64,000 nucleotides of DNA, from sequence record PP418985.1, one strand, 5' to 3'. This document shows positions 1 through 64,000 of the stretch, piece by piece. Under the pieces are notes generated by a model. It did not search any database. It had not been told where the DNA came from and was given only the letters and a program-made list of their open reading frames with translations. The DNA comes from Escherichia phage UPWr_E1. The translations under genes were made by a program, and so were the position numbers. Position 1 is the stretch's first letter; the number at the start of each line of letters is the position of its first letter.

Positions 1-1
1 A

Positions 2-1342
2 GCGGACTACTTCACCGAAGACGAAGAAAAACTGATTTATAAGCTGATTAAAAAGCACGTAGACGAATATTCCAATATTCCTACGCCAACTGCATTACAG
101 ATTGCTTTAGACAAGGAGAGAGGCAATCAGACAACATATGAAGGGGCTAAAACTCTTCTTGATTCGCTTGAGAATACACCGGAAGACCTTGATTGGTTAA
201 TGAAGGAAACCGAAAAATTTATTCGTGACCGTGCCATGTATAATGCAATGTCACGGGCGCTAGAGATTCAAGCGAACGCACAACTACCAAAAGAGAAACA
301 GAATAAGAAATTGCCTGGCGAGGGAGCTATTCCTGAGATCATGCAGGAAGCACTATCCATTACGTTTGATTCTGATGTAGGTCATGACTGGTTTAATGAC
401 TTTGAAAAACGATTCTTGCTATATCAGACTAAGGCGAATAAGATCCCGTTTAAGCTGCCGATGTTGAATAAAATCACGAAAGGTGGGGCAGAGAAAAAGA
501 CATTGAATGTTTTACTCGCTGGTGTAAACGTTGGCAAATCATTGGGTTTGTGTTCTCTTGCTGCGGACTATATGGAATGCGGTTATAATGTTCTGTATAT
601 CTCAATGGAGATGGCAGAGCACGTAGTAGCAAAACGTATTGACGCAAATTTGCTTGACATTACCTTAGATGAATTGGATAATGGCAATGTTTCCTTTGCT
701 GAATATTCCGCACGCATGAAACGTGTCAAGAATAAGAAAGCAGGAGAACGTCCAATCGGCAAGCTGATGATCAAGCAGTATCCGACTGGTGGCGCGAACT
801 CCAACCACTTTGAGGCGTTAATGAATGAATTGCGACTCAAGAAACAGTTTAAACCTGATGTTGTGATTGTTGACTATCTGGGGATTTGCGCATCGTCTCG
901 TTTGCGTGTATACTCTGAAAATAGTTACACACTAGTTAAAGCTATTGCGGAAGAATTGCGCGGATTTTTTGTTAAGTGGGATGTTGTTGGTTGGACTGCG
1001 GCACAGACTACCCGTGCTGGTTGGGACGCATCGGATCTTAACATGAGTGATACCGCTGAATCAGCAGGTCTTCCGGCTACAGCCGATTTTATGTTGGGTG
1101 TAATTGAAACCGAAGACCTTGCAAAAATGGGTGTTCAATTACTCAAGCAGATTAAATCTCGTTACGGTGATAAGAACTACTATTCACGGTTTAACGTTGG
1201 TGTGAAAAAAGGAAATCAGCGTTGGTATGAAGTTCCAAACCAGATCGCAGATCAGGAGAATGCACAAGTTAAACCACAAAGCGCACAGCAAGCAGAGAAA
1301 CGAGAAAAACTCGACGAGCTAGCAAATAACATGACTTTCTAA
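2..1342 (+). CDS. 41: Replicative DNA helicase (gp41-like, DnaB family), 5'-truncated at window edge
   Basis: Reading frame is open from the window start; Walker A GVNVGKS; close match to T4 gp41 along its length (KITKGGAE, YPTGGA, GLPATADFML). Confidence 0.9.
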   Translation, partial: ADYFTEDEEKLIYKLIKKHVDEYSNIPTPTALQIALDKERGNQTTYEGAKTLLDSLENTPEDLDWLMKETEKFIRDRAMYNAMSRALEIQANAQLPKEKQNKKLPGEGAIPEIMQEALSITFDSDVGHDWFNDFEKRFLLYQTKANKIPFKLPMLNKITKGGAEKKTLNVLLAGVNVGKSLGLCSLAADYMECGYNVLYISMEMAEHVVAKRIDANLLDITLDELDNGNVSFAEYSARMKRVKNKKAGERPIGKLMIKQYPTGGANSNHFEALMNELRLKKQFKPDVVIVDYLGICASSRLRVYSENSYTLVKAIAEELRGFFVKWDVVGWTAAQTTRAGWDASDLNMSDTAESAGLPATADFMLGVIETEDLAKMGVQLLKQIKSRYGDKNYYSRFNVGVKKGNQRWYEVPNQIADQENAQVKPQSAQQAEKREKLDELANNMTF

Positions 1343-1348
1343 TAAAAT

Positions 1349-1364
1349 GCGCCCTACGGGGCGC
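1349..1364 (+). terminator. Stem-loop after gene 41 (no U-tract)
   Basis: GCGCCC-TACG-GGGCGC hairpin right after the stop codon; not followed by a T-run. Confidence 0.3.
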
Positions 1365-1392
1365 TGGTGAATGATTTGATAGGAGATATAAC

Positions 1393-2028
1393 ATGATCGC
1401 TAATGCTTTACCGCCAAAATGGATCGTAAGTCGTTTTTATACTCTAAAGGAAGGTAACGCGCCTGATGGTCGTCCGATCCGAGATCTGTTTCTGGAGATG
1501 ACTACAGCCGAAGCACAGTTTTATAATGATCTGACAGACGATAAGCCATTTCTCGTAAATTCGGTGGACCTTGATGGCAATGTCACATCAATCATCACAC
1601 ATGGTGGGGGAGTGAAAAATATTACTTCTCTGCGTGATCACGGTTGGGAAATTTCTTGTGTATTTCCTGCGGATGTACGCGGATTCTTTGATGAGGTATC
1701 TGATATTAAAGTAAATGCACTGGAACCATATGACGAGATCCCACCACTGAAAGAAGAAAAAGAGTTGACACCGGAAGATGTAGGTAGTACACTACACCCT
1801 GACCTATTTAAGAAGATTAGCGGTTTATGGACTGTTACCCTGTATCCAACCGTATTAGGTTTAGAATTGGGTATGCCAACTTATTCTGATATTGATAATT
1901 GGACTAAGCACATCGATAAAGATGTTGAAAAACAGCGAAACAATGCTAAAATGCAACTTAAAGAGAAACGCAAAGATCTTGAACGACAACTGAAAGAAAC
2001 AAAACATTTGCTTTCTACGTTCGCTTGA
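1393..2028 (+). CDS. Hypothetical protein
   Basis: 211-aa ORF with SD-like AGGAG upstream; no recognisable family. Confidence 0.5.
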   Translation: MIANALPPKWIVSRFYTLKEGNAPDGRPIRDLFLEMTTAEAQFYNDLTDDKPFLVNSVDLDGNVTSIITHGGGVKNITSLRDHGWEISCVFPADVRGFFDEVSDIKVNALEPYDEIPPLKEEKELTPEDVGSTLHPDLFKKISGLWTVTLYPTVLGLELGMPTYSDIDNWTKHIDKDVEKQRNNAKMQLKEKRKDLERQLKETKHLLSTFA

Positions 2029-2058
2029 CCTATAATGAAACTCTAAGGAGACTATATT

Positions 2059-2433
2059 ATGAAAAATATGATTACACCGGAAGATGTAGCATTTAAAACC
2101 GCAAATAACGGAGACATTCTTATCTTTATTAACGGTAAACATGCTGGTATGGTTGAACCGGAAGGACGCTGGGGAGTCGCCGAACTTTATGATGTGGCTG
2201 GTGTAGATCCGAAAACTGCAATTGTTTTTCTGGCGGATAAAGATCAAATGCGTCGAAAAATTTCTGCGCTCTATAATGAAGCAGTATATTTCTACGAACC
2301 GTTTCATCGTATTAAAACGATCTCCCGCGTGACTCGAAAAGACGTTAACGCTTGTGTTATCAAGATTGTAGAGAATCAGGATAAACTGACGAAAGACCAG
2401 ATTGTTGACTTACTGAAAGAGATTATTCTATGA
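2059..2433 (+). CDS. Hypothetical protein
   Basis: 124-aa ORF with SD AAGGAG upstream. Confidence 0.5.
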   Translation: MKNMITPEDVAFKTANNGDILIFINGKHAGMVEPEGRWGVAELYDVAGVDPKTAIVFLADKDQMRRKISALYNEAVYFYEPFHRIKTISRVTRKDVNACVIKIVENQDKLTKDQIVDLLKEIIL

Positions 2434-2490
2434 TTGGCTTTAAGCAGTTTGTTGAAGAAAATAAACTCAAAGAAGATATGACCGCTGGCG

Positions 2491-2757
2491 ATGCTGGCGG
2501 CAATCCTGAGAAGATCGCAGCAGGGGAAACGAGCGGATCTATTACCAATCGTGGACCTAGCGTGGTGGGTAAAGAAAAACGCAAGAAGGAGAAAGACGGT
2601 GCTTAGTATCATCATGTTTATCGTTGGCTTGCTGTCCGCTATTATCGGTGTTGTTGTTTTCGGATTATCTGGACACAAAACAAAAACAGAAAAGTTATCC
2701 GAGATCACAATGTATGTTGGTGTAGTTCTCATTTTGTTGTCGGTGGCGCTTAAATGA
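2491..2757 (+). CDS. Hypothetical small membrane protein (start uncertain)
   Basis: C-terminal half has two hydrophobic helices (IIMFIVGLLSAIIGVVVFGL, VGVVLILLSVAL); the real start may be the GTG near 2599 after AAGGAG; overlaps an alternative-frame ORF at 2430-2606. Confidence 0.3.
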   Translation: MLAAILRRSQQGKRADLLPIVDLAWWVKKNARRRKTVLSIIMFIVGLLSAIIGVVVFGLSGHKTKTEKLSEITMYVGVVLILLSVALK

Positions 2758-2957
2758 TTACGATGAAATGTCTTAAAAGCACATATGCACTTTTTGAAGC
2801 CGGAAAAGAATATGAATTTACAGAACTTGATCCGGTAGGCCGTTTTCGTGTATTCTCTTACACATCGCCAGATGGTAGTGTCTATAAATTTGGCTTAGAT
2901 GAAAACGGAGAGAATGAAAATGAAAGTGTAGGAACTTTCATGAAATTTGAGCTATAA
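2754..2957 (+). CDS. Hypothetical protein
   Basis: 67-aa ORF. Confidence 0.4.
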   Translation: MITMKCLKSTYALFEAGKEYEFTELDPVGRFRVFSYTSPDGSVYKFGLDENGENENESVGTFMKFEL

Positions 2958-2966
2958 GAGGTTATT

Positions 2967-3995
2967 ATGATTTACTACGCAGATTATGAAATAGCGGAAA
3001 AAGCCATATACGGCGAACGAAATTTTAAACGGTTGCATACTAGCTCATTTACGCTGGTCTGTAGTTGTCCGATCTGCGGTGACTCAAAGAAAAATCATAC
3101 TCAAGCGCGATTCCGTATCTATACCTATAAGGATAGTTTGCGTTGTGGCTGTTTCAACTGTAACTACAATCAGCCGTTAGGTGAATTTCTCAAACAGTAT
3201 AAGCCGGACCTATTCAGGGAATGGCTTATGGAGAGACGGAAGGAACAAGGCGACCACAAGAACACCACGTTCAAGCCACTGAAAAAGGTAGAAAAGCCGG
3301 AGATTAAGAAAGTGCAAACATTGCCTTTCTGTGAAAGATTAGATACTCTTCCGGCTAATCATCCTATAATAAAGTATGTCAGTGATCGTTGCATTCCCCA
3401 CGATAAATGGGATCTTCTGTATTTCACGAGAGAATGGCAAAAGGTAGCAAATCACATTAAGGCTGATACTTTTAAGAATCCGCAACCTGAACCGCGTTTA
3501 GTGATTCCTATCTTTAACCGTGAGAACAAGATAGAATCCATTCAGGGGCGAGCATTGAGAAAGGATTACGGAAAGACCAAATATATGACGATTAAAACTC
3601 ACGAGTTAGCGAGTAAGGTCTATGGTCTTGAACGCGCCGATCCGAGAAAGCCAGTGTATTTCTTAGAAGGTCCGATCGATTCATTGTTTATTGATAACGG
3701 GTGTGCAATTACTGGCGGTACTTTGGGATTAGATGAAATCCCTTTCCCAGACCAGCGAGTGTTTGTACTTGATGCGGAACCACGGTCAGCCGATACAATG
3801 CACCGACTGGAAAAGTTTATCAATGCAGGGGAAAAGATTGTTTTGTGGGATCGTTGTCCGTGGCATTCTAAAGACGTTAACGCCATGATTCAGGACGAGG
3901 GCGCTACACGCGACCAGATCATGGAATATATCAAAGAGAACACCGTACAAGGTCTGATGGCTAAAATGCGGTTTATGAAATATTGTAAATTTTAA
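2967..3995 (+). CDS. 61: DNA primase (gp61-like)
   Basis: 342 aa, the T4 gp61 length; N-terminal zinc finger CPICGDSKK...CGCFNC; SD GAGG upstream. Confidence 0.9.
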   Translation: MIYYADYEIAEKAIYGERNFKRLHTSSFTLVCSCPICGDSKKNHTQARFRIYTYKDSLRCGCFNCNYNQPLGEFLKQYKPDLFREWLMERRKEQGDHKNTTFKPLKKVEKPEIKKVQTLPFCERLDTLPANHPIIKYVSDRCIPHDKWDLLYFTREWQKVANHIKADTFKNPQPEPRLVIPIFNRENKIESIQGRALRKDYGKTKYMTIKTHELASKVYGLERADPRKPVYFLEGPIDSLFIDNGCAITGGTLGLDEIPFPDQRVFVLDAEPRSADTMHRLEKFINAGEKIVLWDRCPWHSKDVNAMIQDEGATRDQIMEYIKENTVQGLMAKMRFMKYCKF

Positions 3996-4003
3996 TTAAT
4001 GAG

Positions 4004-4528
4004 GTGAATATGTCAGAATTTAATTCTTGTGCTGGTCTGGTTAACGAAAAAGATATTAACGCGGCTATCGCCGCATATCATCACGCGATTGCAGAAGGTA
4101 AAGATCCGTTTCAGGTGATGCTAGAAATGCAAACTGGTTTGCAGGTTGCATTATCCGAAAAATTTGATTGGGTCCCAAATCCAACTAAGCTAGAGACTTG
4201 CGGTGAAATGCTGGATTGGATGCAACGGATGGATGACGCTATCGCAGACGAAACACGAGAGCTTTACACATCGCTGGGTGGAATGTCCAATGGTAAAGAT
4301 GCAAGTGCAATCTGGAAAATGTGGAAAAAGAACCACGGGGAAGCGCGAGCGCGTAAATTCTCTGAACTGTCACCAGAAGATCAGCTTGAAGTGAAATTTG
4401 AATTTGTGGACGCGATCCACTTCATTCTGTCAAAGATGATCCCGCTGGGTATTGACGCTCAAGAACTCTTTATTCTGTACTATCTGAAAAATGCTGAAAA
4501 CTTCGCCCGTCAAGAACGCGGCTACTAA
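4004..4528 (+). CDS. Putative all-alpha NTP pyrophosphatase (dCTPase gp56-like)
   Basis: 174 aa (T4 gp56 is about 171); acidic helix motifs ADETRELYTSLG and EFVDAIHFIL resemble MazG/dCTPase-type pyrophosphatases; position matches T4 gene 56 region. Confidence 0.45.
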   Translation: MNMSEFNSCAGLVNEKDINAAIAAYHHAIAEGKDPFQVMLEMQTGLQVALSEKFDWVPNPTKLETCGEMLDWMQRMDDAIADETRELYTSLGGMSNGKDASAIWKMWKKNHGEARARKFSELSPEDQLEVKFEFVDAIHFILSKMIPLGIDAQELFILYYLKNAENFARQERGY

Positions 4529-4564
4529 AAATTAGTTGACCCTACTCTATAATGGTTTTATTAT

Positions 4565-4596
4565 GCCTCCCGTCGAAAGATTGGAGGCTTTTTTAT
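4565..4596 (+). terminator. Rho-independent terminator
   Basis: GCCTCC...GGAGGC hairpin followed by TTTTTTATT. Confidence 0.7.
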
Positions 4597-4597
4597 T

Positions 4598-5101
4598 ATG
4601 CAATTTACACCAGAAGAACTTAACATCATTGATGAAGTGATGAACTCTAAAGAAAATATCGATATGTCGATCCTTAATGGATTGATTGAAAAGACTGAAC
4701 GGTTAGTGCATCATGAAGCCTTGTATCGCGGTGTGAGCAAAAGAGAAGGCCGTAAGCTGGATACCTTAATTGTAGGTGATTCTTTCGTTGTAGAGCGTCC
4801 TATGAGCTTTACGCCACTGCAATCAACAGCAGAGGACTTTGCAACCGATGTTTATGCAACAGGAAAGATTATTGCAATAAAACCTACCAAGCCTTGCATG
4901 AATTATTACGAACATGCTATTGATCGAGTGGTGTCTAAAGAGTATGACAATCCGACTACTCGACTGTCTTTGTATGCTATGTTGGCGGATGAGCGCGAGT
5001 GCATATACAAGACAGGGACGACCATGATCCTTGATGAGATCGAGGAAGTTTACGCATGTAACGGCGATCTGATAGAGATTTACAAATTTTCTTTAATTTA
5101 A
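4598..5101 (+). CDS. Hypothetical protein, candidate Mod-like ADP-ribosyltransferase
   Basis: 167 aa; ordered R (LYRGV), S-x-T (MSFTP) and E-x-E (DERECIY) motifs like R-S-E ADP-ribosyltransferases; sits where T4 carries modA/modB. Confidence 0.35.
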   Translation: MQFTPEELNIIDEVMNSKENIDMSILNGLIEKTERLVHHEALYRGVSKREGRKLDTLIVGDSFVVERPMSFTPLQSTAEDFATDVYATGKIIAIKPTKPCMNYYEHAIDRVVSKEYDNPTTRLSLYAMLADERECIYKTGTTMILDEIEEVYACNGDLIEIYKFSLI

Positions 5102-5162
5102 GTGTTGACAGCACAAACCAGATAGACAATAATACACACATACCAACTAAGGAGAATCAATT

Positions 5163-5918
5163 ATGAAACTGTTTGCTTTTAAATCTAACGAAGAATTGGC
5201 GCTGGTTGTTTTCCGTCTGAACTCTATCATGGCTGGCGCTTCTCGTCGTAACAAAGACTTCTCTATGAGCTTAGTCACTGTGCGTAACATCTATCGCCAG
5301 ACTCATTGCGCATATTCCGGTGAGGCTTTCGGTGAAGGTGATGACGGACTCTCCTTAGAGCGCATTGATTGCAATCTGGGATATGTTGATGGCAATGTAA
5401 TTCCGGTTAAACTGAAATACAATTCTTTCCGTGGTAATCATACTATCGAATCTCTTAAAGAGATCCAGGAACTAGGAACTAACGGTAAACTTTCTGATGA
5501 TGAAATTGCCCTACGTGCGAAGTACATCGAGTGGATCGAACTTAACGAGAATCGCATCAAAAATCAGGAAATGGCAATCGAAGAAAAGAAATTAGCAATC
5601 GAGCGCCACAAAAAGCACAACGAACCGGAGAAAGCAGATGCAGCCGAGCGAGCGATTAAAAATACTCTCTTCCGTATGGAAGAACGTTATCAGAAAATTG
5701 CAGATCTCAAGCAAGCCCTTAGCGAAATCAACAAGAAAGAGGAAAAACTTAAGGCTATTGCAAACAATACCGAAATCGTGCTAAAATATACCAGCGTTTT
5801 GATTGAATCTCTTTCTAAGTATGAGAACTTAACGCCAGCACAAAAAGAACGCGTGAAATACGGGCTTCCGATTGATGCGTCGTGGATTGAATTGATGAAA
5901 GCGAAGGTAGGTTTATAA
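5163..5918 (+). CDS. Hypothetical protein with degenerate HNH-like N-terminal region and coiled-coil C-terminal half
   Basis: 251 aa; CAYSG...ERIDCNLGY...GN resembles an inactivated HNH core; positional equivalent of T4 srd (about 250 aa). Confidence 0.3.
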   Translation: MKLFAFKSNEELALVVFRLNSIMAGASRRNKDFSMSLVTVRNIYRQTHCAYSGEAFGEGDDGLSLERIDCNLGYVDGNVIPVKLKYNSFRGNHTIESLKEIQELGTNGKLSDDEIALRAKYIEWIELNENRIKNQEMAIEEKKLAIERHKKHNEPEKADAAERAIKNTLFRMEERYQKIADLKQALSEINKKEEKLKAIANNTEIVLKYTSVLIESLSKYENLTPAQKERVKYGLPIDASWIELMKAKVGL

Positions 5919-6232
5919 TGCATGTATTTGCTGTATGTTATCGTGATAAAGACGGATTCTTTCAATACTCAGTGGACGCGAAAGGTCGCGTCCTAACTTG
6001 CGAAACACATGATGCTGCGTTAGCGTCAATGTGTGATCAGATAGATTATTGTGAGAGTCTATTGGCAGGTGAACCGAAATACAAGGTTGTACCTAAACGA
6101 AAATTTGGTATAATCCGATCTTCTGAAATTGTTCGGGATGGTATAGAATACAAAATTCCTGAATATGAAAAAGAACGGGTACGGCGAGAACTCAATACTA
6201 TCTGTGTTCGCAAGGTGAGGATTTTAGGATAA
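5918..6232 (+). CDS. Hypothetical protein
   Basis: 104-aa ORF, start overlaps upstream stop (ATAATG). Confidence 0.45.
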   Translation: MHVFAVCYRDKDGFFQYSVDAKGRVLTCETHDAALASMCDQIDYCESLLAGEPKYKVVPKRKFGIIRSSEIVRDGIEYKIPEYEKERVRRELNTICVRKVRILG

Positions 6233-7623
6233 TGAGCAGAGTATTAACTTTCGATATGTTGACAGACGGACAAAAACATGCTTTTGATGTTCTAATGAAA
6301 CGCATTGAACAAAAGAAGCATACCACTGTCCGGGGTGCGGCGGGTACTGGTAAAACCGCAATGATGAAATTCATTGTTCAGGAAATGGTCCGCCGTGGTG
6401 TAACTGGTGTGGTTTTGGCAACGCCTACCCACCAGGCTAAAAAAGTTTTGAGTAAGGCGGTAGGTCGTCAAGCATTTACTTTACATGCACTACTGCGACT
6501 AAACCCGACTAACTATGAAGATACTCAAGTATTTGAGCAAAAAGATACTCCTAAACTAGATGATGTTCAGATCATCATTGTTGATGAAGCGAGTATGGTC
6601 GATAAGAAACTATTTGATATTCTCATGAAGAGTATCAACGGTCGAATTGTTGTTATTGCAGTTGGCGATCCGCACCAGTTACGACCAGTTGATCCGAGTG
6701 GTGCAACGTCAATTTCTCCTTTCTTCACGGATGAAAATTTTCAAAACGTGGAGTTGACAGAAATTAAACGATCTAATGCACCGATCATTGATGTGGCGAC
6801 CGCTGTCCGTAACGGTAAATGGGTATTCGAAAAGCAGTGCGGTAACGAGGGTGTATTCCATAGCTCAACTCTGCCGGAGTTTATGAAGCATTATTTCGAA
6901 ACCGTTAAAACGCCGGAAGACCTTCTAGAAAACCGTATTCTGGCCTACACTAACAAGAGCGTCGAAAAACTAAATGAAATTGTACGTAAGCGCGTTTATA
7001 ACACCGATGAACCAGTGATTGTAGATGAAATTCTGGTTACTCAGGAACCGTTGATCGAATATATGCGAGATGAACGCGGGAAGAAGATTCCCAATGTTAT
7101 TTTTAACAATGGTGAGATGATCCGAGTTAAAGAGGTCATCCCGCGTGAATTTACATTACGTTGCACGGGGGTAGATCCGCAACCAGTTTTAGGCTATACT
7201 CTGAAAGTGGAAAGCGTCGATGATGACGAAGACAAAGAAATCCTAAATCAGAAAGTAGGTTTAGATGCAGTCGGAATCACTACAGATAAACCGGATTTAG
7301 TAGAAATCAACATTCTGACAGAACAACGTCAGAAGAACATTTTCTCTATCTATCTGAATACGGTCGCCGGACAATATCGCGAAATGAAGAAAGAGAATCC
7401 AAAATTTAAACCAGATTGGGATTCCTTCTGGACGATGAAGCGTATGTTCTTGAATGTAAAAGCATTACCAGCTTGCACCATTCATAAGTCACAAGGGATC
7501 AGCGTAGACCGCGTGTTCCTGTACACTCCTTGCATGTGTACAGACAATGTTGACTTTGAATTGGCAATGCAGTTATTATATGTTGGTGTTACCCGTGCGC
7601 GGTATCGAGTAGACTATATTTGA
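6232..7623 (+). CDS. dda: Dda DNA helicase (SF1)
   Basis: Walker A GAAGTGKT, Walker B IVDEASM; close match to T4 Dda including the C-terminal LLYVGVTRARY. Confidence 0.9.
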   Translation: MSRVLTFDMLTDGQKHAFDVLMKRIEQKKHTTVRGAAGTGKTAMMKFIVQEMVRRGVTGVVLATPTHQAKKVLSKAVGRQAFTLHALLRLNPTNYEDTQVFEQKDTPKLDDVQIIIVDEASMVDKKLFDILMKSINGRIVVIAVGDPHQLRPVDPSGATSISPFFTDENFQNVELTEIKRSNAPIIDVATAVRNGKWVFEKQCGNEGVFHSSTLPEFMKHYFETVKTPEDLLENRILAYTNKSVEKLNEIVRKRVYNTDEPVIVDEILVTQEPLIEYMRDERGKKIPNVIFNNGEMIRVKEVIPREFTLRCTGVDPQPVLGYTLKVESVDDDEDKEILNQKVGLDAVGITTDKPDLVEINILTEQRQKNIFSIYLNTVAGQYREMKKENPKFKPDWDSFWTMKRMFLNVKALPACTIHKSQGISVDRVFLYTPCMCTDNVDFELAMQLLYVGVTRARYRVDYI

Positions 7624-7633
7624 GGAAATTATT

Positions 7634-7801
7634 ATGATTATGCGAAGTATCCCAGAATTTAATGATGTGACGGTAAGCCGTCACAATGGAACTGTTACCA
7701 TGTGCTTTAGATGGGGTCTGTACGGCTGGAACGTGTCCGGCGATAGTGAAGCTGCATGTATCAATAAAATGATCGAACATTTCACTAAGCGAGGTTTTTG
7801 A
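7634..7801 (+). CDS. Hypothetical small protein
   Basis: 55-aa ORF below the track cutoff, read by hand from the sequence; SD GAGGAAA upstream. Confidence 0.3.
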   Translation: MIMRSIPEFNDVTVSRHNGTVTMCFRWGLYGWNVSGDSEAACINKMIEHFTKRGF

Positions 7802-7802
7802 T

Positions 7803-8045
7803 ATGGTTGTTATTAACGATATCTCTAAGGTAATTCATCTTGAATCAATTGTCGCGTGGAACCGTCAAAAGATTCATTGTGACTATACACAACATGTAAT
7901 GAATTTTAACCACAAGGTACGCGCATACATGGCAACGGATCGACTGTTAACCGATAATTACGGTAAAGGAATTATTGATTGTAGCGGTTTCATTCTGGAT
8001 AAAAACGATCTGGAGTTATTCCGACACATCGCGGAGGATATTTAA
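7803..8045 (+). CDS. Hypothetical protein
   Basis: 80-aa ORF. Confidence 0.4.
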   Translation: MVVINDISKVIHLESIVAWNRQKIHCDYTQHVMNFNHKVRAYMATDRLLTDNYGKGIIDCSGFILDKNDLELFRHIAEDI

Positions 8046-8715
8046 AATGCTTCCAGTGGATTTAATGATTGACTTTGAAAGTTTAGGTTATCCGCCTGAT
8101 GGGGCGGTAATCAATATGGCGGCAATCGGATTTAAAGAAGACCCACATAATCCACCGACTTTTAAAGAACTGGTTGACAATTCCTTTCTGGTAAAATTTG
8201 ATATTCCTTCCCAGAAAGGTGTAAGGATCTTTGATCATGGTGTGGTTGAATGGTGGAAGAATACCGCCTCAGAAGGCATGAGAAAGCAATTAATCACAAA
8301 TGGTACGGAAGTATCAACTAAAGAAGGTTTAGCGCGTTTTAACGCATTCTGTGAATCTGTAGGAGTAGATCCGGTTAAATCCGTAATGTGGTCACGCGGT
8401 AATGCGTTTGATATTCCGTTACTAGTTGATATGATTCGACGTGCTCATAATACCCGTGAGACGTTCAGCCTTGAACCTGTGCGATTCTGGAACATCCGAG
8501 ATGTTCGCACCGCCATTGAGCGTACATTGATGCATCGTGGTATGTGTGAATGCCCGTTACCAATGGGTACGCTAGACGGATTTATCGCGCATGATGCAAT
8601 TCATGATTGCGCTCGCGATATTCTTATGCTAATCTATGCACAACGTTATGCTATGGGTCTGGAAGACCTACCAGAAAATCCAGATCCAAATTCAGTTAAG
8701 AAACAAAGGGGATAA
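8046..8715 (+). CDS. dexA: Exonuclease A (DexA-like DEDD 3'-5' exonuclease)
   Basis: Start moved to the ATG after GGAGGA; Exo motif I DFESLG and motif III HDAIHDCARD; adjacent to dda as in T4. Confidence 0.8.
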
Positions 8716-8716
8716 T

Positions 8717-8890
8717 ATGCCATTATATGATTATTCTTGTGAAGAACACGGTCAATTTCAGAAAATCCGCAAAATTTCCGAGCGTGAAAATGCAGAATGC
8801 CCTGAATGCGGTAAAGAATGCAAACAGGGATTGACTGCCCCGCGCGGGATTAATGGCGGGTATTACGATAAAAATGTGCGCGTGTCATGA
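8717..8890 (+). CDS. Zinc-ribbon protein (FmdB-like)
   Basis: MPLYDYSCEEHGQFQ...CPECGKEC; start moved to internal ATG. Confidence 0.5.
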   Translation: MPLYDYSCEEHGQFQKIRKISERENAECPECGKECKQGLTAPRGINGGYYDKNVRVS

Positions 8891-8989
8891 GTCATATACT
8901 TGACAATCACTCAATTTTTAATATGATTGTTGCAGCCGTCTTTGTGGCGGTTGCAGTAAGTTATGGTTATGTTATGAAGAGGTTTAATA

Positions 8990-10813
8990 ATGAGTGAGTT
9001 CCGCATTTTATCTGATCGTGAACATGTCCTTAAGCGTGCAGGAATGTATATAGGATCAACAACTTACGAAGAACATCAACGTTTCCTGTTCGGTAAGTGG
9101 ACAAAAATTTCATACGTTCCTGGACTGGTTAAAATCATTGATGAGATCATCGACAACTCTGTAGACGAGGCGATCCGCACTAACTTTGAATTTGCCAATG
9201 TGATTAGCGTCGATATCCAAAACAATATTGTTACGGTAACAGACAATGGTCGCGGTATTCCTCAACATATGGTTACTACCCCAGAGGGTACGCAGATTCC
9301 GCAACCTGTAGCCGCATGGACACGAACAAAAGCAGGGTCTAACTTTGATGATACAAATCGACTAACGCAAGGGATGAACGGCGTAGGATCGTCGTTGTCA
9401 AACTTCTTTAGCGATTGGTTTACTGGTGTGACCTGTGACGGTGAAACAGAAATGACCGTTCAATGTACAAACGGTGCTGAAAATATCACATGGTCATCGA
9501 AACCATCAAAATTGAAGGGAACGAAGGTTACATTTTGTCCAGACTTCGACCACTTCGAAGGTTATATGATGGACAACTCTGTTTTAGATATTGTTCATGA
9601 TCGTCTGCAATCATTGAGCGTAATCTTTCCTAAGATCACGTTTAAGTTTAATGGTAAACGTATTGTTAGTAAGTTCAAGGATTATGCTAAACTATACAAT
9701 GATGATCCGTTTGTCATTGAAGATAAAAACTTTTCACTTGCCCTAGTTCCTGCGGTTGAAGGTGAAGGTTTTAAATCAGTATCATTTGCTAATGGTCTGT
9801 TTACCAAAAACGGGGGAACACACGTAGACTACGTGACAGATGATCTTTGTGAAGAGATTGTAAAACGAATCAAGAAAGAATATAAGGTTGATGTTACTAA
9901 AGCTGCGGTTAAGTCTGGATTGACCTGTATTTTGATTGTTCGTGAATTGCCTAACCTTCGTTTTGATTCACAGACAAAAGAACGCTTGACTAATCCAACT
10001 GGTGATATCAAGCGACACATTGATCTGGACTTTAAAAAACTGGCTAAAGTCATTGCGAAGAAAGAAAACATTATCATGCCTATTATTGCTGTAGTCCTGG
10101 CACGCAAAGAGGCAGCAGATAAAGCGGCAGCGACTAAGGCAGCAAAGGCAGCAAAACGGGCTAAGGTAGCAAAACACGTTAAAGCTAACCTTATTGGAAC
10201 TGACGCAGAAACTACCCTGTTTTTGACGGAAGGTGATTCCGCAATCAACTATCTGATCTCTGTACGTGACCAAGATTTACATGGCGGTTTCCCGTTGCGA
10301 GGTAAAACTCTTACAACGTGGGAGCAACCAGAGGCAAAGATCGTTAAGAACGCCGAAATTTTTAACATCATGGCGATCACTGGTTTGCAATTTGGTGTTG
10401 ATGCATTGGAAGTTATGCAATACAAAAATATTGCTATTATGACAGACGCTGATACTGACGGCATAGGGTCTATTAAACCTAGTCTGATCTCTTTCTTTGC
10501 ACGTTGGCCTGAATTGTTCGAAGATGGACGAATCCGGTTTATCAAAACACCTATTATCATTGCTGAACCAAAGAAAGGTGATGATGTTCGATGGTATTAT
10601 GACCTAGAAGATTTCGAGAACGACCGAGATAATATCAAAGGTTACAACATTCGATATATCAAAGGTTTAGCATCGCTCACAGAATCAGACTATCATCGCG
10701 TGATCAACGATCCTGTCATGGAGATCATCACGTTACCGGAAAACTATAAAGAGCTATTCGATTTGCTCTATAGTGAAGATGCAGATCAGCGCAAAATTTG
10801 GATGCAATCATAA
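8990..10813 (+). CDS. 39: DNA topoisomerase II large subunit (gp39 and gp60 as one ORF, GyrB-like)
   Basis: 607 aa; GHKL ATPase motifs (DNGRGIP, GLHG-like) and Toprim region; one uninterrupted frame. Confidence 0.9.
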   Translation: MSEFRILSDREHVLKRAGMYIGSTTYEEHQRFLFGKWTKISYVPGLVKIIDEIIDNSVDEAIRTNFEFANVISVDIQNNIVTVTDNGRGIPQHMVTTPEGTQIPQPVAAWTRTKAGSNFDDTNRLTQGMNGVGSSLSNFFSDWFTGVTCDGETEMTVQCTNGAENITWSSKPSKLKGTKVTFCPDFDHFEGYMMDNSVLDIVHDRLQSLSVIFPKITFKFNGKRIVSKFKDYAKLYNDDPFVIEDKNFSLALVPAVEGEGFKSVSFANGLFTKNGGTHVDYVTDDLCEEIVKRIKKEYKVDVTKAAVKSGLTCILIVRELPNLRFDSQTKERLTNPTGDIKRHIDLDFKKLAKVIAKKENIIMPIIAVVLARKEAADKAAATKAAKAAKRAKVAKHVKANLIGTDAETTLFLTEGDSAINYLISVRDQDLHGGFPLRGKTLTTWEQPEAKIVKNAEIFNIMAITGLQFGVDALEVMQYKNIAIMTDADTDGIGSIKPSLISFFARWPELFEDGRIRFIKTPIIIAEPKKGDDVRWYYDLEDFENDRDNIKGYNIRYIKGLASLTESDYHRVINDPVMEIITLPENYKELFDLLYSEDADQRKIWMQS

Positions 10814-10816
10814 CAC

Positions 10817-10844
10817 TTGACATAAAAGGGAGATTCTCTATAAT
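10817..10844 (+). promoter_or_regulatory. Sigma70-type early promoter (TTGACA-16-TATAAT)
   Basis: Canonical -35 and -10; the -10 lies in the loop of inverted repeat GGGAGA/TCTCCC, which is followed by a T-run. Confidence 0.6.
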
Positions 10845-10878
10845 GGGAGTCTCCCTTTTCTTTTATGAGGATTTAATA

Positions 10879-11178
10879 ATGAGCAAAAAGAATAACATGA
10901 TGATGAGTATGGCAAAGTTCATGGAAGCAGACCTGATCAAAAATACAGTACAACATGAACGCCAGCGAGAAGCCGCAGTGATTGCAGAACAAGGTTTTCA
11001 GGTTATCCGCAATCCACCTAAAGATACGATTAAATCGAAATACAGAGACGATCTGAAAGACCATGAAGTACGGGAACTGGTTAATGATCTGCGTGACATT
11101 GCCATCAAATATCATGGTTATCAGTGCTTACGAGAACTGATCGCAGAGCGAGTAATGGATGCACTGAAAAAAGATTAA
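10879..11178 (+). CDS. Hypothetical protein
   Basis: Start moved to ATG downstream of the promoter at 10817-10844. Confidence 0.45.
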   Translation: MSKKNNMMMSMAKFMEADLIKNTVQHERQREAAVIAEQGFQVIRNPPKDTIKSKYRDDLKDHEVRELVNDLRDIAIKYHGYQCLRELIAERVMDALKKD

Positions 11179-11185
11179 AAAGTTG

Positions 11186-11214
11186 TTGACACTGGATCGG
11201 GGATATATCATAAT
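11186..11214 (+). promoter_or_regulatory. Sigma70-type early promoter
   Basis: AAAAAGTTGTTGACA then 17 bp then CATAAT; GGGGA/TCCCC inverted repeat flanks the -10. Confidence 0.6.
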
Positions 11215-11244
11215 GTCCCCATCGAAAACAAAAGGTTGACTTAT

Positions 11245-11439
11245 ATGAAACCGTTTAAGAATGAAGAAACTCAAAAATTTTGTGAAAAAATTGCAGAAAT
11301 CTACTTGACAGGGGAGAAGGAAAAAGCTAATATTATGTTCAAAGAGGCAGTTTCCTTGATGAAAGTATCACGCTGGGAACTGATCGCAATGCAAGACCAA
11401 ATTCGTTATCTAGTAACAAAGGAGAATCAAAATGCGTAA
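11245..11439 (+). CDS. Hypothetical protein
   Basis: ATG downstream of early promoter 11186-11214. Confidence 0.4.
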   Translation: MKPFKNEETQKFCEKIAEIYLTGEKEKANIMFKEAVSLMKVSRWELIAMQDQIRYLVTKENQNA

Positions 11440-11626
11440 CCATTACATCGAACTGGCAAGCCGTAGAGTTTCCGATCTGAAAGGCGTAATTGCTTACTAT
11501 GAAGAAGTCCTGAAAAACGAAATTGCTGATTGGGAACGTAAAGAATACAGCAAGTGCTTAGAGAAAAGCCGCGCTGAACTGGTTGACGCAGAAGCCCATC
11601 TGCAATGGGTGATTGAAAATGTATAA
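11432..11626 (+). CDS. Hypothetical protein
   Basis: 64-aa ORF, SD AAGGAG upstream. Confidence 0.4.
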   Translation: MRNHYIELASRRVSDLKGVIAYYEEVLKNEIADWERKEYSKCLEKSRAELVDAEAHLQWVIENV

Positions 11627-11636
11627 GGAGTAGAAA

Positions 11637-11894
11637 ATGAGTCGAAGTTTTGATTTTATGTTCGCCAAGTGTCATCGAGAAAAGAAATCGATGGACCTGT
11701 TTATGAAATGTTTGAGGTATGAATATGCGCACCTTCGGAAGAACAAAATTGATCCGCAAGTTTCCTACGAAAACATCAAGAAATATGCGAAAGAAGTGAT
11801 TGACAACGATTGCACCGTGACATATAATGCGTTTATTGATTTATGGGCGTGGGATGTAATCTACGCAGAGATGGACAAAGAAGATTTTAATTAA
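11637..11894 (+). CDS. Hypothetical protein
   Basis: 85-aa ORF, SD AGGAG upstream. Confidence 0.4.
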   Translation: MSRSFDFMFAKCHREKKSMDLFMKCLRYEYAHLRKNKIDPQVSYENIKKYAKEVIDNDCTVTYNAFIDLWAWDVIYAEMDKEDFN

Positions 11895-11908
11895 GTGAGG
11901 ATTATATT

Positions 11909-14017
11909 ATGAAAATGCATATTGATAATGAAGAAGTATTTGGTAGTGACCTGAGCGGTGCGGTTGATTTTTCTCTGAAAGCAAGTAGCAAGGCTTTTAT
12001 GGTGCTTTCTAAGAACACGTATCAATATTGTGAGCGTGCTTGCGTCCGTGAGTATTCATGCAATGCTACAGACACTCACAAAGAAGCCGGAACCTTAGAT
12101 CGTCCGTTTGATATTCATTTACCGACTGCAATCGAACCGTATTTCTCTGTGCGTGATTATGGTACGGGTATTCCGTCTAAGAAAGAATTAGAACAACTGT
12201 TTACTGTTTACTTTGAATCAACCAAAGACCAGACTAATGATTATATCGGATCTTTTGGTTTAGGTGCGAAGTCTGCTTATAGCTATACTGACACCTTTAC
12301 AATCGTAAACTACTACAATGGTCGCGCTTATGGCTTTACTGCATTCGTGCAAAACTCTATGCCGAAAATGGTGCAGATTTTCGACGAACCGACCTATGAA
12401 GACAATGGTCTGAAAATCACTATTCCAGTGAAAGAGAAAGATATTCAGACATGGCATCGAGAAGCACAATTTGTACTGCGTCATTTTGGGGAACACAAAC
12501 CTAATATCAATGCCATCGAAATTAATTATTTCCCTAGCTTTGATAATTATTATGTGTGTAATGGACGTGATAACGATTCCTATGTGGTATATGCAATCAT
12601 GGGTAAGATCCAGTATCCGATCCCGTATGAATATGTTCGCGGAACATGGTTAGAAGCGGTAAACCGCCAGCACCAGACCATTTACATCAATTTCGAGTTA
12701 GGTGATCTGGACCTGATGCCATCGCGTGAAGAAGTTCACTTGTCAATTGAGACTAAAGCGAACATCGAAAAACGCATTGCAGAAATCAATGAAATGATGT
12801 TGGAAAAGGTTAAAGAAAAGATCGCCAGCATTGAAACAGAGCGTAAACTTGCGCAATTTATGAGCGAGTATTCATCGACTCAACGCAATATTATTAGCAA
12901 AATGGGTAAGATCGGACAGTGGGATGATCCGGTAGCAATCTATAATAAGTTTGTGAATGCGGGTAAAGATTCGCCAAATGACGTAGAAGGACAGGTGTAT
13001 ACTCTGTATCGCACTCGACACACAATCAGCAAATTGCGCCCTGCTTTCGTTAGCAGTCAATACAACATTACGCACTTTGTATGGATTCATAAAGAAGATA
13101 TTCTGTGTGTAATTGATGATACAGATAAACCGAAACTGCGTGCACTGACTCTTAACGGCATGGTCCAGGAATACGGCATCAATAAAAAGGTACTGGTGTT
13201 CCGTCAGAACAACGAAAAACATATGGAGACTTTCGAGTACATCAAACAGTATTATGATGAATCGGAAATGACCGTGATTAAAGTGTCCGAGGCCGACGAC
13301 CTGCGTGCTAAAGCAGTTAAGCCGGAGAAGACCGAGCGTACACAACGTGAAGCTACTCCTAAGCTACCTAACGTGTATATCATGGAAAAGATTGGTGACA
13401 GTTGGCATAAAACCAGCCATCACATGAAAGCGGCAGAGATTCGCGAGTTATCAGGCTTGCACATGTTCCGCGTGGGGGATGCATTCGAAAGCCGTATCCG
13501 TCAATCGATCTATAATGAAAATACATTACACACGGCGCTTGACTACTTCGGGGTAACAAAGTATATTATTACCCGTAATGAGACACAAAAATATCTCGTT
13601 GACGAACAACTGGAATGTGCGCTAGAATTTGTTCGCGGTAAGCTGGCGGGTCTGGCTAAGAAGGTTAAGACCAATCATCTGGGGTATGGCGAATATCTGG
13701 GTGTGATCACTATGTTGTTTCATGACGATGAACTAGAACGCTGTATTCCAGAATTTATTGACAGACTGTACGGTCGTCATTATAATAAAGAGGTTTCCAA
13801 GTTACTCCTTCGTACTCGTTGGATTATGGACGAAGAAACTAAAAAGATCTGTGATGAAAAATTCACGGCAGCAAACGAACGAATTAAAGCAGTTTGTGCG
13901 AAGTTTAAAGAGAATAGCCCGTTACTGTATGATATTGTAGATAACTGGTATCGTATTCTGCATAACGACAAACGCGCACAAGACTTTATGAAACTGGTTA
14001 AGAATGTTAAATTTTAA
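11909..14017 (+). CDS. rIIA: rIIA protein (GHKL-ATPase-like N-terminal domain)
   Basis: 702 aa; N-terminal ATPase-like motifs (RDYGTGIP, GSFGLGAKSAY); immediately upstream of rIIB as in T4. Confidence 0.85.
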   Translation: MKMHIDNEEVFGSDLSGAVDFSLKASSKAFMVLSKNTYQYCERACVREYSCNATDTHKEAGTLDRPFDIHLPTAIEPYFSVRDYGTGIPSKKELEQLFTVYFESTKDQTNDYIGSFGLGAKSAYSYTDTFTIVNYYNGRAYGFTAFVQNSMPKMVQIFDEPTYEDNGLKITIPVKEKDIQTWHREAQFVLRHFGEHKPNINAIEINYFPSFDNYYVCNGRDNDSYVVYAIMGKIQYPIPYEYVRGTWLEAVNRQHQTIYINFELGDLDLMPSREEVHLSIETKANIEKRIAEINEMMLEKVKEKIASIETERKLAQFMSEYSSTQRNIISKMGKIGQWDDPVAIYNKFVNAGKDSPNDVEGQVYTLYRTRHTISKLRPAFVSSQYNITHFVWIHKEDILCVIDDTDKPKLRALTLNGMVQEYGINKKVLVFRQNNEKHMETFEYIKQYYDESEMTVIKVSEADDLRAKAVKPEKTERTQREATPKLPNVYIMEKIGDSWHKTSHHMKAAEIRELSGLHMFRVGDAFESRIRQSIYNENTLHTALDYFGVTKYIITRNETQKYLVDEQLECALEFVRGKLAGLAKKVKTNHLGYGEYLGVITMLFHDDELERCIPEFIDRLYGRHYNKEVSKLLLRTRWIMDEETKKICDEKFTAANERIKAVCAKFKENSPLLYDIVDNWYRILHNDKRAQDFMKLVKNVKF

Positions 14018-14028
14018 GAGGTGATATT

Positions 14029-14160
14029 ATGACTAAACTGACCGCTATCCAGAAAGAAACCATCCGTAAACAATACGCTCGCGGCTTGACTAAAGGCGAA
14101 CTGGCACGAATCTATAATGTATCAGACCGCACAATCCGCAAGGTTGTAGAAGCAAAATAA
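14029..14160 (+). CDS. Small helix-turn-helix protein
   Basis: 43-aa ORF below the track cutoff, read by hand; HTH GELARIYNVSDRTIRKV; SD GAGGTG upstream. Confidence 0.4.
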   Translation: MTKLTAIQKETIRKQYARGLTKGELARIYNVSDRTIRKVVEAK

Positions 14161-14213
14161 TTCTGGTATAATGATGTGAATCGGGCGGCGAGAGTCGCCC
14201 AACTAATAGAGGA

Positions 14214-15215
14214 ATGAATAATATGACTAAAGCAAAAATCACCGTCTCTGACCGTAACGTTCAATGTCTGGACTCCGCAAAACAAATCAAACTGGCTAAA
14301 CAGTGGGGCGAAGGTAAGTTTACTACCCGCGAAGCACTTGCGGCAGCATTTGGTGTATCTCGTCGCACTGCCTCCCGTGTATTACTGATTCAGAAAGACG
14401 CAGTAGCGGAAGGTCGCAAGGCACTAGAAAACCGTAAAGCACGCCGTAAAACCAGTAAAGGAAAAGGCGGTGAACGCGCAAAAAAGCCCGTGACTACTTC
14501 CTCAAAAATCGTAGCAATAGCCTCATCTAAATTTATTACTATTACATGTGGTGACATTGTTTATACTGCTGATCCATCACATGTTAACTTTAATGAAGCA
14601 CTGGAAGCGATTAAACATAATGATTTCATCAAAGCTATTACGCTGATTGACATTAAGAAAGCGGTTGAAGTATATTATCACGGTGCTTTCCGTATCGAAA
14701 ATGGTATTGTGTATTATCATAATATTGTTCTTGATAATAATCTGACTCGTCGAGTTGTGGAGTCGATTAAAGAGAATAAGCCATATACGCACTATCTGAA
14801 CTTCTTTGAGAAGTGTAAGAAGAATCCTAGCCGTAAGGCGGTAGATCGTCTGTTTGACTTCTTAGAGCACAACGACATTGAGATCGGGGAAGACGGTTGT
14901 TTCTATGCATGGAAACGTGTTGATGTTGATTATAAAGATTTCTTTACGCATACGTTTGATAATAGCCCAGGGCGCACGGTTAAAATGAAGCGTAAAGACG
15001 TGGACCCGGATGATGATCGTACTTGCTCTAATGGCCTCCACGTTGCAGCGAAACACTATATTCCGCACTATGGCGGTGGGCGAGGCCGAATCATTAAATG
15101 CAAAGTTGATCCGCGTCACGTTGTAAGTATCCCGAAAGATTATGCGAATGCCAAAATGCGCTGTCATCGTTACTATGTGGTTGAAGATGTAACCGAAGGT
15201 TTTAGCCATTACTAA
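14214..15215 (+). CDS. rIIB: rIIB protein
   Basis: 333 aa; conserved blocks SRKAVDRLFDFL, FYAWK, DNSPG, VVEDVTE typical of rIIB. Confidence 0.8.
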   Translation: MNNMTKAKITVSDRNVQCLDSAKQIKLAKQWGEGKFTTREALAAAFGVSRRTASRVLLIQKDAVAEGRKALENRKARRKTSKGKGGERAKKPVTTSSKIVAIASSKFITITCGDIVYTADPSHVNFNEALEAIKHNDFIKAITLIDIKKAVEVYYHGAFRIENGIVYYHNIVLDNNLTRRVVESIKENKPYTHYLNFFEKCKKNPSRKAVDRLFDFLEHNDIEIGEDGCFYAWKRVDVDYKDFFTHTFDNSPGRTVKMKRKDVDPDDDRTCSNGLHVAAKHYIPHYGGGRGRIIKCKVDPRHVVSIPKDYANAKMRCHRYYVVEDVTEGFSHY

Positions 15216-15229
15216 TAGAGGAATTAATT

Positions 15230-15547
15230 ATGATTGATATGAAAGTTACTTGCGAAAGTGCACATGTTGAAGTAGAACAGGTATTATATCCATCTCGACG
15301 CGTTACGGTGACTTTAGACGATGTGGATCTGGCTAATAATGTTACCGTTGAAGATATTGCTAACGAGTATGACCATGATGAACTGTTAGATGCAATCCCT
15401 GAACATGTTGTGATCCAGCACGTAGTAAGCAATAATGATCCATCGACTTTCATTAAAGAATATGGCGCTGATGAAATGCTCGATGAAATTGGTGAAAAGA
15501 TTGTTATTGCATGGCTTGAAAACAACGGCTATACTGTAGAACAATAA
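15230..15547 (+). CDS. Highly acidic small protein
   Basis: 105 aa, about 24 percent Asp+Glu with very few Lys/Arg; followed by terminator. Confidence 0.5.
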   Translation: MIDMKVTCESAHVEVEQVLYPSRRVTVTLDDVDLANNVTVEDIANEYDHDELLDAIPEHVVIQHVVSNNDPSTFIKEYGADEMLDEIGEKIVIAWLENNGYTVEQ

Positions 15548-15555
15548 TAAACATA

Positions 15556-15578
15556 GGCCGCTTTGCGCGGCCTTTCTT
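15556..15578 (+). terminator. Rho-independent terminator
   Basis: GGCCGC-TTTG-CGCGGCC followed by TTTCTT. Confidence 0.6.
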
Positions 15579-15592
15579 AGAGGGAATACATT

Positions 15593-15904
15593 ATGACGGT
15601 CACGATTATTACCAAATACGACGACGAAAATGTGATTTACGGTGATGTGGTTGTTGTTCACGGTCGTAGCATGAAAGTTACTGGTAATTGTAAAGATGGT
15701 GCTATTATTTGCGGTGAATTGGTGAGAACCGTCAATCCTATCACCGACGAACAAAAGCGAGACATTATCAGAAAACTTAAAGACAGTGGATATTGTAACG
15801 TTGTGGTGATTCAGGAAAAATTTGAAGTAGGCCACTTATACACAAATCAGAAAACAATTCCGGTATCAATGGTTAAAGGCGGTTATAATGCTAGGTCATT
15901 CTAA
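15593..15904 (+). CDS. Hypothetical protein
   Basis: 103-aa ORF, SD GAGGGA upstream. Confidence 0.45.
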   Translation: MTVTIITKYDDENVIYGDVVVVHGRSMKVTGNCKDGAIICGELVRTVNPITDEQKRDIIRKLKDSGYCNVVVIQEKFEVGHLYTNQKTIPVSMVKGGYNARSF

Positions 15905-16250
15905 AATAGAAGATTGCTCATTCAGAGCAATGAAAGATGATTTTTCGGTCCTGTACGCGTCTATCCGAGAATTGTTTGTAGATTTTAAGCAATTCAGGGA
16001 ATACAAAGGCGTTAAGATGCGGGAGTGGGTATTCTGGCCTTTCTATATCATTACTCTGTTTTCTATGGTATTTTGTTTTGTCGGGATCACTATCGCTAGT
16101 TTTGTCACTTGCGTTTTCCTGATTATCCGGTGTATCATGTTTGCTTTGATTGCTGCCCCGTTTATTGTTTCAATCCTTCCGTTAAAATGGCTATTGGATT
16201 GGGCTGATAAATCTGATAAAGTAAAGAATGTGATTTGTAAGCGTGTATGA
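15888..16250 (+). CDS. Hypothetical membrane protein
   Basis: Two or three hydrophobic helices (FYIITLFSMVFCFVGITIASFVTCVFLII; FALIAAPFIVSILPL). Confidence 0.45.
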   Translation: MLGHSKIEDCSFRAMKDDFSVLYASIRELFVDFKQFREYKGVKMREWVFWPFYIITLFSMVFCFVGITIASFVTCVFLIIRCIMFALIAAPFIVSILPLKWLLDWADKSDKVKNVICKRV

Positions 16251-17604
16251 GGTGAAGATGAATAAATCAGTTACTTACCGCAGCCTTGAAAGCATTGTAC
16301 ATAATGAAGCTAAGGAATATGCGATCTATTCCGCCGAGGAACGCGGTATTCCTCAATTAGTAGATGGTCTTAAACCAGTGCAACGCTTTGTTATGGAATG
16401 TGCTTTGCAAAAGAGTAAAGGCGACCGTAAGAAATTCCGTAAGATGGCAGATATTGGATCTGGTGTTGCTGAGTTGGGTTATCACCACGGGGAAACTAAT
16501 GCCGTAGAAGCCGGATCACTTATGGCGAATACATGGAGCAATAATACTCCACTGCTTGACGGTCAAGGTAACTTCGGATCGCGTTTAGTCCAGAAAGCGG
16601 GTGCAGCACGTTATATCTTTGCTCGTGTGCATGAAAACTTCTTTAAAATCTATAAAGATATGAATTGCGCACCTAAGCACGAAGATCTGGAACACATCCC
16701 GCCATCGTTCTACTTGCCAGTTGTGCCAATGGTATTAGCTAATGGTATTAGTGGTATTGCTACAGGGTATAAAACTGACATTTTACCGCATTCACTGGAA
16801 AGCCTTATTGAATGCACAGAGCTAGCACTTGCCGGAAAACTGGATAAAGAACCTAGTGTTCAATTCCCAAAATTCACGGGTAAAGTTATCCCGCGCGATG
16901 ACCGCGATGGTGTTATTCTTGAGGGTACATATGAACTAAACGGCAAGACTAAGCTGACAATATCAGAAGTTCCTTATAAGTTCGACCGTGAAGAATATGT
17001 AGCTGTACTGGATGCACTGGAAGAAAAAGATCTGATTGTATCGTATAATGACCGTTGCTCTAAGGACGGATTCAGATTTGAGGTAACACTGAAACGTGAT
17101 TATTTCAAAAGCGAAGATGAATCCGCTCGACATGAGCAGATCATGAAGGATTTTAAGCTAACGCAGTTAGTAGCCCAGAATATCGTAGTAGTTAACGAAC
17201 GTGGTTTAGTAGAAGTATTCGAGAAAGCGAGCGATTTGATCCGTCGATTCGTCGAAATCCGATTAGGCTATGTAGATAAACGCATTGAATTGATGCAAGC
17301 CGAAACACTGGAAGCATACAATTATGCAATGGCTAAAGCAGAATTTATCGACCGTGTGATTAAGGGCGAAATCGAGCTACAGGGCAAGAAAAAGGCCGAG
17401 GTAATGCAATCCATCAATGAACATGAAAAACTTCGCCCATATGCCGATAAGCTCGTTTCTATGCCATTGTATAGCGTTACTCAAGAAGAGTACGATCGAC
17501 TGGTCAAAGATGCCGATAAACATCATAGTGAATATGAGTATTGGACAAAGACGACCGCAATGAAGGAATATAAGAAAGATCTTAAAGAACTTAAGAAGGC
17601 TTGA
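16243..17604 (+). CDS. 52: DNA topoisomerase II medium subunit (gp52, GyrA-like)
   Basis: 453 aa; KPVQRFV, DLGYHHGE, LLDGQGNFGS, RYIFARV blocks. Confidence 0.9.
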   Translation: MYEVKMNKSVTYRSLESIVHNEAKEYAIYSAEERGIPQLVDGLKPVQRFVMECALQKSKGDRKKFRKMADIGSGVAELGYHHGETNAVEAGSLMANTWSNNTPLLDGQGNFGSRLVQKAGAARYIFARVHENFFKIYKDMNCAPKHEDLEHIPPSFYLPVVPMVLANGISGIATGYKTDILPHSLESLIECTELALAGKLDKEPSVQFPKFTGKVIPRDDRDGVILEGTYELNGKTKLTISEVPYKFDREEYVAVLDALEEKDLIVSYNDRCSKDGFRFEVTLKRDYFKSEDESARHEQIMKDFKLTQLVAQNIVVVNERGLVEVFEKASDLIRRFVEIRLGYVDKRIELMQAETLEAYNYAMAKAEFIDRVIKGEIELQGKKKAEVMQSINEHEKLRPYADKLVSMPLYSVTQEEYDRLVKDADKHHSEYEYWTKTTAMKEYKKDLKELKKA

Positions 17605-17810
17605 TTATGAAAGAATATCCAGAAGGCGGTTATATTGCATTTGTGTACAACAATGAAAAGATTGTACCGATGGTCGTTGAGACTATGGAAGAAGCCAACC
17701 GGATCACTATTGAATCTCTGAACAAGTTAGCAGAGATAACAAACACACCAGAACACAGAGCAACGATAGATTATTTGATGAAAGAATTTTTGGAGGGAAA
17801 GTATGACTGA
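17601..17810 (+). CDS. Hypothetical protein
   Basis: 69-aa ORF overlapping gp52 stop. Confidence 0.4.
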   Translation: MIMKEYPEGGYIAFVYNNEKIVPMVVETMEEANRITIESLNKLAEITNTPEHRATIDYLMKEFLEGKYD

Positions 17811-18198
17811 ACGACGCATCACTTCAAATGGTTTAGGTATCCATCATACATGGATGGTTGATCCAGACAAAAATCCTTATAAACTGTACGATAAAACCGT
17901 TAAACCGTGGAATAATAGCGTATGGGAAACATCACCAACAACAGCACCTATTATGACTGATCCGAAACCGATTAGCCCGATGGCAGATCCAGTACAGATT
18001 AAGCCGTTACCTTACCAGATAACGACCAATAGCATCGCCAACAAACAAGAAAATGATATTGATATGATCTACGAGATGATTAAACTTTGGCGTGATGTTT
18101 ATCTGGGTGTTCTCTATAACACAGATAAAAGTGCACATGAGGCGGCGTTACTGGCATCTCATGCGGTAGACGAAGCCAAAAAGAAATTTAGTAAGTAA
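17803..18198 (+). CDS. Hypothetical protein
   Basis: 131-aa ORF followed by terminator. Confidence 0.45.
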   Translation: MTERRITSNGLGIHHTWMVDPDKNPYKLYDKTVKPWNNSVWETSPTTAPIMTDPKPISPMADPVQIKPLPYQITTNSIANKQENDIDMIYEMIKLWRDVYLGVLYNTDKSAHEAALLASHAVDEAKKKFSK

Positions 18199-18207
18199 CT
18201 GATTATT

Positions 18208-18240
18208 AAGCCGATCCTCGTGGTCGGCTTTTTTATTTTA
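18208..18240 (+). terminator. Rho-independent terminator
   Basis: AAGCCGATCCTCGTGGTCGGCTT followed by TTTTATTTTA. Confidence 0.75.
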
Positions 18241-18248
18241 AAAAGTTG

Positions 18249-18277
18249 TTGACTTCAAGAATCTAGCATTGCATAAT
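18249..18277 (+). promoter_or_regulatory. Sigma70-type early promoter
   Basis: AAAAGTTGTTGACT-17-CATAAT, just after a terminator. Confidence 0.6.
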
Positions 18278-18308
18278 ACACACAACTAAACAAAAAGGAG
18301 ACTCAAAA

Positions 18309-18515
18309 ATGAAAGTACGTTGCATTGAAACAGATCACATCAATTATAGCTTTAGTGTCGGGTGTGATTATGATGTTGATGTATTCACAGACAATAGCGG
18401 AAACACATTTGATGTAGTCCACGGCGACTATATTTGGTTTTACTTTGACAAACAACAACTTACTGCAACCAAACGAAACGGTGATCCGGTAGCAAAATTT
18501 GAAATAATCGAATAA
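18309..18515 (+). CDS. Hypothetical small early protein
   Basis: Downstream of promoter 18249-18277; C-terminus VAKFEI paralogous to ORF 46295-46513. Confidence 0.45.
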   Translation: MKVRCIETDHINYSFSVGCDYDVDVFTDNSGNTFDVVHGDYIWFYFDKQQLTATKRNGDPVAKFEIIE

Positions 18516-18521
18516 AGTATA

Positions 18522-18550
18522 TTGACACCAGAACAAGGGAGTAGTAACAT
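18522..18550 (+). promoter_or_regulatory. Sigma70-type early promoter with -10 inside a hairpin
   Basis: TTGACA-17-TAACAT; GGGAGTA/TACTCCC inverted repeat encloses the -10. Confidence 0.55.
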
Positions 18551-18581
18551 ACTCCCACACCAAACAAAAGGAGAATCAAAG

Positions 18582-18854
18582 ATGAACAACGAAAACAGCA
18601 AGGTGTTAGCAATTGCCGATAAAGTAGGCTATTGGAAATGCTGGGATGATATGGAGAAATTAGGCGGTCGCTATCTCGATAACTTAGAGTTGCATTATTG
18701 CCAAGCGCGTAATGCGGAAGTCGCGGGAGTAGCAATTGAAGATATTCCGTCTAAGATCTTCGGATTCTCGAAAGATGATACTTTAGAATATGTTTTCAAG
18801 GCTGTTATGGATCAAGCATGGGAAGACGCAGAGACACGCGCTCTTGATTGGTGA
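18582..18854 (+). CDS. Hypothetical small early protein
   Basis: Start moved to ATG after promoter 18522-18550 and SD AAGGAG. Confidence 0.45.
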   Translation: MNNENSKVLAIADKVGYWKCWDDMEKLGGRYLDNLELHYCQARNAEVAGVAIEDIPSKIFGFSKDDTLEYVFKAVMDQAWEDAETRALDW

Positions 18855-18858
18855 TAAT

Positions 18859-19032
18859 ATGAACTGGTATAAAATTTGGAAAAATCAGGTGGAGGCTTAT
18901 CTAGGGTATAAGCCCACCGACGAAGAATTACTTGAAGCAATGTACGAAGACGGCCTAAATCCGAAAGTAGCCGCGCAAGAATACGCGGAATGGGTGAAGG
19001 TCGAAGATAATTTAAAATTCCATAAAAATTAG
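18859..19032 (+). CDS. Hypothetical small protein
   Basis: Start moved to in-frame ATG (MNWYKIW). Confidence 0.35.
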   Translation: MNWYKIWKNQVEAYLGYKPTDEELLEAMYEDGLNPKVAAQEYAEWVKVEDNLKFHKN

Positions 19033-19033
19033 T

Positions 19034-19061
19034 TGACGCCAAAGGTCGTCGGTAGTAAGAT
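19034..19061 (+). promoter_or_regulatory. Sigma70-type early promoter with -10 inside a hairpin
   Basis: TTGACG-16-TAAGAT; GGTAGTA/TACTCCC. Confidence 0.5.
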
Positions 19062-19094
19062 ACTCCCATACCGAAACGAAAGAAGGAGAATCAC

Positions 19095-19307
19095 ATGAAA
19101 TCTATTGAGCAAGTAGTGACTGAATTTATGAGCTACGAAGGAAACCGCATCTTTGGACGTTCTCAAGTTCGCGAGATCGTAGAAGAAGTTGCGGGAGAGT
19201 TTGCGGAATCTGGTCACGTTATCACACAAGAACGTAAAGAAGAAGCAGTAAGCCAGATCATGGCTATTCAGAAAATGCGTATTAATGCACGAGCGGGTAA
19301 AAATTAA
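19095..19307 (+). CDS. Hypothetical small early protein
   Basis: Downstream of promoter 19034-19061, SD AAGGAG. Confidence 0.45.
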   Translation: MKSIEQVVTEFMSYEGNRIFGRSQVREIVEEVAGEFAESGHVITQERKEEAVSQIMAIQKMRINARAGKN

Positions 19308-19317
19308 AAAATAGTTG

Positions 19318-19346
19318 TTGACAGGGGATCGCCGATCCCCTACAAT
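19318..19346 (+). promoter_or_regulatory. Sigma70-type early promoter with palindromic double-GATC spacer
   Basis: TTGACA then GGGGATCGCCGATCCCC then TACAAT. Confidence 0.65.
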
Positions 19347-19377
19347 GAACTCATCAAGACAACGAAGGAGAATCAAA

Positions 19378-19533
19378 ATGAAACATACTCACAAATTAAT
19401 GGTTAAATTTGAAGGCGCTAAAGGATATGAACGTTATGGTGTATTCTTCTCTGAGGATGATGCGTGGGATGCTGGTCTGGCAACGTTCTCTGAGCACAAC
19501 AACATTGAAGACTTTACTGTAGAAGAAATTTAA
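19378..19533 (+). CDS. Hypothetical small early protein
   Basis: Start moved to ATG after promoter and SD; the track ORF begins inside the promoter palindrome. Confidence 0.4.
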   Translation: MKHTHKLMVKFEGAKGYERYGVFFSEDDAWDAGLATFSEHNNIEDFTVEEI

Positions 19534-19541
19534 AAAAGTAG

Positions 19542-19570
19542 TTGACACCGGATTAAGGGAGTAGTAAGAT
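19542..19570 (+). promoter_or_regulatory. Sigma70-type early promoter with -10 inside a hairpin
   Basis: TTGACA-17-TAAGAT; GGGAGTA/TACTCCC. Confidence 0.6.
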
Positions 19571-19604
19571 ACTCCCATCAAGACAAAACACTGAGGAATA
19601 TATT

Positions 19605-20372
19605 ATGAAAAACCTGATCGCTGCTATCATTCTTTCTGCTACTGCTTTCGGTGCTAATGCTGCGTCCTTCGATTGCGCTAAAGCTACTACCAAATCAGAG
19701 AAGTTTATTTGCGCGAATGAGTCTATCTCCGAACTGGATTCTAAACTTCATGAAGTATATGTTAAAGCTGTTAAGATTGATCCGTCTCTGAAACAAGAGC
19801 AACGCAACTGGAATAAAACTGTTCGTGATACAATGATCAATATCGGGCAGATTCAGCCACTGGAGGCTGTATATAACGCTCAAATTCAAAACTTGATGAA
19901 TGTATTGCCTAAAGAAGAAACCTCGTCAGAAAGAGAATCAGAGGCTTCTGTGAAGGTTGAAGAACAACAACCGAAACAGGAAGAAAAAGTTGTAGTTCAA
20001 CCGAAGAAAGAAAAGAAACCACAAACCAGCGAGTTTACCTTGCAATGTGAATCTCACTTTAAATGGAAAAATATCGACGGAGCAAACACTAAGCCGAAAG
20101 CACAGCCATTTTATAAAGAGTACAATCCAGGTGAATTGACTCTGAAAGTAAAAGATGGTCAGATTATCCATTTTACATACATCGACAATAATGATGTGCA
20201 TAAGGCAAACACAAAACGAGTAGTTGATGACAACGGAATGATCGTTTTTAGCGGCTGGAAAGAAAATAAAAAGTATTATGTGTGGCGTGAACAGGATAGC
20301 GATATCATTCGCTTAGAAGTCCGCGAACAAGGATACTCTAAAATCTATGTTGACCAGTACGGGTGCAGATAA
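19605..20372 (+). CDS. Secreted protein with DUF1311/LprI-like (lysozyme-inhibitor-like) N-terminal domain
   Basis: Signal peptide MKNLIAAIILSATAFGANA; C..A.T..E..IC...D..L...Y ... Q.NW...RD pattern of DUF1311; Lys/Glu-rich linker. Confidence 0.5.
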   Translation: MKNLIAAIILSATAFGANAASFDCAKATTKSEKFICANESISELDSKLHEVYVKAVKIDPSLKQEQRNWNKTVRDTMINIGQIQPLEAVYNAQIQNLMNVLPKEETSSERESEASVKVEEQQPKQEEKVVVQPKKEKKPQTSEFTLQCESHFKWKNIDGANTKPKAQPFYKEYNPGELTLKVKDGQIIHFTYIDNNDVHKANTKRVVDDNGMIVFSGWKENKKYYVWREQDSDIIRLEVREQGYSKIYVDQYGCR

Positions 20373-20662
20373 TTATGAAATTCAACAGCATGAAGATTAC
20401 AAAAGATTGGTGGAAGGCGATGCAAGATACTCCAGAAACCAAATTAAGCGAGACAACAACCACAATACAAGTTGATTACGAAGATCCTAAAGACATATAC
20501 AGAGAGATTTTAATCAGAGAGCTTATAAAAGCTGGAAACTATCAAACACCAGATGGCCTTATTGACATGATGGTTAAAGGTCTGTATAGTGGTAAAAATC
20601 CAGATGTTTTACCGTGGTACGAGGGATATTTTAAAACATATCGTGACCACAACCGAAAATAA
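20363..20662 (+). CDS. Hypothetical protein
   Basis: 99-aa ORF. Confidence 0.4.
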   Translation: MQIIMKFNSMKITKDWWKAMQDTPETKLSETTTTIQVDYEDPKDIYREILIRELIKAGNYQTPDGLIDMMVKGLYSGKNPDVLPWYEGYFKTYRDHNRK

Positions 20663-20685
20663 GTTGTTGACGTGAGGATTATATT

Positions 20686-20877
20686 ATGGTAATTTTTAAT
20701 CGTGATGGTATTATAGTTCGACAGCATCCATTCCTTGAATACTATCAGGTTGAACAATGGGGATATGGGGATTGCTCGCGCTCATACGGTCAAAGCTGGG
20801 GATACCGTACAGTTTTTGAATCAACTAATATTGACAAAGTACGACAGAAAGTTTTAGAAATTCTTAACGATAAGTGA
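20686..20877 (+). CDS. Hypothetical protein
   Basis: 63-aa ORF with SD GAGGATT. Confidence 0.4.
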   Translation: MVIFNRDGIIVRQHPFLEYYQVEQWGYGDCSRSYGQSWGYRTVFESTNIDKVRQKVLEILNDK

Positions 20878-20887
20878 GGATTACATC

Positions 20888-21256
20888 ATGGAAATTCAAA
20901 ACAATTACGAAAAATGTGTTATTATCAATGATCTGCAACGTCAATTGCACCACTACGAAACCGATTATAAAACAGCAACCAAAACTGGAAAGCTGAAAGT
21001 GTGGGAAGTCTGGTATAACCGGAACTATCTGGGGAGCATCCACAAACTTGATCGCAGTGATGTTTATACAATGCATGTAGGCGCTTGTGGTGAATCGGAT
21101 GTAGCATTTAATTTCATGGAAGCACTTGCATTCTATGTAGAATATCTGGTAGACTATATCGAGTTGGAAGAGGAAGTGGTAGAATTGCTTCCTCCACCGG
21201 AAGAAGCGCCGGAAGCAACGATCCTGAAAGCATTAAAGAAAATCTTTGTTAAGTGA
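20888..21256 (+). CDS. Hypothetical protein
   Basis: 122-aa ORF with SD GAGGATT. Confidence 0.45.
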   Translation: MEIQNNYEKCVIINDLQRQLHHYETDYKTATKTGKLKVWEVWYNRNYLGSIHKLDRSDVYTMHVGACGESDVAFNFMEALAFYVEYLVDYIELEEEVVELLPPPEEAPEATILKALKKIFVK

Positions 21257-21264
21257 GGTGAACT

Positions 21265-21597
21265 ATGAAAAACGTACTGATTGTGTGGGAACTGATTCCA
21301 GAAACTACTGAATTATACATGGTACAGGTTGACAATAAAGAATTTGAAATTCTGAAACACGTCAACTGCAAATATATTAACATTGATGACATGACCCCAG
21401 AAATGGACTATGTAAACTATGCTCTCATGCAGCCTAGCTGGATTAGTGATGAAACTAAAGCAGACGCCGAATCGCTGGGTGTACCGGAAGAAGTATTAGC
21501 GAAATGGCATCAATTCAAAGTTGAAATAAAAGAGGGTGAACCGTTTATTCCTAGCGGTATGATCGATGCGGTGATTGTAACAGGTTTTCATATGTAA
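21265..21597 (+). CDS. Hypothetical protein
   Basis: 110-aa ORF. Confidence 0.45.
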   Translation: MKNVLIVWELIPETTELYMVQVDNKEFEILKHVNCKYINIDDMTPEMDYVNYALMQPSWISDETKADAESLGVPEEVLAKWHQFKVEIKEGEPFIPSGMIDAVIVTGFHM

Positions 21598-21609
21598 GGA
21601 CATTATACA

Positions 21610-21942
21610 ATGTTTAACTATGACAAATATGAATCATGGAAAGCGACCGAATTGAAAGAGGCAGCGCGGTTAATCACACCGCGTCTTTATCCGGTGTTGT
21701 TTAGCGCCGATAAAGTAACAAGGGAAGTAAACGAGGCGCTATCGGTTTTAGGTTATCTGATCGATAAAGTAGAGAAAACATCGGTATTCACAAATAGCGT
21801 AGAATATACCCGGTATAGAGTGTTTTTAGATTCCTTGCTCGTTGTTATTAAAGCACTAAATGATCATAACTACACCATGAACATGACGAAAATAATCGAC
21901 GAAGCAAGAATTATGACAGAGAATATTTTCGGTAAATTTTGA
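21610..21942 (+). CDS. Hypothetical protein (paralog of 22051-22380)
   Basis: C-terminal IDEARIMTENIFGKF matches VKDARKLAENVYGKF of the next gene. Confidence 0.45.
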   Translation: MFNYDKYESWKATELKEAARLITPRLYPVLFSADKVTREVNEALSVLGYLIDKVEKTSVFTNSVEYTRYRVFLDSLLVVIKALNDHNYTMNMTKIIDEARIMTENIFGKF

Positions 21943-22050
21943 TTATGAAAGATGATGAATCATTGAAAATTGCACTGGTTATGCTATTACAATGTATAGA
22001 ATTAGCAAACCACGAAAAAATGTTGATACAGCAGCGTGAAACTATGAGAG

Positions 22051-22380
22051 GTGATTATGATCGAGTTTGAAATTGACAACTTTCACGAAAAAGCAGAAGA
22101 CCTAACCAAAATTTTGATTAGTCGAGGTGCATATAATACGAAAGATATTATAAAAGAAGTTAATGTAGCGATGGACGCGATCCGAAAGGAATTTAAACAT
22201 ATTTCAGCGATTGGAGAAAATGGTCATCTTGAAGATGTTGAGCTGGTAGCACTGCGACGCTATTACTTCTTTGTTGATTGCATCATTGATCTAGCTAAAA
22301 ATTATAGCCATTACATGAAAGATATTGTAAAAGATGCACGTAAGCTGGCAGAGAATGTTTACGGGAAGTTTCCAGAATGA
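22051..22380 (+). CDS. Hypothetical protein (paralog of 21610-21942)
   Basis: Shared C-terminal motif. Confidence 0.45.
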   Translation: MIMIEFEIDNFHEKAEDLTKILISRGAYNTKDIIKEVNVAMDAIRKEFKHISAIGENGHLEDVELVALRRYYFFVDCIIDLAKNYSHYMKDIVKDARKLAENVYGKFPE

Positions 22381-22625
22381 AATTAGAACAAGCGATTGTA
22401 TACTTTGAGATGGGCTATGATATTGCTCGTGTAGAGTGGGAAGATGGTGATTTTGTCCGATTGATTGATCTTCCAGAAACAGCTATTGCACTGGTCAAAG
22501 TAGAAAACGGCATACAACGAAATTATGCGTTCTCTGACGAAGACAAACAAGCCGATGACTGGTACGCTACCTGTTTTCATCATACAGCGTCAAAATGTGA
22601 TTCAGGGGCTTCTATGCGCCAATAA
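22377..22625 (+). CDS. Hypothetical protein
   Basis: 82-aa ORF followed by bidirectional terminator. Confidence 0.4.
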   Translation: MKLEQAIVYFEMGYDIARVEWEDGDFVRLIDLPETAIALVKVENGIQRNYAFSDEDKQADDWYATCFHHTASKCDSGASMRQ

Positions 22626-22632
22626 AAAAGAA

Positions 22633-22657
22633 GGGGAGGCCGAAAGGCTTCCCCTTT
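22633..22657. terminator. Bidirectional terminator between convergent early genes and holin
   Basis: AGGGGAGGC-CGAAAG-GCTTCCCCT with A-run before and T-run after. Confidence 0.65.
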
Positions 22658-22660
22658 AAG

Positions 22661-23317
22661 TTATCTAATCCTTCCGAGGATTCTGGCAGATTGATTGCAA
22701 AGAGTATCTAAATTCTCAATGTCAATATCTGGTTTATTCTTCCATGCAATGGCGATACTACCAGAATAGACATTATCGAGATTGAATATAGGACAAGAAT
22801 ACATGAATCCTATATCGATATTCTCTAATTTTTTCTCCCTCGACGGAATATACTGGAAATCTTTATCGGTAAAATAGGATTTACCTAAAAGATGCCTACG
22901 ATATTCTTCGCTCGTTTTATTGATAGGGAAGCCGCCTAAATTCTTTTCATCAATTGTATGTGGCAATTTTCCTTCGTATGCCACCAAATCAACGAAATAG
23001 TTTAGGTTTTTTGGACGAAAGCTAAAAACAGCAGAAAAATCGGCATCTGCCGACACATGAACTATCTGTAACTGCTCCTGTGCTGCATTATCAAAATTGC
23101 GGTCTTTTTCTACCTGGAGAACGTGAGCATAAGTCTCATAACGAGTTTCTTTATAAAGCGCAAACAACTCGTTTTTGCTATAAACGACAAATGCTAATAT
23201 AGACAACACAACGGCAGCAAAAACACGAAGTACGAGCAACTCCGTGCTTTTAGTTGTGAAAATAGCGCGCAGGACATTTGAGATAGCAAAGTCTTTCTCT
23301 TTTTCAGAAACTTGCAT
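22661..23317 (-). CDS. t: Holin (T4 gpt-type)
   Basis: 218 aa, same length as T4 holin T; single N-terminal TMD; blocks EQLQIVH, ADFSAVFSFRPKNLNYFVD, AYEGKLP, MYSCPIFNLDN, ARILGR. Confidence 0.85.
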   Translation of the reverse strand: MQVSEKEKDFAISNVLRAIFTTKSTELLVLRVFAAVVLSILAFVVYSKNELFALYKETRYETYAHVLQVEKDRNFDNAAQEQLQIVHVSADADFSAVFSFRPKNLNYFVDLVAYEGKLPHTIDEKNLGGFPINKTSEEYRRHLLGKSYFTDKDFQYIPSREKKLENIDIGFMYSCPIFNLDNVYSGSIAIAWKNKPDIDIENLDTLCNQSARILGRIR

Positions 23318-23351
23318 ATAATGCCCTAAAAATAACTATGACAGTGTACCA

Positions 23352-23591
23352 TTATTTAGGTACTTGACTATCACCCGTTTTATTCTGCTCGTTGCTATCT
23401 TCCGTCTGTTCTTTATTAAACTCCTTATAAAGTTCTTCCACAAAACGGTCATCAATTGGCGTATTGGTATATGCCGCAAGACGACGAGCGCAATAGAAGA
23501 AAATTTTAGTGAGCATCTTTTCACTAATTAACTTTGATAATAATTTCATTCCGAAACTAGACAAAGCACCAATGACGATATTATAGACCAT
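23352..23591 (-). CDS. Hypothetical small protein
   Basis: 79 aa, hydrophobic/amphipathic N-terminus, acidic C-terminus; between the paralog triplet and holin. Confidence 0.35.
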   Translation of the reverse strand: MVYNIVIGALSSFGMKLLSKLISEKMLTKIFFYCARRLAAYTNTPIDDRFVEELYKEFNKEQTEDSNEQNKTGDSQVPK

Positions 23592-23642
23592 AGCCGTTTC
23601 TCCTTAGTAGTTCCCTTCCGTGGGAGCTTTCCTTAATTCTTT

Positions 23643-23945
23643 TTAGCGGTTGCTCAAACGTCTATAGCGAAGATGGGAAATACCCCTGTTTGTAGTTACC
23701 GTGATCGTTACTCCCTGCGGCACAATACAAGAATGGATCTGTCCCCAATCATGACCCTTATGACTCCCAGACACACAAAAGCCATGCAAAAGCAATTCAG
23801 AGTCACCGCCACCACCACCAGAAGAATGAGCACCAAATGAAACCGTACCGAAAGCGTCTGGTGTCCATCCATTAGGGATATCAAACCAACCCTGATTCGC
23901 TTTACCAGCTTTATTACCTAAAACACCATCTACCCACCATCCCAT
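23643..23945 (-). CDS. Gly/His-rich small protein, paralog 3 of tandem triplet
   Basis: 100 aa; shares GWFxIPNGW, Gly-rich centre and C-terminal aromatic/basic tail with the next two ORFs. Confidence 0.55.
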   Translation of the reverse strand: MGWWVDGVLGNKAGKANQGWFDIPNGWTPDAFGTVSFGAHSSGGGGGDSELLLHGFCVSGSHKGHDWGQIHSCIVPQGVTITVTTNRGISHLRYRRLSNR

Positions 23946-24244
23946 TAATGCATTCTCCTAAATTGGAAGTGGTTTAAACTTCCTTTGCCAATACTAAAGC
24001 TGACAGTAGCGCCAGCACCAACTAAAGAACTAGCTCCCCAACTTCCTGCACTACCGGCGTGATGACCAGATTCAAGAGTACCGTTTACATATAGCTCTGC
24101 ATCTAGGTCATTACCAGCGGCTTCGGCATGAACAGATACAATACCGCATGAATCTGCCACCCAACCATTAGGAATACCAAACCATCCACCATTAGCATAA
24201 ATGCTAATAGCATTTGCCATTCTTCCAGCAATCCACCCAGCCAT
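23945..24244 (-). CDS. Gly/His-rich small protein, paralog 2 of tandem triplet
   Basis: 99 aa; ANGGWFGIPNGWVADSCGIVS; start overlaps upstream stop. Confidence 0.55.
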   Translation of the reverse strand: MAGWIAGRMANAISIYANGGWFGIPNGWVADSCGIVSVHAEAAGNDLDAELYVNGTLESGHHAGSAGSWGASSLVGAGATVSFSIGKGSLNHFQFRRMH

Positions 24245-24246
24245 AA

Positions 24247-24543
24247 TTAAAACTCCATAAATTTAAAGTATTCAATCCCACCGACACCACCATGACCAAA
24301 TGTAACAGTACATCCAGCAGGAACAAACGCATTAACGGTAAATCCCCAATCCCCGCCACCACGACGACGAGCGGCAACTACACCATCAACGGAAATATGC
24401 ATATCACCCCAACCATCATTAGCATTATGCCGCAAAACAGCAACCCCTGCACGACTGGGTACATATCCATTTGGAATATCAAAAACATGCCATTTTAAAG
24501 CATCAATTTTAGTATTAATTTCACTACCGACCCAATATCCCAT
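24247..24543 (-). CDS. Gly/His-rich small protein, paralog 1 of tandem triplet
   Basis: 98 aa; WHVFDIPNGYVPSRAGVAV; immediately downstream of gene 37. Confidence 0.55.
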   Translation of the reverse strand: MGYWVGSEINTKIDALKWHVFDIPNGYVPSRAGVAVLRHNANDGWGDMHISVDGVVAARRRGGGDWGFTVNAFVPAGCTVTFGHGGVGGIEYFKFMEF

Positions 24544-24581
24544 TTAAGATCCTTAGCGGGGAGAAATCCCCGCTATTTTAA

Positions 24582-27500
24582 TTAACCAAATAATTTAGCC
24601 TCAATTGCAGCAAGACGTTCACGAAGAATTTTATTTTCTTCTTTAAGAAGTGCAATTTCTTCTGTGTGTTCGTTGATTGCAGCAGTAATTAAACCAATAA
24701 CACCGTTATAGTTCAAACGAAGAAGGTTTTCACCAACCGGATCGCCTTCAACTAGTTCCGGTAAAATGGCTTGAACTTCTTGAGCAATCAAACCAGCATT
24801 AGGCTCCCATCGTTCGCTACCGTCTTCATTTACTCCGCGTTTTTGAAGATACATATAACCGTTAATTTTTGAAAGTGTCTGTGATGCATTTTCAAATTTA
24901 ACTAAATCCTTCTTCACGCGAATATCAGAACGGATATAAATGTCACGAACATATGTCGAATAGTTGTCATTCGCCTGAATCAAATGACCATGAGAAATAA
25001 TAGCTTTGTCAACTTCGGTCCATAAAGCAGCACCAACACTCCATAATCCAGGATGTTCTTGATGGAAGATACCCCATGAGGCAATATGTTGTCCGTTTGC
25101 CATCAGGTTAATACGTCCATCACCACCATGCGCTAAACCAGTGTCATTATCACCAATAGCAATTGATGCGCCTCCCCAAACCGGAACCGTACCAACACCA
25201 ATTCTAGGAGTTTGAATCAAAGGGCAATAAAACTGTCCGTTAGCATGAAACTCAAACACACCTTGTGGATGGTTAGCCCCTGGTGTAGCTTCCGCAGATC
25301 CAACACGAATAACAGCTTGTCCCCATGTTCCGGGAGTACGACGTAAGCCAAAGTCAGCCTTAGTAGAATATCCTTGACCTGTGATCTGGCTATGTCCTTT
25401 AATAAGTGGATAATAGCTATCTTGTCCAACACTACCCTGATCAATAAAGATAGGTGCTTCTTCGCGCCACTGTCCGTCCCATGAACCGGAATGATTAGCA
25501 ACCCACTGTGTAGCGTTTATATAGATGCGGTCTTTGCTAATACTAACATTATTAAAATTTTGTGGCGCAAGTGCTATCTCGCCATTATTCGTGATGTGTA
25601 TACCAGCCTGAGTTGCATAGCTATAAAATGCTAGCGAATTATCCGCACCACCTTTACCAATATACCAGTTATTATTTCCGCCTATATCACCGCGAATATG
25701 CAAAGAATTGCTAGCGGTAGTCGATAGTACAATCGCATCACCCGGACGTTTAATGGTTAGTCGACCGTCGGATTCAACTTCACCAAAGAACTTAGTTTTA
25801 ATTGCACCCGTCGCTAAAGTACGTTCAGTGGAAAAATGAGCGCCTTTGCTATCTTCTAACTGAATAATGTTATCACGAGCATTATTGCTATCACCCCAAT
25901 GATTAAACCGGAAATAATCGCGTGATTGCTTACCACCCGCTTCAAACGTCAGCGTACCTTTACTTAAATTAACATCACCACCAAAGGTAGCAGCAAGCGA
26001 ACTACTTTTTAATCTTAAAATATCAGCACCGCTAGTTCCACCTAAAGTAACATCACCAGTTTTGAATTGATAACGGAAAGGTCTATTTGTGTTAAAGTTT
26101 CCATCTTGATCATTTTCGTCGGTGGAAAGAATATAAAGACTTTCACCATCATTACGGAAAATTGTACCAAAATTACCGCCATACATTTTAAATGCATTGG
26201 ATGAACGGAATTTAACTTCTGTGTTAAAAGTTGTAGTTGATTTAAACGTTGTTGAACTACCGAAGTTAACAACACCATTAAAATCTTGTTGTGCTGTCCA
26301 TGTGTGGCGACCATCTTCCACAACAATACGGCGAACGGTATTAGTTCTATTTCCCGGATTACCAGCTACACGAACGACAAAATAACGGTAGTTAGCTTGT
26401 GACACAGTACCACGCCAAACCTGAACGGTGCGACCTGTTCCGGTATGCTCACTAGGTCCAACGGATAACATAATTAAGTTACCGTCAATCGTTCCCCAAT
26501 CCATATTTGCTGGCATGTTCTTGACTTTATTCAGCGGTACGCTATACATCCCGCCAGGAACAAAATCAAATGTTTGCCAGTCTAGCTCTGTTAATTGAGC
26601 TTTAACACCACCCATACCCAAAGTAATTGGCAGAGAATAAGATGTATATACTTCGTTCCATGTACCCCAAACGCCATTAGTATATGCGCGCTCAAAAATA
26701 CGTCCGCGAGTAGTTGCACCTGTTCCGGCAGTAGTAAATTTTTGGAAAATAGCACCACCAGAAGCACGCTGTTTAACTTCCAGCAAACCAACAATAACAG
26801 GCGGCAAACCTTCACCTGTAGGGCAGTTAATAACGGCATCAGTGCCTAAAATATTATATAAACCTGGAGTTTTAAAATCATTCAGGTTTCCGTCATAGAA
26901 AGTCGCTGGTGTGACATTACCTACTTGTTGCCACGGTCCCCATTTAGGCGCAGAAGCATCCCACGCAGCAGCAAGACAACGAGTATAAACAACACCAAAT
27001 CTGGTCGTATATCTCTGTGTGCGAGAATATTTTCCACCTTCATATACTTCTAAAAGTCCTTGAGCGGACGATCCTTCTTCTGGGAAATTTCTGTCAAAGG
27101 TAGCAATGGTATTTGAACTATTCCGCCACAAACCAAAATGTTCCGCGCCACCTAGATCATTAAGATCAATTGTGGTTGACAATGGACGAGTACCGGATTG
27201 AATATTTCTCCACACACCCCACGGACCATCAACACCATTCCATTTAGCAGACAAAGAACGAATATAAACATTTCCGTATCTAGTTGTATATCTCTGAGTT
27301 CCAGCAAATTGCCCAGCCGTAAACACTTCCAATACACCAACAGCATTTTCTTCTGGGAATTTATTTGCAGGTTGCGCATTTGTTGAAGTAGATTTAGACC
27401 AAATGCCAGTAAATTTACCAGTCGGTCCATAATTATCTAAATTTGCATCAGTTGGCAATTCGCCGCGAAAGTGTCCCAAAGTAATTACATTATTGCTGTC

Positions 27501-27626
27501 ATCTTTTGTATATAGTTCTCGATCCGCTAGGTTAATAGCAAGTTCACCCGGAGTTAGAATATTCGCATCCGGCTTGCGACCTGCCGTACTTGTTCTTTTA
27601 AATTGGATTCTCTGTAAATCTGCCAT
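24582..27626 (-). CDS. 37: Long tail fibre distal subunit (gp37-like) with C-terminal intramolecular chaperone domain
   Basis: 1014 aa; N-terminus MADLQRIQFKRTSTAGRKP...GELAINL matches T4 gp37; C-terminal SDIRVKKDL...NYNGVIGLITAAI...coiled coil is the S74-type autoproteolytic chaperone signature. Confidence 0.85.
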   Translation of the reverse strand: MADLQRIQFKRTSTAGRKPDANILTPGELAINLADRELYTKDDSNNVITLGHFRGELPTDANLDNYGPTGKFTGIWSKSTSTNAQPANKFPEENAVGVLEVFTAGQFAGTQRYTTRYGNVYIRSLSAKWNGVDGPWGVWRNIQSGTRPLSTTIDLNDLGGAEHFGLWRNSSNTIATFDRNFPEEGSSAQGLLEVYEGGKYSRTQRYTTRFGVVYTRCLAAAWDASAPKWGPWQQVGNVTPATFYDGNLNDFKTPGLYNILGTDAVINCPTGEGLPPVIVGLLEVKQRASGGAIFQKFTTAGTGATTRGRIFERAYTNGVWGTWNEVYTSYSLPITLGMGGVKAQLTELDWQTFDFVPGGMYSVPLNKVKNMPANMDWGTIDGNLIMLSVGPSEHTGTGRTVQVWRGTVSQANYRYFVVRVAGNPGNRTNTVRRIVVEDGRHTWTAQQDFNGVVNFGSSTTFKSTTTFNTEVKFRSSNAFKMYGGNFGTIFRNDGESLYILSTDENDQDGNFNTNRPFRYQFKTGDVTLGGTSGADILRLKSSSLAATFGGDVNLSKGTLTFEAGGKQSRDYFRFNHWGDSNNARDNIIQLEDSKGAHFSTERTLATGAIKTKFFGEVESDGRLTIKRPGDAIVLSTTASNSLHIRGDIGGNNNWYIGKGGADNSLAFYSYATQAGIHITNNGEIALAPQNFNNVSISKDRIYINATQWVANHSGSWDGQWREEAPIFIDQGSVGQDSYYPLIKGHSQITGQGYSTKADFGLRRTPGTWGQAVIRVGSAEATPGANHPQGVFEFHANGQFYCPLIQTPRIGVGTVPVWGGASIAIGDNDTGLAHGGDGRINLMANGQHIASWGIFHQEHPGLWSVGAALWTEVDKAIISHGHLIQANDNYSTYVRDIYIRSDIRVKKDLVKFENASQTLSKINGYMYLQKRGVNEDGSERWEPNAGLIAQEVQAILPELVEGDPVGENLLRLNYNGVIGLITAAINEHTEEIALLKEENKILRERLAAIEAKLFG

Positions 27627-27694
27627 TTTATAAAATCCTTAACGGTTATTAGAATAATATTATTTAGAAAAGCGGGGATAATCCCCCGCTAGAA

Positions 27695-29185
27695 TTAGAA
27701 AGTACCAAAATCAATTACCGCATTAAGCGGAACAGCGCCAACATCATCAGGAGTTGGTTTGTGTCCTTCGTGGTATAATTCAAATGTATCTGTGTCCTGA
27801 GTATTGTTTCGGGATTTAACGAAAATAATTTTAGAATCATGTGTGATGCCTAGTTTCTCGTGCGCTTTAATATCACTAACACGATGAATCATTGCTGTGC
27901 CATCTAAGCTATTAAGTCCAGCGTAGCAATTGTCACCATTATAGTTAGCTTTTGCTGTACGAACGCCGTTTGCAGCAGGAACTGTCAACGCACCTGTCAT
28001 GGTATCGCCAGTCACATTAACATAGCGAGCATCAGCCAATTTACGGTGATCTACATAGTTCCATGCGGTCCATGATTCATTAGAACAAGAACGCCAGCAC
28101 ATCGGATGATCAATAGATTCAGGATAATATACCTGAACAATTCGACGAGTACCGACCGCATCTTCTGGGCGATATACCATCAAAACGCCGTTATAATAGC
28201 TATCAGACGGTTTATTAGTACCTGATCCAGCATTTTCCACACGATAGATACCGCGATTAATAAGAGTGTTCCAATCAACGTTTCCAATGATTGTTGGATT
28301 TGCTACCATTGATTTTTTCTCAAAGTAGCTCAAACGAACCAATTCATTCGGACCAGCAGGATCGTTTGTCGCCAACATTCTAGGCGCTTGCAAGTTACCT
28401 TCCATAATATCACCAGCACGTTTAACCTGTGCATCATTGGTGACATTACCTAGTCCAACATCGGCTTTAGTTGGTTTATTGTTGGTGTGATAAAAACGAC
28501 CTTCTTTGCCATTAACAAAAATGGTAGGCTCATCTTTGCTACGGAATACCAACGTATCAAGAACGTTACCATAATAGATCTTAGTCGCATCAAAATTAAT
28601 TAAATCACGTCCCCTTGCAATTAATTTCGAATCAACCGATAGTTTAACAGTGACAGTGTTTAAATTATATGTTCCTGTGAGAGTATCACCGCGACGAGAC
28701 ACCAAATCTAAATCATTATTCGTCGGCTTATTAACAGGGCTATAGACGCGTTGACCAGTGTCTTTAATGGTTGTCCCTTCGATGGTCCCTTTAGTTTTAA
28801 AATCACCTGTGGTAGTGTCAATATAAGCCATGATAACATCATCACGAGCATTAACAAAGCCGATGGATTTCCACGAATGCAAACCCCAACTTACACCATC
28901 AAAGTTAGCAGCATCACTCTTGCCTTTAAAGATCCCGTTCTTTTTGGTTTCTCCACCGGATGCGCTACCTACGCTTAAACCTTCCTCAAAATGGACCAGT
29001 TTCTGAAATGTACCACCTTCGGTTGCACTGACGGAATCAGAATCTTCCGCCGTCGGCTTGTCAAACGCAGTATAGATTTTATGACCTTTATAGAAAAGCT
29101 GGTCCCCCGCTGGCTGGATCGTCAAGTTTCCTTGCGTCCAAATGGGAGATCCGCCTACAGTAGATCCATGTTTCAAATCTGCCAT
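27695..29185 (-). CDS. 36: Long tail fibre distal small subunit (gp36-like)
   Basis: 496 aa; N-terminus MADLKHGSTVGGSPIWTQGN...PAGD matches T4 gp36; TATAAATA upstream. Confidence 0.75.
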   Translation of the reverse strand: MADLKHGSTVGGSPIWTQGNLTIQPAGDQLFYKGHKIYTAFDKPTAEDSDSVSATEGGTFQKLVHFEEGLSVGSASGGETKKNGIFKGKSDAANFDGVSWGLHSWKSIGFVNARDDVIMAYIDTTTGDFKTKGTIEGTTIKDTGQRVYSPVNKPTNNDLDLVSRRGDTLTGTYNLNTVTVKLSVDSKLIARGRDLINFDATKIYYGNVLDTLVFRSKDEPTIFVNGKEGRFYHTNNKPTKADVGLGNVTNDAQVKRAGDIMEGNLQAPRMLATNDPAGPNELVRLSYFEKKSMVANPTIIGNVDWNTLINRGIYRVENAGSGTNKPSDSYYNGVLMVYRPEDAVGTRRIVQVYYPESIDHPMCWRSCSNESWTAWNYVDHRKLADARYVNVTGDTMTGALTVPAANGVRTAKANYNGDNCYAGLNSLDGTAMIHRVSDIKAHEKLGITHDSKIIFVKSRNNTQDTDTFELYHEGHKPTPDDVGAVPLNAVIDFGTF

Positions 29186-29218
29186 AAAGTAACCTCAAAA
29201 ATTAGTTATAGTTCCGAG

Positions 29219-29226
29219 TATTTATA
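29219..29226 (-). promoter_or_regulatory. T4-type late promoter (TATAAATA) for gene 36
   Basis: Exact TATAAATA on the minus strand about 35 nt upstream of the gene 36 start codon. Confidence 0.55.
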
Positions 29227-29342
29227 GAATGTTAACAAAATATCGCTTTGCGACGTGCCGTAGGCACTGATTATTTTTTAACCGAAACAAATTTTCTATA
29301 TTCTAAAGATCTTTCTTCGTTTTGGTTATGTTTTAACCAACT

Positions 29343-29376
29343 GCATAAAAATAAAGCCGACCACGAGGATCGGCTT
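29343..29376 (-). terminator. Rho-independent terminator after gene 35
   Basis: Reverse complement is AAGCCGATCCTCGTGGTCGGCTT + TATTTTTAT, identical to the hairpin at 18208. Confidence 0.65.
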
Positions 29377-29386
29377 GTTAAAAATG

Positions 29387-30526
29387 TTAATCAACATCAA
29401 ACTCTTTAAAGTTGTTGGATGTGATGTGTTTATTATCTCTAGGCAGCTTAAGAAGACTCATAACAGGGTTATCGAAATTGCCGTTATCCTGAATGTGAGT
29501 TGTTCTAATACCGTTAACACCAAAGGAAGTAGGTCCGGTAGTTTTGACGACACCGCTTATAGGAGTAATCAGGATGTTTCTAACCTTAACAACACCTTCA
29601 TTGGAGTTGGTTGGATATCTGATACAACCAGTTACTACACTATCGACACCTTCCGGTACAGTATAAACAGCTTCGAATTTTTCCCATTGATCTTTCTGGC
29701 TGGCATTGTAGCGAACGCCAGTTTTATATTGTCCCTCCATAAAATAGTTATGGAAGAATCGCGCTGTTACGTTGGCTGCTGCTGCGGCACTATCACGGAA
29801 CAATTCAAAAGATATTGATAGTTTGTCACCTGCCTTGATGTTAAAATCTTCAAGTGGTGCGCTGATCTCATCATGAGGCCATTGTATTAGCTCGAAATGT
29901 TCGGCATCTTCGCTAACATACTCGACCGGATAATCTAAAAATCGTTGTGGTGTTCCTGTAATTGCAAGATCATCTATAGTATCATAGACTTTCTCAATCT
30001 GTATAGATGAATCTTGCCCTTCTCCGTGAGTTGCTTGCATACCTTCACAAACAATTTTACCCATTTTAGTAGAGTAAATTGCTGCATACGATACACGAGG
30101 CATTTGCTGTAATAGAATATAATTAGGGAAAGACACAGATCCTAACTTAGCAAATATACCATCACTTACAACATCTGCAAATAGTTCTCCATGTGATGCC
30201 ATTGCGATAATATAATCCCCTTTCAGTAAAGAAAGATAATCACGCATTGCCAATACAGCACCACGACCATAGAATACCTTTTCTTCGTGTAATTGTCCAG
30301 TTGGAGTAAGAACTTTAAAGTTTAGGCCAGTCTCATAGCCAGTCCCGACGATCTCCACTCCATTAAATCTAATCCTTGCTGGTTTGGAAGAATCCGCATT
30401 AGATCCGCGCACTTCCAGCTTATACATCACAGAGTTGTTTTCTGAAATGCTTGTAAATGTCGCGGAGTCTTCGTCGAAATGCGCAAACTTAATTCCAGTA
30501 TTGCGTAATTCTATCTCTTGTGTCAT
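29387..30526 (-). CDS. 35: Long tail fibre hinge protein (gp35-like)
   Basis: 379 aa (T4 gp35 is 372); sits between genes 34 and 36. Confidence 0.65.
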   Translation of the reverse strand: MTQEIELRNTGIKFAHFDEDSATFTSISENNSVMYKLEVRGSNADSSKPARIRFNGVEIVGTGYETGLNFKVLTPTGQLHEEKVFYGRGAVLAMRDYLSLLKGDYIIAMASHGELFADVVSDGIFAKLGSVSFPNYILLQQMPRVSYAAIYSTKMGKIVCEGMQATHGEGQDSSIQIEKVYDTIDDLAITGTPQRFLDYPVEYVSEDAEHFELIQWPHDEISAPLEDFNIKAGDKLSISFELFRDSAAAAANVTARFFHNYFMEGQYKTGVRYNASQKDQWEKFEAVYTVPEGVDSVVTGCIRYPTNSNEGVVKVRNILITPISGVVKTTGPTSFGVNGIRTTHIQDNGNFDNPVMSLLKLPRDNKHITSNNFKEFDVD

Positions 30527-30560
30527 AATAACCCCATAGGGGGCTTTCGCCCCCTTTTAA

Positions 30561-33500
30561 TTAGTCTTCCCAGATAAAATCTACGGTACGAGTCAGATTA
30601 TTGGCAATAATTTTAACATTACCAACCTTGATCCAGTCACGAACCGTCATAGAGTTCATCAAACCACCTTCGGCAACCACTGCCCCGATTTCCTGAGCAG
30701 TAGGCTTGTTCTGTTTGGTGTAAATTTCGCCCCATGCGGTCCATTGACCATCTGTACCGGAACGGATATAATGCTTATGAGTACCATCAGGCGACCAGAT
30801 TTGGGTAAGGCCGTTTTCATCAGTACCCCATTGCATCAATGTACCATTTTTCTTTTCTGGGTAGGTTTCTTTGATGTTTTGGGTAGTTACTCGCATGTTC
30901 CAGAAGCCAATGTTACCAATTGCTGGTGCAGTAGTAGCGATCGCTTCATGCTTAACTGATACAATAGACGCATTATCCATAATCAATTTACCAGTCATTG
31001 TATCGCCAGCATTCTTAACAAACTGACGATTAAGAACTTCGTCTGCGTTTCCTGCGTGGACGATCTGATATTTCTGTCCGGCAATCTCTGTAGTAAGCGT
31101 CTGATAACCTGCTTTGATGTTAACACTTCCACCGTGACCGATATTCAACATACCATCTGGGGAACGAGTCATTGCCGGATTAGACTGGTCAACAATGTAT
31201 AAACCGCCTTGTTTCGCATACAGGTTACGACCTGCAATAAAGTCTCTATATGCTGCCGCGTCGCCATTATGTTCCATAGCAAAGGCGTAATGCTCTACGA
31301 ATCCACCATCATTAATTTTACCGAAAGCGATAGCATCACTATCAACTACTTGCGCCGTACCAGTACCACCAACGATAATAGACCATGAGTTTTCCATACC
31401 TTCTGACAGGGTTGTGCCATGCAATGTAATTCCGGTGTGACCATCAACTCCACGCTCACCCAATACCAGATGACCATTACTTGGATCGTCAGTAGAGTTT
31501 TTAGTCACATACAGAGTTTCAAAGGAACCTGATTTTAAGCACTCTAAATCGCCCTTCACGTTAACGTTTTTATTAAACGTGTAATTGCTCTCGATGGTCT
31601 GATCAATGTCTCTACGCGCCCATTTAGCGGCCTCTACGTTACCCAATTTCAAACTATTCTGGGCGGTTGCCATCTTAGGTAAGAAATTAGCAAGTGCGTA
31701 GTTTAATCCTTTCGGAGTTACCGCAATCCCATCATGCTGATAGTTATCGAGATCTTGAGTAGAACCTTGCAGATTGTCACCAACAAAACAGTTTTCTTGT
31801 GTTGCTACTTTCAGGAATCCGCGACGGGCTTCCGTTGCTTGCCATGACTCTTCTGTCTGCGCAACATACTTGAAGTTTTTAGGCGAAATTGCTACATTGT
31901 CCATAGTACCAGCGACGGTTTCGGCTTGAGTACCAATTCGGATAATACCTTCTTTACCTTCGGTGGCCTTTTTGCCTTGCAGCTTTTTAGGAGTAATGAT
32001 CGTAGCGTCATCTTCTCCTGCGTCCGTAAGCTGAGTAGTTGCAACTTTCGCGACACCTTTTGTATCTTCGGTTGCATCAAGACCGCTGATCATGATACCC
32101 TGCCACAAGTCACCAGTAAGGTTAAGCCCCTGAGTCGGATCTACTTTCAAACGCTGTGCATTCTCAAAGAAGGTTTTAATCTTCAATGGGGTAGAAATGC
32201 GAGCATCGTCACGACCTGCGTCAAACTCCGGTTGAGTTGCAATTTCTGCTAAACCGTGTAAAGTTTCAGTTGCACGGCGAGTATGTAGCTTTTTAGGCGT
32301 GATGATATGGTTATCACTTTGACCTAAGTTTGTTTCTTCCTGAGTTGCAATTTCAGCGATACCAGTACGGGATTCGGTAGCAGTACGCTTGGTTAACGTG
32401 CGAGTAGTGATCAGCAATGCATCTTGCGGGGTTGATTCAGTAGCCCCTTGCACTTCCGCGTCAGTTGCCAGATACCCAACACCACGAGAAGTTTCAGTAG
32501 CTTTAACTTCGTTGATGTTTTGCGGAGTAACGATTTTAGCGTGGTCGTTGATGTTATAGATCCCCGTACCAGCTTCACCCCTTCGAGCGGCAGCATTACC
32601 GCCTACCTGAACAATTTCAGCGATACCAGCAAGATCCTCGGACGCGCGACGCTCTTCTAACTTCTTAGGAGTGATTGCGCGAGTATCGTCTAAACCTTCG
32701 TTGGTTTCATGTTGAGTTGCAATTTCCATCACACCACGACGGTCTTCGGTAGCAACACAGTCATTTAACTTTTTAGGTGTAACGATAACATCATCCAGGA
32801 AGCTGGAACCAGTATCTTGATGCGTTTCCGCTTGAGTTGCAATGCGAGCAATACCGCGTCGAGTTTCGTTGGCTGTTTTATTAGCCAGAACCTTTGGAGT
32901 CACCGCAACTTCGTCGCTAGGATTATCTTCATGGTTTTTGTTTGTTTCATCCTGGGTAGCCAGTGCAATTACACCAACACGATCTTTACGAGTCGGATCT
33001 ACTCGTTCTACAATCGGGTGAGCATGTGCCACCAACCAGTGTTTCTTACCATCATCACCTTCTGAATAAGAGAACTCCAGATAAGGTACATAATCATTTG
33101 CAGCGTTGAAAGACAATTCAGACACTTCCGTCCATGTATCGGTCCCATTGAATGGGTACTCGCTACGCTTAGGAAACTGAACCATGTTTTTCTGCATAAG
33201 AATTTTTGTATCTTCTGCGGCGGTAATGATTCGGCAGGTCTGGTTTCCGTGCATATACTGCATAGAAACTTGGATACGATCGCCAGGCTCGACGTTAGAC
33301 GGTAAGGTCAGAGTAACATCATGATCACCAAATACAGCAACATAGCTATTAGGAGATAAGCGAGTATCATTAATGATTGGATTCAAGCGAACTGACTGAT
33401 CACCATCCCACACACGCCATAAGTTTTCCGGCTTGTCAAAGATGAATACTCCGTGACCGCTACGCTTACCAACAATTTCTTTTAACCCGAAAGTACCGAT

Positions 33501-34301
33501 TGATTGTTCTTGCGCACCTTCATGCACTTTTACCGTAACATGGTTGGTTGCAGTCAATCCGTCAAGGTCGGTAGTCTGAATCATATCACCGTTATTAGCA
33601 AACTTAGGAAGCATCAAAACGATGTTACCTAAAGAACTACGACGGAATACCTGATCACCGTTTTGCATCTGAATCGGATCAATAGACGGCTGTGCATATA
33701 CCCCGCGCGGCTCTGTTCCCGTCTGGTAAACGTGCCAGCGATTGCGAACAAAAATGAAGTAGTTCATTGCATAAGGGGTAGTACAGTACCATTTGCGGTT
33801 GTTTACCACACCGTTATGATAGAACTCATGACCAGCCGCAAGGAACGATAACTCATTAACACCGCACTTGCCACCGATATCTTTCACTGTTATAGTGTCG
33901 CCCTCTGCCGGATTAGTAGGCATTGAGAATGTTAAGTTTGCAAACTGACAGTCCGCTGCGATATAATCACCGGACTTTAAAGGAGTATCGCCGGAAGTTG
34001 CTGCAACATAATCCCAACGTGGGTCCGTGCGCAGTGCTTGCCATTTAGTCGGGTCAAAATCACCTGCTGGCTTTGTGATATCTTCTTTTGCATAATACGG
34101 ACGGTTTTGATAGATTGTAGTTCCGTATTGATCATAACCGCGAGTTGTGTCATACTGAGTAATACCATTATGGTAATTGAAAAATTCAACGTTGACCGCA
34201 TCGGTGTTGACATTCTTATCAGCCAATGCTACATTGACGACCTTTTCATTACCAGCGTCAAAGCCAAATGTGGCCTTGAAATGTTGAGAAAAATCTGCCA
34301 T
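30561..34301 (-). CDS. 34: Long tail fibre proximal subunit (gp34-like)
   Basis: 1246 aa; N-terminus matches T4 gp34; internal ETRRGIARIATQ...TPKKL repeats; TATAAATA upstream. Confidence 0.9.
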   Translation of the reverse strand: MADFSQHFKATFGFDAGNEKVVNVALADKNVNTDAVNVEFFNYHNGITQYDTTRGYDQYGTTIYQNRPYYAKEDITKPAGDFDPTKWQALRTDPRWDYVAATSGDTPLKSGDYIAADCQFANLTFSMPTNPAEGDTITVKDIGGKCGVNELSFLAAGHEFYHNGVVNNRKWYCTTPYAMNYFIFVRNRWHVYQTGTEPRGVYAQPSIDPIQMQNGDQVFRRSSLGNIVLMLPKFANNGDMIQTTDLDGLTATNHVTVKVHEGAQEQSIGTFGLKEIVGKRSGHGVFIFDKPENLWRVWDGDQSVRLNPIINDTRLSPNSYVAVFGDHDVTLTLPSNVEPGDRIQVSMQYMHGNQTCRIITAAEDTKILMQKNMVQFPKRSEYPFNGTDTWTEVSELSFNAANDYVPYLEFSYSEGDDGKKHWLVAHAHPIVERVDPTRKDRVGVIALATQDETNKNHEDNPSDEVAVTPKVLANKTANETRRGIARIATQAETHQDTGSSFLDDVIVTPKKLNDCVATEDRRGVMEIATQHETNEGLDDTRAITPKKLEERRASEDLAGIAEIVQVGGNAAARRGEAGTGIYNINDHAKIVTPQNINEVKATETSRGVGYLATDAEVQGATESTPQDALLITTRTLTKRTATESRTGIAEIATQEETNLGQSDNHIITPKKLHTRRATETLHGLAEIATQPEFDAGRDDARISTPLKIKTFFENAQRLKVDPTQGLNLTGDLWQGIMISGLDATEDTKGVAKVATTQLTDAGEDDATIITPKKLQGKKATEGKEGIIRIGTQAETVAGTMDNVAISPKNFKYVAQTEESWQATEARRGFLKVATQENCFVGDNLQGSTQDLDNYQHDGIAVTPKGLNYALANFLPKMATAQNSLKLGNVEAAKWARRDIDQTIESNYTFNKNVNVKGDLECLKSGSFETLYVTKNSTDDPSNGHLVLGERGVDGHTGITLHGTTLSEGMENSWSIIVGGTGTAQVVDSDAIAFGKINDGGFVEHYAFAMEHNGDAAAYRDFIAGRNLYAKQGGLYIVDQSNPAMTRSPDGMLNIGHGGSVNIKAGYQTLTTEIAGQKYQIVHAGNADEVLNRQFVKNAGDTMTGKLIMDNASIVSVKHEAIATTAPAIGNIGFWNMRVTTQNIKETYPEKKNGTLMQWGTDENGLTQIWSPDGTHKHYIRSGTDGQWTAWGEIYTKQNKPTAQEIGAVVAEGGLMNSMTVRDWIKVGNVKIIANNLTRTVDFIWED
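31960..33015 (-). repeat. Tandem coding repeats inside gene 34 (about ten copies of a roughly 35-aa fibre repeat)
   Basis: Recurring G(I/V)AxIATQxE...D..IITPKKL units in the translated gp34. Confidence 0.6.
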
Positions 34302-34329
34302 TATTGGGTCTCCTTTTATAGTATGTTCA

Positions 34330-34337
34330 TATTTATA
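34330..34337 (-). promoter_or_regulatory. T4-type late promoter (TATAAATA) for gene 34
   Basis: Exact TATAAATA on the minus strand about 30 nt upstream of the gene 34 start codon. Confidence 0.6.
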
Positions 34338-34375
34338 AAATGAGGCTTGATAGAAACAAAAGAGGATGATATATT

Positions 34376-34561
34376 ATGGTTAAAGTTGATTTGTCAGACG
34401 GTGCAAAATGGATAGTTGACAGAATCCCAGATAAGGATTACAATTATTTCCGTGCCGAATTAAACAATGCAATTCTGCGAGTTATGGAGAAATACGGGTA
34501 TGATCGTGAAGTATCTAACTCGTTTGGCGAATATGTTGTTGTGAGAGTGGAGAGAACTTAA
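34376..34561 (+). CDS. Hypothetical protein
   Basis: 61-aa ORF. Confidence 0.4.
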   Translation: MVKVDLSDGAKWIVDRIPDKDYNYFRAELNNAILRVMEKYGYDREVSNSFGEYVVVRVERT

Positions 34562-34563
34562 TT

Positions 34564-35511
34564 ATGACGTATAACCCGTTTACAAAAACTACCGCTACAC
34601 TTAATGATTTCTTCGATGATCCAGAAGATAAACTGCCGGAAGGTGTGCATTTGATTGATATGTCGCAGCTTATGATTGCTACTATCTCGCATACCTTTAA
34701 ACCGGAAGACCCTATTAATGAAGGCATGATTCGTCATCTTATCCTTGACACCATGCGTTATAATATGACAAAATTCAAAGAGCAATACCCAATTACGGTA
34801 CTTGCCTTTGATTCAAGTAAAGGTTACTGGCGACGTGATATCGCACCTTACTATAAACGCAACCGTAAGGAAAAACGAGACGCAGATCCGCGTGATTGGG
34901 AGATGATCTTTGCTGCGATCAATAAGATCACCGAAGAGTTTAAAGAGAACATGCCTTATCACGTTATTAAGGTTGACAAAGTTGAAGCAGATGATATAAT
35001 CGCTGTATTAACTAAAAAGTTTTCTGTAGAAGGTCGCCAGGTGCTGATCAACTCCGGCGATGGTGACTACACACAGTTGCACAAATACAAAAACGTGAAA
35101 CAGTGGGCGCCAGTACAGAAAGCATGGAAGAAATGCAAATATGGTAGCCCTTACAAAGACCTTATGGTAAAATGTGTTAAGGGTGACGCAAAAGACGGTG
35201 TAGCTTCTGTCAAATGTCGTAGTGATTTCATTATCTCACGACTGGAAGGGGAACGAGCTAAACCAATTGCGACCAAATGGTTAGAGCAAATTTTCGATGC
35301 CGAAGATCCAAAGTCTTTGATGACAGAGGAAGAAGCACGACGCTTTGACGAAAACCGCGAACTTATTGATTTCGATTACATCCCAGATGATATTCAGAAT
35401 CAAATTCTGGAGTCATGGGAAAAATCTAAACCAGCACCACGCGGTAAAATTTATAACTATTTTGTAACAAATGCGTTAGTTAAAATGTTGCAGAAAATTG
35501 GTGAGTTCTAA
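34564..35511 (+). CDS. rnh: RNase H / 5'-3' flap endonuclease (FEN-1 family)
   Basis: 315 aa; blocks GYWRRDIAPYYKRNRK, DGDYTQLHKYKNVKQW, VKCRSDF, LIDFDYIPD match T4 RNase H. Confidence 0.9.
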   Translation: MTYNPFTKTTATLNDFFDDPEDKLPEGVHLIDMSQLMIATISHTFKPEDPINEGMIRHLILDTMRYNMTKFKEQYPITVLAFDSSKGYWRRDIAPYYKRNRKEKRDADPRDWEMIFAAINKITEEFKENMPYHVIKVDKVEADDIIAVLTKKFSVEGRQVLINSGDGDYTQLHKYKNVKQWAPVQKAWKKCKYGSPYKDLMVKCVKGDAKDGVASVKCRSDFIISRLEGERAKPIATKWLEQIFDAEDPKSLMTEEEARRFDENRELIDFDYIPDDIQNQILESWEKSKPAPRGKIYNYFVTNALVKMLQKIGEF

Positions 35512-35521
35512 GGGTTGACAT

Positions 35522-36121
35522 ATGAAAGAACTTGAATTAAAATACTATGCCCATTCGCAGGATGGTGTAGAAACAATCTGTGATTTGTGGGTGGCAATGT
35601 ATGACGGTTATAATATCGTAGATCGAGATAACATATTAAAACACGAATTTTATTATGATACCGAAGATCATGCGCTACGTCAAAAAGGAATTTATGCACG
35701 ACTTGACTGTAGAAAATCAGAGATCATGGTCAAAATGGGTGATAATGAATCTGGACTATTCAACCGAGAGGAAATTACATTTTCAAATTGGGATGAGTTC
35801 GTCCATTTTATTGATAGTCTAGGGGTAAACTCCGACTATATCACTACAATAATGCAAGTAATGACATATCGCAAGTCATTGACTCTAGATATGGATTGTG
35901 GTATAGTGGAAATGTGCAAAGACACTTTCTATTATGGCAAAGTAGGCGAAGGAATTGGCGACACTGCTCATTATGAACTTGAGTTCGAGTTAAAATCAGG
36001 TGATGAAAAAGCACTTGACATTATCCGAGAAATGATGCTAGAATATATCGGCGATGATTTACGTCCTAGCGAAATCTCAAAAGCTGAACGCGGTTTTCAA
36101 TTAATGACGAAAGAGGGTTAA
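35522..36121 (+). CDS. CYTH-domain protein (triphosphate tunnel metalloenzyme-like)
   Basis: 199 aa; N-terminal ExExK (ELELKY); later RLD/RxR-like and C-terminal ELEFELK acidic strand typical of CYTH. Confidence 0.55.
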   Translation: MKELELKYYAHSQDGVETICDLWVAMYDGYNIVDRDNILKHEFYYDTEDHALRQKGIYARLDCRKSEIMVKMGDNESGLFNREEITFSNWDEFVHFIDSLGVNSDYITTIMQVMTYRKSLTLDMDCGIVEMCKDTFYYGKVGEGIGDTAHYELEFELKSGDEKALDIIREMMLEYIGDDLRPSEISKAERGFQLMTKEG

Positions 36122-36125
36122 TATT

Positions 36126-36401
36126 ATGACTGAACAGAAAAAAGAAAAAGTAGTATTCGATGAAAATGTACACGGAAATACCCTGGCACAACTGATTAAA
36201 GAAGCCAGCGATCAGAAAACCATTCAAGAAGCATATGGCGATAAGATCAAAGAGATCAAACAGCGTGCTAAAGAAGAATTAGGCGTAGATGGTAAAATGT
36301 GGGGCATTCTGTTTAAACTGTATCACCAGCAACAGCGCGAAACCTTCGAAGCAGAACGCGACGAAGCGGTAGAACTCTATGATCGGGTGTTCAATGCTTA
36401 A
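36126..36401 (+). CDS. dsbA: Double-stranded DNA-binding protein DsbA (late transcription)
   Basis: 91 aa; LGVDGKM and EAVELYDRVF blocks match T4 DsbA. Confidence 0.8.
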   Translation: MTEQKKEKVVFDENVHGNTLAQLIKEASDQKTIQEAYGDKIKEIKQRAKEELGVDGKMWGILFKLYHQQQRETFEAERDEAVELYDRVFNA

Positions 36402-36648
36402 TGAACATGCGGTAAAAGCCGCGAACAAAACAGCAAACGGTCTTGCAATCGAAAAAATGGTTGTTGAAGAGGGATTGACTTATCTTGAAGCAACAACGCA
36501 GTTTGTAGAGGAAAACTCTATAGAATATGGTCACTATCAGAAATATATTCCGGTGTCCATTATTGACAAGATCACACAAGAATGTATAGTAAATAGAACG
36601 CTCAGGAAGGGAGTGATCGACGAACCGACCAACACTCTCGATATTTAA
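36379..36648 (+). CDS. 33: Late promoter transcription accessory protein (gp33-like); start uncertain
   Basis: IEKMVVEEGLTYLEATTQFVEENSI matches T4 gp33 core; may start at ATG 36394 or 36403. Confidence 0.7.
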   Translation: MIGCSMLNEHAVKAANKTANGLAIEKMVVEEGLTYLEATTQFVEENSIEYGHYQKYIPVSIIDKITQECIVNRTLRKGVIDEPTNTLDI

Positions 36649-36657
36649 GGGGTATGT

Positions 36658-37338
36658 ATGATCAGAAACCGTCTTCCTCCAGATCCAGATATGCGAATTA
36701 ATGCTAAATCTGTGTATATGTTATATTGCATGATGAAAGCTCATATGAACGGGCGTTATGATTGCGTAAAATATAATTGGAGGATGCGGTTATCTGATGC
36801 CGCATTCAATAAACGCAGAGATAAGTATTATTTCGCGAAATTAGCGGAAAAGTACAATCTAAGAGAATTATACTTCCTATTCCTAAGCAATCTGGTAGCT
36901 AATACCGATGCATGGGTAGGTGAAATCACTGATGTTGACGCATACGGATTTTACATGGAGTATATCGGTAAGATCACTGATGCGGCAACAAGATTTGACG
37001 ACGATATCAAAAGTCTGGTATACTTCTCAGAGAAACGCGGGGTTACTCTTAAAGAGCTAATTACATATAATCCCGCAACCGAAACTAGCGGTATCTTTAA
37101 ACTGCTGCAAAATCGGATTATATCGTTTGAGTCGTTTATGTTGTTAGATAGCTTTCTAAATATAATCGACGAACACGACAAGGTAGCCAAAGACTTGATT
37201 TGGCAAACTTATAGTGTTAAAATGAAGGCGTACAAGAAACTACTTGTTATTGACGCCGCAAAAGCAAGAGCATTATTTGTTAAAGTAGTTAAAGAGTGTA
37301 AAGAAATATCTCAATTAAAAGCCGAAACAAATAGTTGA
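36658..37338 (+). CDS. 59: Helicase loader (gp59-like)
   Basis: 226 aa; KSVYMLY, KYNWRMRLSDAAFNKRRDKYYF, YNP, IISFESFMLLDSFLNIID match T4 gp59. Confidence 0.9.
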   Translation: MIRNRLPPDPDMRINAKSVYMLYCMMKAHMNGRYDCVKYNWRMRLSDAAFNKRRDKYYFAKLAEKYNLRELYFLFLSNLVANTDAWVGEITDVDAYGFYMEYIGKITDAATRFDDDIKSLVYFSEKRGVTLKELITYNPATETSGIFKLLQNRIISFESFMLLDSFLNIIDEHDKVAKDLIWQTYSVKMKAYKKLLVIDAAKARALFVKVVKECKEISQLKAETNS

Positions 37339-37362
37339 CAAGTAAATTTAAATCTGTATAAT
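37335..37362 (+). promoter_or_regulatory. Sigma70-type promoter upstream of gene 32
   Basis: TTGACA-16-TATAAT, about 35 bp before the gene 32 start. Confidence 0.6.
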
Positions 37363-37398
37363 AGTCTAGTAAATTAATCAAAAGAAGGAATAGTGAAT

Positions 37399-38367
37399 AT
37401 GTTTAAACGCCAAGATTCTTCCAAACTGCAAGCTCAACTGGCCGCACTGAAAGGTGGCAACGGTTTCTCCAAAGAAGATCCGAAAGAGTGGAAGATTAAG
37501 ACTGATGCAGCAGGTAACGGTGAAGCCCTGATTCGCTTCCTGCCGTCTAAAACAGAAGACGGTCTGCCGATTGTGAAACTGGTAAACCATTCCTTCAAAG
37601 TTAATGGTAAATGGTATTGGGAAAACTGCTCAAGCACCCACGGTGATTTTGATTCTTGCCCTGTGTGCAAATATATTAACGAAAAAGATCTGTACAATAC
37701 CGATAAAACCGAATGGCAACTGATTAAGCGTAAGGCATCTTACTACGCAAATATTCTGGTACTGAAAGATCCTCAAGCACCGGAAAATGAAGGTAAAGTA
37801 TTCAAATTCCGCTTCGGTCAGAAAATTTATGATAAGATCGTTGCGATGGTGAACGTGAATACCGATATGGGCGAAGTTCCGGTCGATGTAACTTGTGTGT
37901 TCTCCGGTGCTAACTTCCTCCTGAAAGCTAAGAAGGTTGATAAACACCAGAACTATGATGATTCTCGTTTCATGCAGCAATCACAGCTTCCGAAAATTGA
38001 AGACGAAGCATATCAGAAATATCTGATGGAAAACATGGTTGATCTGGGCGAGATTGTAGCGCCTAGCCAGTTTAAACCGTTCGATGAACTGGAAACCAAA
38101 TTTAAGAAAACTATGGGCGTTTCTATGGTAGCTGGTGCTGCGGCTTCCAGTGCTGCGGCAGCGATTAACAGCCAGCTTGACGATTTTGACGCTGCTTTAA
38201 ATGCATTCGATTCTGGTATTACCGCAGCTAGCACTGTAGTTGGTATTAACGCAGCTAACACGGCGTCAGATTCTTCCGCTGATGATCTGATGGCATCTCT
38301 GGACCTGGGTGGCGGTACTTCCTCCGCTTCTGATCTGGATGACCTGGACTCTCTGTTAGCGATGTAA
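37399..38367 (+). CDS. 32: Single-stranded DNA-binding protein (gp32-like)
   Basis: Start set to ATG (MFKRQD) six codons after the track GTG; [30 protein letters not shown] zinc site, acidic C-terminus; own promoter and terminator. Confidence 0.9.
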
Positions 38368-38378
38368 TGAATTTTACA

Positions 38379-38402
38379 GCCTCCCTTCGGGGAGGCTTTT
38401 TT
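38379..38402 (+). terminator. Rho-independent terminator after gene 32
   Basis: GCCTCCC-TTCG-GGGAGGC followed by TTTTTTATT. Confidence 0.8.
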
Positions 38403-38429
38403 ATTGCCTAAAAATTTATGAAAAAGGTG

Positions 38430-38457
38430 TTGACATGTTGGCGAGGTAATGTATAAT
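38430..38457 (+). promoter_or_regulatory. Sigma70-type early promoter
   Basis: TTGACA-16-TATAAT after the gene 32 terminator. Confidence 0.6.
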
Positions 38458-38486
38458 GAACTCATCGAAACAACGGAGGATTAACA

Positions 38487-38816
38487 ATGTTTTTGAATGC
38501 TACCCTTTCCCAGAAAAGTGATAAAATCGAACTTCTGTATGTCATTGCTGATGTAGACGTACAACGAAGAAATATAGATTTAAAAATTCACAAATATTAT
38601 ACTATGAGCGAATATCACGAAATCGAGATCCCACATAGTGTGTATCCCGCATTATTGTTAGGAAAAGGAAATCTAAGTGAATATTCTTTGAAAGTCATCA
38701 AAGATTCTAAATCAATGCTTGCTCATATGGAAAAAGATTTTCTTGATGAAGTTTCCGCGCTAGTTATCAAACTGAAAGAAGAAACAGCACCGCTTTTCAT
38801 GGAACAAAAAGGTTGA
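38487..38816 (+). CDS. Hypothetical protein
   Basis: 109 aa; promoter 38430-38457 upstream. Confidence 0.45.
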   Translation: MFLNATLSQKSDKIELLYVIADVDVQRRNIDLKIHKYYTMSEYHEIEIPHSVYPALLLGKGNLSEYSLKVIKDSKSMLAHMEKDFLDEVSALVIKLKEETAPLFMEQKG

Positions 38817-38840
38817 CACCGAATACAGATGATGTATAAT
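38813..38840 (+). promoter_or_regulatory. Sigma70-type early promoter
   Basis: TTGACA-16-TATAAT with conserved CATCGAAAC leader. Confidence 0.6.
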
Positions 38841-38871
38841 ACAAACATCGAAACAAAGAGAGGATTATATT

Positions 38872-39201
38872 ATGTGGACTGTAGAACAAATCGTAGATGG
38901 AACAGTAAGTATTATCTCGTGTGGCACTATTGAAGAATGCCTTAAAGCCGCTAACCGTGAATGTATTACGGTTTATGAAGCCCGTCGCGGTGATGGTACT
39001 GTGTTAACCAGCGACTATCGATATGAACCAAAAATGATTACCTTTCGTTTCTGGGAAAATGGTGTTAATGTTGGGGTATCTCACTTAAAACGTTTTCGTG
39101 ATTATTCTGACCGTTATTTCATCACACCGGATAACGGTCAAGAATTTAAGACAGCAATCACCGAAGAAAATGTAAACGAAAACTTCTTTAAACTGATTTG
39201 A
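38872..39201 (+). CDS. Hypothetical protein
   Basis: 109 aa; promoter 38813-38840 upstream. Confidence 0.45.
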   Translation: MWTVEQIVDGTVSIISCGTIEECLKAANRECITVYEARRGDGTVLTSDYRYEPKMITFRFWENGVNVGVSHLKRFRDYSDRYFITPDNGQEFKTAITEENVNENFFKLI

Positions 39202-39215
39202 CAGGAGATTATATT

Positions 39216-39797
39216 ATGATTCAATGTGTATTTGCGATTGGTAACACTAAAATGTCGGATGAAAATTGGGCGTTTGGTTTTAAAGGCGGTTTACCGTGGG
39301 GTCGTCCAATCAAAAAAGATATGGAAAACTTTAAAATCCGCACCATTGGTGAGGTTGATTTTGCTGCGGTAGTAATGGGACGTAATACCTTTGAAAGTCT
39401 GCCTAAAGCACTTTGGGGACGTTTGAATGTGGTTGTTAGTACCGATACCAGCAAGCCAGAACCGAAAACAAAAAACGGCGACCAACCCGATGTGTATACC
39501 GCAATTACTAATGATGATGAATTAAAGGATCTGTTAAAAGTCCTGGAGAAAACGCAAGGTTTGGTAAGTGTTATCGGTGGACCTTCCCTGATTGAAAAAG
39601 CGGTTGACTTTGCGGACCGTATTGTGTTAACGTATGTTCAACGTTCAGGAATCAACGATCCATTTGAATATGATGTTGGTATCTCTAAGGAAATGATTCA
39701 TGAATTATATTTTGACTTTGCAACAAAAGAAGAACATAATTACTTCCTTGATAATTACCTGATCAGCGAACAAATTTTAGAACGTAAGAAGGCGTAA
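39216..39797 (+). CDS. frd: Dihydrofolate reductase
   Basis: Start moved to ATG after SD AGGAG; GGLPWGRPIKKD and VIGGPSL DHFR motifs. Confidence 0.85.
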   Translation: MIQCVFAIGNTKMSDENWAFGFKGGLPWGRPIKKDMENFKIRTIGEVDFAAVVMGRNTFESLPKALWGRLNVVVSTDTSKPEPKTKNGDQPDVYTAITNDDELKDLLKVLEKTQGLVSVIGGPSLIEKAVDFADRIVLTYVQRSGINDPFEYDVGISKEMIHELYFDFATKEEHNYFLDNYLISEQILERKKA

Positions 39798-39798
39798 C

Positions 39799-39891
39799 AT
39801 GAAAATTCTGACAGATTATGAGTGCAAACATTGTGGTGAATCTTTGATGTTTGCTGGTAGTCGGTGTTTACATTGTGGACGGGAACAATAA
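39799..39891 (+). CDS. Zinc-ribbon miniprotein
   Basis: 30-aa ORF read by hand, CKHCG...CLHCG; low confidence because of size. Confidence 0.25.
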   Translation: MKILTDYECKHCGESLMFAGSRCLHCGREQ

Positions 39892-40160
39892 TGAAAATAA
39901 CCATTATTCAATTATGGTCAGCTACCAGTGAAAACTACGCAGTAGCCGTAGATTATTACGGTTTACAATATCTCTATGATGAAGCTAAAGCGTCATGGCT
40001 TCCAGTACAGGAAAATAGCGACATTTCAAGACCTGTCACTGTATTCGACCCGGGCGTTGTCTTTATCGATATTGACGAGACAGTAGCAAAACTGCGTAAG
40101 AAAGCAATCAACAAGAAAAAGGTGAAGTGGGATGAAAGAATATTTGAAACTGTTGCGTGA
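39891..40160 (+). CDS. Hypothetical protein
   Basis: Start moved to ATG (MKITIIQ). Confidence 0.4.
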   Translation: MKITIIQLWSATSENYAVAVDYYGLQYLYDEAKASWLPVQENSDISRPVTVFDPGVVFIDIDETVAKLRKKAINKKKVKWDERIFETVA

Positions 40161-41364
40161 TGTTCTTGATAATGGCTGGCCTCGTGAAGACCGAACGGGT
40201 GTAGGTACGCTCTCTAAATTCGGCGCAGAGATGCGAATCGATTTAAGCAAGGGTTTCCCCTTACTGACCACTAAAAAGATGGCTACAGCCTCTGTAATTG
40301 GCGAGTTGCTATGGTTTATGGAAGGGTCACTTGACCGCCGTCGCTTACAGGAAATTACACGCGGTAAGTTTGACGAAGAAGCCTTTGATATTTGGCGCGG
40401 TAACTGTCTTGATATGAAAGAAAAGAATCCTTTGCGATTCAATGGTTATAATGTCGGCAATATGTATGGTATGGCATGGCGACGCAAACCGATTCATCCA
40501 CACGGGGAAGTCAAAATTAAGCGCGTTAAAAGCAAATACACGCATACATTTAAGCACCCGTGGGTAGAAGACTTTACGCCAACCAATGACACAGAAGACC
40601 GTTTATGTGCTATCTGGCGTGGTATGCGTTATGAAGAGTTTGATTCTGAATATAATCTATTCTTAGTAGCAGACCACTGGAAGACTCAATCTAATTTTGT
40701 TAATGATGCATATTGCTTGTGGGGATTCCAGGAATGGGTAGATGATGGTTATTTCGGTTATCTGCTTGATAGTGATTATCTGGGTGGGGATATGTTCGCA
40801 CCGGATACCACGATCTTTGTTAGTATGGACGTAGACACATCAAGCCATAAAGACGATGAAGAATATGTCTATCGCCCGAAGATTTGGGAAGACCAGTTAC
40901 AAAACGTGATTGAACAAATTAAAAACAATCCAACGGATCGCCGGATCATTATTGACTCATGGAACGTACAAGGAACACATAATGCTGTATTGGGTGTATG
41001 TCATCCGTTCGTACAATTCTACGTCAATGAAGGTAAACTGTCTTGTATGTGGTTTCAGCGAAGCGTAGACAGCTTTTTGGGCTTGCCCTTTAACGTCGCC
41101 AGCTATGCGCTGTTAACTCACATCATAGCGAAAATGTGTGATCTTGAGGTAGGAGAACTGATTTTCTCTGGTGGAGATACTCACATTTACAAAAACCATT
41201 TTGATCAAGTTACGGAACAGTTAAGCCGTGTTCCTTTTGATAAACCAACAATTGAGTTGCCGGAATTTAAATCTTTAGATGAGGTATTGACAAAGACTCC
41301 GAAAGACTTTAAAATTCACAACTATCAAAGCCATCCAGCAATCACCGCTCAAATGGCAGTATAA
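40132..41364 (+). CDS. td: Thymidylate synthase (ThyA family) with a large internal insertion
   Basis: 410 aa; ThyA blocks DRTGVGT, GELLWF, NPTDRRIIIDSWNV, CHPFVQFYV, QRSVDSFLGLPFN, GGDTHIY; about 125 extra residues between HPHGEV and DQLQNV. Confidence 0.85.
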   Translation: MKEYLKLLRDVLDNGWPREDRTGVGTLSKFGAEMRIDLSKGFPLLTTKKMATASVIGELLWFMEGSLDRRRLQEITRGKFDEEAFDIWRGNCLDMKEKNPLRFNGYNVGNMYGMAWRRKPIHPHGEVKIKRVKSKYTHTFKHPWVEDFTPTNDTEDRLCAIWRGMRYEEFDSEYNLFLVADHWKTQSNFVNDAYCLWGFQEWVDDGYFGYLLDSDYLGGDMFAPDTTIFVSMDVDTSSHKDDEEYVYRPKIWEDQLQNVIEQIKNNPTDRRIIIDSWNVQGTHNAVLGVCHPFVQFYVNEGKLSCMWFQRSVDSFLGLPFNVASYALLTHIIAKMCDLEVGELIFSGGDTHIYKNHFDQVTEQLSRVPFDKPTIELPEFKSLDEVLTKTPKDFKIHNYQSHPAITAQMAV

Positions 41365-41433
41365 ACAAAGGGGGTCGAAAGCCCCCAATATGGAGGATAA
41401 ACTTGTTCCTGCTAAAATATGAAGTGAGGTAAT

Positions 41434-43677
41434 ATGATTAAAAATGTTGTTAAGTCTTCCGGTCTGACTGTTCCGTTTGAAAAAGAAAAAGTAATGAAAA
41501 TTCTGGAAGCGGCAGCCGAAGGTCATAACGTTGATCCATATGAATTGTTTGATATGGTTGAACCACTTCTGACAGAAGGTATGTCTACCAATGATATCCA
41601 GAAAGTATTGATTAAGGTCGCCGCAGATAACATTACTGTAGAAACACCTGATTATCAATATGTAGCAAGTAACCTTGCAATGTTCGCGCTTCGTAAATCA
41701 GTATACGGTCAATTCCAACCTATTGATTTTTATAGCCATATTGAGCGTAATATTGCAACCGGAAAATATGATCGCGAAATTCTGCAAAAGTATTCCCGTG
41801 AAGAAGTGGAATATCTGGAGAAATTCATTGATCATAAACTTGATTTTAAAATGACCTATGCTGGTGCGATGCAGTTAAAAGAGAAATATCTTGTTCAGGA
41901 TCGCAGCACTAAGAAAATCATTGAAACACCGCAATTTGCGTATATGTTGATCGGTATGTGCTTACATCAAGAAGAGACAGAAAATCGACTTGAACATGTG
42001 ATTGATTTTTATAATGCTGTTGCGAATAAGCAAATCTCTCTGCCTACTCCGATTATGGCGGGTGTGCGTACTCCAACACGACAATTTAGTTCGTGTGTGG
42101 TGATCGAATCTGATGATTCATTGCAGGGTATTAATGAAACCGCAAATGCAATCATCAAGTATATTAGCAAGCGTGCTGGTATCGGTATCAACGCTGGCAT
42201 GATTCGCGCGGAAGGATCTAAGATCGGGCATGGTGAAGTTCGTCATACTGGCGTTATCCCATTCTGGAAACATTTTCAGACTGCCGTTAAGTCATGCTCA
42301 CAAGGCGGTATTCGTGGCGGGGCGGCGACTCTCTATTACCCAATGTGGCATTTAGAATTTGAAAGTCTTATTGTGTTGAAGAATAACAAAGGGGTAGAAG
42401 ACAACCGCATTCGCCATCTTGATTACGGCGTACAGATTAATAACCTGATGGTAGAGCGATTCCTTAAACGGGATTACATTACTCTGTTTAGTCCAGATGT
42501 TGCGGGTGGCTTGTTGTGGGATCTGTACTTCCGAGATGAGGAAGGTTTCCGCCAGCTTTACGAAAAACTGGAAAAAGATCCGAGTGTTCGTAAAACTCGT
42601 GTTAAAGCCGAAGACCTGTTTTTAGCGGTGGCAATTGAACGTTTTAACACTGGTCGAATCTATCCAGCGTTCACAGACAACATGAACAATCACGGGGCGT
42701 TTATTCGCAATGTAGCACCGATTAAACAATCTAACCTGTGTTGCGAAATTGCACTGCCTACTAAACCAATGGGGCGTGATGATTCAGAGATCAGCCTATG
42801 TACTTTGGCAGCATATGTTTTAGGTAATTTCGATATCGAAAACATGGAAGAAGTAGAACGCATTGCTATGGTTATGGTGCGTGCACTTGACAACTTGTTA
42901 GATTACCAGGATTATCCCGTAGAACAAGCTCTGACAGCAAAAAAACGTCGCTCTCTGGGTGTTGGTGTGACTAACTTTGCATCATATCTGGCGGATAATT
43001 TCTTCACATATGAAGACGCCAACGAGTTTACGCATAAAACGTTTGAACGCTTGCAATATGCTCTGATTAAGGCTAGTGTGCAACTGGCTAAAGAGAAGGG
43101 TGCTTGCGAACTGATGCACGAAACACGTTATGGTCGCGGTGAACTGCCTATCGACTGGTACAAAAAGACAGTAGATGAACTGGTTGACCCGGTGTATGAG
43201 ATGGATTGGGAAGAACTGCGCGAAGACCTGAAAAAATATGGCATTCGTAACAGTACGCTTTCGGCGCTGATGCCTTGTGAGTCGTCTTCTCAGGTGTCTA
43301 ACAGCACAAACGGTATTGAACCGCCTCGCGGGATTGTATCGGTTAAAGGATCGAAAGAAGGGCAATTTAATCAGGTTATTCCGAACGTAGAGAATAATGC
43401 TGATGTTATTGACTTGCTTTGGACACTGATCAAGAAAGGTAACAAGCCTTATCTGACACTGGCAGCGATTATGCAGAAGTTTGTCGACCAGGCGATTAGT
43501 TCCAATACATCCTATGATCCAAGCACTTATAAGACTGGTAAAGTCGATATTGCTGATGTATTAGATGATATGTTATTTGCTCAATATTACGGCCTCAAGA
43601 CACTGTATTACGCTAACGTGCGTGATGGTGCTGATGGTACGGAAGACGCTAGCGAATGTTCATCTTGCAAACTGTAA
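41434..43677 (+). CDS. nrdA: Ribonucleotide reductase large subunit (class Ia NrdA)
   Basis: 747 aa; N-terminal ATP cone; catalytic-site NLC and C-terminal cysteine pair. Confidence 0.9.
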   Translation: MIKNVVKSSGLTVPFEKEKVMKILEAAAEGHNVDPYELFDMVEPLLTEGMSTNDIQKVLIKVAADNITVETPDYQYVASNLAMFALRKSVYGQFQPIDFYSHIERNIATGKYDREILQKYSREEVEYLEKFIDHKLDFKMTYAGAMQLKEKYLVQDRSTKKIIETPQFAYMLIGMCLHQEETENRLEHVIDFYNAVANKQISLPTPIMAGVRTPTRQFSSCVVIESDDSLQGINETANAIIKYISKRAGIGINAGMIRAEGSKIGHGEVRHTGVIPFWKHFQTAVKSCSQGGIRGGAATLYYPMWHLEFESLIVLKNNKGVEDNRIRHLDYGVQINNLMVERFLKRDYITLFSPDVAGGLLWDLYFRDEEGFRQLYEKLEKDPSVRKTRVKAEDLFLAVAIERFNTGRIYPAFTDNMNNHGAFIRNVAPIKQSNLCCEIALPTKPMGRDDSEISLCTLAAYVLGNFDIENMEEVERIAMVMVRALDNLLDYQDYPVEQALTAKKRRSLGVGVTNFASYLADNFFTYEDANEFTHKTFERLQYALIKASVQLAKEKGACELMHETRYGRGELPIDWYKKTVDELVDPVYEMDWEELREDLKKYGIRNSTLSALMPCESSSQVSNSTNGIEPPRGIVSVKGSKEGQFNQVIPNVENNADVIDLLWTLIKKGNKPYLTLAAIMQKFVDQAISSNTSYDPSTYKTGKVDIADVLDDMLFAQYYGLKTLYYANVRDGADGTEDASECSSCKL

Positions 43678-43686
43678 AAATAAGTG

Positions 43687-43715
43687 TTGACGCGGGGAGA
43701 AATCCCCGCTATAAT
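43687..43715 (+). promoter_or_regulatory. Sigma70-type early promoter with palindromic spacer
   Basis: TTGACG then CGGGGAGAAATCCCCGC then TATAAT. Confidence 0.6.
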
Positions 43716-43746
43716 ACAACCATCAAAAACAAGTGAGGATTTTATT

Positions 43747-43914
43747 ATGACCAAATTAAAATGTGTTGCTGTAGATTTTGAACTAGCCGATAGCTTTGTT
43801 GTCGGTGATGTATATGATGCTCGACATGATGGGACTTGCTACTACGTTGAGGATGAATACGGCGTAGAATGGGCTATTCTTCCTGATGATAAATGCTTTG
43901 AGGTTGTCGAATAA
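43747..43914 (+). CDS. Hypothetical small protein
   Basis: Start moved to ATG after promoter 43687-43715 and SD GTGAGGA. Confidence 0.4.
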   Translation: MTKLKCVAVDFELADSFVVGDVYDARHDGTCYYVEDEYGVEWAILPDDKCFEVVE

Positions 43915-44087
43915 TGGCTACTGTATGGTTATTGATTGCAATCAGCAATTCAATGTATAATTACGGAAATATGTCAAGCATTGAATTTGCAACAAAGCAG
44001 GATTGCGTTAAAGCTCGCGAGATTATCCGCGAAGACAATAAACGCTTTATGAATCTGTACTGTGTTGAAAAGCAGAAGGTGAACTAA
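43914..44087 (+). CDS. Small protein, tandem paralog A (hydrophobic N-terminus)
   Basis: 57-aa ORF read by hand: MATVWLLIAISNS...SIEF...C...F.NLYCVEK. Confidence 0.4.
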   Translation: MATVWLLIAISNSMYNYGNMSSIEFATKQDCVKAREIIREDNKRFMNLYCVEKQKVN

Positions 44088-44254
44088 TGGCTACAATATG
44101 GTTATTGCTTTCCGTTAGCGTAGGCTCATATAATAAAGGAACTGTTACCAGCGTGGAGTTTTCATCACATCAAAGTTGTTTTGAAGCCGTGCAGGAATTG
44201 CAACAGGATAACGAAATAAACAGAAATACTAAGTTCTTTTGTGTTAAAAAGTGA
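44087..44254 (+). CDS. Small protein, tandem paralog B (hydrophobic N-terminus)
   Basis: 55-aa ORF read by hand: MATIWLLLSVSVGS...SVEF...C...KFFCVKK; TAATG overlap with paralog A. Confidence 0.4.
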   Translation: MATIWLLLSVSVGSYNKGTVTSVEFSSHQSCFEAVQELQQDNEINRNTKFFCVKK

Positions 44255-44269
44255 TAGTGAGGTGAATTA

Positions 44270-45430
44270 ATGAGCGTATTTAACCGCGAACATGTTGATA
44301 TTATGAACGAACCGATGTTTCTGGGTAGTGGGTTGGGTATCGCTCGCTATGATATTCAGCGTCATCAAGTATTTGAAGAACTGATCGAAAAGCAATTGTC
44401 ATTTTTCTGGCGTCCAGAAGAGATTTCACTTGCAACTGACCGCATACAATATCTTAATATGGGTGACGTTGAAAAGCGTTTCTTTACCGAAAACTTGAAG
44501 TATCAGACATTACTTGATTCTATTCAAGGTCGCGCACCGTCCGCAGCATTTGGTCCAATTGTATCTGATCCGACTCTTGATACATGGTTGCAAACATGGA
44601 CATTCAGCGAAACGATTCATAGCCGCAGTTATACTCACATTATGCGTAACTGTTTCATTGATCCGGCTAGTGAGTTCGACCAGATCATCGATAACCCTGC
44701 TATCATGAAGCGAGCAGAATCTATCGGGCAATATTATGATGATGTTCTCTATTGGATTCGTAAGTACGAGAACACAAAAGAAGATCTCCGCTATTGGGAA
44801 GAACGAGACGACCCGACAGCATTAGATGATGCAAGAAGATTTTTTGAAGATACAAAACGAGATCTGATGGCTTCGATTTATCTGTGTGCACACTGCGTCA
44901 ATGCACTGGAAGCAATCCGTTTTTATGTGTCCTTTGCATGTACTTTCAGCTTTGCCGAACGTGGTTTACTGGAAGGCAACGCGAAGATCATGAAATTTAT
45001 TGCGCGTGATGAACAACTTCACTTAAAAGGCACACAATACATTATTCGTCAATGGCAAACAGGGGCTGATGGTGATGAGTGGAAACAGATTGCGGAAGAA
45101 CTTGAAGACGAAGCAACGAAAATCTTTCTGGATGTTGTCGAGCAAGAAAAAGAATGGGTAGATCACTTATTCGCAATGGGGGCAATTCCTAATCTGTCAC
45201 CGGAAATTCTGAAAACCTATGTAGAATACCTGGCAGATTCCCGTATGCGTGCTGCCGGACTGAAAAACCCGTTTAGTGTTCGTCGTCATCCTTTACCGTG
45301 GATGCGTAAATGGTTAAACTCTGACGAAGTTCAAAACGCGGCGCAAGAAGTAGAGATCATGTATCTGGTATCTCAGGTTAATACCGATTTAACAGACGAC
45401 GACTACAACCGATTCGGGAAATATCTATGA
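44270..45430 (+). CDS. nrdB: Ribonucleotide reductase small subunit (NrdB)
   Basis: 386 aa; di-iron ligand helices (E...H, EExxH), uninterrupted frame. Confidence 0.9.
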   Translation: MSVFNREHVDIMNEPMFLGSGLGIARYDIQRHQVFEELIEKQLSFFWRPEEISLATDRIQYLNMGDVEKRFFTENLKYQTLLDSIQGRAPSAAFGPIVSDPTLDTWLQTWTFSETIHSRSYTHIMRNCFIDPASEFDQIIDNPAIMKRAESIGQYYDDVLYWIRKYENTKEDLRYWEERDDPTALDDARRFFEDTKRDLMASIYLCAHCVNALEAIRFYVSFACTFSFAERGLLEGNAKIMKFIARDEQLHLKGTQYIIRQWQTGADGDEWKQIAEELEDEATKIFLDVVEQEKEWVDHLFAMGAIPNLSPEILKTYVEYLADSRMRAAGLKNPFSVRRHPLPWMRKWLNSDEVQNAAQEVEIMYLVSQVNTDLTDDDYNRFGKYL

Positions 45431-45903
45431 TATATTTTGTCGATTTAGATTTTACGATCACAGATCCAACGCATCGACTAGCAAAGATGCCAACCGAAAA
45501 TCTTGATAAAGTCGAGTCATGGATCGAATATAACAAGGCATGTGGGGGAGATTCCCCCATTTACGATGTAATCCGTGTTATCAATGCTCTTTCCGACAAC
45601 GGGCATTTGATTTACATCCTCACCGGACGAAGTTCACATGCTTACATGGAAACTGTGGAATGGTTGATCGCTAATGATGTGTGTTTCGATAAAATCTTTA
45701 TGAGAGGTCGCAATGATTCCCGTAAAGACTATCACATCAAATTAGAGGTAATTAAATCCTTTGATAAAGATGAAGTTGTCGGAGTCTTTGAGGATAACCC
45801 AGAAGTGATTAAAGTTCTCAGAGAAAACGGTTATCGTGTCTTTGACGTAGGAAATCACAAAGACAAGACACGAGCGGATATTGCAAATCACGGTCATGAT
45901 TAA
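45427..45903 (+). CDS. HAD-superfamily phosphatase-like protein
   Basis: 158 aa; motif I DLDFT (DxDxT), motif II ILTGR, Lys, motif IV EDN. Confidence 0.5.
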   Translation: MIYFVDLDFTITDPTHRLAKMPTENLDKVESWIEYNKACGGDSPIYDVIRVINALSDNGHLIYILTGRSSHAYMETVEWLIANDVCFDKIFMRGRNDSRKDYHIKLEVIKSFDKDEVVGVFEDNPEVIKVLRENGYRVFDVGNHKDKTRADIANHGHD

Positions 45904-45914
45904 TGTTTGTTCAA

Positions 45915-45939
45915 AGTCGCCCATAGTGGCGACTTTTTT
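45915..45939 (+). terminator. Rho-independent terminator
   Basis: AGTCGCC-CATAGT-GGCGACT followed by TTTTTTG. Confidence 0.7.
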
Positions 45940-45950
45940 GTTATTGGGTG

Positions 45951-45979
45951 TTGACAATCGGATCTTGCCATAGCATAAT
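45951..45979 (+). promoter_or_regulatory. Sigma70-type early promoter
   Basis: TTGACA-17-CATAAT right after a terminator hairpin. Confidence 0.6.
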
Positions 45980-46003
45980 ACGCACATCGAAACGGAGGGA
46001 CAT

Positions 46004-46222
46004 ATGGAAACAGAAGAACAAGTTATTGCATATTTTCATCGTAAAAAGATGAAACTTAGAATTGAAAAGCAGTACATCAATCACTACATTGACCGAGTTC
46101 ACTTAACAAATACACCTTACCTATTCCGGTTGATAAACCCTCGAAAACGGTGGGATAAGTTGGACAGAAACACAAAAATAATTGATAAACTCACCCAATG
46201 GTGGAATGAATACAACAAGTAA
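46004..46222 (+). CDS. Hypothetical small early protein
   Basis: Promoter 45951-45979 upstream. Confidence 0.45.
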   Translation: METEEQVIAYFHRKKMKLRIEKQYINHYIDRVHLTNTPYLFRLINPRKRWDKLDRNTKIIDKLTQWWNEYNK

Positions 46223-46231
46223 AAAAAGTAG

Positions 46232-46261
46232 TTGACACTGAATAACGGGGGGTAGTAATAT
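46232..46261 (+). promoter_or_regulatory. Sigma70-type early promoter with -10 inside a hairpin
   Basis: TTGACA-18-TAATAT; GGGGGTA/TACCCCC. Confidence 0.55.
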
Positions 46262-46294
46262 ACCCCCATCGAAACGAAACAAAGGAGAATCAAA

Positions 46295-46513
46295 ATGAAA
46301 TTTACTTGCACCGACTCTATCAACAAACACTTTGTAGTAGGCGAAGTATACGAATCTACTACCATTCGCCAGCGTGACCTGATGGGTCGCCTTTACAATC
46401 AGCCAGTATTCATTATTGGCGAAGAATTGTTCTACATTGAAAACCGTCCGTGGGTTGCTTTCAATAAACGAGGACGCAAGGTAGCAAAATTCGAACTTGT
46501 CATTAAAAAGTAG
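46295..46513 (+). CDS. Hypothetical small early protein
   Basis: Promoter 46232-46261 upstream; paralogous C-terminus with 18309-18515. Confidence 0.45.
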   Translation: MKFTCTDSINKHFVVGEVYESTTIRQRDLMGRLYNQPVFIIGEELFYIENRPWVAFNKRGRKVAKFELVIKK

Positions 46514-46542
46514 TTGACAGCATGAAACGGGGGTAGTAATAT
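46514..46542 (+). promoter_or_regulatory. Sigma70-type early promoter with -10 inside a hairpin
   Basis: TTGACA-17-TAATAT; GGGGGTA/TACCCCC; near-identical to the 46232 copy. Confidence 0.6.
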
Positions 46543-46583
46543 ACCCCCATCGAAACGAAACTAACTTACTAAGGAGTATCAAG

Positions 46584-46982
46584 ATGATTAAATTTCAAAC
46601 TCGCAAAGACGTTCTGGATTTCGTTAAAGTTTTCGGTTACGCTGCATTGCAACATGCAATGGACAAAATGACCATCTCCCCAGATCAGACTATGCTGATC
46701 CGTATGGTTAAAGCAACCGCCTACAAAAACGACATTACCCTCTCAGAAATCAACGACGGTAATACTGTCCGCGAGGTAATTGTTTCTTTCGAATCACCGA
46801 AAATTGGCGGTTTTCATACCACGATGTTAGGTGAAATCACTGTCACTGTATACGGGCAAGGTGGAGGAGTGTTTACCGTCAAAGAAGCAATGGAAAACGG
46901 AACACTGAACAAAGAAAAACTGGAATTTGTCCTGAAAATCATCAAGGAGCGTAACGAAGCTCGCGATATTCTGGAAAGTTAA
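46584..46982 (+). CDS. Hypothetical protein
   Basis: 132 aa; promoter 46514-46542 upstream; terminator downstream. Confidence 0.45.
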   Translation: MIKFQTRKDVLDFVKVFGYAALQHAMDKMTISPDQTMLIRMVKATAYKNDITLSEINDGNTVREVIVSFESPKIGGFHTTMLGEITVTVYGQGGGVFTVKEAMENGTLNKEKLEFVLKIIKERNEARDILES

Positions 46983-46989
46983 TAAGGTG

Positions 46990-47015
46990 GGCGGGAGAAA
47001 TCCCGCCTTTGTTGT
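46990..47015 (+). terminator. Rho-independent terminator
   Basis: GGCGGGA-GAAA-TCCCGCC followed by TTTGTTGT. Confidence 0.65.
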
Positions 47016-47032
47016 GACGTGAGGAAAGGATA

Positions 47033-47494
47033 ATGATTAATGAGCTAATAGAAAACTATGGATTCGTTAAATATTCATGTTTAGAGTGTAAAGATGGTGA
47101 TGTGATTCTACCGCCTCAGAAGAACCGTTTAAATGTTCTTTACGCTATTGTGGTTGCTGATGAACTGGTATATATTGGTCAGACTGTTAATCTCAGAAAG
47201 CGGATCAATTATTACCGGACTAGCATTAACAGACAGACACCAACGGCGGATACTCGCAAGAGTAAGAATATTCATAAGGCGCTAGAGGAAGGGAAGACAG
47301 TAACATTCTATTACCGCCAGTGCTTTGAGTTGTACATAGAGAATCCAACGGGTAAAGATATTATAAGCACTGCCGATATCGAAGAACCTGTTTTGATCAC
47401 CAAATTTAAACCAGAATGGAACACAAATTATGTCAACAAAAGAAAACAACAAAAAAGTTTTAGCATTGTTCAAAAATCTGATGGCACTATGTGA
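47033..47494 (+). CDS. denA: Endonuclease II (GIY-YIG family, DenA-like)
   Basis: GIY-YIG motifs LVYIGQT and RKRINYY; positioned between nrdB and rnlA as in T4. Confidence 0.7.
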   Translation: MINELIENYGFVKYSCLECKDGDVILPPQKNRLNVLYAIVVADELVYIGQTVNLRKRINYYRTSINRQTPTADTRKSKNIHKALEEGKTVTFYYRQCFELYIENPTGKDIISTADIEEPVLITKFKPEWNTNYVNKRKQQKSFSIVQKSDGTM

Positions 47495-48599
47495 CGGATC
47501 TGATACGTTCTATTACAAAGATGAAATTACGGCGATGCAAACCCGTATGCGCATTTTTAGCTATCTGTACTTGAGCAAACCGGAAATGTGGAATAAACCA
47601 GATGCGTTAGAGTGTCGCGGGATCATGTTTGAAATTGACGATAAAGGTCGTCCGGTCCGAATTGCATCTCGTCCTATGGAGAAGTTTTTTAATTTGGGTG
47701 AGAATGATCGCGCTCGCTTTAAGCCGGAAGATGTGGAAATGGTCATGGACAAAATGGACGGTAGTCTAGTAAGCACATACATTGATAACGGCTATGTTCA
47801 GTTGAAGTCTAAAGCGGCCTTGTACTCAAGCCAGGCAGAGAGAGCAAACGGTCTTCTGTATTCAGAGAAGTATGCGGATCTACGCGCTAAGATCGCCGAT
47901 ATTGGATCTGATTATACTTTCAACTTTGAATATACAGCACCCAGCAACCGAATTGTTGTAGAATATTCTGAACCGTCGCTAACACTTCTGAATGTACGAC
48001 ATAACGTCACAGGAGAGTATGTACCGCATCAAATGCTATTTGCTGATGCAATCCTACGTCCTCATCTGGTAAATGCGTTACAGGTTGATTCAGCGCGGTT
48101 TAGCAATATTCTTGATGAAGTTCGGGTGGCGGAAGGTATCGAAGGAATTGTTGCACGCACTAAAGACGGTCAAATGTTCAAGGTGAAGAGTGAATGGTAT
48201 ATTGGTGTGCATAACATTAAAAACACATCGATGTTTCCTAATAACCTGATCTACTATGTCGTAGAAAGTGAAACCGATGATTTGCGTGCTGCATATGAAG
48301 GCGAACCGGAAGCACTGGAACGAATTGAGCTATTCGAGGAAGCATTCAGGTCTATTCTTCGCAATGCTTTCACGACGGCAACAGAATTTTATAACGCACA
48401 CGCGGGAGAAGACAGAAAGACATATGCATCCAATGCGACTATCGAATCACGTAAACATGGTGATGCACAAGCATATATTTTCATGTGTCTGATGATTGCA
48501 TTTGATGGTCTTGATTATGACCGTATTCTGGCTTCAATGAAAACTTACTATCTACGGAATTATAAGAAACTGATTCCGGCTGATAAGATTGATTGGTAA
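47430..48599 (+). CDS. rnlA: RNA ligase 1 (gp63/RnlA)
   Basis: 389 aa; LECRGIMFE, VRIASRPMEKFFNLGEN, KMDGSLVS (KxDG nucleotidyltransferase), DRKTYA match T4 Rnl1. Confidence 0.9.
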   Translation: MSTKENNKKVLALFKNLMALCDGSDTFYYKDEITAMQTRMRIFSYLYLSKPEMWNKPDALECRGIMFEIDDKGRPVRIASRPMEKFFNLGENDRARFKPEDVEMVMDKMDGSLVSTYIDNGYVQLKSKAALYSSQAERANGLLYSEKYADLRAKIADIGSDYTFNFEYTAPSNRIVVEYSEPSLTLLNVRHNVTGEYVPHQMLFADAILRPHLVNALQVDSARFSNILDEVRVAEGIEGIVARTKDGQMFKVKSEWYIGVHNIKNTSMFPNNLIYYVVESETDDLRAAYEGEPEALERIELFEEAFRSILRNAFTTATEFYNAHAGEDRKTYASNATIESRKHGDAQAYIFMCLMIAFDGLDYDRILASMKTYYLRNYKKLIPADKIDW

Positions 48600-48605
48600 T
48601 AATAA

Positions 48606-48630
48606 GCGGGGCTAGTTCCCCGCCTTTTGT
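48606..48630 (+). terminator. Rho-independent terminator after rnlA
   Basis: GCGGGG-CTAGTT-CCCCGC followed by CTTTTGT. Confidence 0.65.
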
Positions 48631-48644
48631 CGTTGGGGGGTAAT

Positions 48645-48968
48645 ATGTCAAAGCTGATATACATTGTTATCATATCTGTGTTGCTGGGGGTAGGTGGCAA
48701 TATGTGGTGGGAAAATAAAAAGGAGGTAGAACGACTGAATCAGGAATTTACAGAGTATAAGAAAAAGACAGATGAGAAGATGAAGATTGTAGACTCGCTA
48801 CAAAAGGAGATGTACGGAATAAGAACTAAGTTTGCCGAAGAACAAAACAAAGCAATGAAAGACGCTACACGAGGCTATGTAGTAGCACAAAAACCCAAGT
48901 TGGTAGAGAAACAGCTTAATGATTCATTTAAGGAGTTTACCGAAGAATTAAAGGAGGCTACTAAATGA
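48645..48968 (+). CDS. Putative i-spanin (inner-membrane spanin subunit)
   Basis: N-terminal TMD LIYIVIISVLLGVGG then charged coiled-coil periplasmic domain; same position as T4 pseT.3. Confidence 0.55.
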   Translation: MSKLIYIVIISVLLGVGGNMWWENKKEVERLNQEFTEYKKKTDEKMKIVDSLQKEMYGIRTKFAEEQNKAMKDATRGYVVAQKPKLVEKQLNDSFKEFTEELKEATK

Positions 48969-49084
48969 GCATAGAAATATTGCCTACACAAGAGCAGATA
49001 AGCAATTTTAATCTGGTTGATTATCTGGGGATAGGCGCAAGCATTATTATCCTGATGGTGTTTTCAATTTTCGTGATACACTGG

Positions 49085-49417
49085 ATGTTTAAGAAAGCGC
49101 ATAAGAATTTTCAGACCGCCATAATCCATGTCTTCGCTGTACCTATTGTATTTGCTCTTTCTTCGTGTACAATGGACCATTATTCACAGGAACCGAAATT
49201 ACATCCTCCACTACCAGCACCAATAGAAAAAGTTGACATTGACCTGAAAGTGGATACAATAGACGGTAAACCTAGAGTTTCTATGTCGTGGGAGGACTCC
49301 CAAAAATTTAGAGTCTGGTTGGCTGATATTAAGAGATATACACTTGAAAGTAAGTTGATCATGTGTTATTATCGCAAAGAACTTAATGAGGAACGGTGCA
49401 AACCGAAGGAGAAATAA
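49085..49417 (+). CDS. Putative o-spanin (outer-membrane lipoprotein); start uncertain
   Basis: Internal Met followed by lipoprotein-type signal peptide KK-hydrophobic-LSSC lipobox; the track ORF 48965-49417 extends upstream. Confidence 0.45.
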   Translation: MFKKAHKNFQTAIIHVFAVPIVFALSSCTMDHYSQEPKLHPPLPAPIEKVDIDLKVDTIDGKPRVSMSWEDSQKFRVWLADIKRYTLESKLIMCYYRKELNEERCKPKEK

Positions 49418-50295
49418 TGCCGAAATGTGAAGTGATTTTAACCGTTGGTTGTTCTGGGTCCGGTAAAACTACATGGGCTATGGAAACATGTAAACGGTTT
49501 AGTAATTATCGTAATGTGAATCGTGATGATCTTCGTCTTATGTTGTTTGGTGTTGACTCACTTTTGAAATACAAATATACTAAGGAAAAGGAAAAGTTGG
49601 TAGAGTCTATTCAGAGAATGATTGCTCGTGAGACTCTATCACGCGGATTAAGTATCATTATCTCTGATACTAACCTGAAAGAAAAACATCGTGTATTCTA
49701 CAAAGAACTTGCAAAAGAATTTAACGCAGTGTATACTGAACAAGTGTTCAATGAATCATTTGAGACACTAAAGAAACGTAATTTCTATCGCGGTGAGAAA
49801 GCAATTCCACTTTCCCATCTGCGCAACCAATTTTATCTGATGCAGGAATATATGGGTCAAGAAGTATACAAACCGAATACCATGCTACCGAAAGCGGTGA
49901 TCTTTGATATTGATGGAACATTAGCGGATAAGGGCGGTCGTCATCCGTTTGACTGGACAAAGGTCAAAGAAGATAAACCGCGTCCGCAAGTGATCGAAAT
50001 GCTTAAACTGTATCGTGATAATGGTTATCGTATAATTACATGTTCAGGGCGTGAGGATGTTTGCGAAGAAGATACTCTGCAATGGCTGCGTGAACAAGGT
50101 ATTGAACCTAGCGATCACTTCCAGCGTGAAACTAATGATCGACGTCCAGACCATGAAGTGAAGAAAGAGATCTTCTTCTCGGAAATTGCACCGCGTTATC
50201 ATGTTGTTTTGGCGGTAGATGACCGTGATCAAGTGGTTGACATGTACCGCTCAATTGGTGTAGAATGTTTTCAGGTTAACTACGGAGACTTTTAA
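49417..50295 (+). CDS. pseT: Polynucleotide 5'-kinase/3'-phosphatase
   Basis: Start moved to MPKCEVIL; kinase P-loop GCSGSGKTTWA; phosphatase DIDGTLA; C-terminal VECFQV. Confidence 0.9.
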   Translation: MPKCEVILTVGCSGSGKTTWAMETCKRFSNYRNVNRDDLRLMLFGVDSLLKYKYTKEKEKLVESIQRMIARETLSRGLSIIISDTNLKEKHRVFYKELAKEFNAVYTEQVFNESFETLKKRNFYRGEKAIPLSHLRNQFYLMQEYMGQEVYKPNTMLPKAVIFDIDGTLADKGGRHPFDWTKVKEDKPRPQVIEMLKLYRDNGYRIITCSGREDVCEEDTLQWLREQGIEPSDHFQRETNDRRPDHEVKKEIFFSEIAPRYHVVLAVDDRDQVVDMYRSIGVECFQVNYGDF

Positions 50296-50498
50296 TGTTT
50301 ACCGATAAACTCAAGCAATTAGGCGAAGCACTTGCTAAACGTGGTTTTAATGTTGAAATTGAACCAGCACCAGTTAACCCGTTTAGTGATGAGCGTCGCA
50401 GTGTATATGTCATTATGAGCAATAATCATGGTGTGAATACATTCAATGTAAAACAGTATAGCGACGGATCAGTAGAATACTTTCGCGTATACGGTTAA
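50295..50498 (+). CDS. Hypothetical protein
   Basis: 67-aa ORF. Confidence 0.4.
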   Translation: MFTDKLKQLGEALAKRGFNVEIEPAPVNPFSDERRSVYVIMSNNHGVNTFNVKQYSDGSVEYFRVYG

Positions 50499-50519
50499 TT
50501 AATATGTGAGGATTATATT

Positions 50520-51026
50520 ATGTTGTCACAGACTTACATGCAGATCGCCTATCTGATCGCAAAGAACTCTAAATGTGTTTCGTGGAAGGTAGGCGCACTA
50601 ATTGAAAAAGACGGGCGAATCATTTCTACTGGATTTAATGGCACTCCAGCAGGGCAAGTAAATTGTAGCTGTCATGCACATAAAAGCGGTTGGCTGGATG
50701 ATGAAGGTAAAATGATCCCAGAAAAACGACCAGAACATAGTGCATGGTCACAGAAAAACGAGATCCACGCTGAATTAAATGCTATTTTGTTTGCTGCCCG
50801 TAATGGTGTATCGATTGAAGGCGCTAGTATGTGGTGTACTGCTTCACCTTGTCCAGATTGCGCTAAAGCAATTGCAAACAGTGGTATTAAACATCTATAC
50901 TATTGCGATACATACGACCGAAATGGTGGGCGTGATTGGGCTGATATTTTGGATAAAGCCGACATTACGGTTACGCGTATTCCAAAAGCATTATTGACTG
51001 ATTTGAAGGGTATTGATAATGACTGA
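50520..51026 (+). CDS. cd: dCMP deaminase
   Basis: Zinc-binding HAELNA...PCPDCAK deaminase signature; SD GTGAGGATT. Confidence 0.85.
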   Translation: MLSQTYMQIAYLIAKNSKCVSWKVGALIEKDGRIISTGFNGTPAGQVNCSCHAHKSGWLDDEGKMIPEKRPEHSAWSQKNEIHAELNAILFAARNGVSIEGASMWCTASPCPDCAKAIANSGIKHLYYCDTYDRNGGRDWADILDKADITVTRIPKALLTDLKGIDND

Positions 51027-51333
51027 ACAAATTGATAATATCGCACTTCGTGAAGCACTAAAGAAAATGTTTGCTGTAGGTACTCACTCTTTACAGTTTA
51101 CTAAGAAAGATGGTACTGTCCGTGACATGATCGCTACGCGAGATCCGGCGCTAATGCCTTTCGAAACATACGAAAAATGGTTAGTGCCGAATGCTGAAAA
51201 ACCGCGTAAAGAATCAGAAACATCGTTGCCAGTATATGAAATTGCAGTTGAAGGTTTTCGTAGCTTTGGTCTTGATAACCTGATTCATGTAGACGGATTG
51301 ACTCCAGCGCAGATCGTCGAAATTTATAAATAA
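51013..51333 (+). CDS. Hypothetical protein
   Basis: 106-aa ORF overlapping cd stop. Confidence 0.4.
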   Translation: MIMTEQIDNIALREALKKMFAVGTHSLQFTKKDGTVRDMIATRDPALMPFETYEKWLVPNAEKPRKESETSLPVYEIAVEGFRSFGLDNLIHVDGLTPAQIVEIYK

Positions 51334-51373
51334 TCCATTATTTTATTGTATTGATTTGAAGAGGTAAGAAATT

Positions 51374-51697
51374 ATGACCGTTAAGACTCCTAAAGCACTT
51401 GGTGACTATGTGATCATTGAAGCTAAAGCAGAAAGCGCAGGGACCGAAGTAAAAAGCTCTATGGGGATCATTATTGAGCAAAAGCGCACTATGGGCGAGA
51501 TTCCTTTAGTCGGTAAGATTATTGATATCGGTGATAACGTTGATAAAGAATTGCTGGGCAAGACTGTATTGCTTCCTCATGGGAAACTTAATAAAGTTCC
51601 TCATCCAGACGTTATTAACGGCGTTAAGAAGGAAGAAGAGATCGACCTGAAATGGACTGTAACGCACAAACAGAATATTGTGGTAGTTTACGGTTAA
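51374..51697 (+). CDS. 31: Co-chaperonin (gp31-like, GroES analogue)
   Basis: 107 aa; GroES-like beta pattern with KVPHPD; terminator downstream. Confidence 0.75.
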   Translation: MTVKTPKALGDYVIIEAKAESAGTEVKSSMGIIIEQKRTMGEIPLVGKIIDIGDNVDKELLGKTVLLPHGKLNKVPHPDVINGVKKEEEIDLKWTVTHKQNIVVVYG

Positions 51698-51708
51698 TGA
51701 TTTTAAAC

Positions 51709-51735
51709 GGCGGGAAATAATCCCGCCTATATTTT
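51709..51735 (+). terminator. Rho-independent terminator after gene 31
   Basis: GGCGGGA-AATAA-TCCCGCC followed by TATATTTT. Confidence 0.6.
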
Positions 51736-51779
51736 GGCTATATGATTTTGTAAGTTATTGATTATTAAGGAATTTTATT

Positions 51780-51944
51780 ATGAAAACTATGAATGTAAAC
51801 ATCCACGAAATCCATACCGAAGTATTCACCGAAGAAGACCAGTTTGGTGTATGGGTAAATCCTCATTCGATTACTATCGATATTCCTAATGACGATTATG
51901 ATCCGTTCTCTCTGATTAGCGAGATTAGTTTCAATGACTTCTGA
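51780..51944 (+). CDS. Hypothetical small protein
   Basis: 54-aa ORF read by hand. Confidence 0.3.
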   Translation: MKTMNVNIHEIHTEVFTEEDQFGVWVNPHSITIDIPNDDYDPFSLISEISFNDF

Positions 51945-52413
51945 AATTGATATCTATGCGGGTGGACCTTATCCATCGGGTGAATTGAGTAATTTCAATA
52001 AAAGACCATTCCGTCTATTTGGTTGCGATATTAACAGCACAGAAGGATTTTTACAGGGGCTAAGATTTAAGAACCCTCAGAGACAAAGAGAAATCTTTTT
52101 GATGCACGGTGGCAAAGCAAAAAGAACCGGAAGAACTGAAAAGATTGAGAATCACATGTTATATTTTCAGGGTCGCCAGATTCATCGAATGAGTGAGCAT
52201 TATTACAGACTGGTACATCTGGCATTTGTTACGATGGCACGGAATAACCCAGAATTTTGTAAAGCATTACTCGCTACAGGAAATAAGAAATTACGTCATA
52301 GTATAGGTGGAACTGATCCGTTAAAGACCATATTGACCGAATCGGAATTTTGTAGTATCCTCAATGATATTCGTGAACGTTTAACAAAACGAGGTGAAAA
52401 TGTCAATTCTTAA
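51934..52413 (+). CDS. NADAR (YbiA/DUF1768-like) domain protein
   Basis: 159 aa; GELSNFNKRPF...STEGFLQGLRFKN...GGKAKRTGR...MSEHY...LLATGNKKLRHS pattern of NADAR. Confidence 0.55.
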   Translation: MTSEIDIYAGGPYPSGELSNFNKRPFRLFGCDINSTEGFLQGLRFKNPQRQREIFLMHGGKAKRTGRTEKIENHMLYFQGRQIHRMSEHYYRLVHLAFVTMARNNPEFCKALLATGNKKLRHSIGGTDPLKTILTESEFCSILNDIRERLTKRGENVNS

Positions 52414-53896
52414 TATCATTAATCAGCTTGCAGCAACAGACAAAACATCTCTGAAAGAAAAGATTCTGAAAGAATCTGCAAGCAATGAAACACTGAAAGA
52501 ATGCTTTTATCTGGCATATTGCAAACAGGTTACGTTTGGCGTAAAGAAATACGATAAACCATCGCGTTATTCGTCTGTATTGTCTTTATCTGGTGCATTA
52601 CAGGTCTTTAAAAATAAACTTGCCACGCGTCAAGTAACTGGTAATGCAGCATTACAGCTAGTTACCGATACTCTGACTTGCTTGTCAGAAGATGATGCTA
52701 AAGTTGCAATGATGGTCCTGAATCGCGATCTAGAATGCGGTTGTTCCGCTACCACTGCAAACAAGGTATGGAAGAAACTGATCCCCCAGCAACCATGCCA
52801 CCTTGCATCGTCATATTCTGATAAGGCTATTGCTAATATCAAATATCCGGCATATGCACAACTTAAAAGTGATGGCGCTCGTGGTATGGCTGATATTGAC
52901 GGGGAAACATTAGCAATCTATACCCGTTCAGGTAATACCTATCAGGGACTTGATGATTTGTTTGCTGTTTTAGAGCGTCTACGAGGCCGTGGAATTGTTC
53001 TAGATGGCGAATTGGTATATATGCCTACCCTTTCGCAAACACCAGCGCAGAACTTCGTTGAAAGCGTTTATGATGGTACTCTGTCATGGATATTTGAAGA
53101 AGAGGAAATGCCATTAACGCCAGTAGCGGAAGCAGTAAAAGAATCCGTTGTTGCAGATCGTCAGACCGGAAATGGTATCCTCAACAAATCACTGAAAGGA
53201 ACTATTCCAAAAGAAGAAGCCCAATGTATTGTTTACACTGTCTGGGATGTTATCGACCGTGATGTGTATTACGGAAACGAGAAAGCAACGAAGCAATATA
53301 AAGATCGATTCGAAGAACTAAAACAGATTGTTGAAGAACTTAACGATCCTCGTGTGCAGATAATCGAAAATACTGTAGTTAACAATATCGATGAAGCTCG
53401 CGAAGTATATCATCGCTATGTAAACATGGGCTTAGAAGGTATTATCCTTAAAAATTTACATGGTGTATTTGAAGATCGTCGCAGTAAAGATCAGGTTAAA
53501 TTTAAAGAAGTGATTGACTTCGACGCGGAAATTGTTGATGTATATCCGCATAGTAAAGATCCTAATAAGGTAGGCGGTTTTACTGTCCGTAGCGCGTGCG
53601 GACGAATGATGACTAACACCGGATCGGGATTGACAGACACCACAACCGAAAAAGGTGATGATGGTATCGAACGTGTGATTCCGTTAGATCGTCGAAATGA
53701 ACTTGACCGAGAAATGTTATGGGCTGACCGTCATAACCTGATTGGAAAAGTCATCGAGATGACATGCAACGGGTATATCCGCAGCAAATCACGTAAAGAA
53801 GATGAACCGGAGTTCTCTTTATTTCTCCCGATCATCAAACGTATTCGCTACGACAAGACCACTGCAAATACAGTAAAAGAGGTATTCGATGTGTGA
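52394..53896 (+). CDS. 30: ATP-dependent DNA ligase (gp30-like)
   Basis: 500 aa; adenylation motif I QLKSDGARG (KxDGxR), motifs EGIILK and downstream OB region. Confidence 0.9.
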   Translation: MKMSILNIINQLAATDKTSLKEKILKESASNETLKECFYLAYCKQVTFGVKKYDKPSRYSSVLSLSGALQVFKNKLATRQVTGNAALQLVTDTLTCLSEDDAKVAMMVLNRDLECGCSATTANKVWKKLIPQQPCHLASSYSDKAIANIKYPAYAQLKSDGARGMADIDGETLAIYTRSGNTYQGLDDLFAVLERLRGRGIVLDGELVYMPTLSQTPAQNFVESVYDGTLSWIFEEEEMPLTPVAEAVKESVVADRQTGNGILNKSLKGTIPKEEAQCIVYTVWDVIDRDVYYGNEKATKQYKDRFEELKQIVEELNDPRVQIIENTVVNNIDEAREVYHRYVNMGLEGIILKNLHGVFEDRRSKDQVKFKEVIDFDAEIVDVYPHSKDPNKVGGFTVRSACGRMMTNTGSGLTDTTTEKGDDGIERVIPLDRRNELDREMLWADRHNLIGKVIEMTCNGYIRSKSRKEDEPEFSLFLPIIKRIRYDKTTANTVKEVFDV

Positions 53897-54365
53897 TAAT
53901 GAAGGGGCGAAAGCCCCTAAACCTAAAAAATTGTCAAAGAAAGAGCAACGCCAGATCCTGAAAATGAAATACGGTGGACGTTGTGCCTATTGTGGCGAGG
54001 AACTAGGGGATCGCTGGCACGCAGACCACATCAAACCAGTATTACGACGCTCAAAAGTAGTCTATGATGAAAATGGACGAATTGCCCGTAATGATGATGG
54101 ATCGTGGAAGTATAAGGTTGTAGGAATGCATAAACCGGAGCATGATATACTTGATAACATGAATCCGGCGTGTGTGCAATGCAATCTTTATAAAAGCTGT
54201 ATGGGCTTAGAATACTGGCGTAAGTGTATACGCGAGAACTTCCAGAAGTACATTCAGCGCAATATGGGATTGCGAGCGGCTAAACGCTTTGGCTTACTGT
54301 CAATCCACGATCAGCCAGTAGAATTTTATTTCGAAAAGTACGAGCGCGAGCATCAAGAAAAATAA
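53889..54365 (+). CDS. HNH endonuclease
   Basis: CAYCGEELGDRWHADHIKP ... NMNPACVQCN: HNH with zinc-binding cysteines; overlaps ligase stop. Confidence 0.7.
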   Translation: MCDNEGAKAPKPKKLSKKEQRQILKMKYGGRCAYCGEELGDRWHADHIKPVLRRSKVVYDENGRIARNDDGSWKYKVVGMHKPEHDILDNMNPACVQCNLYKSCMGLEYWRKCIRENFQKYIQRNMGLRAAKRFGLLSIHDQPVEFYFEKYEREHQEK

Positions 54366-54378
54366 TTCAAAAAAGTTG

Positions 54379-54407
54379 TTGACAGGGGATCACCGATCCC
54401 CTATACT
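54379..54407 (+). promoter_or_regulatory. Sigma70-type early promoter with palindromic double-GATC spacer
   Basis: TTGACA then GGGGATCACCGATCCCC then TATACT. Confidence 0.6.
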
Positions 54408-54441
54408 ACACACATACCGAAACGAACTAGGAGAATCAATT

Positions 54442-54621
54442 ATGAACTTCAACGAAATCATCGCTAAAATCCGCTACAACGAAGAAACCATTGAACTGAT
54501 GCAAAACAATATCACCAATGGCTATATGATTGCAGCGTCACAAGAAATCATTGATTTGACAGTAGCAGAAAATGCTCAGTTGAAACATCAACTTTCTACG
54601 GCTGGCGTGATTGTGATGTAA
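54442..54621 (+). CDS. Hypothetical small early protein
   Basis: 59 aa; start moved to ATG after promoter 54379-54407 and SD AGGAGAATCAA. Confidence 0.4.
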   Translation: MNFNEIIAKIRYNEETIELMQNNITNGYMIAASQEIIDLTVAENAQLKHQLSTAGVIVM

Positions 54622-54640
54622 TTTAACGAGAGGTAACTAA

Positions 54641-54907
54641 ATGAAGACAGTAAAAGATATCGTAGACAATCGCAAAGATGCAGTGGGTAAAATTTTTCAA
54701 TTACCAGAATCACCGATTGGACTTATTATCTACGTAACAGAAGATGATGTGTATGCTATTTGGAACGGCAACGATACATTCCACCCAGGAAACGGTCATC
54801 TGATCAATACTATGGAAGGTGAAGAACCACAACCAGTACACTTACTGGCACACAGTGTCACTATCGACGAACTGGAAGATGCAGCTAAACATATTCGGAG
54901 CATGTAA
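54641..54907 (+). CDS. Small protein, HxHW-family paralog (divergent)
   Basis: LIIYVTEDDVYAIW...GNGHLIN...HSVTIDELEDAAK. Confidence 0.45.
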   Translation: MKTVKDIVDNRKDAVGKIFQLPESPIGLIIYVTEDDVYAIWNGNDTFHPGNGHLINTMEGEEPQPVHLLAHSVTIDELEDAAKHIRSM

Positions 54908-54908
54908 C

Positions 54909-55229
54909 ATGGCAAAAGTTCAGGTAGGTGAAGTATTCAAAATGGCGGACCATACCGTAGAAGAGATGAAAGGTGCGGTACTGAAAGCAACCAATTCTAT
55001 GATGCGTAGTGTCCTTTACATCAACTTTATCGATGGTGATGTGTGGTGGGCTAGCGATAGTTGCAAATGGGATGAAGATTGTAACTTGGTTATCAAGTTC
55101 GGCAAAGGTCATAATCACTGGCTAGGAACAGAGGATGTTGTAGAAGTGCTGGCGGTTGATATTATGCCTAGCGAGATCGATAATCTTACTGGAACTGCAA
55201 ACGAAGTATTGACACGACATTTTGTGTAA
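54909..55229 (+). CDS. Small protein, HxHW-family paralog
   Basis: Start moved to MAKVQ; GKGHNHWLGTEDVVEVLAVDI. Confidence 0.45.
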   Translation: MAKVQVGEVFKMADHTVEEMKGAVLKATNSMMRSVLYINFIDGDVWWASDSCKWDEDCNLVIKFGKGHNHWLGTEDVVEVLAVDIMPSEIDNLTGTANEVLTRHFV

Positions 55230-55286
55230 TGTAATATAACAATCATTGGGAGGGGCAATACTCTCCCACAAATTGAGGATAATATT

Positions 55287-55589
55287 ATGGAACGTACCAA
55301 TTTGTTTGTAACCGAACCTTTCGTTGAAGGCAACAAGAACCTTGCTAATACGGTTATTCTTTACGAAGATTGGATCTTTTACATCGATGAGAATTTAGAT
55401 GTATATTGTCGTCCAACTCCAAATGACTCATTCTATATCGAAGAAAACGATACCCATAATCATTGGTATGACGGAAACGACGAAACCGATCTTGCTATTG
55501 TTCTCGAATCCGGCGTAGAATCGGAACATGCCGATGAAGTAGCAGACAAATTTATGAAATACGCATATAAAGATAAAGATGAAGAATAA
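55287..55589 (+). CDS. Small protein, HxHW-family paralog
   Basis: DTHNHWYDG...DLAIVLESG; acidic C-terminus. Confidence 0.5.
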   Translation: MERTNLFVTEPFVEGNKNLANTVILYEDWIFYIDENLDVYCRPTPNDSFYIEENDTHNHWYDGNDETDLAIVLESGVESEHADEVADKFMKYAYKDKDEE

Positions 55590-55596
55590 AAAGTTG

Positions 55597-55625
55597 TTGA
55601 CAGGGGATCGGTGATCCCCTATAAT
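55597..55625 (+). promoter_or_regulatory. Sigma70-type early promoter with palindromic double-GATC spacer
   Basis: TTGACA then GGGGATCGGTGATCCCC then TATAAT. Confidence 0.65.
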
Positions 55626-55659
55626 GCACACATACCAACGAGATATAGGAGAATCAAAA

Positions 55660-55827
55660 ATGTTCCAGACTAAAGCAGAATGCGAAGCATACATTGTAGC
55701 AAACCACGGTGAAGACTACCTGAAATTCGATATCGTAGTAGCACAGAAGATCACCGGAATGGTTGCAAAATATCTGGGTGTTAAAGAAGGTTACTATCCA
55801 AGCAACGCACCGGAAATTAACAAATAA
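55660..55827 (+). CDS. Hypothetical small early protein
   Basis: Start moved to ATG after promoter 55597-55625. Confidence 0.4.
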   Translation: MFQTKAECEAYIVANHGEDYLKFDIVVAQKITGMVAKYLGVKEGYYPSNAPEINK

Positions 55828-55830
55828 TAG

Positions 55831-55859
55831 TTGACAATGATTAAAGGGAGTAGTAAGAT
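55831..55859 (+). promoter_or_regulatory. Sigma70-type early promoter with -10 inside a hairpin
   Basis: TTGACA-17-TAAGAT; GGGAGTA/TACTCCC. Confidence 0.6.
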
Positions 55860-55892
55860 ACTCCCATCAAGACAACAAACGGAGAATCAAAA

Positions 55893-56072
55893 ATGAAAGC
55901 TATCGAAGTTCAGAAGTACATGGAAATCATCGTTGAAGGTAAAGCACATACAGTATTGACTACTCACGTAGGATATGATAAAAATGTGCATATGCTGGTA
56001 GACAATATCGGTTGGATGAAGTTTAATCCTAACGAGAATGTACAAGCTCAAGAAATGACCATCCCTTTCTAA
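55893..56072 (+). CDS. Hypothetical small early protein
   Basis: 59-aa ORF read by hand, downstream of promoter 55831-55859 and SD GGAGAATCAAA. Confidence 0.4.
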   Translation: MKAIEVQKYMEIIVEGKAHTVLTTHVGYDKNVHMLVDNIGWMKFNPNENVQAQEMTIPF

Positions 56073-56084
56073 GAGGAATATATT

Positions 56085-56363
56085 ATGATGCGAATTACTG
56101 CAACACTGGATAAGACACACAAAGAAAGATTTTTCGGTATGATCTTAAAAACGCCGATTTTCGATAATTACCTTTATGTTGACTATGAAGGTCACATTAG
56201 CTATAAATGTAAAAATGATATTCGTGATTCCTTTGGTGATAAATCACAAGCTGATATTCATGACCACTGGTGGACCTTCGACGAACCTTTACGGATTATC
56301 GCAGTTGATGTAAAAACAATAAAAGAAGCTGATAAGGTAGTTAACAATTATGAGCAAATTTAA
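56085..56363 (+). CDS. Small protein, HxHW-family paralog
   Basis: YLYVDYEGHISY...DIHDHWWTFDEPLRIIAVDV. Confidence 0.5.
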   Translation: MMRITATLDKTHKERFFGMILKTPIFDNYLYVDYEGHISYKCKNDIRDSFGDKSQADIHDHWWTFDEPLRIIAVDVKTIKEADKVVNNYEQI

Positions 56364-56559
56364 AGATTATAAAGCATATCAACAGATCCTGCGAGTATAC
56401 GAACCAGAGTTCGCCGAAAAGATGATGGAAGATGCATCAAAATGCCCGTCCTTTTCTGGAAACAAAAACCATTATTCGACTGGTATTGTGTCATGGAAAG
56501 AAACCGCATATACTCAACAATGGATAGATGTGTTTTCAAAAACTCTTGAGTGGTGTTAA
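56350..56559 (+). CDS. Small protein, MSKFKDY tandem paralog A
   Basis: MSKFKDYKAYQQI...MMEDA...GIVSWKETAY. Confidence 0.45.
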   Translation: MSKFKDYKAYQQILRVYEPEFAEKMMEDASKCPSFSGNKNHYSTGIVSWKETAYTQQWIDVFSKTLEWC

Positions 56560-56561
56560 TT

Positions 56562-56777
56562 ATGAGCAAATTTAAAGATTATCGAGCATATAAAGCGATC
56601 TGCGATATATTCGATGAAAAGACCGCTCATGCAATGATGGAAGATGCAGAACAATATGAATCATTCGTCAATTCCAAAGATTGCACAGTAAACGGGATTG
56701 TGTGCTGGAAAGATACAAAGTATGAAGAAAAATGGATTACCGTGTATTACGGAGAACTAGAATATGAAATTAACTAA
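56562..56777 (+). CDS. Small protein, MSKFKDY tandem paralog B
   Basis: Start moved to MSKFKDYRAYKAI; MMEDA...GIVCWKDTKY. Confidence 0.45.
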   Translation: MSKFKDYRAYKAICDIFDEKTAHAMMEDAEQYESFVNSKDCTVNGIVCWKDTKYEEKWITVYYGELEYEIN

Positions 56778-57066
56778 AAAGATTTTCCCAGAATTGCGTA
56801 ACTGTCTGTTATTGGTTACTGAATATAAGCCGTATACGATCTACTTGTATGTTGATGAAAATCTGAAAATCCGTTACTATGATTATACGTCTCCAGTGAT
56901 GAAATCATTTGCTCACTCGATAGCAAATAACTGTATGAATCATAATCATTGGGTATCAGAAACGGATGACGATGCGTCAGAAGTTGTAGTGGTTGCATGG
57001 AATCTATCACCAGCGGAAGCAGATCAAGCACGCATTAAGCATTATGCGAAAAAACAATTGGTTTGA
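56764..57066 (+). CDS. Small protein, HxHW-family paralog
   Basis: IYLYVDENLKIRYYDY...MNHNHWVSETDD...VVVVAW. Confidence 0.5.
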   Translation: MKLTKKIFPELRNCLLLVTEYKPYTIYLYVDENLKIRYYDYTSPVMKSFAHSIANNCMNHNHWVSETDDDASEVVVVAWNLSPAEADQARIKHYAKKQLV

Positions 57067-57089
57067 CCTTATAAGTGAGGACTAATATT

Positions 57090-57368
57090 ATGTTCAAAGT
57101 AGGTGATAAGTTTATTCTTAGTCGTGATATTCTCCCTAATCTGAAAGGTTGTATCATCAATCCTAGTAAAAATTCATGGTTTTATCTGTTTATCGACGAT
57201 TCTCTAAATGTACGCGCCGAATATAAAGAAGGTCTTCGTACTGGCCTCGGTTTCTTTCACGATCACGATCATAGCCATTGGCTAAACGGTGGATTCGAAG
57301 CAACGGTGCTAGCGGTTGATGTGACCTACACAAACATCATAGAAAAATACCAAAAAATTATTTTATAA
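57090..57368 (+). CDS. Small protein, HxHW-family paralog
   Basis: Start moved to MFKVGDK; FYLFIDDSLNVRAEY...HDHDHSHWLNGGFEATVLAVDV. Confidence 0.5.
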   Translation: MFKVGDKFILSRDILPNLKGCIINPSKNSWFYLFIDDSLNVRAEYKEGLRTGLGFFHDHDHSHWLNGGFEATVLAVDVTYTNIIEKYQKIIL

Positions 57369-57374
57369 AAAGTG

Positions 57375-57403
57375 TTGACATAAGATCGGGTGTATAGCAT
57401 AAT
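57375..57403 (+). promoter_or_regulatory. Sigma70-type early promoter with -10 inside a hairpin
   Basis: TTGACA-17-CATAAT; GGGTGTAT/ATACACCC. Confidence 0.6.
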
Positions 57404-57449
57404 ACACCCATCGAAACGAGATACACTTTCTAACTAGGAGAATCAAATT

Positions 57450-57737
57450 ATGGCATACATCACTATCACGCTGAAAGTTAACAAATTTGCTCACGCTGCA
57501 CACGAAACCGATAATGCAATCCGTAACAACAAGTTTGCACGTCTGGTACGCGATGCAGTAGCTAAAGAGTTCAACTTCAAATTTGCAGATGGTAAAGTTA
57601 TCACTAAATGGACTCATGGCGGCGAAACTAAAGTAGAACTTGCTGATAACTTCGCAAATCAGGAATATGCACACCGTCGCATTAATGAAATTATCAGCGA
57701 CGAACTCTACTACGGTGTACAGGAAGGACTGTTTTAA
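57450..57737 (+). CDS. Hypothetical small early protein
   Basis: Promoter 57375-57403 upstream; terminator downstream. Confidence 0.45.
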   Translation: MAYITITLKVNKFAHAAHETDNAIRNNKFARLVRDAVAKEFNFKFADGKVITKWTHGGETKVELADNFANQEYAHRRINEIISDELYYGVQEGLF

Positions 57738-57743
57738 TATATG

Positions 57744-57763
57744 GGGGCGTTAACGCCCCTTTT
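57744..57763 (+). terminator. Rho-independent terminator
   Basis: GGGGCGTT-AACGCCCC followed by TTTT. Confidence 0.7.
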
Positions 57764-57787
57764 CATCCAACTATTGAGGATAATACT

Positions 57788-58093
57788 ATGAAAGATAATA
57801 TCTTTGAATTTACCCGCGAAAATCTCCCAATGTTCCGAAAGTCTCTGCTTAAACTAGATAACAGTAATTATGATGTATATTTTTACATCACAGAAGACCT
57901 AGAGATCCTTTACGCTGATTACCCTGGTCCGATCCGTACTTTCGAAAAAGCATCAAAGTATAAAAATGTGCACGGTCACACGCACTGGCTACGAGAAAAT
58001 TCAGTCAAGAAAGCGCGCGTTAAAGTGATTGCAATTGACGTAACGCCGGAACATGCTGACCGGATTGCACAGAATGATTATTTGTCTAAATGA
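57788..58093 (+). CDS. Small protein, HxHW-family paralog
   Basis: VYFYITEDLEILYADY...HGHTHWLRENS...VKVIAIDV. Confidence 0.5.
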   Translation: MKDNIFEFTRENLPMFRKSLLKLDNSNYDVYFYITEDLEILYADYPGPIRTFEKASKYKNVHGHTHWLRENSVKKARVKVIAIDVTPEHADRIAQNDYLSK

Positions 58094-58117
58094 TTTTATT
58101 AGCCGACCTTAGTGTCG
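58091..58117 (+). terminator. Rho-independent terminator (PeSL-type cassette)
   Basis: AGCCGAC-CTTAGT-GTCGGCT followed by TTTTTATT; promoter follows. Confidence 0.75.
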
Positions 58118-58151
58118 GCTTTTTATTGCCAAAAATTTTTTAAAAAAGGCA

Positions 58152-58180
58152 TTGACACCAGATCCTGTATATAGCATAAT
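58152..58180 (+). promoter_or_regulatory. Sigma70-type early promoter
   Basis: TTGACA-17-CATAAT directly after terminator 58091-58117. Confidence 0.6.
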
Positions 58181-58207
58181 ACACCCATCGAAACGAGATT
58201 GAGGGAA

Positions 58208-58393
58208 ATGAAGATGAAGATTTTATACAAGCATGGATGGTATAAAGTAAAAGCTATCGCCGATGGAGTCAAATATGAAGTGATTGTATTTGACGGATTC
58301 AACACTTATTGCGAAGATGTTAAATTGCCTTCAATGGGATGTGCTTATGATTATTGCAAACAAAGAATTGATAATAAAGCCAACTGCTTCTGA
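58208..58393 (+). CDS. Hypothetical small early protein
   Basis: ATG (MKMKILYK) after promoter 58152-58180; the track start is an upstream TTG. Confidence 0.4.
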   Translation: MKMKILYKHGWYKVKAIADGVKYEVIVFDGFNTYCEDVKLPSMGCAYDYCKQRIDNKANCF

Positions 58394-58606
58394 CCCGCTA
58401 AATGACGTAGAACCGCCAACTTGCAAAGCGGACTGTCCTTATAGACAAGAATTTAGGGGGGTATGATTTGCAAAGAAATGCTCTAAGAACCGAAACGGTT
58501 AGCATGGTCAGCAAATATCGATGCGGTTGGAATATTAAGCCTGGTAGGATTGGCGGTCATCCTCTAGATTATGAGGCTTGCATATATAGCAAGAATTTTA
58601 AAATGT

Positions 58607-58632
58607 GCCGACCTTAGTGTCGGCTTTTTTAT
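58607..58632 (+). terminator. Rho-independent terminator (PeSL-type cassette)
   Basis: GCCGAC-CTTAGT-GTCGGC followed by TTTTTTATTT; same hairpin as 58091. Confidence 0.75.
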
Positions 58633-58654
58633 TTCCAAAAAATTAAAAAAGTTG

Positions 58655-58683
58655 TTGACACCTGATCACGCCTATAGCATAAT
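58655..58683 (+). promoter_or_regulatory. Sigma70-type early promoter
   Basis: AAAAAGTTGTTGACA-17-CATAAT directly after terminator 58607-58632. Confidence 0.6.
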
Positions 58684-58723
58684 ACACACATCGAAACGAG
58701 ATACCACTTAGGAGAATCAAACA

Positions 58724-58993
58724 ATGGCACTGACTAAAACCACTACCAGCTTTGCAAAACGTCACGGTTTCGACCTTGAAATCAATAGCTTTGAAGATTA
58801 CACCCTTCTGTGTGTATATGAAATCGAAAATGATTGCGAGTGGATGTTCAGCTATCGCGTAAACGAAGACGGATCTTTCACTTGGAACGGAAATATCTAT
58901 CTTGCACAGGAAGTAAAAGAAGAACTTCCGGCGACTATCAAAGATGAGAAACATTTACGTCAAGTTTTAAAATTTATTTCTGAAAATATCTAA
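58724..58993 (+). CDS. Hypothetical small early protein
   Basis: Promoter 58655-58683 upstream. Confidence 0.45.
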   Translation: MALTKTTTSFAKRHGFDLEINSFEDYTLLCVYEIENDCEWMFSYRVNEDGSFTWNGNIYLAQEVKEELPATIKDEKHLRQVLKFISENI

Positions 58994-59002
58994 AAAAAGT
59001 TG

Positions 59003-59031
59003 TTGACACCAAAGTAAGAACATAGCATAAT
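59003..59031 (+). promoter_or_regulatory. Sigma70-type early promoter
   Basis: AAAAAAGTTGTTGACA-17-CATAAT. Confidence 0.6.
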
Positions 59032-59064
59032 ACACCCATACCGAAACGAACGGGAGAATCAAAA

Positions 59065-59346
59065 ATGAAATTCATCAAAGCAACCGAAATCCTGAAAAAC
59101 AAAGAAGCATACATCGGAAACATCGTTGGTATGAACATTCGCGGCGCGGGTAGCCAGTGGACCAAACTGGTTGATGTTAAAGCTAAAGGCGATAAAATCG
59201 AGTTCACTGTAAAAATGCTTACTCATAACGCACATATGGGTATCAAGACAAAAACTATGGCAGCAGATAAAAGCATCAACTATCAAGACCTGGGCGATTG
59301 GCTGAACTGGTGCAAAATGTACAACATCGAAACTAATCACGAATAA
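59065..59346 (+). CDS. Hypothetical small early protein
   Basis: Promoter 59003-59031 upstream. Confidence 0.45.
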   Translation: MKFIKATEILKNKEAYIGNIVGMNIRGAGSQWTKLVDVKAKGDKIEFTVKMLTHNAHMGIKTKTMAADKSINYQDLGDWLNWCKMYNIETNHE

Positions 59347-59360
59347 TTTTAAAAAAGTTG

Positions 59361-59390
59361 TTGACGGGGGATCGGGAGATCCCCTATAAT
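59361..59390 (+). promoter_or_regulatory. Sigma70-type early promoter with palindromic double-GATC spacer
   Basis: TTGACG then GGGGATCGGGAGATCCCC then TATAAT; drives the operon ending in the MTase-like/Zn-ribbon/DUF262 genes. Confidence 0.6.
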
Positions 59391-59430
59391 ACACACATCA
59401 AGACGAGATACTACTTAGGAGAATCAAACA

Positions 59431-59682
59431 ATGGCTAACATCGAAACCGCAAAGAAAATCGCTAAAGACCTGAACGTTAAAGGCTTCCGTAAACTGAAAT
59501 TACAGCGTGTACGCTACACCATCGGCAAACAGTGCTCTTTCATGAGCGAAGAAGTTGCTAACAGCCTCATCGATAATCTGATTGCGGCTGGCTGGGAAGT
59601 TGCGGATCTGAAAACTTGCCGCGAACTGGCTAACAAAGGTCTTTTAGATTCTGTTACTATCAAACCAATGGGGGCAGCGTGA
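59431..59682 (+). CDS. Hypothetical small early protein
   Basis: Promoter 59361-59390 upstream; first gene of a four-gene early operon. Confidence 0.45.
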   Translation: MANIETAKKIAKDLNVKGFRKLKLQRVRYTIGKQCSFMSEEVANSLIDNLIAAGWEVADLKTCRELANKGLLDSVTIKPMGAA

Positions 59683-60395
59683 AACAAAAATTAATATTCT
59701 GCAACTTTGACGGATCGGGGATAATGGGGCTAGAATGGGCTAAAGCAGGTCATAAGGTGATCTGCTTTAATGCTGACGATGGCGACCACGGTACATACAA
59801 AAAATATAATACCCGATTTGAACATCCAAACATTACCTATGTAAACACATGGATTGATTTGAACTGGCTGGAAAGAGCAATGGACCTTGAATGGGGGAAA
59901 CCGGATATTATATTTGCATTCCCACCGTGCACCAATTTAGCTGTTAGTGGCGCTGCACACTTTGAACGAAAGAAACGAGAGCAAGGACCATTAATTCAAG
60001 TTCATGATGTAAGGGCAGCTAAAATAACCGCTTATTTGGGCGAATGGTTAGGAGTTCCCTACATGATAGAGAATCCTGTAAGCGTTATCTCTAGCATGTG
60101 GCGTAAGCCTGATTATATGTTCCATCCGTGGGAATATGGCGGTTATTTGCCGGAAGATGATAAACATCCTACGTTTCCTGAGTATATTGCCGCCCGTGAT
60201 ATGTACCCGAAAAAGACTTGCTTATGGACCGGACAAGGCTTTATAATGCCAGAAAAGAAACCGTTGCAGATTAATAAAGGGTACAGTAAACAGCATTCTA
60301 AGCTAGGCGGGAAAGGAACCAGAACAAAGACTATCAGGTCACTTACACCGCGAGGATTCGCAAAGGCAGTATTTGAAGCCAATAAGGATCTATGA
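59679..60395 (+). CDS. C5-cytosine-methyltransferase-like protein (short; function uncertain)
   Basis: 238 aa; motif I-like FCNFDGSGIMG, motif IV-like Pro-Cys FAFPPCTN, motif VI-like MIENPVS; no obvious target-recognition domain. Confidence 0.4.
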   Translation: MKQKLIFCNFDGSGIMGLEWAKAGHKVICFNADDGDHGTYKKYNTRFEHPNITYVNTWIDLNWLERAMDLEWGKPDIIFAFPPCTNLAVSGAAHFERKKREQGPLIQVHDVRAAKITAYLGEWLGVPYMIENPVSVISSMWRKPDYMFHPWEYGGYLPEDDKHPTFPEYIAARDMYPKKTCLWTGQGFIMPEKKPLQINKGYSKQHSKLGGKGTRTKTIRSLTPRGFAKAVFEANKDL

Positions 60396-60724
60396 TGAGA
60401 TTGTTTAAGTATTCGCTAACGTCAAATTACGATAAACAAGGTCATTGCATCCGTTGCCCTGATTGCCATAGCCATAACATCGAAAGCAGGATCACCGATC
60501 ATATTGATGGACTTTGGTCGCCAGCAAGCGAGATAGAATACTATTGCGCTGATTGCGGAATTGTAGTAGCATATTGGGCATACGGATCATATGATCCCTA
60601 CTTCCAGATGGGAGAGCGTTCAATCCCTGCGCTTATCTGGAGAATTAAGAACAATATCCGCCATTCATGGGATGAGTTCTTAAAAGATATTGATTTACGT
60701 GATGATCCATTCAGGAGACTATAA
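60392..60724 (+). CDS. Zinc-ribbon protein
   Basis: 110 aa; CIRCPDC...CADCG; overlaps both neighbours. Confidence 0.45.
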   Translation: MMRLFKYSLTSNYDKQGHCIRCPDCHSHNIESRITDHIDGLWSPASEIEYYCADCGIVVAYWAYGSYDPYFQMGERSIPALIWRIKNNIRHSWDEFLKDIDLRDDPFRRL

Positions 60725-60725
60725 C

Positions 60726-61244
60726 ATGAACCGTTTAACACCTAAACGCCGTTACTATACCAATACTAAAAACTTTGTCATCTCTGTTTATGAGGCGTGG
60801 TTAGAAGATGGCTATATCAACATGAACCCAGATTATCAGCGTCCTTTAGTATGGGACACCGAAAACAAACGTATGTTTATCGAAAACCTGATTAATGATT
60901 TTCCGGTTGGTGCTATCGCAATGGCTAAGATTGATGATGGCTCTCGCTATGAGATCGAAATCGTGGACGGTAAACAGCGTTTAAACGCAATATTCTCCTT
61001 TATGAAGGATGAGTTTAGCATTGCTGGTAATGATGATTCTATGCTGTATTACAGTGATTTTACGCCAGCAGAAAAGCGACGTTTCCGAAATCTCGGACTA
61101 CCCGCGATCATGATGGAAGAGAGCACAAGAGAAGACCGATTAGAGTATTTCTACAAAACAAACTTTTTCGGTGTTCCTCAATCGGAAGAACATCGCCAGC
61201 ATGTGATTGCCCTATTGCAAGATGAGCAATTAAAAAATAACTAA
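60726..61244 (+). CDS. DUF262 (GmrS-like / ParB-like) domain protein
   Basis: Start moved to MNRLTPK; PDYQRPLVW, FIENLINDFPVGAI, EIVDGKQRLNAIFSF match DUF262 (DGQQR motif as DGKQR). Confidence 0.55.
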   Translation: MNRLTPKRRYYTNTKNFVISVYEAWLEDGYINMNPDYQRPLVWDTENKRMFIENLINDFPVGAIAMAKIDDGSRYEIEIVDGKQRLNAIFSFMKDEFSIAGNDDSMLYYSDFTPAEKRRFRNLGLPAIMMEESTREDRLEYFYKTNFFGVPQSEEHRQHVIALLQDEQLKNN

Positions 61245-61252
61245 AAAAGTTG

Positions 61253-61281
61253 TTGACAGGGGATCATCGATCCCCTATAAT
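61253..61281 (+). promoter_or_regulatory. Sigma70-type early promoter with palindromic double-GATC spacer
   Basis: TTGACA then GGGGATCATCGATCCCC then TATAAT. Confidence 0.65.
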
Positions 61282-61313
61282 ACACACATACCGAAACGAA
61301 AGGAGAATCAAAC

Positions 61314-61493
61314 ATGAAACACTTAACCATCGAATCGGCAATCATCGCAATCGCTAAAGTTCAAGCGGCTTATAATTGCACTGACATTGAAGCCATTTCA
61401 AAAATGCAAGCAGAAGCCGCAAAAGCAGGTGACGAGAAATCTTTAGATGTTCTCTGCGAAATCAAAGCAGAATTAATTTCAAAAATGTTCTAA
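61314..61493 (+). CDS. Hypothetical small early protein
   Basis: 59-aa ORF read by hand, downstream of promoter 61253-61281. Confidence 0.4.
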   Translation: MKHLTIESAIIAIAKVQAAYNCTDIEAISKMQAEAAKAGDEKSLDVLCEIKAELISKMF

Positions 61494-61499
61494 AAGTTG

Positions 61500-61528
61500 T
61501 TGACATAACAGAGGGTGTATATCATAAT
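61500..61528 (+). promoter_or_regulatory. Sigma70-type early promoter with -10 inside a hairpin
   Basis: TTGACA-17-CATAAT; GGGTGTAT/ATACACCC. Confidence 0.6.
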
Positions 61529-61564
61529 ACACCCATACCGAAACGAACTACTAAGGAGTATCAA

Positions 61565-61777
61565 ATGGCTAACATCGAAATCATCGTTACCGACGTAACT
61601 TATGACCGCATCAATGAAATCGGTACTGCTTTGCTAGAAGATGGAACAACTCGCACCATCAACTACGCAGAATACGTTGAAATGCGCGGTTGGATTAAAC
61701 GAGTAGGAAAATATATCCTGATTGAAAAAGACTATTCAGGATACACCTTAGAGCAATTGCTTGATGGTGCATTATAA
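61565..61777 (+). CDS. Hypothetical small early protein
   Basis: Promoter 61500-61528 upstream; terminator downstream. Confidence 0.45.
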   Translation: MANIEIIVTDVTYDRINEIGTALLEDGTTRTINYAEYVEMRGWIKRVGKYILIEKDYSGYTLEQLLDGAL

Positions 61778-61780
61778 TTT

Positions 61781-61802
61781 AAGGGGCGTAAAGCCCCTTT
61801 TT
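61781..61802 (+). terminator. Rho-independent terminator upstream of alt
   Basis: AAGGGGC-GTAAA-GCCCCTT followed by TTTTCAT. Confidence 0.7.
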
Positions 61803-61843
61803 CATAAATATAGGTTTATAGGTTATCAACTAGAGGATATAAA

Positions 61844-63895
61844 ATGTTTAACTTAGAAATCGACGATCTAATGATTGAATCTTTCGAGAAATGGCTGTTG
61901 ACGGAAGAGGAAGAAAACTTTGGTAGTATTGCTCCGGTACAGTGCTTAAAGCCTAAGCAGAACCCTAAACAGCTTTTTGCAGTACAGACACGCGATAAAG
62001 ATGTGATTGTCCGTCTTTGTAACTTCACCAACAAAACACCTAAAATCATTCGTCTTGGTGACAAGACCGCACATGTTGTACTGTGCGAAATGAACAAAAG
62101 CGGTCGTATTGTACAGCTTAAAAATGGTCTAGGCGATAACCCGATTGCAGTTATGGCAAGTGCTTTTGATGTGGTTATGGAAACAGCCCGTAAAGCGCAA
62201 TTAGACGCTGTTATGTTCCGTTTTAACGTATCCCGCATGAAAGGTAAGACCGAACTGGTTAAGCGCGTTATAGAGCGTTTGGTGCGTCGTACACCTAAGT
62301 TTGAAGTATTCCAGCAGGAAGTAATGACCAGCAAAAAGATCGCTTTAGTTGTTGTCAAGCGTCGCGGGATGGCGATTGATAAGATTAAAGGGATTAAACT
62401 TGATGATTCCCTGTTCACTAAAGTAGAAAGTGATTTAGGTGATCGCTGGGTATCTAAAGCTACTGGCGAATCTCTGACTAAAGATGAAGCGTATGCGGCT
62501 AGCCTTGCATCAGAAGAAGAACGAAACGCAGAAGCGGAACAACGTGTAGCGGCTAAGTCTCGTTTGACTAAAGAAGAAATGCTGAAAACTCAAGCGACCT
62601 ATAACAGCGACTATGTGAATCATCCAGAAAAAATTAATCTTAAACCGGAAGAAGATATCACCGAAGCCGAACCTAAGAAACAGTTTAATACTCTGATTGA
62701 TCGTCAAGCCTTAGAACGTTCAACCGCTCGTTCTCTGAATGACTGGACAAGTGATATTATCACTCGCTACGGTTTCATGCGTACTATTTTTGAAAGCGAA
62801 GCCGATGCAAAATACGCAGTAAGCGAACTGGTAAAAGTTCAGGACCAATATGATCCGTTGTCTGCGGAAGTTATTGCAGCATCAATCAAACGCTTAAAAG
62901 AAATCATGAGCGAGGAAGTATTCGAAAACAAGATCACCGCCCTGGCAATGGATCGAGTAGACCAGTCTATGCCAGCAGATGTAAAAGCTGAAATGCTTCG
63001 TAGTCACATCACACAGATTAAAACCGATGCCCTACGTAATGTTGCTTCCGGTATGTTTGAAGCAATTGCTAGCAACATGGGTGAAATGATGGCAAATATT
63101 GATCTTGATCTGCCGGGCGCGGAAGGTTTTGTGTTGAGCGAATATGCCGATGCAGCATACATCAATATGAACAACTTCCTAACCGACCGTAAGCTGGAAG
63201 AGTTTGACGGCATCGCAGATCCAGAAGAATTGGTCAAGATGTGCGATGCACTGGATAATGCCTTCTCTAACTATGGCGTTAAACTTGATCCGGGTACTAT
63301 TCTGTATCGTGGTATGGACTTCCGGTCTCAAATGTGGGAAACTGCACGTAAGCAAAAAGCGTTTTACTTTAAAAACTATGTGAGCACTTCCCTTGCACCT
63401 AACATTTTTGGTGGCTGGAATGCAAACGTGGCTAGTGCCGTTGCTGGTGTAGATTCTATGGCTGGATCTCGCGGTGAAGGTGGCGCTAATGTTGCTTTCT
63501 CCATTGCTGGCGCGGAAAACATCCCTGTATTGCCAGTAGGTAACAAGGCATTTGCTTACAAAGAATGCGAGATTTTACTTCCTCGCGGTGTTGTGTTATC
63601 CTTTGATACGGTAACTCGTGCTACGGCATCGACGGATTCACAAGAAACTTATTACATTGAGGCACATATTATGAACAAAAATGAACTGGCAGCATTACAA
63701 GAATCTGGCGAGATGATCGCGGACGGTGATGCATTCATCCGTGAAGGTGTTGTTAAACCTGCTTCTGACCTGTCTTTCTCCAGCTTTATTACCGAAGCTA
63801 AAACCGAACGTAAGAAAGCAGATAAGGCAACTCTACGTCAGCTTATCGCTGATCTGGTATCTGTAGACGCAATGCCAGATAAATTTAAAATGTAA
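61844..63895 (+). CDS. alt: Alt-like ADP-ribosyltransferase (virion-injected)
   Basis: 683 aa (T4 Alt is 682); C-terminal R-S-E motifs ILYRGMDF, YVSTSLAP, ECEILLP; located beside gene 30 as in T4. Confidence 0.8.
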   Translation: MFNLEIDDLMIESFEKWLLTEEEENFGSIAPVQCLKPKQNPKQLFAVQTRDKDVIVRLCNFTNKTPKIIRLGDKTAHVVLCEMNKSGRIVQLKNGLGDNPIAVMASAFDVVMETARKAQLDAVMFRFNVSRMKGKTELVKRVIERLVRRTPKFEVFQQEVMTSKKIALVVVKRRGMAIDKIKGIKLDDSLFTKVESDLGDRWVSKATGESLTKDEAYAASLASEEERNAEAEQRVAAKSRLTKEEMLKTQATYNSDYVNHPEKINLKPEEDITEAEPKKQFNTLIDRQALERSTARSLNDWTSDIITRYGFMRTIFESEADAKYAVSELVKVQDQYDPLSAEVIAASIKRLKEIMSEEVFENKITALAMDRVDQSMPADVKAEMLRSHITQIKTDALRNVASGMFEAIASNMGEMMANIDLDLPGAEGFVLSEYADAAYINMNNFLTDRKLEEFDGIADPEELVKMCDALDNAFSNYGVKLDPGTILYRGMDFRSQMWETARKQKAFYFKNYVSTSLAPNIFGGWNANVASAVAGVDSMAGSRGEGGANVAFSIAGAENIPVLPVGNKAFAYKECEILLPRGVVLSFDTVTRATASTDSQETYYIEAHIMNKNELAALQESGEMIADGDAFIREGVVKPASDLSFSSFITEAKTERKKADKATLRQLIADLVSVDAMPDKFKM

Positions 63896-63912
63896 TTTTT
63901 AAGAAATAATGG

Positions 63913-63941
63913 TTGACTCAAACGGGGACTAGTTTTATACT
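63913..63941 (+). promoter_or_regulatory. Sigma70-type early promoter
   Basis: TTGACT-17-TATACT inside an imperfect inverted repeat CGGGGACTAGT/ACTAGCCCCG. Confidence 0.5.
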
Positions 63942-63973
63942 AGCCCCGTTTTCTGTTATATGGGAGGTTTAAA

Positions 63974-64000
63974 ATGTTCAAACAATTACAGGATTTTCGT
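63974..64000 (+). CDS. Start of an early ORF truncated by the window end
   Basis: ATG after promoter 63913-63941 and SD GGGAGG; only 9 codons present. Confidence 0.3.

Follow-up and report, generated by a model that had tools for sequence, protein, structure and literature searches.

Promoter-early stem-loops (PeSLs) with both terminator and promoter functions have been described in phages RB49 and phi1, and gene shuffling mediated by these elements has been documented (PMC2839356). Among phage cytosine methyltransferases, the Dcm enzyme of phage K42, expressed alone from a plasmid, yields 5mC in the msDNA of retron Ec86, as detected by LC-MS; it triggers Ec86 in a manner dependent on a CCTGG site, a quadruple mutant that includes the catalytic Cys is inactive, and dcm+ MG1655 does not self-trigger the retron (10.1101/2023.08.16.553469). 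Since dcm+ MG1655 shows no self-triggering of Ec86, the K42 enzyme must differ from the host Dcm in site or substrate. DUF262, for its part, provides several defence systems with their sensor module. Here we describe a phage early operon in which a Dcm-like gene and a DUF262 gene lie close together.

The window, that is, the whole stretch of 64,000 nucleotides of Escherichia phage UPWr_E1 analysed here (PP418985.1), is that of a Krischvirus (RB49-like), with 96-98% nucleotide identity to more than 50 sequenced phages, including Brandy, JK32, JSE and RB49. An earlier note, made from the sequence, had described three overlapping early genes transcribed from a palindromic-spacer promoter at 59361. 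All three ORFs are present and are co-transcribed early genes, and the families proposed for them are correct: C5-methyltransferase-like, zinc ribbon, and DUF262 without a DUF1524/HNH partner. The lack of T4 counterparts also fits the hit distributions, for the zinc-ribbon and DUF262 proteins. However, the unit that begins at 59361 contains four genes and not three, the first being an 83-aa ORF that the note omitted and that is 100% identical to RB49p190 (Table 1). The end of this ORF overlaps the GTG start codon of the methyltransferase gene via GTGA, and the methyltransferase stop overlaps the zinc-ribbon start via ATGA; the overlap claimed for the trio thus holds at the latter junction, but not between the zinc-ribbon and DUF262 genes, which are separated by a 1-nt gap. 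In the RB49 annotation the order is ORF190, ORF189.1, ORF189 ("DNA methyltransferase"), ORF188 and ORF187, followed by alt.

Table 1. Features of the early operon and its boundaries (positions in the window)
Feature	Position	Strand	Basis
Upstream PeSL (promoter-early stem-loop)	59361..59390	+	Sequence, promoter scan, motif count
83-aa protein, first gene, RB49 ORF190 homologue	59431..59682	+	phrog_14908, E 5e-59
Compact orphan Dcm-like C5-cytosine DNA methyltransferase (by homology), 238 aa, RB49 ORF189	59679..60395	+	phrog_757, E 2e-90
Zinc-ribbon protein, 110 aa, RB49 ORF188	60392..60724	+	phrog_2993, E 7e-34
Stand-alone mini-DUF262 (ParB/Srx-fold NTPase-like) protein, 172 aa, RB49 ORF187	60726..61244	+	Pfam GmrSD_N
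Downstream PeSL	61253..61281	+	Sequence, promoter scan, motif count

The sigma-70-like promoter with a palindromic spacer that the note had placed upstream is indeed there, and a second one lies downstream. The upstream PeSL, which scores 11/12 in the promoter scan, consists of TTGACG, an 18-nt spacer with the palindrome GGGGATC-GGGA-GATCCCC, and TATAAT; the downstream PeSL matches at 12/12, with TTGACA, 17 nt containing the palindrome GGGGATC-ATC-GATCCCC, and TATAAT. Five copies of the motif occur in the window, where shuffled sequences give an expectation of 0, and the GEC-3S annotation has promoters at the equivalent sites. The upstream PeSL drives the four-gene operon, whereas the downstream PeSL, by analogy with the terminator and promoter functions already described (PMC2839356), would close this unit and open the next small cassette. 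The stretch 59361-61281 is therefore a PeSL-bounded, four-gene early accessory operon in a hyperplastic region, and the trio represents its last three genes.

The methyltransferase matches the phrog_757 profile over its full length (residues 1-237, E = 2.1e-90), in a family of 7,317 homologues that are all about 225-260 aa long. The motifs named in the note are invariant in 33 homologues: F10/G12/S13/G14 in motif I (F10-D-G12-S13-G14), P82/P83/C84 in motif IV and E131/N132/P133 in motif VI, an ENP variant of ENV. Pfam PF00145 aligns with residues 10-100 only, motif I included, and scores 13.9 bits against a cut-off of 22; because Pfam thresholds miss this class, annotation pipelines under-call compact methyltransferases. 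NCBIfam gave no match for either the methyltransferase or the DUF262 protein. End to end, the protein is 56% identical (E = 4e-92) to the Dcm-like enzyme bas06_0055 of phage KarlJaspers, and 56-64% identical to phrog_757 members in Drexlerviridae, Dhillonvirus and Vequintavirinae. Its predicted catalytic residues Cys84, Glu131 and Lys178/179 align with the residues mutated in K42 Dcm, C84 with C82 of the KarlJaspers/K42 enzyme and E131 with K42 E128. The AF2 model (pLDDT 88.9) has DNMT3A2 (1e-7), DNMT1 and DIM2 as its three top Foldseek matches in the PDB, generic Rossmann methyltransferases ranking lower; PDB sequence searches, with the single sequence and with the family profile, returned no match, and the link to the DNMTs is one of fold comparison.

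The note had judged the protein too short for a normal target-recognition domain (TRD). There is indeed no sizeable TRD, as no more than about 40 residues lie between the KK-strand (178-185) and the RSLTPRGF helix region at the C-terminal end, and this holds family-wide; the length is not anomalous, however, about 230 aa being the norm for more than 7,000 proteins. Since the K42 version of the 56%-identical enzyme is active when expressed alone, members of this family are normally without a TRD and yet can be active. Homology places ORF 59679-60395 in the widespread phage "Dcm-like" family, as a compact orphan C5-cytosine DNA methyltransferase that needs no partner; its specificity could, at 56% identity, differ from that of the K42/KarlJaspers enzyme.

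The supposition that the phage carries modified cytosine is contradicted by what is known of its genus. HpaII and NheI digest RB49 DNA, which has no hmC/ghmC (PMC4041780), Krischvirus TB34 has canonical nucleosides (PMC13390438), and the window strongly avoids restriction sites, with 31 CCWGG observed versus about 64-72 expected, 27 GGCC versus 72, no GAATTC versus 15 and no GGTACC versus 8. Given that Krischviruses have ordinary cytosine, the paradox of a modified-cytosine phage encoding a cytosine methyltransferase does not arise. Krischvirus SAP has been reported to contain hmC/glucosyl-hmC, although Krischviruses have no hmC synthase or glucosyltransferase genes (PMC13390438). The cassette was considered as the cause of this difference between SAP and TB34 and rejected, as no SNIPPY variant falls within SAP 39772-41827; with the cassette identical in modified and unmodified phages, the trio has no bearing on SAP cytosine modification. 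As a separate observation, the substitutions between SAP and TB34 look like base-calling artefacts at CCWGG sites.

In the zinc-ribbon protein, the pairs C22/C25 and C52/C55 are invariant across the aligned relatives, which bears out the family call, and there is an additional cysteine, C19. The Pfam zinc-ribbon models all remain below their cut-offs (a weak match to Zn_Ribbon_TF reaches 19 bits); relatives are found in 90 phage records, those in Nonagvirus at about 42% identity.

The DUF262 assignment is firm, with 73.2 bits to Pfam GmrSD_N (PF03235) versus a cut-off of 33.2 (E = 4e-20). The protein carries the motifs YQRPLVW, DGKQR and GVPQSEEH; YQR..VW and DGKQR are invariant, as is the C-terminal GVPQSEEH throughout the mini-DUF262 family. 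It ends at residue 172 and its operon neighbours are the zinc ribbon and the PeSL, so that, within the operon, no nuclease partner is fused or adjacent. This family comprises at least 150 clusters at 50% identity; the best 150 representatives all stop at the end of the DUF262 part, and a C-terminal extension is absent in 80 of 86 related loci. After the ParB-like core there are two or three helices only, and neither Pfam nor PHROG nor fold searches gave a match beyond DUF262 that would represent an attached DNA-binding domain (HTH or ParBDB). The best PADLOC match is Menshen NsnA (1e-20, residues 13-150), followed by PD-T4-2_A at 5e-12, and profile matches to the PDB DUF262 proteins 9jfl (DndI type) and BrxU 7p9k reach 25-31 bits; similarity to defence proteins is low and confined to the universal nucleotide-binding motifs. 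Nearly all of the top 20 or so PDB structures retrieved by Foldseek belong to the ParB superfamily (Noc, ParB-CTP, KorB, PadC, BrxU and DndI-type), in matches that are weak (E 4e-3 to 0.1, for a model of pLDDT 71). Relatives are present in 305 phage records; many stand-alone ones come from the T4-like genera Krischvirus, Slopekvirus and Pseudotevenvirus, of which the last two are not known to carry hmC, and P22-like temperate phages and jumbo phages encode members of the family as well. We found no literature on phage stand-alone DUF262 proteins. These results show that ORF 60726-61244 is a true DUF262/ParB-fold protein of a large, nuclease-less family of small proteins.

The idea of a three-gene cassette failed the co-occurrence check outside the genus, as the trio occurs together only in near-identical Krischvirus genomes (97-100% identity). 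Methyltransferase relatives are found in 1,524 phage records, and the neighbourhoods of methyltransferase, zinc-ribbon and DUF262 relatives show no overlap outside Krischvirus; in HMM searches over 93 loci, the methyltransferase was near a mini-DUF262 gene only in Krischvirus. Homologues with 60% identity stand alone among tail or replication genes, and in every non-Krischvirus context inspected the methyltransferase is without either partner. A scan of metagenomes for diverged zinc-ribbon and DUF262 pairs returned 42 zinc-ribbon loci. In the diverged contig L015 the operon is headed by a 72%-identical copy of the 83-aa gene (p190), followed by p189.1 (69%), the zinc ribbon (66%), a 46-aa ORF and DUF262 (56%), and the methyltransferase is absent. 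Some relatives have ORF189.1 and others do not, and the same holds for an ORF of 46-59 aa (59 aa in L113, 46 aa in L015). Among the zinc-ribbon loci from the metagenomes are four near-identical Krischvirus contigs; three of them also have DUF262, and in the fourth (L110) the zinc ribbon is accompanied by the methyltransferase only. The methyltransferase gene thus moves independently: about 1,500 phage genomes carry it by itself, and the L015 operon, syntenic in other respects, lacks it. The 83-aa gene, the zinc ribbon and mini-DUF262 remain linked to one another.

A conserved partner of mini-DUF262 was sought by clustering + strand ORFs within 1.8 kb at 86 loci, and lineage-specific neighbours only were found. 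For Slopekvirus and Pseudotevenvirus, the idea that a remote zinc ribbon precedes DUF262 was discarded, as the upstream ORFs of 107-109 aa have no cysteines. A general association between methyltransferases and mini-DUF262, screened by motifs and Pfam, was likewise set aside, being too sparse across 41 lineages and having no proper background control: a methyltransferase is near mini-DUF262 in 2 of 18 P22-like loci (a C5 methyltransferase in one, a DUF4942/MTS protein in the other), and a putative DPPY protein lies 2 kb away in one lineage. Real as the three genes are, comparison shows them to be neighbours and not a conserved three-part system, and the trio as stated reveals no new system.

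We consider it likely that the locus holds an orphan anti-restriction methyltransferase inserted in a mosaic accessory operon, whose genes are neighbours and not one machine. The enzyme, made early, would methylate cytosine at CCWGG-type sites on phage DNA and so may shield the residual CCWGG sites (31 in 64 kb) from EcoRII-type restriction, a protection that would matter above all where the host is dcm-negative, as E. coli B is; its cost would be that it can trigger retron Ec86. Some observations count against this reading. In TB34, a Krischvirus, HPLC-MS found no modified nucleosides (PMC13390438), which means either that methylation is sparse (less than about 0.5% of C if at CCWGG only) or that the enzyme acts little on phage DNA. 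The tight translational coupling (the GTGA and ATGA overlaps and the 1-nt gap) would be compatible with a functional complex too, and at one locus (L016) a non-homologous amino-methyltransferase-like gene with an SPPY motif overlaps the mini-DUF262 gene.

The coupling and the L016 overlap would both be expected if the methyltransferase, lacking a TRD, were a core that relied on the zinc ribbon to bind DNA and on the ParB-like DUF262 protein as its NTP-driven clamp or activator in order to find and methylate its target, much as in the ParB-dependent phage thymidine dioxygenases. Such integration finds precedent in the Clade E 5mYOX dioxygenases, which require ParB-like proteins without a DNA-binding domain (10.1101/2025.08.14.668559), and the C5 methyltransferase of the P22-like locus lies about 0.8 kb from mini-DUF262. 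We nevertheless regard it as decidedly unlikely: the K42 homologue is active when expressed alone, homologues in about 1,500 phage records have neither partner, in L015 the zinc ribbon and DUF262 are retained where the methyltransferase is absent, and no methyltransferase recurs as a neighbour across the 41 mini-DUF262 lineages, with one at 2 of 18 loci only in the P22-like lineage. It is hardly credible that the C5-methyltransferase-like protein attaches something other than a methyl group to cytosine and so accounts for the hmC/glucosyl-hmC in SAP. The report of modified cytosine without synthase or glucosyltransferase genes speaks for it (PMC13390438), but the cassette is identical in SAP and in unmodified TB34, RB49 has the same gene and no hmC/ghmC (PMC4041780), the K42 homologue yields 5mC (10.1101/2023.08.16.553469), and the SAP/TB34 substitutions resemble base-calling artefacts.

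Other explanations centre on the DUF262 protein. It might, possibly with the zinc ribbon, act as a decoy that poisons host DUF262 sensors or competes with them (GmrSD/BrxU, SspE, Menshen NsnA, PD-T4-2), and could in this way protect the phage's own 5mC-marked DNA. Its closest similarities are to sensor domains found in defence proteins (NsnA, PD-T4-2_A, DndI type, BrxU), and its gene is expressed early in an accessory-gene region. BrxU has been reported to cleave 5mC DNA, and TB34 is not restricted by it (PMC13390438). Yet unmodified DNA explains the resistance of TB34 more simply (PMC13390438), the resemblance to any defence protein is confined to low-scoring universal motifs, and the invariant GVPQSEEH and the large family of small proteins argue for an activity of its own and not for mimicry, so that we think a decoy unlikely. 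DUF262 is also the modified-DNA sensor of GmrSD-type enzymes, and a two-gene GmrS1 plus GmrSD2 system exists; the protein could then sense the hmC/glucosyl-hmC of T-even phages and recruit a nuclease encoded elsewhere, as a split GmrS/GmrD for inter-phage exclusion. The frequency of stand-alone relatives in Krischvirus, Slopekvirus and Pseudotevenvirus would suit this, RB49 being without hmC by experiment (PMC4041780). With no nuclease gene in the operon, no conserved neighbour across 86 loci, no extension of any kind in 80 of 86 relatives, and a family that extends to P22-like temperate and jumbo phages, exclusion appears very improbable.

For the two genes that accompany the methyltransferase we propose, from one diverged contig (L015) and from domain logic, that the zinc ribbon would bind nucleic acid or protein while the ParB-like domain would act as an NTP-gated switch, directed at host defence, host DNA or a competitor phage. 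It is a doubtful possibility that the two proteins together form an undescribed phage split ParB-like NTP switch, serving in counter-defence or as an optional accessory factor for DNA methyltransferases; in counter-defence, the pair might neutralise DUF262-based sensors, or the Ec86 response that a Dcm-like enzyme would otherwise provoke in E. coli B. If this were true, the mini-DUF262 family would represent phage early proteins of a new functional class.

The methyltransferase once judged too short belongs to a class of orphan C5-methyltransferases that is active and very common among phages, with more than 1,500 phage genomes encoding one, and such compact enzymes matter both for restriction evasion and as triggers of retron immunity. 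Diverse phages encode the large nuclease-less mini-DUF262 family, and since several defence systems use DUF262 as their sensor, its phage-side members are reasonable targets for anti-defence screens.

Compared with described systems, the methyltransferase is closest to the K42/KarlJaspers Bas06 Dcm that triggers retron Ec86: it has 238 aa versus 236, equal positions of the catalytic Cys, Glu and Lys-Lys, the fold class of DNMT3A, and the setting of a single-gene orphan in a phage accessory region. Unlike that enzyme, which belongs to a Drexlerviridae genome, it lies in a T4-like Krischvirus operon; its Pfam PF00145 score is below the cut-off. With the type IV restriction enzymes GmrSD and BrxU, the DUF262 protein shares an N-terminal domain with QR..VW and DGxQR motifs; it differs in having no DUF1524/HNH nuclease domain, fused or adjacent, in its 172 aa only, in its own conserved C-terminal GVPQSEEH, and in being phage-encoded and expressed early. 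The ParB-DUF262 domain is common to the Menshen sensor NsnA, which, unlike the phage protein, has a C-terminal ParBDB DNA-binding domain and the partners NsnB and NsnC. The phage protein also resembles the ParBs associated with 5mYOX, being small, of ParB/Srx fold and devoid of a DNA-binding domain, with a gene that neighbours that of a DNA-modifying enzyme; those ParBs, however, belong to the PF02195 type, contain a dimerisation domain and are consistently found with their enzyme (10.1101/2025.08.14.668559), whereas the methyltransferase here is dispensable, and active alone in a homologue. Finally, the operon resembles the PeSL-bounded ORFan cassettes of RB49/phi1 (Arbiol et al. 2010) in being flanked by strong stem-loop-spacer sigma-70-like promoters and in having a gene content that varies among close relatives, but it is larger than the typical single-ORF cassette, with four to six genes, and its indels fall inside the unit, at gene junctions, and not at the PeSLs.

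The three genes that the earlier note had described as an unexpected cassette, encoding a C5-methyltransferase-like protein, a zinc ribbon and a DUF262 protein (ORF1 to ORF3), are present on the plus strand as proposed. That observation was largely right and its domain calls were correct; the cassette itself is an orphan Dcm-like methyltransferase plus a linked pair of zinc ribbon and mini-DUF262, the family of small stand-alone, ParB-like DUF262 proteins to which ORF3 belongs. The palindromic-spacer promoter noted upstream is real and is a promoter-early stem-loop (PeSL), a motif that occurs five times in the window and never in shuffled sequences. In RB49 and phi1, PeSLs are strong promoters with terminator stem-loops and mediate the modular shuffling of hyperplastic regions (PMC2839356). 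However, the transcription unit has four genes and not three, because an 83-aa ORF (p190) lies between the promoter and the methyltransferase gene, its stop overlapping the start of the latter as GTGA. The genes had also been said to overlap, which is true of ORF1 and ORF2 (ATGA) but not of ORF2 and ORF3, whose 1-nt gap is preceded by an AGGAG Shine-Dalgarno sequence. PeSL-type promoters form an array, one before each small ORF cassette, with additional members at 11186, 19318, 54379 and 55597. A weaker sigma-70-like match within the 5' end of the methyltransferase gene (59707-59736; TTGACG, 18 nt, TAGAAT; 10/12) probably arose by chance.

Coordinates of the features at the locus and of the substitutions in phage SAP
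Feature	Position	Strand	Remarks
ORF1, methyltransferase	59679-60395	+	238 aa, GTG start
ORF2, zinc ribbon	60392-60724	+	110 aa
ORF3, DUF262 protein	60726-61244	+	172 aa
83-aa ORF (p190)	59431-59682	+	RB49 ORF190 counterpart, phrog_14908
alt	61844-63895		in the window
Upstream PeSL	59361-59390		TTGACG at 59361, spacer palindrome GGGGATC-GGGA-GATCCCC, TATAAT ending 59390
Second PeSL	61253-61281
Further PeSLs	58655-58683, 59003-59031, 61500-61528
SAP substitutions	2830, 5316, 11508, 15164, 19368, 21108, 31223, 32862		L109, OZ034687.1

More than 50 sequenced Krischvirus genomes, Brandy, JK32, JSE, RB49, GEC-3S and TB34 included, are 96-98% identical to 59300-61350. The RB49 equivalents are ORF189 (annotated 'DNA methyltransferase'), ORF188 and ORF187, directly 5' of two small ORFs and alt. 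The cassette had seemed unexpected in a phage thought to carry modified cytosine; data on RB49 and TB34, together with site avoidance in the window, speak for unmodified cytosine. RB49 lacks hydroxymethylase and glucosyltransferase, and HpaII and NheI both cleave its DNA (PMC4041780); in a 2026 study TB34 contained canonical nucleosides only, and the genus Krischvirus lacks hmC pathway genes (PMC13390438). In the window (1-64000), GAATTC and GGTACC are absent, against 15-20 and 8 expected; GGCC occurs 27 times (72-108 expected), CCWGG 31 times (64-72) and CCNGG 43 times (about 102), and GATC shows no depletion (354 against 347). Such strong restriction-site avoidance is typical of an unmodified-cytosine phage.

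In ORF2, assigned to phrog_2993, both cysteine pairs of the zinc ribbon (C22/C25 and C52/C55) are invariant; its relatives beyond Krischvirus, at about 40% identity, are in Nonagvirus and scattered metagenomic contigs. The DUF262 assignment of ORF3 is borne out by matches to Pfam GmrSD_N (73 bits), to PADLOC NsnA (1e-20) and, using the family profile, to the PDB DUF262 proteins 9jfl (E 2e-6) and BrxU (E 1e-4). For its model, of moderate confidence (pLDDT 71), the top fold matches are almost all in the ParB superfamily (Noc, CTP-bound ParB, KorB, PadC and BrxU). The motifs YQR..VW, DGKQR and the family-specific GVPQS(E)EH are invariant. A truncated GmrSD was considered and rejected, the C-terminal extension being absent in 80 of the 86 related loci. 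At E <= 1e-30 an exhaustive HMMER search returned 73 representatives, a number that rose to 5,148 at E <= 1e-10. The top 150 are 128-344 aa long, all with the DUF262 part at the extreme C-terminus, either stand-alone or with about 100 extra residues at the N-terminus. This extension marks a second size class (about 250-340 aa; P0127, about half of the relatives, e.g. loci L058-L098), and it gives a faint SH3/KOW-like signal (RimP C-terminal SH3, E 0.013). Mini-DUF262 proteins are small phage proteins without a nuclease part and form a family of their own; we found no literature on their function, and it is in this uncharacterised family that the remaining interest lies.

Within Krischvirus the three genes are always together, but this says little because the genomes compared are 95-100% identical to each other. 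Beyond this genus the trio was not found together, and the idea of a conserved three-gene cassette does not hold. Methyltransferase homologues of 60% identity stand without the partners beside HNH genes in a phage of 152 kb, within the SSE121 replication module and between siphovirus tail genes, and neither zinc ribbon nor mini-DUF262 was found in KarlJaspers (Bas06). In Slopekvirus KP27, Pseudotevenvirus Margaery and a P22-like phage the mini-DUF262 homologues lie among unrelated genes; in HMM searches of 93 mini-DUF262 loci the methyltransferase was nearby in Krischvirus loci only, and no neighbour family is shared among the 41 mini-DUF262 lineages. IMG/VR and metagenomes yielded 52 zinc-ribbon loci, of which only near-identical Krischvirus contigs had the other two genes as well. 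One contig (L110, MAVA01000018.1, 3-1185) has a partial methyltransferase gene, the zinc ribbon and then, in opposite orientation, another copy of the methyltransferase gene, without DUF262; this arrangement probably reflects a chimeric or inverted assembly.

Most can be learnt from a 2.6-kb metagenomic contig of a diverged relative (L015, ENA ERZ27254724 k141_110561, genes in 20-1528), which encodes p190 (72% identity), the RB49 ORF189.1 homologue p189.1 (69%), the zinc ribbon (66%), mini-DUF262 (56%) and a 46-aa ORF, and in whose operon the methyltransferase is absent. In RB49-type genomes ORF189.1 sits between p190 and the methyltransferase, and an ORF of 46-59 aa separates zinc ribbon and DUF262 in L015 and in a Krischvirus contig (L113, 3836-4015). 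The window has neither, and upstream RB49 ORF191 and ORF192 are also missing; the loss of ORF192, ORF191 and ORF189.1 relative to RB49 is consistent with PeSL-mediated or junction-mediated deletions. From the operon lacking the methyltransferase, and from other elements coming and going, we conclude that p190, zinc ribbon and mini-DUF262 form the stable operon core and that the methyltransferase is an insert which moves independently. The zinc ribbon and mini-DUF262 are a linked pair, and the mosaic operon that holds them is bounded by PeSLs.

A modification module that needs all three parts is quite unlikely, given methyltransferase homologues without partners and L015 without the methyltransferase. 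What points towards it is a second, non-homologous adjacency in Logan contig ERR11525653_9905 (L016), where an amino-methyltransferase-like gene (3953-5026; 357 aa, motif I DMSSGYGG, motif IV SPPY; Pfam N6_N4_Mtase 19 bits, under the cut-off) runs 26 nt into the start of a mini-DUF262 gene (5001-5507) whose product is 46% identical to ORF3. A few other mini-DUF262 loci have methyltransferases no more than 1-2 kb away; these cases are too sparse to establish an association. That the DUF262 protein acts as a decoy or in counter-defence is unlikely, and a role in inter-phage exclusion very unlikely.

Hypermodification by the cassette is also very unlikely. Phage SAP, 99.96% identical to TB34, is reported to contain hmC and glucosyl-hmC of unexplained origin (PMC13390438); because no variant between the two falls within the cassette, the latter does not explain their difference in modification. 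The eight substitutions examined, from the published SNIPPY table and all in the first 50 kb, read CCSGG in SAP and CCWGG in TB34 (8/8); the remaining listed differences are mostly 1-nt indels, with a few 2-nt or complex variants. The substitutions resemble base-calling errors at sites of Dcm type (CCWGG) and not real divergence, and the pattern is a hint that one of the DNA preparations contained 5mC at CCWGG.

For ORF1, the C5-methyltransferase-like call holds. PF00145 reaches 13.9 bits over residues 10-100, under the cut-off of 22, and the whole protein is assigned to phrog_757 'DNA methyltransferase' (PHROGs, E 2e-90); F10/G12/S13/G14, P82/P83/C84 and E131/N132/P133 are unchanged in 33 homologues. 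The confident AlphaFold model (pLDDT 88.9, pTM 0.88) best matches the catalytic domains of DNMT3A2 (E 1e-7), DNMT1 and DIM2, with generic Rossmann methyltransferases ranking below. At E <= 1e-3 this very large family has 7,317 members, each of about 225-260 aa, and homologues occur in 1,524 phage records. Published work supplies the decisive evidence. Mutants of K42, a relative of KarlJaspers, that escape retron Ec86 have lost a 711-bp 'Dcm-like' gene, whose product expressed alone triggers the retron and places 5mC on msDNA (LC-MS); the C82A/E128A/K175A/K176A mutant is inactive, and a CCTGG site is required for defence (10.1101/2023.08.16.553469). KarlJaspers bas06_0055 (711 bp) is 56% identical to ORF1 over its full length (E 4e-92), and C82, E128 and K175/176 align with C84, E131 and K178/179. 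ORF1 does lack a normal target-recognition domain, as noted earlier; because the K42 enzyme acts alone, this is not an anomaly but a trait of an active, self-sufficient family. E. coli B/BL21 harbours Ec86, the retron set off by a phage Dcm-like enzyme (10.1101/2023.08.16.553469), yet E. coli B is the propagation host of the RB49 stock (PMC4041780), and Krischviruses carry a Dcm-like gene of their own. The K42 enzyme must differ somehow from host Dcm, because dcm+ MG1655 shows no retron self-triggering. As an orphan Dcm-like methyltransferase ORF1 is ordinary and had been annotated before, and its family has been characterised experimentally; the specificity of ORF1 would be CCWGG-type. Evading restriction at such sites is its most likely role, and it may come at a cost where retron Ec86 is present.
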